A stretch of 64,000 bases of DNA from assembly GCA_964247055.1 (NCBI GenBank), contig OZ176052.1, positions 9,734,001 to 9,798,000 on the forward strand, given 5' to 3'. The first letter of the stretch is position 1; each line of letters opens with the position of its first letter. Below the pieces are notes generated by a model, which searched no databases, was not told the origin of the DNA, and was given only the letters and a program-made list of their open reading frames with translations. Source of the DNA: Paragordius varius. Lineage: Eukaryota > Animalia > Nematomorpha. Position numbers and translations under genes: made by a program. Positions 1 to 64,000 of the stretch are shown one piece after another.

Positions 1-258
1 ACCTCTATTAATGTTAACAAATTAAATATAAAAATTTGTCAGTATTGTAATTATCGAATACAATGTTGTTGTTTTTTATAGTTTTTTTCATATTTACCAA
101 AAAAATTTAAACCCCTTATAAAATTTGCAATAAATAAACCGTTAATAACTTTAAAAACTAAAATACAGTATAACACAACCTAATATAAATTTTTAGATAT
201 TTTTTATTATATAAAAAATTATTTGTTTTTAATAGATTTTATTTTATATAAATTATAG

Positions 259-1532
259 ATTCTAAGCCGATTACAACTACTCTTAAGCTTTCGGGCGAAG
301 TTACATTCAATCCTCAAACAAGTTGCATGTGAAAATGTAACCGTATTTTCTGACAAAAATATTTTTAGGTAAAGTTTAATTAATTCTTATAAACTGAAGC
401 TTCGATATTTTTTAATTAGAAAATCTATGCGTTCTGAAGGTTTCTTACTGTTCAATATAATGATCATTGTGTTGAAAGGATTAAAGATGTTTACTTTTAA
501 TATATTAATTTAAGATTTTGTTGGAAAATAAAAAATTCTTTGAGAACGCTATATATTTTGATATTAAGTGAGTGTTAAATTATTGTAATTTTGCATATTT
601 TATGGATACTTTTATTTGTAGTAATCTACATTTTTAACATTGTTAAAGGTAGAATATAGGAGGTTAGGTATTTTGGATTTTTTTATTTACTCTTTGTCAT
701 CTCTTAAAATATAGCATGTAGTAATTTCTTTACATTATTATACCGCAATTATCAGTTTTTTATAAAAATTTTAATAATTATAAAATCATTATATTTTTTG
801 ACTGGCCGAATTGAGAATTGACAAACAATATTTCGAAAATTTAATATAATTTATCATAAATGTTATAATTATAGGACAATTTTAATTATGAAAAATAAAT
901 ATCCCCTAAGCTCAGCAAATTTTTCAAAGATAATATAAAAGTTTGAAACATTAAAAACAAATTTTTTTAGAATTATATTAACAATTTATACCAATATACC
1001 AGTAATATATGTAAAATCGTTGCTATCCCAATCAAAAAACATGCCAATATTGCCGTTTATTGATAAACGCCGATTAATTATATTCTACAACCAAATGCCA
1101 CAAAATCTTTTTAAAATTAGTTCTGAAATTATTTTATGTTCATTATATGCCTAAATAATGTATATTTTTTGTTTAATAGATTTGATACCATGTGCCTACT
1201 AAAAGAACCATTTTCCATTTACAAACTCTGTATTGAAATGACTCCACAATCGTTTGAAAGCTTAGACTCCACTTCTGTAACTCCCGTATTAATTTATGGG
1301 ACAAATCAGTAAGAAAAAAATTTACCTATTTTTTTAAGTTTTTTACCATAGGATAAAAAAAGATTCTATTTGATTTTTATTTTTTTGTTAACATATTGAC
1401 CCTTTTTTATATTGACACAGAGATTCAAAAATAAATGAACACATTGAAAAATGCAAGATATCTTGTGTTGATCGATATTGGGAATTCATATTAGAAATTA
1501 CAAACATTTTTTCACAACACCCTTACAAATAA
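259..1532 (+). CDS. 3' part of an unidentified multi-exon gene (best exons 1180-1308 and 1421-1532; possible upstream exons 259-328, 420-439)
   Basis: AG/GT-bounded phase-2 exons join in frame: FDTMCLLKEPFSIYKLCIEMTPQSFESLDSTSVTPVLIYGTNQ|DSKINEHIEKCKISCVDRYWEFILEITNIFSQHPYK* (TAA 1530-1532). No family recognised; upstream exons uncertain. Confidence 0.45.
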
Positions 1533-3058
1533 AGTCAGGATGTGCCACCGATCTATAATTATTTGATATGTCAAATTTTTATCTCATAAATAACTTTTAT
1601 TTAGACTCTTTAATCTTCATACATATACCCCTTATTTATCAAATAAATATAATGTCCTTTAAATTTGTAATCAGTAAATAAAATTTTGGTACCATAATAT
1701 GTATTTAATTGTAGCCATTTAAATTTATTTTGATATATTATTGTTTTTGAGATTTTAATTACCATATCTCTCTTTCTCTCTCTACCTTGACTAAAACGAT
1801 AGAATTTTATTTATTTTTAAGCCTAGTAGTCAAATGAAAGTACCGTCTTTCTTGTAATTTACTTTTCAAAACTCATCAGATCAAAATATTTGAGCCCGCG
1901 AGAAGATTGATTTTCTTAAACAACGTCTTTGAATAAATTTTCTCGAATTTCGGCCATGAACTAGCCAAAAATGTTGAAATAAATAGTGGTTTTTACAAAA
2001 TTATGTTTAAAATCTAATAAAATATTTGTTAATGCCCGTATATTTTGCGAATGCGACCCGTGAAGCCATTTATGTTGGATTAGAGCAATGATATTTTTTA
2101 TATATTTAATTCGGGATATTTATCAAATTTCAATCTTGCCAACCATATGACACTTTCCTCTTTTAACAAATCAATATTTTATAAATATAATATTCCCTAT
2201 AACGTTTCAGTATTTACATCCCCCTTCGCTACTAGTTGCGAACATAACCTAAAAATTTTACATCTTATATATACTTTTTCCCTTCAAAACACCCTTAAAC
2301 AATCTAAATTCACCCTAGAACATTTCCAACCATTCCTAAAAATATAATGTGTTTGTAGAAATAAAAATTACCTATATTTTTTGATGACTTAAAATCTTTA
2401 TTTTGTTTAAAATCAACACAACACTGAAAAATTGATAATATATACCATAAATAAGTACTTCATATCATTAATAAGTTAAATTAGCCCAAAAACATATAAT
2501 TTGGTATTAAATAAATTTAAACAAGGGTTAATTTGAAATGTAATTGGTACATAATCAAGTAAGATGGTTGAAATAAAAATATAAAGTATCTTATATTGTT
2601 AAAAACACTTGAAAGATGGCAGATCGCGTAATTTAATGACAGATACGGGGCGATATTTGATAAAAAAACTTTTTTAATTATTTTCACGTATTAATCTAAA
2701 ATTAAGGGTCTACTCGAGACATCTCCTCTCTTATATTTTTTATTATACTATATTTAGTAGTTAAAAGAGGTGATATTTTTAACACAACTTTTCAAATAAA
2801 TTGAAAAATGTTATACCTAATGAATTTTTTATTAACAGCAAATGTATTTTAAATATTTTGAAGGATTTTTCAATTATATAAATAATATAGTGATTATTTA
2901 TATAACGTATGTATAAATAATCATAATATGTACTTTGAACCTTAAAATAAAAAATAATCAATGTTTAATCTTTTTGCAATTCGAAAAAAGTCATAAGTTA
3001 AAAATAAATTTTAATTAAAAAAATCATTTTTTAAAAAAAGGATAGAATTTTGTTAAAA

Positions 3059-6000
3059 ATGCTTTGTCCCATAGTATATATCGCAATTATATCATTTCTA
3101 AAAGTCGATTCCAAATCATACAGTAATTTTAGGATATTTATAAATTAGCAAAATCAGAGAAAAATTCGATTCCACAAAACTTACTAAAATCTCAAAATGA
3201 AGTTTTTAAAGGCATACCAAGTAATATTCTCATATAATTAACTATCATTCACAGTATTATCTAGCAGCGAAATTGAAAGAATGCGATTAAAAGGTTTCAA
3301 ATGATTGATTGATTATATAATACAATTTTAGATCCATCCATATTAAATGTTGCTCCAGCCAAACCTAAAATGGCAATCCGCCCAAAAAAGAATAATAAGA
3401 AAAAATTTAAAAACAGAAATCCAGGTAAAACAATTTTTCACGATTTTTAAATAAATTTCACGATGCAACGGTTAAGTAAACACGAATGGCTATAAAATTT
3501 TTATAAATTTTATTTTCAGGGTATTCCGGTCCATACTAAAATGTCTATATTGTATATAATTCAAATTTGCTAAATATTTTATCAATACTGTGTAAGAAAT
3601 TATTAATATATTCATCCTGTACAAAAATAGAATTACCAAGTTTTGAAAGAAAACATTGAAAGTTTGATCAACATGTGTATGATTAGGGAATAATAAAATT
3701 TATTTAAAATGTTTAAGGGTGAATATCAACACTGTACGGTAAATTTAATTAGTAGCGTATTAAAGGGTTAATGGTTTTTTTATATAATTTATTGGCATAT
3801 TATTAAACTTGATGAATTTTAACAATAGGAGAAAATCGCAAAAATACTACTGTTAAACCACCAACAGAACAATTTCAAAAACCTTTTAATATCATTGAAG
3901 GTAAATTGTTTTAATCATTTATAATTAAGGTAACCTATCGAAAACAACATATTTAGAAGCTTTGGATAAATATATTTTTACATTTTTAATAAATTTGTAT
4001 GCAAATTTTTTTATATAATAGCATACTTAATTGAGATTGACTGCTACTTTTTCTTTTTTGGTTATTTTAAAGGATTAAAAATTAGAAAATCAAAAAATAT
4101 TATATTTGACTTAAAGTCGGCGATGGATTACTAAAATTTTCGTAGATTGAGGTCAAAATTTACATTTTTTTATTTAAATTTTGTATATATTTTAATTGTT
4201 AATAATTGTAAAACTATACCATGGCCAAAAGATATGTACAAAAATAGTTTTTATATACATAAAATAAAGTTTATATATCCGACCATATATAACTATAAAA
4301 AAATCCATTTAATAATTTGGTATTTATAGATCATGTTGGGCAAGTAAACAATGCAAACATAAACCAGACTCAAAGTGCAAAAGTAAAAAACTCAAATCGA
4401 ACAATTCCTAAAGAAGGAGAAAAACTGTGTAATTAAAATCAAATCCACATCGTTTTAATGAGATTTATTATTTGAGATTATTTTTTAGCTAATAGGTCAG
4501 CCATATCAAAATTTGAAAATTTAACAGCAGGTATTTTACATAAATTATTCTAATCAATTTTTCCATAGGAGCTTTACTTACTTATTGGATTGCACAAGAT
4601 GCAATGTCAAGAAATCTTTCCACAAACCTCAGTCAAAGTTTAAATTATATTATTTAATATCTTTTATTTATTTGATCTAGTAATGAATTCATTGAAACAA
4701 TTCAAAAGTAATAATATCTTTTCTAAAAAATCTATTTTATGATAGAAATCCGCACATATGTCAATGACTGTAATTTTTCATATCATCCATGATATGATAT
4801 ATTTTAATTGTATCTCTTCTAGCTCACGAAGTACCCATCAATGAATCCTGGAAATCTGATATACTGTTCATAAATGCAGACTCTGGTATACATTATAATA
4901 TACTGAAATATAGAACAGACAAACTTTAAGTATTAAGGATATTTATGATAGAAAAAAACAGTTATTATTATTATATGTAGGTTTAATATTCAAAGATGGG
5001 ATACCTGTTAGGGGGTTTTGTTGAAATTTTACCCAAGAGGCCCACACAGTTTGCTGATATGCTATTTGGCAATAATTAATAACTTTCTAGCAATATATAC
5101 TTATTTATACTGTTAATCACATCCAAGCATAATATTTTTAAGTTTTATGTATATATGTATAAATTGATTTTTTACCAGAATCCGATCCTAATAACAATTC
5201 AACTAAACATGTCATAGAGGAAACTTATACAGTACCAGAAGCTGTGGTATCGAATTTGTTAAATGCGACAAATCAACATTCACCCAATTTTGACGGTAGT
5301 AATATTTTAAAAAAACAAAAAAAACCTATCTTTTTTATGAGTTTTTGGATGTAAAAATATATTAACAACTAAAATTTTTGAGTTATTTACCTTATTTTAA
5401 CGTAAAAATTGGTTAACGTTTTTTTCATTTTAATCTCAATTTTATTTATATATTATTTTCCAATTCAATCTAGATGTTAAACTCGTTCCAACGCATAATG
5501 GTGGAGGCTCATCATTATGTAAAATCATATACAATAGCTAAATTAATTTTTAAAAATTATAAAATTATTTATAAAAATATTTATATTTTAAATTATCCTT
5601 CCTATAACTTTTTAGCAACACCAGGTACATAAGTTTTTTCAGGGTAAATAAAATGGTAAAATTGAAGTTATATTTAAAATTTTATTGAATTTTAGTGAAA
5701 GTGGGTAAGATAGGGGTTATCATATTTCGATAACATTTTGATAAATATATATATATATATATAGTTACGGGCTTGTCGGCAGGTATTTACATGGGATTAA
5801 ATGATCTACAAAAATAATTAATTGATAATGTAGTATCTGCTGGTATGTTTACTCATATAAAAAATATAGTCTAGTATGGATATTTAATGCTCACGTTATA
5901 GTTGGTCAATTGGCAATACAGTAGTGTATGGAAAAAAACAACAAAATGTTAATAATAACCGATTTTTTCCTATCTTACATTAATTTATTTCATTAGTTAA

Positions 6001-9000
6001 ATATGGGCAAAATTTGTTTTATAACACACACTACTGTATTACTAATTGGCCAACAATAATGTGAATCAACCACCATAAATGTGCCTATTGTATATATAGT
6101 GGCACTATTCAATTATACATGAAAACTTTGTTAATTTACTTAAACGTATAAAACAGTTGTAGTTGGTACCAACATACTTTCTGCCGGTTCATCTCTCCCA
6201 GGTGCAATAGGCTTGGGCTTGGGTTCTCCACCAATCAATCAGCAACCTCACCTTCCGCAATCGGTTAATGAAGGGCCTCCTCTTGGTAAAATATTAAAGT
6301 GTTTATTGTAAAAGTTCAAAATTATAATTTATTTTACAAAAGCACCAAATTTATTGTGTGTTTAAACAACAAGCTTATAATTTTATATAAACGCTTATTT
6401 TTATAACCTTTCTGGTAATTGTGAATGAGCTGCGGTTTATATATTACAAAAGATGCTACTATTTCTATCCCCCTGAGAGGCTTAGCTTGCATTTCTGCCC
6501 CCCTTGCCCGTCATGCGATCCCTTGCATTTTAAAAAATCATTCAAACTGTGGTTATGACCACTCATAAATGGGTGATTTTTTATGTATTAATTATAAAAT
6601 TAAAAATTTCAAAATCCAGCGCCCCTTCAACTATGGCGCCCGATGCATCAGCCCTCCTTTTCTCCCCCTCTCTAGCGACGCCTCTGTACCCTCTTCAAAA
6701 AATACAAATATTACATCAAATTCAAAAAAAATGCACATGCCTATAAAGCTCACTCACAAAGGGCTGTAGTGCCGTTGTATGATCTTGTTAATAACCAATG
6801 GGCCACACATTTTTACCATAAGAATTTGAATGAAACATATTTATATTCTAACAAAAATATAGCCAAAGGAGGAAACATTGGCTGAAAAAATAATTATTCA
6901 GTGTGCATTTTAATGGTTGTTTATTTCACACTATAGTTGGGCGATTCGCAACACAGTAGTGTATCGAAAAAAGAAAGGAAAAGATTGTTTTTCCAAAATT
7001 TTGTTGCTTTTTCCATGCACTTCTGTGTTGCAAATTGCCCAAATATAGTGGGAAATAAGCAATTATTAAAATACATACTGTATTTGAAATATATTATTAC
7101 TCCACTGTAATTTTATCAAAAACTATGAAGAAAATTAAGACTAAAAATTATATGTCTTTTTATTTTAGATAACAATTTAAACATCGGACAGTTATTGGAG
7201 TCTGGTAAAATTGATTGCATGCTAATTATATTATTAGGTCCAACAAGTAAGAATATATATTTAGATTTAATAAATTCCAGTTCCTCCAAACATCGATCGC
7301 CAAGGTTAATTTTATTTCAAATGATTATTTAACATCATTTTCACAATATATAGACATTCAAAATTTGGCCACATACGCTGCTGTAGGTAATATAAAGGAC
7401 ACTTTCTTTTAAAATATACTTTTCAAAGCGATAATCCAATATTTGCTGTATATTTTACTTTTTAATAAAATTCATAGGTGGTGCGTTACACACTTACACA
7501 ATTTCAAGTAGTTCAGGTCGGTACTTTTTGGTAAAAAATGTATTTTGAAAAATCTTTTGAGTCACGGCTTCCAAAAAGAAACATTTTAAAATTAATTTTT
7601 TTTAATTATATATGGGTCATTTATTGGTTTTTTACAATGATGATGTGTATATTACTACAGAATATTTAATAATTAATCTCGATCGAACATATTACTACGC
7701 TAGCTATAATATTTTGATAATCTCTAAAAAGTTTTAGAAATTATGTTATGTTCATTTTGACTTATTGTTTTTAAATATTAATAAAAATTGTAAATAGATA
7801 GTCCTTTATATATACAATAAGATTATCTGTTTTAAATAAATAAATTTATTCAAATTATGGTCTGATACAGATTATAAATGAAAAATTCATATACCCAATT
7901 TTTGCATGATCAAACCTTCACATCCTTAAAATTTTACAAATTAATATATAAGTTTCACCATATATACTAATTTTTGGTTTCTTGATTTATCATTTGATTT
8001 CAAATGGGGGTTCAATCATAAATATCTTACCAAATTTTTCTAATTTTGAAAAATTGGAGTGTTAACTCAAGGCTATTTACTATATACAATGAAATATCTT
8101 TTTAGGTTCGTCAACCAGCATGGAGAGTTCTTCAGAGCCGCTTGATTTATCACGTATGGAATTTTAAAATAATTTAGAGTGGACCCATCCCCACCTTTTT
8201 TTATTATTAACTTTTCCTTAAATTATAGTACTTTTAAATTGGATACACCGTTCCACAAACATATTAACTAATGGATATTTTTGGATCTCGCATCATGGAC
8301 CAAAACCACTAAAAATTTAATGTTAAATTAATTGAATATTATGTAAAAAAAATTATTTTTAACTATTCTCAAAAAAGAGTCCTGATCAGATGACATAGTT
8401 TTTTTCACATCGGGTAAAATATGAGAGGTGAGGGTGTCCACTGTTTAAATTTTGAGCGAAAATATATACATATATGTGTATATGGTAAATAGCTGAAAGA
8501 CCAAACCATATAAATGATAATAATGCTATGCATTCCTCTAGCAGTATGTGTTAGATATTTAATCCCTCCAATAAATTACAAAATTTTGATATTTATAAAA
8601 TTCAACTTTTAAGGTTCATCGACAGTTAGCGCAGAAGAATCTGTAGAACCACTTGATCTATCTGGTAAATTATATAATGATTCAATCTTTTTTTAGATGT
8701 TTTTAGCGATTTAAAACTTTAATTTTGTTTTTGTAGTTCAACAGCCACGGAACGAAAGATGGAGGCCCTACAATAGGAGTATTCTTTTTCTATTATTCTT
8801 ATTTAAAGGCATAAATACATTGTGTCCACAAAAAATAACCTGTTGAAATATATATATGATAGAAAAATGTATCAGGATTACAGTAAAAATTGAAATTACG
8901 GACAAAACGTAAAAATATAAAGACAAATATTTTTTTCCAAAAGACAACCATACTTTTTAAATCTTGATTTTTTAATTATAACTCATTATTTTGTACTGCA

Positions 9001-12000
9001 AAGTATAAAATTGTTATGTATATTGGTAAAACAATCAATTTTTTATTTTACAATTGTATTTATATAATTTATATGAAAAAAATGAATGTTTAAAAAAGTG
9101 TGGTTGTCTTTTGAAAAAAAAATATTTGTTTATATTATTAAGTTTTGTCCGTATAATTTCAATTTTTACTGTATCATGGTGCTTTTGGTTTTGGTCTTTA
9201 TGAGTGATATAACAAAGTTAATACCAATTTTGTGGTAACTACTCCATATCAGAAAATGGCAAAATTTGACATTTTAAAATAAAAAATTTTTGAAAGCTAA
9301 GTGCTTCGTTTAAAAAATATCACTAAAATATATTGTAAACCACCTATAAAAAGAAGCAAAATAAATTTAGAAATATTTTCATTTTTAGATCTCCGAAAGT
9401 CCCAAATATTTTGCTCCTAATGACCTAGTTCTTTTAAAAAAAACGCAAAAATGCCGGGATCTACTGATAAAATTTTTAAATACATGCTAACATTTTTCCT
9501 CTACTGTTATTTTTTATGATGCCCAATATTTGGCTTTTCCTTATCAAAATATTTTTTAACCAATGATACTTCAATAAAAAGATCATTTTCAGAAATATTA
9601 CGATTTGGGAATTTTAGAAAAATTTATTCAAATGATTTTTGAACATCGTCTAAGTAAATTCTGGTTTTAATGTAATCCAATATAAATGATCAATATCATT
9701 GAATTGTACCGTTCAGTCTTCTAAATAATCTTTGCAGTTGGTATAAAACCATTTTAGAGTTTATGATATCTGCACATTGATCTTCGAGCTCGTTTATACT
9801 ATTGCGAATAGTAAATGGCAGAAAATTATTTTCTAACCTCTCTTGACATTAGTATTTTAAATTAATAACATTTGCTATTTCGATTCCAAATAATTTGTCA
9901 CCTTATAAGTTTAATGCCGCAAGAAAAGCTTGATTTTGTAAAAACTCTAGCCATATTTTTGAAGATTTACTTTCAAAAAATTTTTCTAAAATTGTAGGGC
10001 ACTTATTTTGCGATAGAACGTATAGGATTTTAAGGGATTACATTTTCAAAATATTCTTTTGATAGCTGGCAGAAGAGCTAACCAACGCGTTTTACAGTAT
10101 CCAAGTATTTTCTGATATTCCGCATTTTCACAAAATACTTTAAGCCTTTCAACGCGTAGAGTGTATATGTAGAAATAATAATATGTTTTAATAACAATAT
10201 TTTCCACATATACTGGTAACAGGTCAGCAGCTATTTGAATAGCCTTATGTATTATATGCGCTGCACACCAATAATATTTTGTTTCAGATCTTTGGCTAAT
10301 TTATAAAAAATATTATTTGTGCATCTTTTCGCTTTTCCTCCGGAATTATTATTCGTATTGTCTGCACAGTATGCTATAATTTTGTGTTTTAAATTATTTC
10401 TTGCCAAAATATCAAGAATAAAACTAAAAATTATTTTAGAATTTTCACAGGTAAAGAAATAAAATCTAATATTTTAATTTTAACCCGAGTATCCGAATCA
10501 AAATATCGTATGATGGTTGGAAATAATTTTATTTCTTTATGATTAGATGCGTCAAAATATACGGATATAAAACTAATTTTTTGTATATCGGGAAAGCACA
10601 TTACATACTATTGCCTCGGCCTTTGTTCTAGCACATTTTTTATTAAATAGCTTTCTGAATACTTGTGAATCAATTTAAAGAAATGGTTGTGATTAACAGC
10701 AAATGATATAATTTCTTCAGCTAATGATAAATTATTTTCTTCATCTCAATAAGTTGATTTAAAAAGAATGTGGTATTTTGGAAGATGATGCAGCTAAACA
10801 TCTTTTATGTTTCTGTGTCTCCAAAAATCTTTTTTTCCGCCGTGCAAAATACTGAATTCGCCGTTGTTTGACATTTAACTATGTGGTACTTTTTAGATTT
10901 TTTAATTAAAGGAAATTCACTTCTTAAATCATCGGTGAGTTTACATCCTCTTTTTGTACGCATTTTGTTAATCTAAAATAAGTTATATCAATATGAATAT
11001 ATTACTTAATATAATTTTCTATGAATAAGTAGCAGATTTGATTTGACTGTTTAGTTAGCAGTACGAACACAAAAAAGCGCAAAATGATGAGTTTGATATA
11101 AAATTTATTTGGATTTTAAAAGTCAGGACTTTTAAAAAAGGAGCGGGACGCGGGACAAATAAATGGTAAAAAATCGGGACTGTCCCGCCAAAAGCGGGAC
11201 GTCTGGTCACCCTACGTTTCCATCATACCTAAAAATAGATGAAGTAAGCTTAAACAAAATTTTGCTAAAAATTAAATTTTTGTAAAAAATATGCATTTCA
11301 TTAAAAATATTTTTATTTATGTTTAGCATGTATAAAATTTAATCTTGCATTCCCGGCATTTTTGCGTTTTTTTGAAGGACTAGCCCATTAAGAGCGAAAA
11401 AATGGGACTTTCGGAGCCCTAGCCCAAAAATTAAAATATTTCAAAATTTGTTTTGCTTTTTATGGGTAGTTTATAATATATTTTTGTGACATTTTTTAAA
11501 TGAAGCATTTAGCTTTGAAAAAAATTTCTTTAAAAAATCAGGGCAGATTTTGCCATTTTCTGATATGGAGCACTTACCAAGTGTAAATAACTTTCTTATA
11601 TCACTCCTAAAGACCAAAACCAAAAGCACGATGATAAATACATTTTTCTCTAGAATATATGTATATTTAATCTGTATTTATTTATAACCCTCTATTTTGG
11701 ACACAGTGTTATTATAAATTATAAATATGAATATCTTTATTTTTAATGGATATAATAGATTTACTCATGAGGATTTATAACATTATTTAGATATGCCAAG
11801 AAGGAATGGAAATGTCCTTTCAAATTGTATTTTTTCATGTTATTAATTTAACGCATCATAGTGTTCAGTGGCGGAACTATAAATTGTGGGCACCCCCGCA
11901 AGATTTAAATACTGTCCCCCCTTCCCATCCCAAAAAAATCGTTTGCAATTATCTTTTCACCTGGCGCATCACCTAGATTTGTAACGAAATATTATATTTA

Positions 12001-14797
12001 AAAATGATAATATTTACAAGACTTGGTATCAGTCTAATAAATGTTTTGCGTTCCTGGTATTTTTATATATAATGGTAAGTACCCCCCCCCCCTCCACTAC
12101 CAATTCCTCAGTCTTAAAATTCATTTTTAAATTTTAAAATAATTAAATAACTTATCAAGAGCATTAATCAGAAAAAAGTTTTAAAATTTTGTTTTCTCGA
12201 TGTTGTGTGAGCAAATTTTCTAATTTTATCTTTTTTATCCAATTTTTCTTTTCCCCTCCTTTTTTTGTTCACTATTATAGAAATTAATAAAGGGATAAAC
12301 AATATGATTATGGCTATAATTTAATGAATAAAAAAAATGCATTTTTTGCTCTACTCAGTAATATTAAAATTTACATGAACATATTTCCTCATAAAAATTA
12401 TAATATGTAATTTGTCTTTCACACTACATTAAAAAACATAATATATTTTTGCGCTATATTAATATGTTATTGCAAATGATTTTATTTGTAGTTATTTTAA
12501 TTTAACAGAGGCAAAAAAATACATCTGTCAAAATTTTGTGATTTTCATAAAACTAAATACTATAATATATATTAAAGTTTTACATACATGGCAGAAAACG
12601 CCATCTTTATATTAAATATAAAACATGCTATGGTGATTATTTTCTTAGCCTACCTTTGCAATTAGAAGTCTTAGTATTTCCTATCAAGCAATAGGTGGCT
12701 CTAAATATATAAGCCCCATCCTGGCTAATGGATTAAAAGGAGATATGATAATTGACTTGATTTAAGTACATTGCCCTCTCCGGGCTTTAAGTTCTCTGTT
12801 TTTTCTTTCACCAACTATGATTGGTCTTAAATCTTTAAATAATCAGTATATGTACAAACTCCTAACTGACAGTGTTCACCCGTGTATGTGTGGCTGATTA
12901 GTCCACAACAAGGACGAAACGCGTCTCACACTATGACACGTGGTAAACATTGTTCTCTTTAAATTTCGTTTCATAAAGCCACCTATTGCTTGATAGGAAG
13001 TACTGTGACTCGAATTGCAAAGGTAGGCTAGGAAAATAATCTCCATATATGTTTTATAATTTATAATTTTTAATAACAAAATAATTTAGGACTTGAAAAT
13101 TTATAAACTTCACTTAATTTTTGGTATCAACTATCTATACTCATTTATTTATTTTTTAGCTCTTTTCACTTTTTTAAGGTGCTAACTGGAGAGAATTTAA
13201 GGGTGTTTATTAATTACCAACTTGTAATAAAACCGCTTGAGATAGTTAAAAGTGTTTTCGCTTTCTTCCTTTCAATCAATAATAATTCTCTTTATTCTTT
13301 GCCAGTATACTTATCAGGCAATCATTACTTACATATCTGTAAATAAAAAAAGGTAATAAATTTTGGGCCCTAAGTCAAGATAAAAAGGGAGCCCAAATTA
13401 AATATAAGTAATAAGGGGCCCCTGTTTCGCCTTAGGCCTCCCCCGCACTGCTCCCCCTAGCTCCCCGTAGTTTCGCCACTGATAGTGTGTCATATTTGGG
13501 TTTTAAATGTAGTTTTTAATGGATAAAAAATTTTCCCAGCTTTTAGAAATCCAATGGAGATCAAATATTAAGGAATGAACTAAAAAATGACAGTTGCTGT
13601 TTTTGATTTATAAAAATTTTAAATGCGCTTAAAAACGGCTAAAAAGTTGCAAACAATATATCCATTTATGCCCTAAACCCTTACTTTAAATTCATCCTAT
13701 AATAAAATGTGTTTTTACATATAATTTACCCTTATTTTTTATTTATAAAAAAATAATTTTTCATTCAGAAAAAATAACAAACTATGCCATATCGAAATAT
13801 TATATTGATAATAATAAGTTACATCAGCGCAAAAAGGCATAATTTATGTTTAGGGTGAATTTGAAGTCTTTAAGGGTGAATGTGAGGTGTAAATGGTATA
13901 TAATATAATATATTAAAAAAATTATCTTTAATGTTAAAAAGTGAGGTATCTTAAATGTAAAAATTATAATTTTTTCCACATGAAATTAAAATAATTTTAT
14001 AAAAAAACAAGAATGTGGCCTATCACCCGTCGCTGTAATGGATGGAATGATTTGTGAATTGTTGATATATATTTTTGCAATAATAAATTTTTAAATATAT
14101 ATTTTCTTTTTAAATTTTTCTAAAACTTTTAGTCCAATATTTATTAAATTAAATTTTATCTACTAATTCTAGCATAACTTTTTGATTTAATCCTTGTGTT
14201 TAGACGACCCCCCTATACATTTTTTTGGCAAATAAGTACCCAAAAGCCATAAAATATATGAGAGCAATTAAATTCATTGATTGTTCTAAATAATTTTTGG
14301 TTAAACAAATTTATTTAGGGGTTATTTGTGTTATATCCTTATATTAAACGTCCAATGTGTTTTTAATGTAAACCTTGGTAAATTTTTAATAAAAAAATTC
14401 CAAATAAAAATTACCTTTTGAATCTAAATTTGTCTTATATATATCATATTTTTATCATATATTTTAGTTGAATCAACTACTTTTGCAAGTTTCAATTTTT
14501 TCTCTTTTAACCAAATGAGTTATCATATAAATTATATTTAATTAAATATAGGTATGACCAATATGCACCAAAGTAAATAACGTATATTTAAACATTTTAT
14601 GTCTAACTTTCCTATGACAAAAAAATTAAAAAAAAGCGCGATAAAATTTTAAATATAGGATAAGCTTTTTAATACAAAGTTTTTTAGAACTGAACAACTT
14701 AATAATTACTTTATTTTACAGACCTTGGTGAAGTTGAGAATTGTAAGTGATTCTTTTTCCTTTTAAATATTTAAAAACAAATTAACGCTCCTTTTCG

Positions 14798-14837
<40 letters not shown>

Positions 14838-15568
14838 GCTGTCCGGATTTTAAGAAACGGTTTTTTTAAATAGTTATATTTTATAAATTATATTTATAGA
14901 GATTGGCAATGGTATAAAAAAAATTATTTCATCAATATATTACTATTATAGCAGTCAGAAGCAGTAAAAACAAATAAATTTAGCTGTTAATTGAAAAAAT
15001 TTAAACATGTTTTATATATTATATGTTAGGGGATGTCATGGGTATATTTTCCTTTTTTCAGAATGGTCAACCCCAAATTTGATTTTACAGAGTTTCAAAG
15101 GTGTTAAAAAATAATGGCCTTCAAATATATTTGTAAATTAAGTTATCTTTGTGTTAATTAAGGACTCAGAAGTAATTAAAATTATATTTTTTAATTCTAA
15201 TTATGTAAAACTTTATGAGCTATATCTATAAAAAATAGCAATCGATACGGGCCTAAATGGTTTATTTTCAATATATAATTATTAACTTTTCTGATCTTAG
15301 ATCTCATAATCAACATGCAAGGTAATAAATATTATTAGTAATTGAAAAATTATTTTATCTAAACTTATTCATTTTTTGAAAAAAAAGACGTGATTGATGA
15401 ATGGAATGGTAAATTTTATTATTTTATACATAAAATGTTCCGATAAAAGAGCAATTTATATTAATCCCTGTTTTTTGCCCGCTTTCCTGTAAAAATAGGT
15501 TTTTTTGAAAAGCACAAAAAGCGTGCTTCCATTATAATTATTTATACTTTTTTTCAGCGCCGATATAA
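3059..15568 (+). CDS. Orphan micro-exon gene (MEG-like), ~34 exons, ~476 aa, predicted signal peptide
   Basis: Exons read by hand: 3059-3122, 3149-3220, 3255-3293, 3332-3424, 3829-3900, 4330-4428, 4489-4530, 4569-4637, 4681-4707, 4746-4769, 4823-4885, 5179-5295, 5474-5518, 5616-5624, 5696-5704, 5765-5782, 5834-5842, 6157-6285, 7169-7204, 7238-7246, 7281-7304, 7354-7386, 7478-7516, 8106-8153, 8614-8664, 8737-8778, 14722-14742, 14839-14859, 14900-14911, 14952-14963, 15030-15041, 15062-15100, 15301-15321, 15558-15568. All GT-AG, all introns phase 1, open frame throughout. N-terminus MLCPIVYIAIISFLKVDS. The 14722-15568 block could be a separate gene. Confidence 0.65.
5873..6110. mobile_element. 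Degenerate hairpin MITE (same family as 6899-7080)
   Basis: Inverted arms cacgttatagttggtcaattggcaatacagtagtg / cactactgtattactaattggccaacaataatgtg; boundaries approximate. Confidence 0.55.
6475..6686. mobile_element. ~200-bp hAT-type MITE (CAGAGGCG-type ends)
   Basis: Right end tagcgacgcctctg; internal sequence similar to copies at 25047-25274 and 63613-63803. Confidence 0.65.
6899..7080. mobile_element. Tc1/mariner-type hairpin MITE
   Basis: Long imperfect TIRs cagtgtgcattttaat...cactatagttgggcgattcgcaacacag / ctgtgttgcaaattgcccaaatatagtg...attaaaatacatactg followed by TA. Confidence 0.6.
8881..9171. mobile_element. Tc1/mariner-type MITE nested in the left arm of the 8818-11708 element
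   Basis: TA|cagtaaaaattgaaatt...aatttcaatttttactg|TA; ~80-bp TIRs with TA duplication. Confidence 0.75.
9490..11214 (-). mobile_element. Decayed, one-end-truncated hAT-Blackjack-like transposon
   Basis: Minus-strand frameshifted transposase fragments (RTKAEAIV, DASNHK, AYCADNTN, AHIIHKAIQ, KTRWLALLPAI). Terminus reads TAGGGTGACCAGACGTCCC on the minus strand from 11214, matching the Blackjack/MER94-type TIR as recalled. Other TIR not seen. Confidence 0.8.
11866..13481. mobile_element. Non-autonomous hAT element with 8-bp TSD
   Basis: TIRs cagtggcggaacta / tagtttcgccactg; flanks atagtgtt (11858-11865) and atagtgtg (13482-13489), 7/8 identical. Confidence 0.85.
14799..14834. repeat. (TA)n microsatellite (others at ~5746, 19742, 37464, 40075, 51227, 52567)
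   Basis: Directly visible dinucleotide runs. Confidence 0.9.
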
Positions 15569-15708
15569 TGTTCTAGCCTTATTTAGTAATTCTCGTTGCT
15601 TAACATCAATGACCTATGTTAGAGGATAATTGTTCGATAAACTGAAACGTTTTCATAAAAAATGTCGAGTGTTTATTGAAAAATAATTGAATAATAAACA
15701 AAGTAGAG

Positions 15709-15974
15709 CAGCGGCGCGAAACTTTTGCAGCCCGCGAGAAATTTAAAATACAAAATTTTACAAAATCTAAGTGAAATTGATTTTCAACAAATTTTCCGAA
15801 TAAATCTTTCCGAATTTTGGCAATGAACTAGCCGAAAATGTTAGAGAAATAGTATTTGTTTTCTTATGTTTGAATCCTGATAAAATATTTGTTAATTCAT
15901 ATTTATTTTAAGAATGGACCCGTCAGATTTTTCGATTATGGGGCCCACAAAGCCATTTGTGTTGGACACCCCTG
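15709..15974. mobile_element. hAT-Charlie/Buster-type MITE
   Basis: Ends cagcggcgcg / gttggacacccctg; flanks aagtagag / acgtaaag (6/8). Family copies at ~1880-2090, 33558-33882, 40005-40281, ~53975-54165, ~56860-57150. Confidence 0.7.
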
Positions 15975-18900
15975 ACGTAAAGTATTGAAATTATTATTTT
16001 TAATAAATACGTCTTATCATCATTTTTTATTTCGCCCACCTACCCACTCGCTTTAAAGTTTTTAGATTTGAAAAATACGTCCCCCAATATATCCCATGAC
16101 TCCCTGGTTTGGAACTATTGTATAAAGACGGTGGTTTCGATATTTTATTGGACTGTTAATATTTTTATTTTTCTCTAACTGTAAATATTTATAAAACTTT
16201 TGCTATCGTTAAGACCAAATCACAGTGAAGCGGTACAGTTAGGCTAGCCTTTTTTAAATATCAAATAAAATATTTTTTGTTCCATGTTGAAAGTTAAATA
16301 ATAAAAAATAGTTTGATTGACCAAACTAACTCAGATATCTGATGCGCCTTTAATGATAAAGCTTTTTATGCGAAACAATGCAAATTCTGAATACCAACAG
16401 CTAATTATTTCATACATTGTTTTGGTTCACATTTATAAATCATTATACTAATTTTAAAGGTACACATTGTTTCTGAATGTATATATATATATTTAGATCT
16501 TGTGCGAATCATCAGTAAAATTCTTCACTTAAATTTTAAGGTAATCTTCCATCGCCAACAAAAAAATGATGCAATTTACATGTACACTATTAAATTCTTA
16601 AATAAATCTTTTTCCTAAATATTACATTGTACAAACTGGCTTCACACTTCATGGCCTTTTAGGTTAGTTTTCTAGTTGCCCTTCGCAATTTTAATTGCAA
16701 AAATCTTAAATAAGCCCAAATTAAAAATATGGATTCTGTGTTATTTTAACACATCATGCCTGTTTCAAAAGCTATGACATTCCAGCCTATTTACAAGAAT
16801 TACCTGGTGAAACCATTAATTTGCTACAATAAAATGATTGGGAATCGAAAATGTATATATCGTTTTGAGATAATCTAATATTATGTAAATATATATTTTC
16901 AAAAATTAATTTTATGATATAATTGTAGTAGTGATGATTGATATGTCATATAGTTTTCAATAAATTTAAGTTCAGGGCGGGCCTTTTAACATTTAACAGC
17001 TTTTAAATTTAAAAAAAGCAAGCTATATGAAAACATTAACACGGTTAACAAATTAATTTGGAACAAAGCGATCCCGCCTTTTTATCAGTAACTGTTAGTA
17101 ATTTGTGGATTTTAATACCATACATGTAAAAATTATTTATCCCCTCCAGGATGAGTATTCAACATAAAAAATTAAAAATTAATAAAATTTTGACATTAGC
17201 TCTAAAACAAAGTGTTAGTTAGACTATATTTTTCCAACATCTATATATGTTGGGTGTCTACTCTAAAAGAAATCGGATTAATGTCCAATAAAAATTATAG
17301 AATTGTTGGGCTTGGAGAAAACCTTATTGGATTTATACGTTAAAAATTTTTCTACAATGGTACAAAATTAAGCATAACATTTAAGTGATTACTCTGTTTA
17401 GCAATTCACTTTGGTTTCCCAAAGGGTTCAACAGCAATGCAACTAAAATGACTTGAATAGGAACACGGTGGGGATGACCGATATTGTAAAAAAACCAACA
17501 ATGCTTAAACTTTTTGCTAGATTTTAAAACAAAATGACCAAGTTTTAACTCTTTTGAAAAAGCTCGGAAACAATCATAACCCAAACATTTAGTATAAATT
17601 TTTAATTAATAATTAGGTTTTAACAGTGTTTTTTATATTAAAAGTATTGATATTATAAGGCCAGGTTTCTTAATATTACAATAACAATAAAAACAGATGC
17701 CACAAAGTGTTGTTTAACCCGTATAAAGTATTGTCCCTATAATCTAAAACCACAAAATATTATGAAAAAAGGTGAACCTCATATTATGGCTAAAGATCAT
17801 TGAATTATTTCATTACTAATATTATTTTTGTCAGCCAGTCAAAATACCAATCATAAAATGACTAAATCTGTTAAAAATATTAATTTGAAAAAACAAAAAT
17901 TGGAAATGGTATTGGGTTAATCACCTTAGCTTACAAAATTGTTGAACTTAATTTTGATTCCTTTTGGTAGAATGTAAATTAATTAAGTTATATAATCTTT
18001 TTTATATTGAAAAGAAATGTAGGAATTATATTCGAAATATAGTTTTGGTGGGAATTTTAACCAGAAGAAAATGAATCTATAATTTTGAGTAGTATGAAAT
18101 AAAAACACAATCTGGGCAGTTTTGATTCCAAAAGAATTAAAGATGGTAATTGATAAATAAAATATTTTAAGAAAAAATATAATAAATATTAAATGTTTTT
18201 GGTTAATTTTGGTGGTTTTGACCAGCTGTAAATTTTGATGGTTATTACATTTCAAAATATCGTTTCAAAAATTTTTTTAAAGAAGTGAGAATTTCGTTAA
18301 TTATTATTTGGTTGCTGTGCAACTTACTAATACACCTCAAATATTATTAAGATTCATCTTGAATCATTAGTTTCGTGCAGCAAAATGGTAAAATATGAAT
18401 ATCCAGATGAGAAATTTAGTTGGCAACTAATATACAGTTTTTATAAATATAAAAATACCAAATAAAAAATTTAAACTGGTAATTTAAAAACCACACACAC
18501 GCATAAAATTATATCATATACTAAATTATTATTCAAATTACACTCAAAAACCATATTTTTTGAATTGTGATGGATGATATTATATATATATGGTTTTTAG
18601 GATATGATAATAAAAATAAAATGTATGTATGTACAGGAAGAGGATACAAATAATTCATATCATTCTCACTTCATATAAAAATTTTAAGTTTATGGAAATT
18701 TTGGGTTGAAGTTAAAAAAATTGAATTTTAATCACTGTATATATTAATGTCATAGCAACCATAAAAAACAGTTTCATCAATTAGCTTATTACCCTTTTCA
18801 CAATTTTTGACTTAAAACATTTTTAATTCAATATATTTTGCTGAAAAAACATAATTTGGTAAAAAATTATTATGGATTCAGAATCTTCCAAAAAAATGAT

Positions 18901-20653
18901 GGCAGAAAAACGCTCTTGAACCATCTGATCACAAAAAATTTGATGCAACCGAACATTCAATTAGTAGTTTAAAAAATTATCCTGATATTCCAAAAAATAT
19001 TTAAAATGGAAAAATAAAAGTTATTTTATAATGTATAATATATGTGACAAATTAGAGTTTACTAACCGTGTCATAATTTACCTATTTATACACTTGATTA
19101 CGCACAAACTTTATGTAATGCATGAAATAATGTAAATTTTTTCTCACAGTGGTGAATTAATGAGTCAGCAAAATTGTCGAAGGATCCGATCCTATGAATA
19201 ATTATATTTAAAAATATTAATTAAATCAATTTGACAATAATTAATAATTCCTTACATAAAACAATTAAGACTTACATCTTTGAAAAGATTTATATTATAA
19301 TAGAAAGTTAATATAGATGTACCATTTTATTTGCATGATTATAAATATTAAAATATATAGTTTCAATATAAAACATAAACTATACCTTCCCTGATCGTAA
19401 TTTAATACGATGATTCAATTATATAACTCAAATTTAGAGTTGCATGTAAAAATTTAGCACAATCTAAATATAATTTTATTTTGTTTTTAAATTTTATGTT
19501 TTTTTTTATATTTAAATTAAAATGAGTCTATTGTTTACATGAGAGTGTCTGTTTATCAAAAAAGTCATATATGTGTAATAAAATGTTAATGTCAATCATA
19601 TTATGCGACAAAAAACTTATTTTTATATTAGGAAGATTGACACGTGGCTTCTGCTAATATTTCACACTTATCTACGGTCAAACATATGTTATTTGGATTG
19701 AACAACTTTAAAATTTTGATATCTCAAAATGGCTATACATGAATATATATATATATATATATATATTAGTTTGTAAAATTTTTACTTTTTATTTAATTTT
19801 TAATTAATACTTTAATTTATATATCTGTTGCATATATTTTTGTTGTAGACACTTTATAAATATAATAGTTATAGATAGGTAGGTAATTACTTAGGTCGAG
19901 TTCGACCCCTTGAAATTTAAAATTATTAGTTCTCTCTCAGTTATACATCCACCAGATTCCTTCTTTATATGATAAATAAAGTCAATATGTAATCTAATCA
20001 ATTGCCTTTCCTTACTTTTCATAATTATAACAAAAAAGCATCCACATATATATTATACGATGAACCTTCCTGAATATTAATTAATCCTTGTTTTTTTATA
20101 ATTACATTCTACTCATAATTACTTTTTACATAATTAAATTAAGATTAGATTGATTTTGTGTTAATTGGTCATTCCTTTACACTATTCCCACACTTTACAT
20201 ATAATATTGTATAATTTTAATATGATGTTGGATTATGACAAAATGGGATTTTAACCCATATTATGCAAATATTTTACATATATGCTTTTGGTGTAACAAT
20301 AAATTTGCATTTTCATCAAAGGTTACATAAATTACATATTTTACAGAAATTGAAAATTAGTTGTAATTATCTAGATTGAATATTAATGATTTAAAATTGA
20401 AATTATTATAAAAATACGGATTTAGAGTGGAAATCTCCAATCACGTAAACTGAGAAAGAATAAACAAATTTTGGAAGCCCTTCCTCAGAAAAATTTAAAT
20501 TTCATATGTAAAATGTTTCCTCATATACCTTGATTTGTCAGCAAGACATCTAATTTTCTGATTATTAAAATCCAGTTTTATACTTTCCTAAAATTATTAT
20601 ATATATTAATATTTATATATATAAAAACAATACTCAAAATAAATATATAGATT

Positions 20654-21234
20654 AGATAATAAAATTCATTCTTATCTCATTATATGATAAAATTACCTGC
20701 CTTATATTTTATCTGTCATATTAAGCAACTATAATAAACTAATGAATGCTTTATATCATTCCTATTTGTCAAATATGTCGCGCAACAAAAAATTAAAAAC
20801 AAAACACCTATATATTTTATCGCAAAAAAATTATGCATTTCATTAAACTTTATCTTTCTCTCTCAATTTATTTGGAATCATTATTTTATTAATTTTGAGA
20901 TAAGAGATGTGGAAAAAATCATAAATATATAATTTATTATATAAATAAATTGATTTCTTTAAATATTTTTTTGTGGTAGATTTGAATGTTTCAAATACCC
21001 TGTAAAATCAATTTTAAATCCTAAAGGTCCGAAAATCTTAATAGATAATTATCAAATGTTAATATATCAAATATATGATATTGTCTAAAAGATTAGGCAT
21101 ATCTCATCTCATTATTTGACAGATAAAATTTGGAGATTAAGAAACTATTATCACGCAAATTTAGATATAAATTAGATACGAGCTATTGTTATAAATTAAC
21201 ATTATGATAATTTCAACTACTTAATAAATGATAA
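20654..21234. promoter_or_regulatory. Cluster of 12 WGATAR sites upstream of the GATA gene (candidate autoregulatory enhancer)
   Basis: AGATAA/TGATAA or reverse complement at 20654, 20672, 20685, 20709, 20850, 20898, 21043, 21049, 21121, 21148, 21205, 21229; about 3 expected in 580 bp at ~75% AT (rough estimate). Confidence 0.4.
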
Positions 21235-22581
21235 ATAAAATACCACTTAGAAAGTTAAAAAAATATAGTTTTTTCCTTTAAATTTCCTCATTATATATCA
21301 AATTTTTAATATTTTAAAATAACCTTTACCGAAACAATACTTTGTAGCATTATTTAATTTTATTGACTTTTCTAGCACTTTTTATTCAATTTGGGAGAGC
21401 TTGTTTTAATATTGTATAACTGATGACTGAGACCCTAAAAATTTTCAAAATTATTTAATAAATTTTTGTTTGCATTCTTGATGTAGGATTAGGTTTAGTT
21501 GCAAATCCCGACAAAAAGTTATTCTGTTGAGTATAATATGATAATTAAAACGTCAAAATTAAGCTAGTCAAATCAAATTTAGTTTCAAACTACAAAAAAA
21601 TGGCATAGAGCCACATTTCAATGTATACAAATTAACTGTCAATTATAAAAAAGAAAAGCAAATATCTTGAAACATATCAGGGAAGAACGAGAGTATATGC
21701 ATGCATATATTATGTAATATATAACATGGTAAGTTAAAAAAAGTCATTTACTTTAAAAAACCATATTTAACAAAAAAATTTTATTTTTATTAAAAACTAC
21801 AAAACACACAATTTTTCCAATTTATTATTTATGATATATATGGTTTGTTGCAAATATTTTCAACATGGATTTGTTTAAAATTATATTATATTATATAACT
21901 GACCAATCAAAAAAATATAACCACAAAAACATATCATTATATATGCATATTAATTTTGCTACATAAAATATTATTTAACATAATAGTAAATTTATTAGTA
22001 GTCATTAAAATTATGTAGTGTAAAATATTTATCCAATTATAATCTCAGCACACTGATTTTTAAATAATTAATTTTTTAATTATAATTATTAGTAATTTAT
22101 ATTGCCAATCAGAAAACGTACATTTCACGTTATTTTGGATTTTTTCGTTTGCAACAATTTTATATTATTATATCTACATATTAGAAACATTAGACTTGAT
22201 TTTTATTTCTATAATTCAGATTTGCCAATATCATCAAACATTAATTCAAACAGGTATGATCTTACAAATTGCAAATATATAAGCTATAAATTAATTTTTT
22301 GCATAAACGAACTTAAATACACTAATAAAATGATTTTATATTGCAAGAGTTCTTTTAAATGCAACCAGAAAATTTGATAAATATGATAAATTGAATGGGA
22401 AAAAGAATTAAATTTCATATGCTAACAACTATATAAAAACGATTTGTCGCGTCTTTTAAATTTCACACACATTGACTAATCAACCACCACACCTTATATA
22501 ACAAAAAAATATTGCAAAATCATTTTATATTCAATTATATAGAAAGAAGAGAGCTAGCTGATAAAGGGATATACGATATAA

Positions 22582-25500
22582 ATGAATTTTCCGTTTGAAC
22601 AAATCTTTGTAACACAAACAAGTTATAATTATGGGAAAATGGAATTTGTTGATAACATAGATAAAATTTATCATAATCTAAATAATGATAATGGCTGCTG
22701 TGATATACTACCTATAAATCATGTCAAGAAGAATGTAGATAATTGCTTTGATTGCAAAACGGCAAATGATACTATAAACACTGAAAAGGATGTCAACCAA
22801 ATATTGCGTAACGAAAACTTGAGAAATAATTTCACAGGTAAAAAACAAGATGATTTAAGAAATCAAAATACTGCTTTATCAGAAAATATAAGTTCTTTGT
22901 CAAACAATACAAGAGTAAAACCTACCGTACTTTTGCCATTTGTGTGCGAAGAAAATATAGTTAGCCTCGTACTCTCATCAGCATCATCATTAACTACTAT
23001 ACCAACATTTTCAAACTTAACCCAATCTCAATCCCAATCCCATTCACCATATAATGTTGAAAATGGTTACTACAATTCTTTGCCATCAAAATTTTATACA
23101 TCGGCACAAAACGGTTATAGTTTAGAAACTGTTAAAGCTTTTCCAAATAATTACAGTAACCATTTCTACTACGACCCATTCACGGTTCAAATGATGAAGG
23201 GTGAGTTGTTAAAAAATCGTTCGGATGCAATCATTTCTCAATCGACGCCAGAACCGGTATACTCATGTCAATCACATCAACAACAAACACCAAACAACAA
23301 TGTTACAAATTCAGTCAGTTTTGTTGGAATCGAAGAAGAAAATAAATTAAACAAAAACCAAATCAAACTATCATGTGATACAAAAGGTGATGGGAGGACA
23401 GACCAGGAAATTTTGCAACAAAAACCGTTGGAAAATGATATGAATGATCACATTGTAGTTGGAAGTGAAAATATTATTATTAATAATAATAATAATAATA
23501 ATAATAATTTTAAATCTATTTATCTACCAGCCTTTGTGCCCTACCCAATCCCCTATGTACCGCCAATAGTATCAAACAGTTTTAGTCATGAAAAATTTTT
23601 TGGATCCCCTTATCTTTATGGTAATATACACAATAGATAAAATATATTAACAATGAGAGCGTTAGGTTATATGCAACACATTTTTAAGATCCCTAATAAA
23701 CTATTATTTAATGGCTAGGAAAAAACTTGCAAAATTCTAATATTAAATATTAGCAATCAAAACTATCTCTTTTACTAAATTGAAAGATAAACACAATTAT
23801 ATTTAGGCTAATAAATAAGACCCGAAGTCATTTTTGTGTTAAATAAATTGAAGATTTAGATAACACAGTATTTTCAAAGCCAGATATTATAACAAATTAA
23901 CCGTTTGTCTTTTATCAACTTAGCCAACTCAGTCATGAGACCCAATGCCATTCCATACAGCCAATCATCAAATCTTTACTTCCCAGAAACGTCTGCTCTC
24001 TCCTCATCCGCCAATCTAACTATCAATCAAATAATGCAAAACCACCAAAATTCTAGCCCTTTTCAAGGGCATAAATCAAATGATGTTAAAGATAATCTTA
24101 ACCCCATCCCTCCAACACTTTTAGAGTACATGTCGTGCCCATATAATTTGTATGGTGGAACATATAATCATCCTTTACGAATTTCGTTGACAACCACCCC
24201 GTCTGAAGGTTTATACGCCATGTCATCACCTCACATTCCTCCTGATCATGAAAATAATAATAATAATGCTAATAATCATCACAACATAAATTTGGTGGGC
24301 CATGATAAAACATCACCGTATTATCCTGTAAATTACAGTAACAACATAGATGTCATGAGAAATAGAAGCATTGACCCACGTACACCAGAAGAAAGCTCGA
24401 GAGATGTTGAAAGCGATCATCAGAATGATTGGATAGCGAATTATTGCGACAAATATTGCGCCGGCAATGGAAATGTTAGTAATAATTACAATAATGCCCC
24501 TATTTTTTCGTCCAGCCCAGCCTTAAGCGGTACTCCATTGATTACACCCAAAGATGTGTGGAAACGAAAATTTGGACATGATAGTGTCGATGATAAAAGA
24601 AACTGTCAACTTACAAATATACGCGACAAACGAAAACGCTTTAATGCAATGAATCCAAATTACACTGGTAAATTTTAATGCCTTTTAGATATATATACTT
24701 TGGTGTTTTTCTATTATAAAAAAATTACTTTCTTTGATTCAACTTTTATGTATCTAATTTTTTTTGAAAATTTTTGAATTAAATTCATTTCTAAGGCATG
24801 TTCCATGAAACTCACCAAAGAGAATGTGTCATGTGTGGAAAGGGACAAAGTAACATTAAAAATCTAAACAGTAATCAAATTGGTGATGAAGAATGGTATA
24901 CAGATCCTTTGACTCAACAATACCTTTGTACATCTTGTTATAAAATTCGAATTAATCATCAAAACGCTGCTAGTAAGTATTTTACACATTTATTACATGG
25001 TATTCCATCTAACACAATGGTGCTCATCAAAAATTTTAACGCAAATCAGAGGCGTAGCTAAGGGGGTAAGAAAGGAGAATGCACTGGGTGCCATAGTTGA
25101 AGGGGCGTCGGATTTTAAAATTTTTTAATTTATCAAAAAAATAGGTATTTAAAAGTTATTATTTCAAATAATACATAAAAAATCACCCATTTATAAATAC
25201 GGTTTGAATTTGATTATTAATCTTAAATGCAAGGAGTTGCATGGGGGGGGGGGGGGGGGCATGCTACGCCTTTGGGCCAAATTAAATGGCTGTTCTTGTC
25301 ACAAAGGCCGTGCACCAATACAGATAATTATTGATGCACAAATTTATTCTTAGGAAGATAAACGAATATAGTTCAGGGCCATAAACAATTTTAGGGCCGC
25401 GGTTTGGGTACCACTGATATAATAACTTTAAGTTGCAATTAATAAAAACAATTTATATTAAACAAATAGCAGAGCGTATGGTGTGAAATTTAGTGTCATA

Positions 25501-27828
25501 AAAATTATACATTTACTTAACCCTAATCATTTTAACTTTTTAATAATCAGAGTATGTTGAATATAACAATTGTTTTATTTTTTCAACTATTTATATTACA
25601 AAAGATAAGCGCCTAAACGGCATACTCGACCCTAATATGCAATACAATGACATGTATCACAAAAATTTGGATCACAATGGTAAAATCCTGCTGCCCTATC
25701 CTTTTAACATTACCGAAGAATGCAAAGAAAGAATATCTCCTTCCAAGCACAAATCAATAACTATGGGAGAAAAATCAGCTTTGTGCAATAAAAAAGTATT
25801 TAGATTAACTTTTAACAATTTATGTGTATGTATAATTCTTAAATACCGCCAAATATCATAATAAAAAATTGGGGGTTACATTGCATTTGCGGATATAAAA
25901 ACCCGATAACCGATTTTTAGAAGACAGTTGACTGGTATAAATCATTTTGGGGTTTTATAACCCCAATGTATTCATTTTTTTTGGATACTCATAGATGACT
26001 TTTTTTAAAATACCTATTAAAATAAAAATTTTGCTAAAATTTACAAATTTTGAAAATGTTTTTTTAAGACATATATTTTATTAGCAGGTGGTCAACATGT
26101 CCAAAAAAATGGGAATATACTGTGCAAATTGTGGAACAACCTCTACAACGCTTTGGCGACGAAATTGCATTGGAGAACCAGTTTGTAATGCTTGTGGACT
26201 ATATTTCAAGCTACATAATGTAAATTTTTCAATTTAATTTAACTATATTTTTTAAGCTTACTACAAGTTTGATTAATTTAATTTAAATAATTTAAAATAA
26301 AATTTTATGAAATATTTTTAGTTTTTCGTAAATATATATTTTTGGAATTTTGTGTTTTAAATACAGGTCTAAAAAATTTATTTGTTAAAATTTTATTTTT
26401 ATTTAATCCATTAATGGACTTTATTTTTAAACAAAACAAATTTAATTTCAAGGTAACATTTCAATATTTTTTAATTAATATTTATGTTTTTTTGCAATAA
26501 TTATATATCTAATCATAAATTTTGTTTTGTTTTATGAACTATAATCTGTTACTAATGTGCGTTCATTAGTAAATTGTTAAATCGTGCAATATTTTCATGG
26601 TCAATGTCAAATGTAATAAATACTTTTATTTTATAAATTATAAGCTTTTTATTAAATATTTATTAGATAATTTAAATAAAAAATAAAAGGGCTAAGCGTG
26701 GATAATTAATTTTTTGACACGAGAACAATTAAAAAAAGAAGTTTATTAATTCTGGTTTATGAAAAACAATTTAAAAGTATGTTCATTTTGAAAGTGCAAG
26801 AAACTAATTAAATATGATTCTTAATTAACCCTTACTTGAAAAACCTTTATAAATTTTGAAAAAATATTTTTATTTAGGTAAACCGACCATTGGCAATGAA
26901 AAAAGAAAGTATCCAAACGCGAAAACGCAAACCGAGGGAAGACATCGCTAAAATGATGGATGAAAAAAAGCAAGATTTCTCAGCATTCCTAAGTGGAACT
27001 AATAACCATGTCTACGATGCAATAGTATCCAATACCCTTAATGTTAAAGGTATAAGGCATATTAATAAAATTTTTATCTATATTAGACGCCCCTAAGATA
27101 ATTGTGGGGAAAATATACGGCACATCATCTAACCTTTTACAAAAGAGCTTAAATTTGAATAATATGTAAAAAATATATACCCGATTTAATTTAATGAAGC
27201 GCAATTAGTTCCCACCCTCTTTACAAGCATAGTTTTTTAAATTTAAAAGGCCCAAAGTTAAGCAATTTTTCGGAAAAAATATAGGACCATTATATTGCTT
27301 AGGGCATAACAGAGAGTTTCAAGTAATTAGGATAAGTCTTACTCAAAGGTGTGATTATAAGGCACAATTTTGAATCATTCTTAAAAAAGAGAACTGCTCA
27401 AAAATTATTTGTATTTGTGCCTAGGTTAAATTATTTTTAAAGTCTGTAAGTTTCGCCCTACCCCACTGTATGATTATTGTAAATACACATCCTCATAGTA
27501 AAAAATCTCCATATATAATGAATTTTCACATTCTGAGTTAGTTGGATTTTCTTAAATACTTATTTAAATAATAATACCATACTTTTTATACATAACATAA
27601 TCTTTACTCGACACCTAATTTCATTCATAAAAGTTTGTTCCATATCACCTAAAGTATTGGTTTGTAGATTATTGTTAGTTTAGCATAAACCAAAAATCGA
27701 AATGCAATTTATTGAGTTTTGATATGATTATTACATAATTTTATTTAACAGGTCAACCCTATATAAACAACAATTACTATCATATGGCAGATCAAATCGT
27801 TCGACACCATGCAATCACAAACAATTAA
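22582..27828 (+). CDS. GATA456: GATA456-class GATA transcription factor (~843 aa if all exons join)
   Basis: Exons 22582-23620, 23924-24667, 24796-24972, 25605-25795, 26088-26219, 26878-27049, 27752-27828 join in frame. C-finger [33 protein letters not shown]|[19 protein letters not shown]; EPVC and TRKRKP are GATA4/5/6-pannier signatures. Joining of the first exon is less certain (it could end at its own stop, 23640). Confidence 0.9.
25047..25274. mobile_element. hAT-type MITE in a GATA intron
   Basis: TIRs cagaggcgtagc / gctacgcctttg; flanks acgcaaat / ggccaaat (5/8); poly-G tract inside. Confidence 0.7.
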
Positions 27829-28545
27829 TCTTTATAACAAACAAAAATTAAAATTAAAACCAATAATAATTATGAACAAAACACGGTTATAGCCCCAATT
27901 GCTCAATATTTAAATCATATAAAAAATAATTTTTTAGGGCCATTTAATTAATTATGCAAAATATTTATTTATTTTTGTGATATATATAAATATATATTTA
28001 ATATTTTTTTATACTACATTGCAGCAATCGGCAATCTCTATAATTTTGACTCTTTCTTAACTTATACTAATAATTTATTTATATTAAATAAATATTTGAT
28101 GGGATGATATAGGGTATTTTATATGAGTACCTATAAAATTATTTAAACAGAATTTTTGCAAATAACGTTAAAATGGTGAATAAATTAAATTGTTTTTTTT
28201 CAGATACAATGTTATAAAATTCAACAAGTGTATTTCAAAAGAAGATATGCATAACCTATAATTAGATAAAAACAATTTATTTAATTAAAAGTATACACGG
28301 TATAAAAGTACAAGGTATATGTATATTTAACAAAATTAAAAATAACTATAATATTAAGAAAAATATTTTTTAAAAGATAATAATCCGAAATATATATTAT
28401 GCATTGATGTGAATTACAAGAATAAAAATCAAATTCCAATATGAGTATGAATGAAACTGGACAAATAAAAAAATTGAAAAAAACTTTTTTATAATTACGA
28501 ATTAAGTTCTGGAATTCGAAAAGAAAAACCAAAAATAAAAAAAAT

Positions 28546-31270
28546 TTATTTGACTTGTTTGTAGAAAAGAGTGGTTACATATTTTTTCTTATGTCTGTGC
28601 GTACAACTTAGCACCATTACCCCATCCTAATATGTTAAATAAAATATTACAGTATGAGTAGGTATACATTGCTAAAAAGTTATTAATTATTGCCAAATAG
28701 CATATACAACAAAGGGAAATATTATTGGTTTATATTTATTTTTTCACTTTTTACCATTACAAGACAATAATAATTCTCTTTGTTGCAGATGCTATTTGGC
28801 AATAATTAAAATTTTCTAGCAATATATACTTACTCATACTGTATAATATATATTGCATATAATTAACTTCAAATTTAAACTTTTTTAGAAATGAATATTA
28901 AATGGAAAAATGATCTTTAAATATAAACAATGATTTGAATGGTATATAAATTATAATATGAAAAACAAAACAAAAGTAATTTTTTTATAAGGACAACCAT
29001 ATTTTTTAAACCTTGATTTTTTAATATAAAATCTATATGAATACAATTTTGAAATTATTATTATTTAGCATAACAGTTACATCTCATCATCCCTCGTTTA
29101 GCAACCCAATAATTAAATGTTTAAAATATATGGACTTTAAATAAAGATATAAGAATCTTTTGATTTTTATGTTTTTTTCTTATTTAAAAAAATTTGGTGT
29201 TTTATTCAATTAATCACAAAAATCGCATATAACATATAAGTAAAAAAAACTTTGATAGAAAGGGCATAGAGATGGTTAAGTATTGCACGTGACGAAGGCT
29301 CCGGTAACAATGCCGGTTCATAGTTGTAAGGGACATCGCGATTCAATAAAACCTGTAATTAAAAAAGAGTTAATTAAAAGCTTTACATTAAGTTTTAGGA
29401 AAACTAAGTTAGAATAAAACTCATAAATTATAAAACTATTTGCAAGATAAAATGAGAATTAAATTGGCAACTTTAATATAAAATGAATTTTTATTAATAA
29501 ACAAAAGTGTAAATCATAATTAGAAAATTATTTTTAAAATAGTACATTATTAGGAATTCAATTTACATTTTAATCTGTAATAAGACAAAAACATTTTTTT
29601 TAATATATTTTTTCAATCCCTTAAAATAAGGCCAAAACAAAAATTACAAATTTATTAATTTGATAAATCAACTTACCTGTAGTAACTGGGGTGGAAGACC
29701 AGGTGGGTCAGTTATTGCACTGTTTGTTGATTGTGATTTGCTTGTCTCACTTGATTTTGGAGGTTTCGGTGGTATTTTCTGCCCATAATCCCAAAGCGTA
29801 AAATAGTCGGGAGGGTGTCTATAAACGTATATGGTTTATTTTAAAAATGATTTACTAATAGTCCTAATGGTTTTTTGAATAAAGGGCGTAAACTTAATAA
29901 ACGGCTTATTCATTAAAAGTTTTGCATAATTTCCGGGCTAAATAATGTTTGACAGATTTTAGTTTATAAGTTGACTGAACCAGGGGAAAAACGCTTTTAA
30001 TTTCACACCGCCTTATAATCCCAAGTTTTACTTTGATCCAGATTACAATTATTCAATGTTAACTAAAAAATGGCTAAAATTATATGATAAAAAATTTATA
30101 TTTACTTTTCTTCCAACGATGCGGCTTTAGAATCTTGCTGATTTCCTAACATTTTTCCGGTTGTGGGAGAATCCAAATATGCTAAATTGTTATTAGCCTG
30201 TTTATCTGGAGGATAAATGAAGTAAGATATAAAAAATCCGAAATTGGGCCAAAAATATTAATTAAATCGGATTTGCGCGGGAAACAATATAATCCAATAA
30301 ATAAATGTGTAAAAAATTATTTTTGTGGTAGATTCCATTTTTTATATGATGTATGTGAAAACTTGCGCAATTAATAAATAATTAATATCTATTTAAAAAA
30401 GTTTACATATTAAATAAATTATTTATTGTGCAGGTTATATCCATTAAAATTGCATTAAAAAAAATAAATAAACCTTTACAAATTAAATAATTTAAAACCA
30501 TATTTGTGAAAAATCAAATCTGTTTTTTGTTAAATTTTTTTTATAAAATAAAACAATTACCTGATGATTTATCTTTTGTGTGCCGCAGAGAGGCAATATC
30601 AACAGCTAAAGCATCAAAAACTTCGAAATCGGTTTTATTTATTTCCAAAACATTGTTTTTGGTACCCAAATCATTATCCACGGTCGGCTATTAAAAAACC
30701 AGAATTTTTACAAAAATGAACGATTGATGGAAAAATTTTGGTGTTAGAATTTTGTGTAAATTTTAATTTTACCTGTTCGTCGTCATGAACCCATTTATTG
30801 TCAACAAAAAATTTGTATTGATGTGTCCCTTCTGGTATTTGTAAAATAGTAGTAAAATTGCCATGACTATTAATTAAAACAATTTATTTTATAAAACATA
30901 AATTTAAAATATAATATAGTAATATTTTAACCAACCAAAAACCTTGCAACTAAAGGAATTTTCGTCCTCCAATTATCCCAACTTCCCGAAACATATACAT
31001 TTTTTCCACCCTTGTTCCATCTAAAAACGGAATATATAGATTTATGTTCTTTGGGACCATTGTCTTCTCCGCTAAAAGTACGAGATCTTCGTCTATTTAG
31101 AGCACTCTCGCTTTTTTCATTTTGCTGATAATTAATCAAGATATTATTACCATGCGTTTTAGATTATTAGCAATTTTATCCCTTTCCGCAACAAGTTCAA
31201 TATGTCTCCCTGGTGAAGGAGACGAAGAATCTTCTCCGCTATAAAGGCGTCTCGAGTTTGTAGCACCCAT
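28546..31270 (-). CDS. PRKAB: AMP-activated protein kinase beta subunit
   Basis: Exons 31270-31151, 31124-30943, 30866-30773, 30687-30561, 30205-30106, 29818-29677, 29352-29251, 28626-28546. MG start (myristoylation site), glycogen-binding module (FRWNKGGKNVYVSGSWDNW...HQYKFFVDNKW), C-terminal domain PPGLPPQLLQ|VLLNRD...LNHLYALSIK|DGVMVLSCTHRHKKKYVTTLFYK. Confidence 0.95.
28650..28841. mobile_element. Tc1/mariner-type MITE in the last AMPK beta intron
   Basis: TA|cagtatgagta...tactcatactg|TA with ~60-bp TIRs; half copy at ~5060-5112. Confidence 0.75.
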
Positions 31271-31459
31271 TACTTCAATTAAAAATCATATGCCAAACGT
31301 ATGTTAAAAATCTAGGGACTGAGGCCAATCATGAACATATCCAACAAATGATAAAAAAAGTAAAATTTTTATGGTATATCACACAGTAAAAAATTATTTT
31401 TAACCCTTTTGTCTATTGTAGTTTCCAATCAAAAAGTAGTTAATAAAGACTTGAATACT

Positions 31460-31930
31460 ATGCATTTATTTCAGTCCCTCGATCCAAATAAGGGTTGGTT
31501 CAGGCCGGCCTAAATTTAACAACATAATAGAAATCATTTCAAATTTTTGCACTTGTAATAATAATATTGCGCCAAAATATAAAAAATGATATATAAAAAA
31601 CATATAAACACTTTTTTAATGGGTATTAAAGGTAAAATTTAGCCTACATGATATGTGTGCTTTGATTAAATATAAATATAATGCATATAAACCACTTTTC
31701 TGTTTATATTAATGTTGAATGCAATTTAAATTAAAGAATACCTCTAATTTAAACGTTCAACAAAACACGACATTGCAAATGTGTTTTAAAATATGGCGTC
31801 AAAGTAGTTTGAAATGGGGCTTTTTTCAAAACGAAATTAACACTTCATTACCTATTCACTTTTTTGTTCTAGTTTATATATTGGGGTATTTTATTCCATT
31901 TATATTTGTAATATATTATATTAAAATTTA
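31460..31930. repeat. Copy of a long interspersed repeat also present twice at 51460-52800
   Basis: Shared blocks catttatttcagtccctcgat and aaatatggcgtcaaagtagtttga...ttttcaaaacgaaatt. Confidence 0.6.
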
Positions 31931-33557
31931 AATATCAAAAATTGTTTTCATGTATTAGATAAAATAGCTTTTATTTTTTACAGTTTTGTCACTTTATTCA
32001 AATTTTAATTCGATCTCGGATATTACTATCCCAAAAGGTAATAGAGTGTTAATTTGGATATTTTGATGCAATAATTTTTTCTCCGAAATTCTAAAATATT
32101 TGGAGTCCTTTAAAATGGGCGTGACATAAAATAAACAAAAAAATGCCGAGATTGCGCGATAAAAATTTTAAATGTATGCTAAATTTAACATTAAAAAAAA
32201 TACTCCTTAAAAAATTATGCTCAAAATTTATCGCAGATTGTTGAAGAAAGTTTTATGATATGTTGAGGCGTGATAGAAACGGTAAAAACTAAATAATTTG
32301 TGAAAAAAAATTATGAGATGATGCTGAACATTTTTCGATCACCTCAAATTTTTAATTAAAAAAACATTTGACTTCAAGAACACCATTTAACTTAAATTTG
32401 AAGATTGACGGATATTTTAAGCAAACGAGCTGTAGCAATTATTAACATATTCAAATTTAATGGGAAAAGTGTTTTTATGATTTTATCTAAATACAATACA
32501 AAAAAGTTTCACAATTATTTAACCAAAGAAACATGCCTTACAGTATTAATTAGTTGCTTTACACGAAACAAAATTGTATATTGGGCCGAATATTTTATTA
32601 TAAAATCTTTTTCCATACATGCCGATGCTGCTGAAGATTTCTAATACCTTAAAATAAAATCGATCGTCTTGAAGTTAAAAATTTGGGGTGATGGGTATCT
32701 TTGACACATTTAAATCCAAAAGTGTTTTATCTCAAAAATGAAAATACGCCTCTATAAATTGGCTATATCCTATATATTACAAATTGTTGTGAAAACTCTG
32801 CATTTTTAGTTTTATTCAAGAAAAACTAGCCCATTTTAGATGCCATAAAATTGAAAATTTGGTTAGCTGTATCTACGAATATAATTTTTTTGAATTTTTA
32901 TATATTAACAATATATTAAAGATTAGCTTTTCTCATTTTTTTTGCTACATCTGCACTTGTTTCCGACTTGTCAATATGGGTTAACCAGAGATAGACACAT
33001 CTTCCCTAAATGACTCGACCATAAAAACCATGATGCATTTTTCCATATCAATCAATAAGCGATTAAAAAATGTATGTGTTGCGGTAAATTAAATTTTAGA
33101 AAATAATTGACACCTATAAAAATCATTATACGTAAAAATATTAGGAAACTAAATGTCGCTTTATTTTTATGTGTACCTAATTTTATTGGTATTAAAACAA
33201 ATTGTCCGAGATATGTAAAAGTTAAATCAAACCAAAATTTTTCATTCATAAATCACATGGCTAAAAACCTTTTGAGAGATTCAGCTTTTGTAGTAATGAT
33301 AAAAAATAGTAAAATTTTGACTTCTGCGAAAACTTTTGATTAACGTTAAATCAAAACCAAAAAATAAAATAAAATCGAATTTTTTTCGCTATCTATAAAA
33401 AAAATTTAATTTATAAAATTTACATCATGGGTCAAAATTTTATTAGCATTAAGGGGTACATTTAAAAACGTTAATTGTATATGTTTAAAAAAATATTTTT
33501 TTCAGCCAGCATATTTTTTATCAAACATTTATTAATCCCTTGTTTCAAACTTTAGAC

Positions 33558-33882
33558 CAGGGATGGCCAACATCGGGCCCTCCAAAATATTTCTGCAGCG
33601 CGCGAAAAATATAAATAACAAATAAAGGAAATAATTTTATAAATAAAAAATTTCCCTTTTGCGACAAAGTAAAATTGATATTCTGAATAACTCCTCCCGA
33701 ATTTTGGCAATTTAGCAGAAACTGTTAAAATAAATAGCAGTTATATTGAATTCGTAAATTTTTTACAGTCTTGTATTAGAAATTAAATAAAATATTTAGC
33801 CCATATATTTTGCGAATGTGGCTCGTCGGATTTTTCGAGTCTTAAATGCTGCCCGCGTAACCATTTGTGTTAGACATCCCTG
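33558..33882. mobile_element. hAT-Charlie/Buster-type MITE
   Basis: TIRs cagggatggccaac / gttagacatccctg; ctttagac on both flanks (right copy offset by one base). Confidence 0.8.
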
Positions 33883-33936
33883 CCTTTAGACATTCATTTA
33901 AATAACACCAATTTCGTCAAAAAAACTTATATAAAT

Positions 33937-35566
33937 TTATTGTTGATATAATTTAGCGTATGGATTATCTTCTATCAAATTTTCGCAGGATGTTTCCAAC
34001 TTGTTTGATGTTTTATCATCCTTAGGTTCTGCCATATTTTCTCGCCTTTCGTTAACATTCGGCAATGTATTGGCGTCAAAAGTTTCATTTTCAAAATCAA
34101 ACTTTAATTTAAAAGTGTCGCTTATTTCATCTTCAAAAATGCCAAATGAAGAATTTCCAAGCAGGGCAGGTATGTAGGCAGGAATATTGCCTATATTTTC
34201 CACACTATTAGGTATTACTGTATGTTAAAAACAAAGAAATTTACGAAAAGTATCCCCGTTTCCTAGCAAATCAAATGCATTTGGAAATGACTTGGCAAGG
34301 AATTGGGTATACGATTGTTCTAAATCGAATTTTTTTGCTAACGCCTTTTCCCTGTGTATTTCACGTTGATCTTCCGACAATGTATCATTGTCGATCTAGA
34401 AAAAAGGGAGAGATAAGATTAGAAATTACCAGTGTTTTAACGTATGTTCGCTTATCTGGTAGTTCTGGAAAATATTCTGGTATATAGGGAAATATATCTT
34501 TAGTACCACTTTTTAATGTTTTGGCTTCATTTGGCTTAGCTTGTGTCTGTACTAAATAGGTAAATTAAAAATAATCCATTTTAGAATATTTTTAGGAATA
34601 TCGTAAGAGATTATTAATCAATATATGTCGATTATGAAATAAAATATAAGAATTTATAAAAATAGGATCAAAAAACATTCGATGCTAAATAAAACTATAA
34701 CACATAGTAGGTTCAATAAAAGAAATATTATTTGACATTATTCAATTTTTTTTTTAAATTTTATTCATTCATGGCTTTACAAATAATACTTACTGAAATT
34801 TGAAAGCTTTTCATGTTTGAAGGTTGCCACTAAATATTAGACCTCGACATTACCAAAAGTCTGAATCTATGGAATAAGATGCTTAGTGGCAACCTTTACC
34901 AATAATTAAACTATTTTAAACACGTAAACATTTATTAATATTCAAAGCTTTTGTTGTTGATCGGTGTTAAGAACATGCGCCAATAAAAAAGAAAGAAAAA
35001 AATCAAAAATAACTTCCTCATAATTAGACAATAAGAATGGGCAGTATATTATTGGCAAAGTGCACAAAAAGTGTTATATAACAAGTATTATTGGAAGATT
35101 GAATATGCATTCAAGAACGTAAATGTAAAAAAGGTTTTATTAAATACGACATAAGGTTAAAGTTTTTATATATATTTTATCCATCATATAAACAAATTCT
35201 AAGAAATGGCGTCAAAAATAAAAAGGCATTCAAACAAATTAACTCACAATTTGGTATTTGAATGGTAGGTTGTTGCAGCAAAGACATATTGACCAGACTA
35301 TTTATATCGATACCTAGGATAAAATAAAAATGAATACCCATTTCTACCAAAGCCAAAACAATATCGGACACAAGTGGTTGAGTACGTCCAGCGTGTTCAG
35401 CAAAACGCTTTGATAAGAATCCCAAATCAACAATAAGTGTTTGCAACATTTCTTGACAAATATTAATTAAATTAGAATCAGCTTTGGTAATTTTATTTGC
35501 TAACAAAATATTATTGAGAGCTACACCGAGAACTTTACCATATGAATTATCATTTTCAACGTCCAT
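33937..35566 (-). CDS. TAF8: TFIID subunit 8
   Basis: Exons 35566-35338, 35313-35248, 34551-34430, 34395-34245, 34217-33937. Histone fold ending AEHAGRTQPLVSDIVLALVEMG, then PYIPEYFPELPDKRTYVKT, REKALAKKFDLEQSYTQFLAK and PAYIPALL, matching TAF8 motifs as recalled. Confidence 0.9.
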
Positions 35567-35580
35567 GATTTTACGTATGT

Positions 35581-37249
35581 ATGGAAATACGCCCATATAA
35601 ATCAAAACAACCTAAAATTGTCTCCGATTTATATAATTCTGATTATTCGTTTCGGCAAATTACACATATCGATTGGGATAAATCAGAAAACATACTTACT
35701 TCATGTTTAAATGGAGACATCAGAATACAAAGTCCAACAAATATTTTGTGGGAGAAAAAGATGGAAAAAGGTGTTAAAAAGCCTTTATGGCTAAACCAAA
35801 CAAACATTGTTTCAATAAATTATGGGAACGGTGTGAGCATAGTGGATGTGAGCAAAAGTATTCCTTAATTTTATTAGATATCATGATGGCTAGTTATACA
35901 CCAAGAGATTATGTGACCAGTCTTGTTCTCTATGAATTTAATTATGCAATTTGTGGGTCCAAAAATTATTTGATTTTGATTGATTTACGAACCAATTTAA
36001 ATCCGATAAAAGAATATAGAAAACATGTATTCGGGCAAGTTAATTTATAATCCAAAATAGTCATTAGATACTATTCTTTTACCAAATGAAGCGTTTGTGA
36101 ATTCTGGCGATAATGTATCAAAAAATACCGAGGAAGCAAATTTATTGGTGTGGGATATTCGTACTGGATGCGTGCTGTCCAATCAAATTTACCGTGTAAA
36201 TGGGACTAAATATTGCTAAATCGTTTAAAAATATTAATTCAAATTAAAGGAAATATTATATAAAAGAAAATAAAAATTTATGTTTTATTATCGACTTTAT
36301 ATCTTTTGTTATATTTTATTTAATTCTAAAAAGAGAAAAAATAATGCAACAAAATCATTTTATGGTCATATATTTCGTTTTTTATTAGGAAAAATACACT
36401 TGTCCAAAATTATTGTTGGAACGAAAACAAAATCCATCTCGTTTTTTCGCTCAAACGAATGGGAATTACATTGCATCGTTTTCCACTATGCCTCCATACA
36501 AAATGTATAAGCATTTGTTTCAGGGTGGTCATCTGGTATTATTATTATTATTATTGTTTTAGCGATAATTTTAGCATTTGCTTTTTAATATGGTTGATGA
36601 TTGGTTAATTAATTTTTTTAAGAAATAACATATTCATAATAAATATAATTTATTGAAGAGTGTAAAATTTATTTTTTATGATTTTACATATAACAGAGTT
36701 AACCTACTTAATTACATTTTAAAGTAATATCTGTATTATGCGCAACTCTCGTAGCTTTTTAACTTTAAATAAATATGGGTAAAACTTTATTTTTTTGTTA
36801 CATTAAACACATAACCCCATTTTTTTTATATGCCTCTATCACACAAATATTTACTATTTTAATCCTGTAAATTTGTCTTTCACTATTTTCAAATTTCATT
36901 TTGGCAGGATATGTCAAATAAATAAATATAATATGTCAAAAATTAGGTAATGGGATATTCGATTGGTATGGATCAAACATATGGCGGTAAATACATTTTT
37001 AGTGGTAGCAGTGAGGGAAAATTGTATAAATACAATGCTTACAATGGAAATGTTGCTAAAATTATATTCCCAACAAATTGGGCATTGAAAGGTCCACAAA
37101 ATGGGAACATGGAAAATAATGTTTTATATAATGAAACAGACCTAGCAATTACGGCTTTAGCCATAAATCCATACCATTGTAGCGATAATGGTTCCTCACA
37201 TATTGCTATTGGAACATTAAATGGCCAAATATTTTATGTTACCTTGTAG
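35581..37249 (+). CDS. WDR25: WD-repeat protein 25
   Basis: Exons 35581-35857, 35878-36038, 36061-36195, 36389-36535, 36947-37249. LLVWDIRTGCVLSNQIYR|EKYTCPKL...FFAQTNGNYIASFSTMPPYKM...GHL|VMGYSIG matches the WDR25 C-terminal WD repeats (AQTNGNY, GYSVG) as recalled. Confidence 0.88.
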
Positions 37250-37898
37250 ACCAGGGATGTTTCCAACCAATGTAATAAAAAAGGAAAATATTGTTCGTTC
37301 CCCATAATCCAGAAAATATTTAATTCAGACGTATTGAAGTTTAATTCTTTAGATAGTAAAGACTTAAAAAGATTATCAGTGTGTATTGTGAAGCTATTTA
37401 TGTTGGAAATCCTTGTTATAAACTATTTTTTGTGTTATAGTAATAAACTAATATGCTATGAGTTTATATATATATATATATACTGAAAATATGTTAGCAA
37501 CTGATTTTTATTTTCATTTTTGTTTTATTGCTTTTTATATGACGAAGTTAATGTAAATTAAATGGATTAAAATGATTATTAGTATTAAAGAAATGAGTAG
37601 GCGTTAAAAAAGAAATATTAGTAAAAATGAAAAAAGAAAAAAGGGACATAGTGTACGTGCAAGCATTGCCATGCCCATTAAATACAATTTTTTTCTATGA
37701 GTTAAAGAAAAAAAAGGAAAAGCATTTATTGAGTATGTAGTACCATATCAATACCCTGCCTAGAATGTGCGTGGTAGACTTACTATGTACCTTAATTTTT
37801 TTGTATACCGTAATGAGGGGTGAATGAATGATGTTTTAACAATTATATGTAAAAACGTTATTGTTTTTCATTTCTGATTTTCACTGCTTTTATAAAGT

Positions 37899-39160
37899 TA
37901 CTAGCTGGCCGTGTCACGCTTCGCTGTGACGTAGTCTCACCAATAATTATTCTTAATAATTTGCAATAAATAGAAGTAATGGAAAAAAAATAAAAAACAT
38001 ATTTAATAAAAAGAATGTCTTTAATTATTATTCTTTTACGGGCTTTTGCATAGGCTTAAATATTGTTTACTCGAAATTGACCATATTTAAACTGTCCCTT
38101 ATGAAAGTTAATATTCATCTATCATTAGATCAAATTTAAGATTTTTGTTTTACGAAACTATGGTTAAAAGTGTTATTTTGAAATTGTGTTCACACAGCCG
38201 GGATTAAGGGATATAAAAAGTAAATCATTTGTGGTTCCTTTATAAAGGAAATGATATTATATTAATTCCCCAGAAATCTGTTTGACTGAACTCGTATGGC
38301 TTCTTAAGTTTTTTTGAAAATTAGCTCTAAAACCACGCCATTTTTGTATGGCGTCTCAGTTTTAAACCGGTACATAGACCTATATGGAAAAAGCGCTGAG
38401 TTAAATTCTTTGCCTTTATAGGGCAAATATTTGGAATCATCTTTGATACCATCGTCTCATGGGTTATTCGAAAAAATACCTCAACACTAAATAATCGTTT
38501 AATGGCGTATTATCAGGGCGGCTAATGCGCCTGACCTTAATTTTTACCTAGTTACGGGCAGTATTTCAAGCTTTTAATGAGCTCAAATGGCTTCATAAGT
38601 TTTCTGATTAGCTTCAAAACTACGCAAGGATAAAATATAATTATATAAAAAAAGTTATCATTCGTTTACCTTCTATAATATTAATATTCTGTGATAAAAT
38701 GTTAATGGCTGATATCATTTTTATCAAAACCGAAGCTATATAAACTCATATTTAAATGGAGTGTTTTTAACATGCGACCCTTCGAGACGCCTCGAAAAAT
38801 TTGAAAATCTATAATTTGCAAAATATGCTCTCACCAAATCGTTGTAAAATTTGTATTTCTTAAATAATTTCCTTTTGTCTCTATCTAAATGGTACTATAA
38901 ACTAGAAAAAAGTGTTATATTGTGTTTGCATTTTACAGTCATATGTTCGAAATCTAATAGATATTTTAAAATGTCCATATATATTTTCAAATATGGCCCC
39001 TCGAAGCCACTTGTGTTAAATACTCCAGATTTAAAATTTAAGACAATAGCAAAAATTAAAAAAACAAATGGCCTTATGGGCGATATTAAACTTGCCATTA
39101 ATTTTATCTTATTATGGTTACAATTACATATTATTTATCAAATTTTTAAAAGTTATTTTT
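37899..39160 (+). mobile_element. Helitron/DINE-like non-autonomous element with internal direct and inverted repeats
   Basis: 5' end tactagctggccgtgtcacgcttcgctgtgac (ACTAG start plus hairpin); diverged direct repeats at ~38285 and ~38577; inverted pair ~38752-38790 / ~38995-39033. 3' boundary uncertain. Confidence 0.45.
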
Positions 39161-39648
39161 GAATGCATTTATTGAAAAGTATTTCTATATAATAAACAGT
39201 TTGTCTCAATTATATTAGGAAATATATGCTTACTTTTAGCTCTTTTGCTATCTAATATTTGTGCATTTTATTTTGTTAGTATAACTCAGTTATGATATTA
39301 TATTTTAGGACATATAACGGTGTGACAGTGTTATAATAAAATGCAAATATTGACATTCGAAAGACTTGTATTACGCACAAGGTTCTATAATAATATTACA
39401 AATTATATTATTATTGGTTAATATTTGCAAGGTAAAAAACAAAAAACATGGTATTTTATAATGTAACGTCATATAATGACTTAAAGCGGGCCAAATTTCA
39501 ATAATATTTATTTTATACCCGTTTTACACTATCAAACATGCCAAAAATGATGTAAATATTTTTAAAAAAAATTGTATAAAAACAACCAACAAAAAAGCTA
39601 AATTATAATATATAATTTTCTGTTTCATCGTCTCTTTTTACTAAAATC

Positions 39649-40079
39649 ATGTTATTGCCATTCATTTTCATCCTATTTAGTTGCCATAATATATTAGCTC
39701 AAGAAGTACCTGTTCGCAAAGATCTTAGCGTTTGGTTTGGCACAAAATTCTATAATCAATTGGTAGACGAGTTCAATGGGAAAGTCAACATTATTGTCGA
39801 ATTTGCTTATCAAACATTTTCCTACATGAACGTAAACTATACCCAATTTATTGATCAAGGAATTACACCCAAACTAAACCTGGTTGAGGGCCCTTATTCC
39901 GTGATTCAAAATGGCATCGTTATAAGACAGGGAAATATAACTCTGGATGGTAAATATATTAAATTCATTTCAAATGAAAATTACAGTAGTATAATTAACT
40001 TAGTTAGGGGTGTCCAACACAAATGGCTTCGCGGGCCAAATTGAACAATAAGGGTAATATCTGGTGTATATTTATATAA

Positions 40080-40120
<41 letters not shown>

Positions 40121-43100
40121 AAATCTTAAGATAGCCCTTTATCTCGTGATGTAAGAAGTATATATAATTCAAGATATAATTTTATAAAAAAATAATATAA
40201 AATAAATGTTAATTTTACGACTCTTTTCCAATTTATCGCGGACATTAAATTTTTTGGAGGGGCGCATGTTGGACACCTCTGGACTTACTATATATTGCTC
40301 TTTTAATATAAATTATTATATATAATTGCACTTCAAGAGTGTCCTTCAACATTTCAAGTTGGTCCTCGAACACTTTAAGTTTGTCCTTGACTTCTAGTTG
40401 GTCCTTATTTGAATTTAACCCTTTTGCATGTATTTTTTAAGTTTTCAATGAAAAATATCCAGAAAACTTATATATTTTAAGTGTTAAAATCTTATAAATA
40501 TCCAAAATATTTTTAAGAAATTAATAAAGATATACGGTTTCTCAATAATTAAAAGTTGATATTGATTTAATATTTATGTTAAATATAATAGAATAGGTTA
40601 AAATAAAATAGATGAATGATATACGATTTGATTAATTAATGTTAAAAACAAAACAAAAAAGTCAAAGGACCAACTTGAAATGTTCAATGACCAACTTTAA
40701 GTGTTTAAGGACGGACACTCTTGAAGTGCAAATGGTATATTCCACAAAGGGTATTATTATTATTATTGGCTTAAACTTATTGATTTCATTTTTAACTTCT
40801 TTTAACCATTAATAATGCCTTTTAAATATTCCATCTGGCAATATCAGTGAAAACAGCATTATAGATTTAAAAACTGTATGTTTTACCTTGTATTTATATT
40901 TTAATTAGTGTTAAATATATTCGAACATGGGTGGTAACATGTCATTAAGATTATAAATCATAACAAATTATTTGTTATGAGCCAAACCTTATAGATATGA
41001 ACAATTTTTTAATAAATTTTTTATTTTAATTAAATTATTTGTATGCTTAGATGAAGCCGACAAAATACGAGTAAAGATTTATCATGTTGCAGATCAGGAA
41101 ATAGATTTGGATCGATATTGGCGAATTGATAATATATCTCAAGAATCTTCGAACATTCAAATAATAACGAGATATGGAAAACAGGTGCCATTCAAACTAA
41201 CGGATAAAACAAAACTAAAGTTTAGCATAGTCGGTGTCTATGATAATGCTGGATACCTCACTATAACAGTAAATGGGAAAAAATTGAGAGCGTTTATCTA
41301 CATAAGCAATAAGGTTACTACTTACCCAGCTTATAGAGGTCAATACATTTTTCAACAAGATTGTTCCGACCTGTTTGATGACCCTAACTTAGCCAAAACT
41401 TGTCAATTTGTCCTAAAAGATGATGATGACAAAATATTACAGAGATCCAACTCATCTATTCGAATCAATGAAACTGTGGCAGACAATACTGTATTGCACC
41501 TCTACGTGAATGATGTACATTATCTAACAACAAATATAAAATCGATCGGTATACCTTTTATTTTTTGATAGGAAATTCATTAAAATATATACGATTAATC
41601 GTATTTATTTTTTGATAATAATATGCTGTTGTGTTATCATAGGAATATGGGACGACACAACTGGAGCTGATCCTGGACCAAATAAACTAATTGTAACTTA
41701 TAGTAAGTATTATGTCTAATTATTATAATTTATAATTACTCTGATATAAAAATTCTGTAAGAATCGAGAAATAATTCTAAGGTGAACAAATAGCCCTTTA
41801 GCCAATATTATATTTCAAAATTCTAATAATATTCTTCCCATAAACATTATATTTAAGTTTTAATTGTTACTATAGAAAGTGAATTTAATCTCCAATGTTT
41901 TACAGGATTTTTTATAAGTATGGGCAAAATTTTATAGTTTTGGTCAAATCTGGACCAAAAAACCATATTTTTCCATAAAATAAACACAAATACGCTACAT
42001 TCGATTACTTAAATTAAGCATACACAACTTCGTATTTAAATCACTGACACAGGAAAGAGTATGAGTAAACACACATTTTATTTTTCGAATTCGATCGCAA
42101 CTAGACATAATCCTAATGCATATATTAGGCTTAAAGTTATATAAAATGACTAGCGTAAATCTCGTGCTGCTACGCAGCCCGAGGAAATCCTTCGGACTTC
42201 TGGGGGGGGGGGGGGGGGAGCTGGGGGGGTTATTTGAAAAAAGGGACAATAAAATGATTATAATACGGTGCATTCATACATTGATTGTTTACTTGAGGGA
42301 AAAATAGATTTAAAAAAATATTTATACGTATGATAGAAACTCCTTACTCAGCAGCTATCATTAAAGAAACGCTTGACTAAAATTTTTGCCTTTTAACAGG
42401 CAATACGAAAAAACCTTCTCGAATTTTTAGAGTCTCATACCTTGGGCAAAAAAATACAATCAAAAAATTATTTTTGTGGACTTTGTTTTTTTTTTTAAAA
42501 AAGACATTTTACGGGGGTAGCGGGTAAAAAGAGGGCCTAAATCAAAAAAGTGAGTAGACTATGTTCAGCGTGATCAAAAATAAGTAAACAAAAATCATAT
42601 TTGAAATTGAATGGTCCAACAGGTTCTCCAAAAAATAGACTCAACCCATTTTTCACACGGGGTAGGCCTGAACTGGGGACCTTATTCCAAAAAAGGGCGA
42701 AGCTATTGTCGGGGCATTCATTAATGATTAAATTTTTTCGATGTTTGGATTTGATTGGGTTCACCGGTTTTCCGGAAACAGGTCACAAAGTTACATGAAA
42801 AATCGGTTTTTAGCGGGTAGCTCCTTACCCAGCAGCTATCATCATAGAAACGCTTGACTAAAATTTTTGCCTTTCAACAGGGAATACGTGGAATCCATAT
42901 AGAATTTTTACGATCTCATACCTAGGGCGAAAAATCGATTTAAAAAATCATTTTTGTGGACTTTGTTTTTTGAAAAAAATGGCATTTTACGGGGGTAGGG
43001 GGTAAAAAGAGGGCCTAAATCAAAAAAGTGACTCGACTATGTTCGGCGCAATCGAAAATAAGTAAACAAAAATCATATTTGAAATTGAATGGTCCAACAC

Positions 43101-44752
43101 GTTCTCGGAAAATTGTCTCAAAGACACGATTTTTGTGGACTTCTGTTTTCAAAAAAAACCGTTTTTCACACGGGGTGGGCCCGAACTGGGGGCCTATTTG
43201 AAAAAAAGGGCCCAGCTATTGTCGGGGCATTCATTAATGATTATATATTTTCGAAGTTTGGATTTGAATGGGTCTACCGGTTTTCCTGTACCAGATCACA
43301 AAGCCAGCATTTTTCATTTTTATAAATATATAGATTTATTAAAAACTTGTGTCTATTCAAAAATGAGTACTTATTATCTTTACGGTTGATGTCTTAATTT
43401 TTTGGTGAATTTCATAACACATTTTTAAGAATCGACAATATATTTTTTATAAAATTTAATCGATGGACGAATGTCTTATATATAAATATTCTACGACATA
43501 GATAAATAAAATTCTATACCGAACCAATGGTATTAAAAAATTCAAGCAATATAATTTTTCCGAGTTTTAGCCATTACTTTAAAAATAATATATTAAGAGT
43601 AAAGATGGTACGTTTTTTATAATTTTTGTGAGACGCATGAAAATTCAAGAAGGGCCGCGTGTTTTCATTCGTTATCAAATTATATATTATAAATTTTTTA
43701 GCTAGAAGTGTGAGACGCTACTATAAATGTGAGAAGATTGTTAGTTTCTCAACAATAGAGTGGGATATTGAAGATACTGAGCTGTTAGGGCCTTCATTTG
43801 AATATTTAACCAAGTTGGAAGCTTACATGGACAAAAATAAAATTGTAATAACTGGTCCTACGACAGAAATATCCAAATATCACCATATTTATCTTCTTAA
43901 ATCGAATGCCCTTCACGAGATAATTTTGGAACCGCAAGAATGCCAATCTGGATCTAAAAGTAAATAATTGCCCTGAGAATCATTGTATAAACACCTTTAA
44001 TGATATTTTTATTTGGGATATCACTATATAGACATTTTTTTCATTCAAATCTAACATTTTTTTAACTTCATAACTTTAGACTTACCATACTCAACACTTT
44101 TCCGAATAAACTCAACTTTCCAACGGCATTCGAATTCAACACTAATTATTTTATTATTAAAAATAATAAAAATTAAAATTAAAAATTAACTAAAGTTTGA
44201 TTGAAAAAGTTTGGTCGGAAAATTTTGTTTATAGTTTAAAAAGTATTAAGTAAATAAAGAGTTATATGTAATTTAAAAATAATGGTTGTACGGAAAAAAT
44301 GATAATTTTGGTTCGGATTGAATGAAAAAAGAGAAGTTTGGTTGAAAAATATTTCTATCAAAAATTATTATCTTTGGTTGAAGATGAAATAATTGATAAT
44401 CGATATACTGATATTTTATACTTATTATAGCAGTAACAAAATAGGTGCTAAACTAGAATTTATATTAAGCATTCTCCCTAAGTATTGCTGCTTATATTTA
44501 ATTAAAACATTGTACCAAATTAATTTAGATATTGAATGGGACAATGGTGAAAATACTTGGTTTCAAATTAAACCATACCTCCTGCCATATCAATACAGTA
44601 CAAGAATGACAGTGTATAATGCTAAATATCGGTATCAATATACAGCCCAATGTGGAGCGGATCTTTGTAAAAATTTACGGCTTTCCCCTGGAGATTATGT
44701 CAAAATTATTAACAATCAATATACATTAAATATCAGACCAATGGAATACTAA
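39649..44752 (+). CDS. Orphan secreted protein, ~460 aa, 5 exons
   Basis: Exons 39649-39988 (or 39985), 41051-41548, 41643-41702, 43702-43959, 44529-44752 join in frame through phase-1 GT-AG introns. Signal-peptide-like MLLPFIFILFSCHNILA; no TM segment or recognised domain. Confidence 0.75.
40005..40281. mobile_element. hAT-Charlie/Buster-type MITE containing a (TA)n tract
   Basis: Ends aggggtgtccaacac / gttggacacctctg; flanks aacttagt / gacttact (6/8). Confidence 0.7.
40324..40733. mobile_element. MITE with sub-repeated TIRs
   Basis: ttgcacttcaagagtgtcc / ggacactcttgaagtgcaa; repeated aagttggtcc units in both arms. Confidence 0.7.
42149..43336 (+). mobile_element. Helentron/DINE-1-like element with ~480-bp internal tandem duplication
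   Basis: 5' actagcgtaaatctcgtgctgctacgcagcccg, poly-G tract, two ~480-bp GC-richer units (gagggcctaaatcaaaaaagtga at ~42531 and ~43009), 3' end cacaaagccagcattttt...atatatagatt. Confidence 0.6.
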
Positions 44753-45605
44753 AACTTTTTTGATCTTGTTTACACTTTAACATGATTTATAAATGGTTAT
44801 CATAATAAATATATTCAAATTATCATTGATCAGTTTTTCAGCTCATAAAATGTAATGATGGCGTCAATTACATTTGACCTGGTAAACCAAACTACATATT
44901 TAATAATTAAACAAAACATGACAGGAATCCGATTTTTAGGAGTTGGAATGATTTGTCATTTAGTTTGATGTGTATCATTATCTGATTGTCTCTTAACTTT
45001 GACTCCTAAAAATCCAATATTGAAATATTTTAAAAAATGAAAAATTTACTAACTGGATCTCAAAATATTGTATTATTTTAAAAGAAAGTATTATTACAAA
45101 ATGAAATCCGGCTAATAAATTTTCTGTTTTTTAAAATTTTTTATTATTAGGTTTTTTAAAGTTAGTTAGTGTGCATATATCTCATCTAAGGTTTGAATGT
45201 GCGATGTTAAAAAGCGTAAATGCATTATTCACAATTTTAAAATATATATATAAGGTGAATATAATAAAGAAATTAAGTTAGATAGTACACATAACCAATA
45301 TGAATATTAATAAGTCAAAACTATGTAATTTGGATATACTCTTGGTAGTGAAAATAATTATTTCATATAGAACAATAATTTTCGTAAGTAAAAATTTCAG
45401 TGGACCCTTCCCCACTCCGATATGGGCAAAATACACGGGTCATTATACATATCATGATCTTTGAATTAAATTTAACAAATATATTTTATATAAAATATTT
45501 ATATTTTAAAGCATAAACATTTGAAAAAATTATATTATGGAATAATTTAATTTATTTAGATCTCTCATTTATAGGGGCTATATATTAAAAAAGATTAACT
45601 GTAAC

Positions 45606-46951
45606 TAGGGTTGTGCCCATTAGTCAATGACCTAGGGTCATGACCTAGGTCATGACCATGGTCATGACCACGAAAAAAAATGACCTAGGTCAATTTTTTT
45701 ATTTTTTTTAATTTTTTATTTTTTTAATTTTACAATTTTCAGGAAAACAAAACCTTATATTATCTATGTAAGTATTATTTTTTTTAAATATCATATCACA
45801 TCTTTTCTTTACTTCCTAAATTATAATGAAATCAGCCTTGTGGAAATTTTTCGATCAAAAAAAATCAAGTTACATGCAAGAAATGCAATTACACTATAAC
45901 CGAATGAAGAGGGTGATGGTCGAAAGCAAGCTAATTATTTAATTTCTTAAGTTTATTCTTAAAAATTTCTGCTTTTAAGAGAAATTAGCCAGAAACATTT
46001 AGCAAAATTTATTTTTACATCCTCAACTCTTAACATAGTTGAAAATAAACATTTACGGGGTTTCATTCATAGTTTAAACCTAATTATGCTATTCCAAATA
46101 CAAAACAGATCAATTATTACTAAATTCGTGTTATGAAGATATAAAATAGAAGTTATTGGAATATGTAAAAATAATATTTCATTAATCGTCGATCCCTATA
46201 CCAATATTCGTAGGAAGCAAATTAATATTATTTATTGAAGGATCTCAATCATTTTTTATGACACATCTTATCATAGTAAGACTGCCGAATGTTTCTATAA
46301 CATAATGGAACCAATAAAAGATATTCGAAATTTAAAAATTAATGCCATTGTGACCGATAATTCCAGCGAACATGAAGGCTGCTGAAAATTTGATTAATAA
46401 AGAATATCCTTATATAATATGGCATAAATGCCAATGTTATATTTTAAATAATTTAATTAAAGAATATATTAAACTTAATAATATTACTGAAATTTTAAAT
46501 GTAGTGAGCACGATTATATATTAAATCTAATAAATCGTATAAAAAATTTCCAAGTATTATTTTTTTTTGAACTATCCTAAGTTAACGTTAAGTTCATGGA
46601 CAAGGACTCGTTTTTACACAATCTAAATAATTAGAGCATAAATAGGTTTTAATAAATCCATATTTTCTTGTTAGTCTAGCTTTCTGTGATTTGAAACTTT
46701 CTATAAGTCTTTATGTATGTTTCCAGGAAAGATCGTCAATTTTAGAAATTTAAATCATTAGTATTGGTGAAATTATAATTTTAAAAAAATATATACTTTA
46801 TGTAAAAACTTTTTTACGTCATTTAATCAAGTATTTATGTATGTAGTTATTTATTATTGGCAATAACATATGGTATGACCTAGGTCAGACCTAGGTCGGA
46901 CCTATGTCTGACCCCCTTTTTCGAAAAAAGGGGGTCAAAATCACAACCCTA
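45606..46951 (+). mobile_element. Internally deleted hAT transposon with perfect 8-bp TSD
   Basis: TIRs tagggttgtg / cacaacccta; TSD actgtaac at 45598-45605 and 46952-46959; decayed transposase VTDNSS-NMKAAENLINKEYPYIIWHKCQCYILNNLIK; subterminal TGACCTAGGTCA palindromes. Confidence 0.9.
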
Positions 46952-47440
46952 ACTGTAACTAATAAGAAATTGTGTGAACACACTAATCCAGAATGTTTTG
47001 TTAATAAACTATAAGTTTAAAATATGATTGTAACAATGTATATAAATATATATATACATATATTATTATATTATTAAATTAGGGCTATTAATATTATTTA
47101 AAATAAGATAACTATTTTTCCATTTAAAATTAATCAGTGAATTAGTGTGTAAAGTCTTTGGTTCTGTTTACATAGTAACCATTCTCCACCGGTACTTAGT
47201 GTTGAGTGGTTCTCATTATCAATCATATTTTAATCGCAAAGATTGGAGCTGGGGATAACAGTATTCAGTTTCAAGTTTTCTCAAGTCAATGATTTTCCAT
47301 GTTTTCTCGTCTTTCCTTTTAGCTCTAAGTTGATCTGTGTATTCCCCCTATCTTTAACCTCATATGATAATAAACAATTTTGGATTACCATTTTTATTTC
47401 TTGTTTTTAGATGATTCTATGAACATTTTCCAATCTAGAG

Positions 47441-48927
47441 CAGGGCTTTTTAAACTATTGTTTGCAACCCCATTTGGGGTCGCGTAGCAAAATTATGGGG
47501 TCGCGAGTGATAAAATTACAATTTAACAAAAAATGTTTTTAGTTTACAATTATTGTTCTAAAGAAAAATAACAATCATCGTAGATAAATTTATCATAAAA
47601 TTTTCTGGTTCGGAAAGACTGTTTATACCAGCATTTCTTTTCCGATCATTATAATCTGTATATTTATAAAAATGGAAAATGCTGGCTTTGTGATTTTCCC
47701 TTGTTTTTTCCCATCATAGCTGGGGCACCATCTGTTGTCAAACAAGATAGCGCCCTCATATTTAATTTACTGACAATACATTTTAAAAGTGCATGAAACA
47801 TATCATCTCCCTTAGTTGTATTTTTCGTCGGAAGTAAGTCTAACATGTCTTCTGTTATATTAAAAAATTCATCTATCCCTGAATAAAGACTATTAATTGT
47901 GATATGTTGCTTATATCTGTGCTTTCATCAAATGACAAGGAAAACGCCACAAAATTTTGAATTCCTTTTTTAGGGAAAGTTGAATTTCTTCTGCTATGTC
48001 TGTAATTCGTCGACACATAGTATTGCGCGAAAGACTTATACTGGATATTAATTCAATTTTATTAGGCAAAACACATTTTATAATTTCCAGTACGCATTCC
48101 TTTAAAAACTCATCACCAGAATAAGGCTTCATTTTTTTGGCGAGTAAATTGGCCACAATATAACTTGCCTTTACTATCGGATAAGGTTGCGTGAATAAAA
48201 TTGTTGGTTGGAGATTATTTATATTTTTTAAAGATTCTAATTTTATTATTTTCATTTCTGTAGTCATATTAATGAAATCCAAATGCATCATGGTATTGGC
48301 ATGTCCTTTTAAATTATATTCGTGAAACCCGTTTGTCGTAAATTTGCAAATAAGGCACTCCGCTTTGTTGAAAATTTGAGTAAACTCATATTTTAATTCC
48401 CAGTCGGGATTGTATTTTCTAGTTACTTTTTTAGATTTATGCATATTGAAAGCTAAATAAATTATTTTAAATACCTATTTTTTTGCAAGTAATTTACTGT
48501 TTCAATGGACCCAAATTATAATTCCCAGTATTGGTATGAAAGCTAAATAAATTATTTTAACCTATTTTTTTGCAATTTAATGTTTCAATGGACCCAATTT
48601 ATAATTCCCAGTATTGGTGTGAAAGCTAAATAAATTATTTTAAATACCTATTTTTTGCAAGTAATTTAATGTTTTATTTAATATGAAAGTTATCATCATG
48701 AAGTTGGAATATAAATGATTAAATGAATGCGATGATAGATATTTATAATAAAGAATTTTATTAAAAGTTTCTAAAAATAATTTAAATGTCAAAATAAAAA
48801 TGCATAATTTACGTATAAAAATTTTTTAAAAAAAATTAGAAATTATTTTTTTTCAAAATTTTCAAAGAGCCACTCAAATTTTCAATGAGCCACTAGTGGC
48901 TCGCGAGTACGGTGTTGGACACCCCTG
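47441..48927 (-). mobile_element. Internally deleted hAT-Charlie/Buster (SPIN-like) transposon
   Basis: ORF fragments 48444-47911 (CLIC..YNLK.H; KASYIVANLLAKKMKPYS; ISLSRNTMCRRI) and 47846-47700 (TTKGDDMF; TTDGAPAMMG). Ends cagggc / ccctg, flanks atctagag / atatagac (6/8). About 2.5 copies of an ~88-bp tandem repeat at 48447-48670. Confidence 0.85.
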
Positions 48928-49849
48928 ATATAGACAGATCATTATATAACAAAGAGATATACAATAAATTGATCCTTTTTTTACTATATCTGACGTTACT
49001 TGTGGTCCCATCTAAAAAACATCTAGAGCAAATTATTTAGAACAACACCTTTGAATAGGGATTTTATCTCATGAACACAAAAATAAGTGTTTAAAGTTTT
49101 TTCATTTTTGTCATGTTAATTATTGCTTCAAAAATAAAAAAATTTGACCATGAAAACAAATATATATATAGTTTTTATTTATATTTTTGTCGTTCATCAT
49201 GTAAATTAATTTCATTCGCTGTTTAAGTTATATTTGTTATAAACATCTTTTTATACAATTTATTTGATAAAGATTTCTTTTATAACAAAAGGTGATTTGG
49301 GTTTATATAATAAATTTTAAAAAAGCTCTTAAAAAAGTGAGCATCATTGTTCTCATGGTATTATTTTATATTAATAGCGGTAATTGAATAAACAATTCGC
49401 ACAAAAACGTCATAACTTTATAAAAGCAATGCGAAAATCAGAAAAAATAAATAGTAACTATATAGTAAGATTCTTAAAACATCATTCATTCACTCTTTCA
49501 TTTCTGTATTATAAGAAAACTATAGGTGTATTGTAAATCTACTTTGTAATCATTCCCTTTATTAGTAATGATAGTTGTATGGTAATGGTATGCCACCTAC
49601 TCAATAAATGCCTTTCCTTTTTTCCTTTAACTCATCGAAAAAAATTTATAAATGGGCATGGTTCTTTTTGTTTCTCTTTATTTTACCAATATTTATATTT
49701 TAACGCGTAATATTTATTTATTTTATACTAATTTTCCATCTTTCCATTGTATTTCATTATGTTACTCGCTTTAACACTCCATAATTTTTTGGGTCCAGCG
49801 ATTAAAAATTTGAATATCTAAAAAAGTTTATAAGTTAAGCCGAGTTCTA

Positions 49850-51222
49850 ATATATGCTATATTTATTTTAAGCGCGTTATTACTTCGATTTAAATTGGGG
49901 TATCTAGGGACCCCAGACTCTTTTAAGTTTATATTTTTCAAAAAACTACTGAAAGAAACAGTTGAACTTAAATTTATGCTTCTACCCCTAATAAAAATTA
50001 TATAAATAAACCAAAATATTTAAATAAAATTTAGTTTTGAAAAGAAAACAACTTCAACGCCATTTTTATTTTCGAACATTTTTGCATGTTGTATTTGATT
50101 TCTAGGCTAAAATTGTTTACTTTTTTATAAAAATTACATTTAAATATAATGAGAAAAAGTGTTTTTGCTTTATTTTTGTTAGTTTATGCACACATATCAT
50201 ATTGGCTAAATTTTTACTTTTGGGTTTTACCTCTCAATAAGTAATTTCTATTTTTTAATGATTTTTTTTTTCGATTTAATTATGTTATATAATAAACTTT
50301 GCCTTGGTTTTAATTCCATATTTTTTGAAATATTTAATTTTAAACAGGCCTGGAGTCAACGACCCCAACGAAGCTGAAATGAATGTGTTGTATCCAAATG
50401 TTATACAAAATAAAATTGTAAACAATCCTCATCTCAATCTTTTTCGCCGCCATTATTTTAATTCAAAAATGCAACAGGCGAATGAAAGTATATTATTATG
50501 GTTGAAAATGTGAATAATTAGCAAAAAAATTTCGGGCAACATTTAACCAGCAAAATTTGATATATTTTGGTTCAAATATCAGCTGTTCTTTTTAATCGTG
50601 TTATGGAGCTGTCACAATTTTGACTCTAGAAGTCACAAAATATATTTTTTTTATCTGATACATGAAAACAATGTTTGATAATAAAATTTAACTAGAATAA
50701 CTTTCAAAATAGTGTTTAATTTACAAAATTGAGCCCTAAAATATAAACTATCCCTAGCTAGAGAAAAAAGCGAGAAAGCATGAAGTGTTAAGCCTATATC
50801 AAATATGTATTATAATTATACCATTTTTCTCTGAACGATATTCATTCAAGATTATAGCATACAAACGTGCTCATATATATAATAAATTTTAAAAAAAATG
50901 TTTATGAGATGAAAATTGTCACTTAAGTGTTATATTAATTTATATCAAAATTAGGACAAATTAAATTTATTGTTTTTGTTGTTTTTTAAATATCAGAATG
51001 TAGCATTTGTCGAGCATAATATTAACATTCTTAACGAAGATATTATGTTAACGGAATCGTTTTTATTGGATATAATATTTGAAAATTACCTGCTATAATT
51101 TGGTAAAACTAAAAGTATAACAATATAGATTCGAATTTAAAATTTATTTATTTTTATGTAAATTTATATTTTAAAAGCAAAGATTAAGATATGATAATAT
51201 AGACATGTATTCGTTTGTCGAC

Positions 51223-51263
<41 letters not shown>

Positions 51264-52560
51264 GCTTCTAACACTTCGATTCAATTGAAGTATTTTATGC
51301 TCAGATTATTAAGCTGATATTTTCAAAAAATTGAAGAAACGGTCTCAATTTAAATTTATGCTTCTATCCTAATAAGTCAAAATTACTTAAAAGTTTCATA
51401 TCAAACTGACGTCATTTTAATTTTAGATTTTGGAAAATACCGTGTTTATTTAACACTTGGATACAACGCATTCATTTCAGTCCTTCGATTCAGATTGGGG
51501 TATTTAAATACCCCAGGCTTGTTTAAAATTAAATATATAATAAAATATACAATAAAAGGAAACCATTGCAAATCACTTATATAAGATTACTGAACCGAAA
51601 TATAATAAAAAATTTGTTCAAAATACTTCATATTAATTAAGAGGCAAATATAGGTAAAATTTTATCAAACATGACATGTGTGCATAAGCTAAATGTAAAA
51701 ATAATGCAAAATGTACCACTTTTTCTGTTTATAACAATGTTAAATGTGATTTATTAAAAATGTAAACTTAATTTTAGTAGAATCAAACAAACACGATATT
51801 TTGAAAAAATTTGTAAAGTAAAAATGGCGTCAAAATAGTTTGATACGGAACTTTTTCTCCAAAACGAAATTTTATTTTGATATTTATATAATTTTTATAA
51901 GGAAGAAGCAAAAATTGAAAAGGAAACCGTTTCTTTCAGTAGTTTTTTAAAAATATTAATTTAAATATTGTATTTAGATACCCCAATTTGAATCGTTTTA
52001 ATTTTAAAGCTATTGATAGAAAGAGAAAAAGTTTATTTTTTAATTTAAATATTGCATACATGCCATGTTGACTAAACTTTTACCTTTGGGCTTAAAGAAA
52101 GTATTAATAAGTATATGTAAAATTTTGTTTGATATTTCTGTTTATTAATATTTGGATACAACACATTCATTTCAGTTCTTAGATTCAAATTGAGTTAGGC
52201 CTGTTTAAAATTAATTTCTTTAAAAAATATGAAAGGAATCGAATCCATGGCAAAATTTTGCACTATATAACAATAATAAACCGAAATTTTTAGAAAATTC
52301 TATTTAAAAATACGATATTACATGTTTTAGCTAAGCAAAGGTAAAAATTTGGTCAACGTGACATGAATGCAATAATCGAAAAATAATTCAAAATAAACCA
52401 TTTTTCTATTTTTATCAATGATAGATGTGATTTAAGTAAAAAATTAGCTTTCTAACCCTTAAATTAAATGAAGACAATATTTTTCAAAAAATTTGTAAAA
52501 TAAATATGGCGTCGAAGTAGTTTGACATGAAACTTTTTTTCAAAACGAAATTTTGTTTAC

Positions 52561-52601
<41 letters not shown>

Positions 52602-53830
52602 TATTTGGATACAAGCATAAATATTAATTGGAACCGTTTTCTTAAGTAGTTTTATAAATATCCTAACTTAAATTTAGTCTGGGGTATTTAAATACCCCAA
52701 TTTAAGTGTTGATGCAAACTTTTGGCATAAATTATAATTTCCATATTTTTTGAATATTAAATTTTAACCAGGATTGGATATCTAACGACCCCAATTTATA
52801 CCGAAGGACTAGAATGTGTTATATCCAAGTAACAGACAATTATTTTCAAATTAAAGTCAAACACATATTTAGAACATAAATCTGATGTGATAAAAATCAG
52901 CATCATCGATTTATATAGAAATTTTTTCACAGTGCTCAAAAAACTGATGAAATACAAAAATATCAATAAATATATTATAAACTACATATAAAATGCAAAA
53001 CAAAATTCTTTAAAAAATTCAATTTTTAGATGTGGGCTCCGAAAGTCCCATTTTACCCTTCTAAACTATGCAAAATGCGGGAATTGCGCGATAATATATG
53101 CTATTTTGATATCAACTAATAATAATTTTAAAATATTGTATACATTTTTCAAAAATTTAATTTTAGCATGTTAAAGAGTACTATTTTTTTGAGGCATGTT
53201 GGAAACGGTATAGATACTAAAAAAACATTTTTATATATCGATGATGCTAAACATTTCTATATCAGAATATTTTGATTAAATTGGTTCGTCTTCAAATTAA
53301 TGTATATTTTGGATTTCTATACATTACCAAAATTATAAATCAAACGAAACCATTTATAATTCTGAGGTAATAGAAATGTTCAGCATCATCAAATTATAAG
53401 AAAAGGTGTTTTTATGATATCTAAAATCCCTTTTAAACCGTTCCCATCATGCTAAAAAATAGGATAAAGTAGGCAAAAAATTTAAATTATGTGCTCCAAT
53501 TTTTAATTTATCGCGCAAACCCGACATTTTTGCGTTTATTTTAAGAGAACTAGCCCATTTTCGAAGAGCGAACGGATTTAAGACTCTCGCAGCCCAAATC
53601 TAATGATTTTTTAAAAATACTGTTTTGCTTTTTATATGCAGTTTGAAGCCTTTACTTCTAACAAAATAATTTTATATAAAAAAAGTGCGTAAATTTTGCC
53701 ATTTTCTGATATGGAGCAGTTACCACAATGGAAACAACTTTCGTATTCAACCATAAGCACCATGATAATTTTAATTCATTTTTCTATCAGAATAATTTTT
53801 ATCAGAACCAAATATCCAATTTTGAGATAT
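49850..53830. repeat. Cluster of diverged long foldback and tandem repeat elements
   Basis: Palindrome ggggtatttaaatacccc at ~51497 and ~52681; two ~670-bp tandem units (51460-52130, 52140-52800); 53030-53820 is a hairpin of the same family as 8818-11708. Confidence 0.55.
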
Positions 53831-56306
53831 TAAACATAAGTATTATCTTAAAATTGGGAATATATTTTATCAAAATAATCCTGTTTAATTATTTCAGTCG
53901 ATAAATTAAAGTATGGCTTAGACATAATGTTTTATAAATTTAAGTTTGTTTACTAAAAAATGTTTTTAAAGCTTTAGCAAATGGCTTGGTGGGCCGCATT
54001 TTTGGATCAAATAATCTGGTGGGCCGCATTCCTAAAATATATGGGCATAAAATATTTTATTGGTTATGACACTGTAAACATAACTATTTATTTTAACAAT
54101 TTTGCTAGTTCTTTGCCGAATTCCTAAAAACTCATTCAGAAAATTTCGCGTGTTGGACACCCCGGGTCGATATTATCCTGATCCCATGGCTAAAGCCTTT
54201 CTAAACGCTTTTGTGTTAAGTTTCATATATTATGTGGTAGTAATTAAGTTAAAATAAAATAAAGTTTTCATTTTTAAAACACTCAAATTAATAAAAGATT
54301 AAAAAATTAGTTTCAACCATTATACCTTTTTTCATAAATAATTTATTGATTAATAGAAATTGTTTTACGCGCAAAGCTTTGCCTTTGCAGCTTCATATAA
54401 AACATCATATTCTTGAATCTTATATCCATATTTTTAAACAATTCTATTCCGCACGTAAATGCTTTATCATTAATTACCTTAAAACAATTTACCACGTTTT
54501 TACAGCAATTGTTTTGTGGTTTTAATATATTAAAACCATTTTAAAATTTCCAATTTTATTTCTTTTTTATGAAAGATTTTAGATAGATATTGATTATAAA
54601 TTTAACGTGATAATTTTAATACGTTATTTTTGATCGCTAAAATATAAATGATTTTGTCTCAAAGTAATATAATTTATACAATCAAATTTCACATGCCTTA
54701 AATTACATCGTAAAATTGAATAGTTTTTTTTAATGTATTAACTATAAAATAATTTTTTAAAATCCTATAATATATAAACGTTCAAAGTTATGCATATCTG
54801 AAACCTTATCATCAATCTAAAATATTAAAGTTTAATATTACACAATATAATTGATACAGATTGTACATTATATCTTTTCAAAAAATCACTAAATTATTTG
54901 ATTGTATAGATGTAGGTTTAATTTTTTTTATTAATTTACAAATATTTGTCAGTTAATGTATTTGAAACCGCAAGGGGATAATTCAGTTAAAAGTACATTG
55001 ATTAATTGTATTATTAAGAAAAATATTATCTTAATGATAGAAAATGTTTTAAATATTGGAATATCTTTATATTACCGCAAACCTAAAAATTGGACGCTAT
55101 AATCAAAGAAAATGTAATTTTACTTTCGAACACTTGTGATTGAATTTGCCTTATACAATATGCAATTTTATCTATTATTCTATTTAAAATAATTTTGATC
55201 GCATCCATATTTTCCAATATATGTTTCACTGAAAAAATATCTGTGGGTTGATTTAGAATTAAATTTTATTATCAAAATTTATTTAATTGATTATGGGATC
55301 GATTGACTAAGATACATATTGACAATTCCAAAATAGCACCAACGGTTTGAATATGTATTTAAACAATATTTTTGACAGTCCGTATTTCGACAGCAGCCTT
55401 AAACAATCCATGCAACCACATGAAATACGTTTTATTAGATATAAACTAAAACATTTAGTCATAGTCGGATAGAAATCCATATTTTAGTAAAAAAAGAATA
55501 CAATCGATATTCTAGAATTGTATTACGAATTACATATTCTTACCTGAGTTCAGCCAAGGTTACATGGGGTAAGCGGTCGACGACCCACAATTAAATATTT
55601 TTATTCTTATTTACTTTATTATAGCGCTAATTAGAACAATACACATATAATTTAACCCTAATTTATTGAAAAAAATTTTACTTAGAAATATGTATAAAAA
55701 AATCTTATTGTTTCATAATTGTCCTTTTTTGAATCTTTAATAATTGGATAACTTGAGTTTGGATAAATAATTTATTTCTCGTATTTGTTTACTGTAAAAT
55801 AAGGACCACCAAATTAGGAATTAAATGAAAGATTGCGTGCAATCCGTTTAAATATATATTTTTTGTGGCAAATATCAACAAACATTTTTTAAAATAAAAC
55901 CATCGATTAAAAGCACATTATAAATTATTCATACAATTAAAAGCAATCTGTAAATGTAAAGTATAAATTGTAGTGGTATTAAATATAGCCTTGGACAAAT
56001 TTTTTTACATCAGCTATAAAGATTCATATTTTAGATTCGACCACTTAATTACAACGGTCAGAATTTCTGATATAATTGGTTTTGCAAACTGGAAAAAAAC
56101 CTAGGTAGATTTTTGTGTGCAGTTAGAGAAACACTTTTACGAGCGATGCTTTATGAGTTATAAATTACCCAAGGAAAATGCAATTTTTTTCTATAACGGT
56201 GTATTTTGTAATAATTTTAAAGAAAATATACTACCTTGAAATTTTAGCCATTTAATTGGACTACCTCAGTAAATAAGTTATATAAAAATAATATCCCATG
56301 AATATA

Positions 56307-57657
56307 CCATTTCCCAGTCAAAATAAACGTTTTCCCAGTCAATCTAAACATTTTCCCAGTCAATCGAAACATTTTCCCAGTCAATTGAAACGTTTTCCCA
56401 GTCAATCGAAACATCCCAGTCACTCGAAACATCCCAGTCAATAAAAACATTTTCCCAATCATTAAAAACGTTTTCCCAGTCAATAAAAACGGTTTTATTT
56501 TTGATGATAAATATCAATACAAGATTATAAAAACAACTTTTAACCATTATCATCGTAATATATGGATATTATTTTTTATAAAAACACTATTATTGAATGA
56601 CAATTTTTCCAAGTATATTCCAGTGCACAATCATTAATGTTATTCTTTAAGGTTATATGAATTTGAGATGTTTTTAAGATAATATATTTTATTTTATCGA
56701 TGGTTAGCAATAATATTTGCGGATAACTTAAAAAATCTATTACGGAAATAATAAAATTTATAAAAATATACCATTTTTATCTCAAAAGTCATTTAACACT
56801 TCATATTGGATCTTAAACATAAATTTTACCCTAATTTTATAATATTTATCATTTGGTTCATCGGGGGCCTAAGGCGGCCTTCCGAGTATCTTTGTGCGGC
56901 CGCGAAAAATTTGTAAATCCATATGCAAAAATAGCCCACAAAATCATAGTATTCATATCTTAAGCAATTATTATGAATGAGTCTATTAAATTGGTAACGA
57001 ATTAAAAAAAATGTTATATTGTGTTTGTATTTTACAGTCTTATTAATCTAGAAATTATGTGAATGCCCGTATATATTTCGAATGCTGAACGGTGTGCTTT
57101 TTTGAGTTAAAAATGCGGCCCGCGAAGGCATTTAGTTGGACGCCCGTGTTTTAGTCAAATATCCTTTTTATTAATATTTTTAAATCAAAAACATTTTCAT
57201 AAATTTTTGGTTTGAATATTTTTTCCGACAGTATTTATCGACTTGCATATTTAAAAACTGTTGTGAAGCGTTCCGCTATCAATGCGAATCATCGATAAAA
57301 TAAAAAATATTATATTAAAAATATCTCAAATTCCAAAAATTATAACTTTTAAAGAATAAGTCATTAATGATTGTGCACTGGATAATTGGAAAAATTGTCA
57401 TTCAATAATTGTGTTTTTATAAAAAATAATATCCATATATTACGCTAATAATATGGTTAAAAGTTGTTTTTATATCCTTGTTTTGATATTTATCATCAAA
57501 AATAAAACCGTTTTTATTGACTGGGAAAACGTTTTTATTGATTGGGAAAATGTTTTTATTGACTGGGAAAATGTTTTTATTGACTGGGAAAATGTTTCGA
57601 TTGACTGGGAAAACGTTTCGATTGACTGGGAAAACGTTTATTTTGACTGGGAAATGG
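56307..57657. mobile_element. Foldback element with ~400-bp TIRs containing a 21-bp tandem array
   Basis: Terminal ~40 bp are a perfect inverted match (ccatttcccagtcaaaataaacgttttcccagtcaatc); TA/TATA on both flanks; each arm has several gtttttattgactgggaaaac-type units; Charlie MITE inside (~56860-57150). Confidence 0.85.
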
Positions 57658-58170
57658 TATATATTAGAAATTAATTTGGATCCACTATAAGGCATATACC
57701 CATTATTTATCGATAATTTTTATTTAATTTTGTATCATTTTTTACGCATACATCTATTATTTTTGGTACGTTTGATAACATGGACTAATGTGATTTTAAT
57801 TAAAAATATTTTTGAGACAAGACACAATAATGTACAGCACAATATATAGGAAATAATCACACATTTAATGTTTCCGTTTATCTGCTAATTTTGGCTTTTT
57901 TGTCTTTGCAAAATAATAATGTAGTTGTTTTATCATTCATTATCATTTGTTTTTATATGGCAAATAGGTTTTTACCATTTTGGCATCATTTCTTTTTCTC
58001 TTTTTGAGTTAATTTAATTTTCCGTTTTAGTGACAATTCAAGTTAACCAAAATATTTGGAACCAACTATAATATACTTTGCCAAAAAGTATTACAAATTG
58101 ATATTATTTCTATTCCAAGAATTGGAATGTTGTACGCCTCCGCAAAAATCTACAAAATATCATACTAATA

Positions 58171-61100
58171 ATGTTAAGGCGAAATCAATATCAAATAATT
58201 ATCATTTTCACACTCTTTTTAAGCATTGTTTGGGGGCAAACTACGTTACCGTTGGCACAGAGTCAGAAGGTTAAAATGGCAAAACAGCAATTACCCGGTA
58301 GCTGTATTAAAATTATTGACACTTCCGTTTATCTTTGTAAAATGATGAATACTACTTATGCCCAATCTCAGCCAAGTATGAACAAACTTATGTTCGACAA
58401 TCAGACAAGAAATGATTTACCTACCTCTTTAAACACTAGTTCCAAGTTAAGAACCACCCTAAAAAATTATCCAAATATGTTTTTCTACTCTCCTGGTGAC
58501 ATATATGTCGGGGCGCTGTTTGAAATTTATACGCCAGCTATGGATTCCACTAGCATTTGTGGTACCGAGCTGGATAGTTATTTGCTGCAAAAGGCATTTT
58601 CACTCATCTATGGGATATCGGAATTGAACAAAAACCTTAAAGAAATCTATAACATAACTATTGGATATTATATACTGCCAACTTGTACCAATCCACCTTT
58701 AGCCTTGGTAAGCAAACAACTAACTAACTAACTAACTAACTCTTTTTTTGGCAAAACTAAGATTAACCACTATCTAATGGTTAAAATAATTTTTTTTGTT
58801 TTGATTTTTATAGCATCGTAGCTTTAATCTCAGGTGCAGGTGGTAAAAATATTTTTCCGCCATACAAAAAATCTCTGTAAATAATGTGATAATATATTTT
58901 ATTAATTTAATTTCAATTTCAATATTATATAATGATATTTAAATAAAAAAATTTAATTAATTTGTTATATAATTATTTTATTGGTTTAATATTGCTCTAT
59001 TAGTAATTTTTATTACAACTATTAAAAAAATAATTAAAAACAATATAACTTTCAGTTTATTTCTAATTAATTTTCGTTCATCATTCATTATCTTACGAAT
59101 TTAACAACTATTATTATAAAAAAGTATATTTACGCTTTTTAAAAATTTAATAAGGAAAAAAAACTTATCAAAAGCATAATATACTTATTACTGGTTTCCA
59201 GCGCGCCTAAACTAAAATTAACTAAAACAATCGAATTTAGCTTGTACTATCTAAGCTTCATCATACCAGAATTTGTATTGGTAAATATTTTATATGTTTT
59301 TTAATAGAAATTTTTTATGTTATATTTTTACTTGGTTAACAAATAGTGAAATGTAAATTATTAATGAGGACAGGGCGAGAAGGGTTGTAAAGAATTCAAA
59401 TATTTTTTAAAACGTTCAATGCCTGGACTCAAACTTTGCGGAAGGCCCAAAAGATGTAGTTTTCTTGTTTAAGGCCACACATCTTTTGATAAAAAACAGA
59501 TTAAAATAAATTTTTGCGGTAGTATCATTATCAATCTACAATTTTTTTATTCGGTCGCCAATAAAAAACCCAAAAACAAAATTTTAGATAGAAGATATTT
59601 GAAAGGTAAAATGCTAAAACTCAGTGACACTCATATTTCATCAAATTTACCCTAATATTTAGATTTGTTTAGAATTATGTTTATATTTATAATTATAACT
59701 AGATCCAAGGAACTAAATTATATCAAATACATCGGGAATTCAGTCAAATATTAGCAGTTCTAGGACCTTTTTCAAGCGTTGAGACGCTGATGACTGGGAC
59801 TTATTTTACTTATTATCGAATCCCACAAATTAGTCCTGGAGCCAATTCGGTAGCCTTGAACGATGAAACTAAGTACTCAAATTGTTTTTTTAATTTCATT
59901 TTTTTAATAAGATAGCTATATAAAGCTTTTTAATAAATACTCTGCAAAGAGCTTGCTTACTTCTGTGACCTTATGACTTATAACGCATTAAGGCATAAAT
60001 TAATTAAAAAGTTAAATTTAATTAGAATACAAGACTGTTTATATTATCATATCATATATTATTATTACATTACGTGTTTTCACAATGTAATGCTGTTAAT
60101 TATCACAACATATATGGAAAATGTAATAAAATTTTGTTAATCATTAGATTAATATTTAGCCAAAGGGTTGGGCTAAACTGAAACTCGTGAATGTGGTAAC
60201 TTAATAATTATTCAAAAAAAATAATTTATTTTTATCATATGTATATTTCCTTTTTAAAACTTAGCATTTTTTTAATTATCCCAAAGCATTCAAACTCAAC
60301 ACTTATTTTTAATTAATAAATATTCAAAATAATTTTTTATCCTTTAGATCAGTTGTTCCCAAAAGGGGAGGGGGGGCGAAAAATTCAAATTAAAAATAAA
60401 ACTTGAAACAAATTTAAGATTAATGAGGATTTTAGGGGCAAATTATCAAAATTTCTCCCCTGTATGAAAAAATATTTCAACATAATCGCAGATCATTGAT
60501 TATGATTTTTATAATATTATAATAAATTTTGCATTTTTATCTTTGTTTTTTGGATAAAGAAGGCGGGGGGGGGGGGGCAAGAATTATTTTATTTAATTTG
60601 GTGGGGTGAATAAAAAAGTTTGGAACCCTGTTTTTAATGTTTGAAAGCATATATATAATCATTAAATCTTATGTTTGGGATTTAAATAATTAAATTAACT
60701 GTTAAAATTTCGGTTCAAAAAAAGTTTGGTTTTATTTAAAAATTATACAAATTGAAAATTAATATTATTGACCAAATGTTCAAAAAAAAGATTAACTAAA
60801 CAACATAATTGAGTAAGGGACAATATATGCTTTTTTAACTTTTAATATGATTAAACATACTTTTTCAATAATCAGTTGATTAGTTTGATTAAAAAAGTAT
60901 TGAGTGCGGTATATATTAAAAATTTTAATAAGTGTCATTGGAACGTTAAAATGTTATTAAAAACAAATTTTAAAATAATTTTGATCTGTCATATATAATA
61001 TATGTTTGCAAGGTATTTTACACCAGTATAGCCATTTTACCGGTATGATCGGTGATATTTTATTCGCATTACCATTTAATTAAGAGTTTGTTCTTATTTC

Positions 61101-62983
61101 AGGAAAATTTTAATTACATATTATATATATAGGTGAATTCGATTATATATTAGCGTTATTTTTTACACATATTTTACTTTAGGTATGCCACATTATTCAG
61201 GATGGCTACGGACCAAACATTTTACATAGAAGCCATTATTAAGCTGTTAAAACTTATGAATTGGAATTATTTTTCACTCATGTACTATGAGAACGATTAT
61301 TTTACTTTGTACCGTTCACTACTCCTCAACAAACTAGATGAAATTAATGCCTGCATTCTCAGAGACATAAAAATTACGGCCAACACATCATCGGACCAGG
61401 ATACATTTGATCAATATTATCGTGAAGAATTTACACATTTAATCCACGATTCCAAGAGGATTCGTTTGGTGCTTTTGTTTTTGCCTAAATTGCGATACAT
61501 CTACGTTTTACGATTAATCAAAAATATAACGTTGACACCCAACCTTATATTTTTGGCCCTTGATAATTGGCCCGATTTAGATGAGCTAATAAACGAAGAG
61601 GTGATTGAAGTGGCCACCGGGACCATAACGGTCTTTGAATTTAATCGTCGGGTCGATGATTTTGCAGAATGGATGGAGGAAGTAAAAGAGAAAAACCGAG
61701 CTATGTTAGGACCTCCGTATAACGATTCAATTATTTTTAACCCAATACCCACAGTAAGTTATGATAAACGCTTTTCTATCATACTCGACATGGTAAGTAC
61801 GTTAGGGTTGGCTCTCCAATCATTGATAAAAAATGAATGTAACTTGGATAAAACCGTGAGTAATATTTCAAAGGCTAATGCACTATATAATTGTTTGAAT
61901 CATAGTAATATAATGCTTTACCTGCAAAACACTAGTTTTAATGGGAGAACAGGCGAAATCAAATTTAACAGTCATCGTTCAATAACTAAAGTTTTGCAGA
62001 TAGGTCAGTTAACTCAAAGACCACCTGAGCCCAGTCGTCCGTCTTATTTGGAACGATCATTTATGGATAGAACTAATATTAGTACAACGTTTCCAAAATT
62101 TTCGTATCAGATTGTAGGTACGTACAATCCATTCAAACAACAACTCAACATATTTCAACCGTTTGTTTGGCTCAACTACACTTTTGACAATGGCGATGAT
62201 GCCCCCCTGTCAAGCTGTAGTCTCCCCTGTGAAGAAAATGAAATTAAAATAACCATAAATCTTACATGTTGTTGGGTGTGTTTAAAGTGTCAAGCAAATG
62301 AATTCTTCTCCATTAAATTACAACGATGTGAAATGTGTCCACACTTTACACGACCTGACCCGGCAAGCCTCTATAGTTGTTTAGCTCTCCCTTAAAAAAT
62401 TATAAGTCAAGATTTTAAATTGTGGCGTAATTTATTATCAGTTATGATGGGCATTTCTCTTCTGTACTTTGTACTTTACATTACGTTTTTCACTACCAAT
62501 TTTAGGACGCTTACGTTTCGGAATGAGTTTAAAGCCTTAGTTTATTTCCAAAGTCTGGGTATATGCATGGGTATAATTGCGACATTTCTATATATCATAG
62601 TACCTCCTAACTATCGAATTTGTGTCGCGGCCCAATTTTTATTACAACTTGCGCTAAGTATGAATTACGCCGCATTAGCGGCCAAATTATACATTATTTC
62701 ACAGGTTATGCGTAAACGAAGCACTGAATACAATTCGGTCGCCCCATCTCACATTTACACAAGCGTCACAAATGCCAACCACCCTAAGTCAAATGCTGGT
62801 AAACAAACAATTAATGATTCTAATCATCTAAACAATGTTATTAACACAACCATGATTTCAGACCTAAAGATATCAGCAACACCAAAAGATATTACACAAA
62901 ATAGTTCTAATAAAAAACAACAAATTAAATTTGTTCATCTCAGAGCTTTTATATGGATGCCAATGCTTATGACCATTTTACAA
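58171..62983 (+). CDS. Metabotropic glutamate receptor-like class C GPCR (3' end beyond window; in-frame TAA at 62393-62395)
   Basis: Exons 58171-58707, 58814-~58842, 59202-59280, 59703-59872, 61183-62983. Signal peptide; VFT motifs PGDIYVGALF, VLGPFSS, IPQIS, LFRMATD, FNGRTGEIKF; Cys-rich domain CSLPC...TCCWVCLKC...CEMC; hydrophobic TM1-TM4 follow in the same frame after the stop. Confidence 0.85.
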
Positions 62984-63612
62984 GTATTATTAACTTAAAA
63001 ACTTACATTCAAAATTTGATCATTCGACCTTTTATTACTGTTTTGTAAACTAAACTGTTTTCAAAAGCTTTTCTAATTAAACCAATGGTATACTAGGGAT
63101 ATACAAATTTTTTAAGAGTCGCCTTAGAATCTAATTATGATGGCCAAAAAACTCAATCAAATCTTTAATGATCGTCCCATATATGGTAGTTAGATTCATA
63201 AAAAATAAATGTTTGTTATATTTTTTAAACTTTTTATATAATTCAAAACACATAAACAGAGAAAAATGCTCTACCTACTGAGTTAGCTGAAATATTTGTT
63301 GAGGACTAGGATAAAATATGCGCAATTTAATGGTTAGCTTCTGTAGCATATACCGGTAAAATATCGGACCATTCCCACTATAAGCTTAATAAAATTAAAT
63401 TGGTGCCTTGGCAAGACTTGTAAAAAGTTCGCAATGGCCAAATGCGACCCCTTTTTTGTATACGTAGTATAGTGAATTTTGTAAAACATCAATAGATTGT
63501 GCTAAATAATTTTGATAAATATCTTAAGGATAAAAATTATCGTTTATCAACGTTGCTGTTAATGAGTTTAATTGGTCATAAATACATTATTTGATCGTAG
63601 CTTCCTTATGAC

Positions 63613-63803
63613 CAGTTGCTTAGCTTGCATTTCTAGCGCCCGGTGCATGAATCGATGATGGCGCCCCCTCCGTGGTTTTTTTATGTATTATTTAAAGTAA
63701 TAACTTTTAAATACCTGTTTTAAATTTAAAAATATTAAAATTCGGCACCCCTACAACTATGCGCCTGGTGGATTCCCTTTTCCCTCCCCTAGCTACCCCT
63801 CTG
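63613..63803. mobile_element. hAT-type MITE (family of 6475-6686 and 25047-25274)
   Basis: Ends cagttgcttagc / gctacccctctg; flanks cttatgac / actatgac (6/8). Confidence 0.7.
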
Positions 63804-64000
63804 ACTATGACAGCTTCCAAAAAAATCGGTCAAAATACTTTAATGTATTTCTATCATATGGTCTATGAAAGCCAACACAAGTAATAAAGTTGTCATGTAA
63901 AAGAGTACTGGAGATGTGATTATTTTTAAGTGTGATATTGAATTATTAGGATTTTAGAGTAAAGTGATTGGTAAGTAGTCAAACTGGTTTTTATTTTGTG

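Follow-up and report, generated by a model that had tools for sequence, protein, structure and literature searches.

The window (the whole stretch of 64,000 nucleotides analysed here) has a G+C content of ~26%, and the assembly to which it belongs comprises 110.6 Mb in 44 contigs. A gene of five exons was located on its forward strand, and sequence comparison supports its identity as an orthologue of WDR25. The exons and the putative introns between them are listed below, with their coordinates on a WDR25 profile.

35581..35857, forward strand: exon 1, open frame from the putative start ATG at 35581; position 35857 is base 1 of the split codon AAT; in-frame piece 35581-35856, 92 aa
35858-35877, forward strand: putative micro-intron 1, 20 nt, phase 1, GTATTC...TTAG, gtattccttaattttattag
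35878..36038, forward strand: exon 2, in-frame part 35880-36038, 53 aa; hmmsearch E 1.3e-3, profile 293-340
36039-36060, forward strand: putative micro-intron 2, 22 nt, phase 0, GTTAAT...ATAG, gttaatttataatccaaaatag
36061..36195, forward strand: exon 3, 45 aa; hmmsearch E 4.8e-12, profile 348-388, match stops exactly at the exon end
36196..36388, forward strand: intron 3, 193 nt, phase 0, GTAAAT...TTAG; profile 388/389, offset-0 score +354
36389..36535, forward strand: exon 4, 49 aa; hmmsearch E 1.6e-16, profile 389-434
36536..36946, forward strand: intron 4, 411 nt, phase 0, GTATTA...TTAG; profile 435/436
36947..37246, forward strand: exon 5 including the stop (in-frame 36947-37243), 99 aa; hmmsearch E 2.6e-10, profile 436-474

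Both short segments were AT-rich, beginning with GT and ending with AG. The preliminary description had given their coordinates and lengths correctly to the base, and it had stated that read-through of either one meets a stop; retention indeed resulted in TAA at 35866-35868 in the 20-nt segment and TAA at 36048-36050 in the 22-nt segment. Removal of 35858-35877 joined ...GVSIVDVSK, through an N encoded by the split codon A/AT, to IMMASYTPRDYVTSL, and removal of 36039-36060 joined ...KHVFGQ to SLDTILL. With both segments taken as U2-type introns the frame was restored and the product was collinear with the homologous proteins, whereas retention gave neither.

The WDR25 profile was built from 26 orthologous proteins, and the window exons were searched against it one by one. 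Exons 2 to 5 matched in the correct order, with neighbouring matches abutting within one residue. The match of exon 2 was weak when taken alone, and exon 1 alone showed no significant match to the profile. The Pfam scan of single WDR25 exons detected no family and no WD40 model, the WD matches of exons 1 and 5 in a sequence search of the PDB were all at chance level, and a word search with exon 1 returned zero candidates. A search of 1.8 billion proteins with exon 5 gave four matches, including a millipede WDR25 (P0004, 448 aa, so named at NCBI) with E 2.7e-4, the only one of the four with a C-terminal placement and a similar protein size. P0004 as a query retrieved >100 proteins named WDR25 by their sources. 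Neither the gene itself nor a transcript-derived protein was found by the word search with exon 1 or the 1.8-billion-protein search with exon 5.

The window gene was very divergent from the WDR25 of other animals and appears to do without their long, poorly conserved N-terminal extension. It has in common with them the WD-repeat domain and four intron positions and phases. Similarity across the WD domain and shared gene structure were both found and argue for WDR25, as judged by comparison with proteins named WDR25; CDC40/PRP17 is a related WD-repeat protein. The name WDR25, which the preliminary description had already proposed, is supported by the exon-by-exon profile matches together with the coincidence of intron positions and phases with five orthologues.

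Intron positions in five WDR25 orthologues

The preliminary description had aligned the residues around site 1 without gaps to a human sequence. We set this alignment aside and used five annotated non-human orthologues in its place (millipede, scorpion, snail, sea urchin, and coral), which gave the same register. Their genomic loci were treated by exact spliced alignment, and each intron was mapped onto the WDR25 profile, with the following result.

Profile 287/288, phase 1: millipede 65 nt, scorpion 2168 nt, snail 275 nt, urchin 602 nt, coral 395 nt; window 20 nt
Profile 342/343, phase 0: millipede 68 nt, scorpion 70 nt, snail 145 nt (three of the five, the protostomes); window 22 nt
Profile 388/389, phase 0: intron in all five orthologues; window 193 nt
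Profile 435/436, phase 0: scorpion, snail, urchin, and coral (four of the five); window 411 nt

Introns 1 and 2 thus measured 20 and 22 nt in the window gene, compared with 65-2168 nt in the orthologues. At 287/288 the split codon N of the window gene aligned with the residue whose codon is split in every orthologue, an A in snail and a G in the other four. At 342/343 the orthologue exons ended in ...FGQ or ...IGQ, and the window exons read ...VFGQ/SLD across the junction. Ungapped scans against the orthologue exon boundaries gave the same picture. The last 25 residues of exon 1 aligned with the orthologue exon end at offset 0 only, where the BLOSUM sum was +40, compared with ≤ −25 at 24 other offsets. 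The start of exon 2 scored +33 at offset 0 (others ≤ −40) and its end +12 (others ≤ −16). The scan of the exon 3 start showed its maximum at +1, resulting from a one-residue deletion.

The chance of finding both GT and AG at such positions is ~0.05 × 0.05 per site, a rough value from base composition. GT and AG at an ancestral position and phase at two independent sites is, on the sequence evidence, more than chance. All four window introns lie at conserved positions and phases, which indicates that they are ancestral introns, two of them reduced to 20 and 22 nt. We regard the match of position and phase with the orthologues as the decisive evidence for both predicted micro-introns. The proposal of two spliceosomal introns in WDR25, made in the preliminary description, agrees with this result, as the position and phase predicted for each equal those of an orthologue intron.

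Micro-introns in other genes and splicing signals

Two further GT-AG segments, of 24 nt (gtttttattattttaaatttttag) and 25 nt (gttttgttgatgtataatctttcag), must be removed from RPL23 (L027, G000:C6:9244956-9245133, reverse strand). The 24-nt segment is in frame and stop-free, so an ORF finder reads through it, and its retention would add the eight residues FYYFKFLG to the invariant motif CADNTG^AKNLY (^ marks the insertion point). For the 25-nt segment the Pfam coordinates abut at 54/55, and a 157-nt intron follows. The RPL23 of Gordionus (P0124) reads NTGAKNLY and RKKVMPAVV, uninterrupted across both micro-intron sites. The nearest named protein was from Gordionus sp., with few residue differences and an identity of 86% in which the eight intron-coded query residues are counted; the Gordionus RPL23 protein cluster had no member from the window's species. 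Continuity of a Pfam match across a short segment was also found in three other genes.

GFER: micro-intron of 21 nt, PF04777 continuous from 1-48 to 51-93
SLBP, L018:4885-5240, reverse strand: micro-intron of 23 nt, PF15247 continuous from 4-29 to 33-70
LSM1, L018:5573-5835, forward strand: in-frame micro-intron of 27 nt, PF01423 continuous from 11-31 to 33-65

Further candidates of 23-24 nt were seen in SLBP and of 26 nt and 25 nt in LSM1, where profile continuity was found for the 27-nt one only. Together nine micro-introns of 20-27 nt were collected (window, L018, L021, and L027), and eight of them were backed by profile or orthologue continuity. The 20-nt case of WDR25 is the shortest validated one and the lower edge of the class.

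The length spectrum of ORF-bridging segments was calculated over 264 kb at two stringencies, and GT..AG was compared with control dinucleotides. In the unfiltered spectrum GT..AG was not in excess of the controls, because the signal was swamped by degenerate transposon ORFs and chance-open frames. After AT filtering, 45 GT..AG segments of 22-29 nt were counted compared with 17-28 for seven control dinucleotide pairs, a modest excess. At 18-21 nt the AT-filtered spectrum showed no GT..AG excess, which puts 20 nt no higher than the bulk of the class. The ORF-bridging statistic is weakly informative on the class. Codon-usage log-odds were also tried as a coding filter and, at 1-12 bits per exon, were too weak. 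False positives of ORF bridging were recognized by eye in PP1 (L012 3298-3319), where the true intron is ~70 nt, in aldolase (L008), and in an SH3 gene (L020 1272-1289). At 47600-48450 on the reverse strand of the window lies a frameshifted remnant, by eye of a hAT-type transposase, in which chance GT..AG bridges mimic micro-introns.

Several other genes contained short GT-AG candidates. At 33940-35566 on its reverse strand the window has a TAF8-like gene with the Pfam domains Bromo_TP and TAF8_C, head-to-head with WDR25, whose ATG is 14 nt from the TAF8-like start codon. The candidates of this gene lie at 35314-35337 (24 nt, in frame and without a stop), 34396-34429 (34 nt), and 34218-34244 (27 nt). 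In the AMPK beta-subunit gene of the window (30544-31285, reverse strand), where AMPK1_CBM extends over two pieces, putative candidates of 26 nt (31125-31150) and 34 nt (30688-30721) were observed. The class C GPCR ORFs at 61202-62395 and 62420-62998 (forward strand) are linked by an in-frame GT..AG bridge of 36 or 33 nt at 62376-62411, and their in-frame TAA probably sits in a small intron. Outside the window, a 30-nt GT-AG candidate was seen at L020:8091-8120 (forward strand) in a gene that by eye resembles 4-hydroxyphenylpyruvate dioxygenase; Pfam gave no match for the two short flanking pieces. The 20-nt GT..AG candidate at 15042-15061 (forward strand, gtatattttccttttttcag) lies inside a putative micro-exon gene of the window. 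It showed good GT and polypyrimidine-AG signals amid tiny ORFs, and its region had neither a homologue nor a second copy or paralogue in the genome.

The donors GTATTC and GTTAAT of the two WDR25 segments pair poorly with canonical U1. Five of the nine micro-intron donors began with GTT and four with GTA, without further consensus. The +3 base of GTT is unusual among animal donors, and the three long introns in the same genes begin with GTA. With a donor that is barely more than GTW, recognition would probably depend on the closeness of both intron ends and less on strong U1 pairing. In the 20-nt segment CCTTAAT fits YNYURAY with a candidate branch A at +11, and most of the nine micro-introns, a small sample, showed by eye a TAAT-like motif 7-10 nt before AG. 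The best U2 snRNA copy retained the branch-binding GUAGUA, and the best U1 copy read ACUUACCUG; canonical U1 and U2 snRNAs indicate that a conventional splicing machinery is present. For U2 snRNA the genome gave 46 matches, of which many were divergent and clustered, at C3:257000-528000, at C2:11.95-11.99 Mb, and at chromosome ends, and 14 U1 snRNA matches clustered at C6:580-633 kb.

These signals are consistent with both segments being cut out of the mRNA through intron definition by the ordinary spliceosome. The branch adenosine would lie 7-10 nt upstream of AG, for example in CCTTAAT of the 20-nt intron, where ~10 nt would separate the branch from the 5′ splice site.

Weighing of the explanations

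Both segments are very probably genuine U2-type (GT-AG) spliceosomal introns of the WDR25 orthologue, a reading that draws on sequence comparison. They would be homologous to ancestral animal introns, now reduced in length to 20 and 22 nt, and would belong to a class of ~20-30 nt micro-introns that stands beside ordinary introns of 150-400+ nt in the same genes. The preliminary description had itself raised two other readings, the use of an upstream donor at 35831 and assembly indels. With donor 35831 site 1 would contain a 47-nt intron of the same phase, and with donor 36027 site 2 would contain a 34-nt one; in that case both introns would be small, but neither would be extreme. Both alternatives keep the frame, and 47 nt is closer to the ordinary minimal intron sizes of animals. 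We consider the upstream donors quite unlikely, however, because the 47-nt version loses the nine residues GVSIVDVSK, a WD-repeat strand with a conserved D, and its exon end scored −113 at offset 0 compared with +40 for the 20-nt model. That exon end aligned best 9-10 residues ahead of the orthologue exon end and intron position, and this displacement, like the loss of nine residues, argues against the use of donor 35831. The 34-nt version loses VFGQ, whereas the scorpion and snail exons end in ...FGQ and ...IGQ right at the intron. Introns of 21-27 nt were, moreover, independently validated in the same genome.

That the segments are not introns at all, and reflect a pseudogene or assembly indels or small insertions with coincidental GT..AG ends, seems extremely unlikely. 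One base missing from the A-run 35854-35857 would link frame 1 to frame 0, which is open from 35778, and a 1-nt assembly deletion is formally possible at site 1; degenerate transposon ORFs in the window also yield many chance GT..AG bridges. Such an indel would, however, add ~7 residues that the orthologues lack, and the GT..AG found right at the position of a conserved intron would be a coincidence. Site 2 is no simple indel because stops occur in both frames inside the 22 nt: frame 0 has the stop at 36048-50, and frame 1 is open only past TAG 36058-60. In both segments the GT start and the AG end coincide exactly with an intron of conserved position and phase, and indispensable genes, RPL23 and LSM1 among them, show the same pattern. 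Against a pseudogene, the five exons are all open and the WDR25 motifs are kept. Translational bypass and DNA excision of the ciliate IES type were rejected, as the GT..AG ends and the ancestral spliceosomal intron positions stand against both. A further reading accepts the introns as real and supposes inefficient or conditional splicing, so that much of the mRNA would stay unspliced and yield no product, with the micro-introns serving as a brake on expression. The donors are weak compared with canonical U1, and a passage in Hadjez et al. 2026 (PMC13644364) cites ~25% as the median efficiency with which very short introns are spliced in microsporidia; micro-introns also occur, however, in RPL23 and LSM1, highly expressed housekeeping genes that could ill afford poor splicing. 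Inefficient splicing appears very unlikely; it is compatible with genuine spliceosomal introns and does not replace that explanation.

It is slightly more likely than not that this hairworm-like ecdysozoan adds a third, independent lineage to the animals with sub-30-nt introns. It would be the first case of a discrete class of ~20-30 nt, often with GTT, that shares genes with long introns in a non-compact genome. One spliceosome would then serve two very different intron geometries. A 20-nt intron with ~10 nt from donor to branch bears on the minimal geometry acceptable to an animal spliceosome, and micro-introns in genes that also bear normal introns provide an internal control. By default STAR treats gaps <21 nt as deletions, and gene finders of the AUGUSTUS type have a minimum intron of ~40 nt. 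With such length limits these introns are taken for frameshifts or lost genes, and standard gene finders and read mappers (minimum intron ~20-40 nt) would break many genes. Broken models could in turn swell the number of ‘missing universal genes’ in Nematomorpha, and estimates of gene content and BUSCO completeness in this group could be distorted. The genome of Gordionus montsenyensis has a reported BUSCO completeness of 71.6% and a reported G+C content of 26.93%, which the window genome matches. The window DNA probably derives from a gordiid hairworm or a relative. The word ‘intron’ does not occur in the Gordionus genome paper, and our literature searches on nematomorph introns found no report.

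Comparison with known short introns

Animals were thought to be without introns <30 nt until Hadjez et al. 2026 (PMC13644364) surveyed 51 animal genomes and found introns <30 bp only in Myxobolidae and Dicyema japonicum. In that study the myxobolid medians were 22-27 bp with reduced splice-site motifs, introns of every length from 20 to 27 bp were aligned in myxobolids and Dicyema, and further animal lineages with introns <30 nt were predicted, with no nematomorph mentioned. The preliminary description had called the WDR25 introns near the smallest known in animals, which agrees with PMC13644364; 20 nt is at the low end and is not a record.

The myxobolids (Henneguya salminicola, Thelohanellus kitauei, and Myxobolus spp.; PMC13644364) resemble the present case in their GT-AG introns of ~20-27 nt, which lie at conserved positions and are flanked by conserved exons. 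Their 5′ splice-site signal is reduced to about GTa with a canonical U2 snRNA retained, as in the window genome, and A residues a few bases before AG were proposed as the branch, comparable to the candidate branch A here. The combination of <30 nt with reduced splice motifs (GTa ... AG), a trait of Myxobolidae and Dicyema introns, was also found in the nine micro-introns. The myxobolid introns were validated by positional conservation in housekeeping genes, the same argument as ours. The whole intron distribution of myxobolids is shifted, however, and their genomes are compact and reduced. A shift of this kind is not seen in the window genome, as judged by introns of 157, 193, and 411 nt in the same genes as the micro-introns. 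The window genome, at 110 Mb, has long AT-rich spacers, transposon remnants, and micro-introns beside introns of 150-400+ nt. The lineage also differs, ecdysozoan here and cnidarian in the myxobolids, and five of the nine micro-introns here begin with GTT.

Dicyema japonicum (Lu et al. 2019, PMC6736024), a parasitic bilaterian, likewise shows sub-30-nt GT-AG introns with weak splice motifs, and its genome is repeat-rich (49% repeats) despite the short introns (PMC6736024). The introns of Dicyema are uniformly short (mean 38 bp) and its gene set is strongly reduced, whereas the window gene mixes introns of 20-22 nt with introns of 193-411 nt. Among ciliates and in the Bigelowiella nucleomorph, AT-rich introns of 15-25 nt with GT..AG ends are removable by a canonical spliceosome, similarly to the proposal made here. 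Typical sizes are ~20-30 nt in Paramecium, 15-16 nt in Stentor, and 18-21 nt in the Bigelowiella nucleomorph (partly after PMC13644364). These are non-animals in which nearly all introns fall into one size class, unlike the mixture of short and long introns in the window gene.
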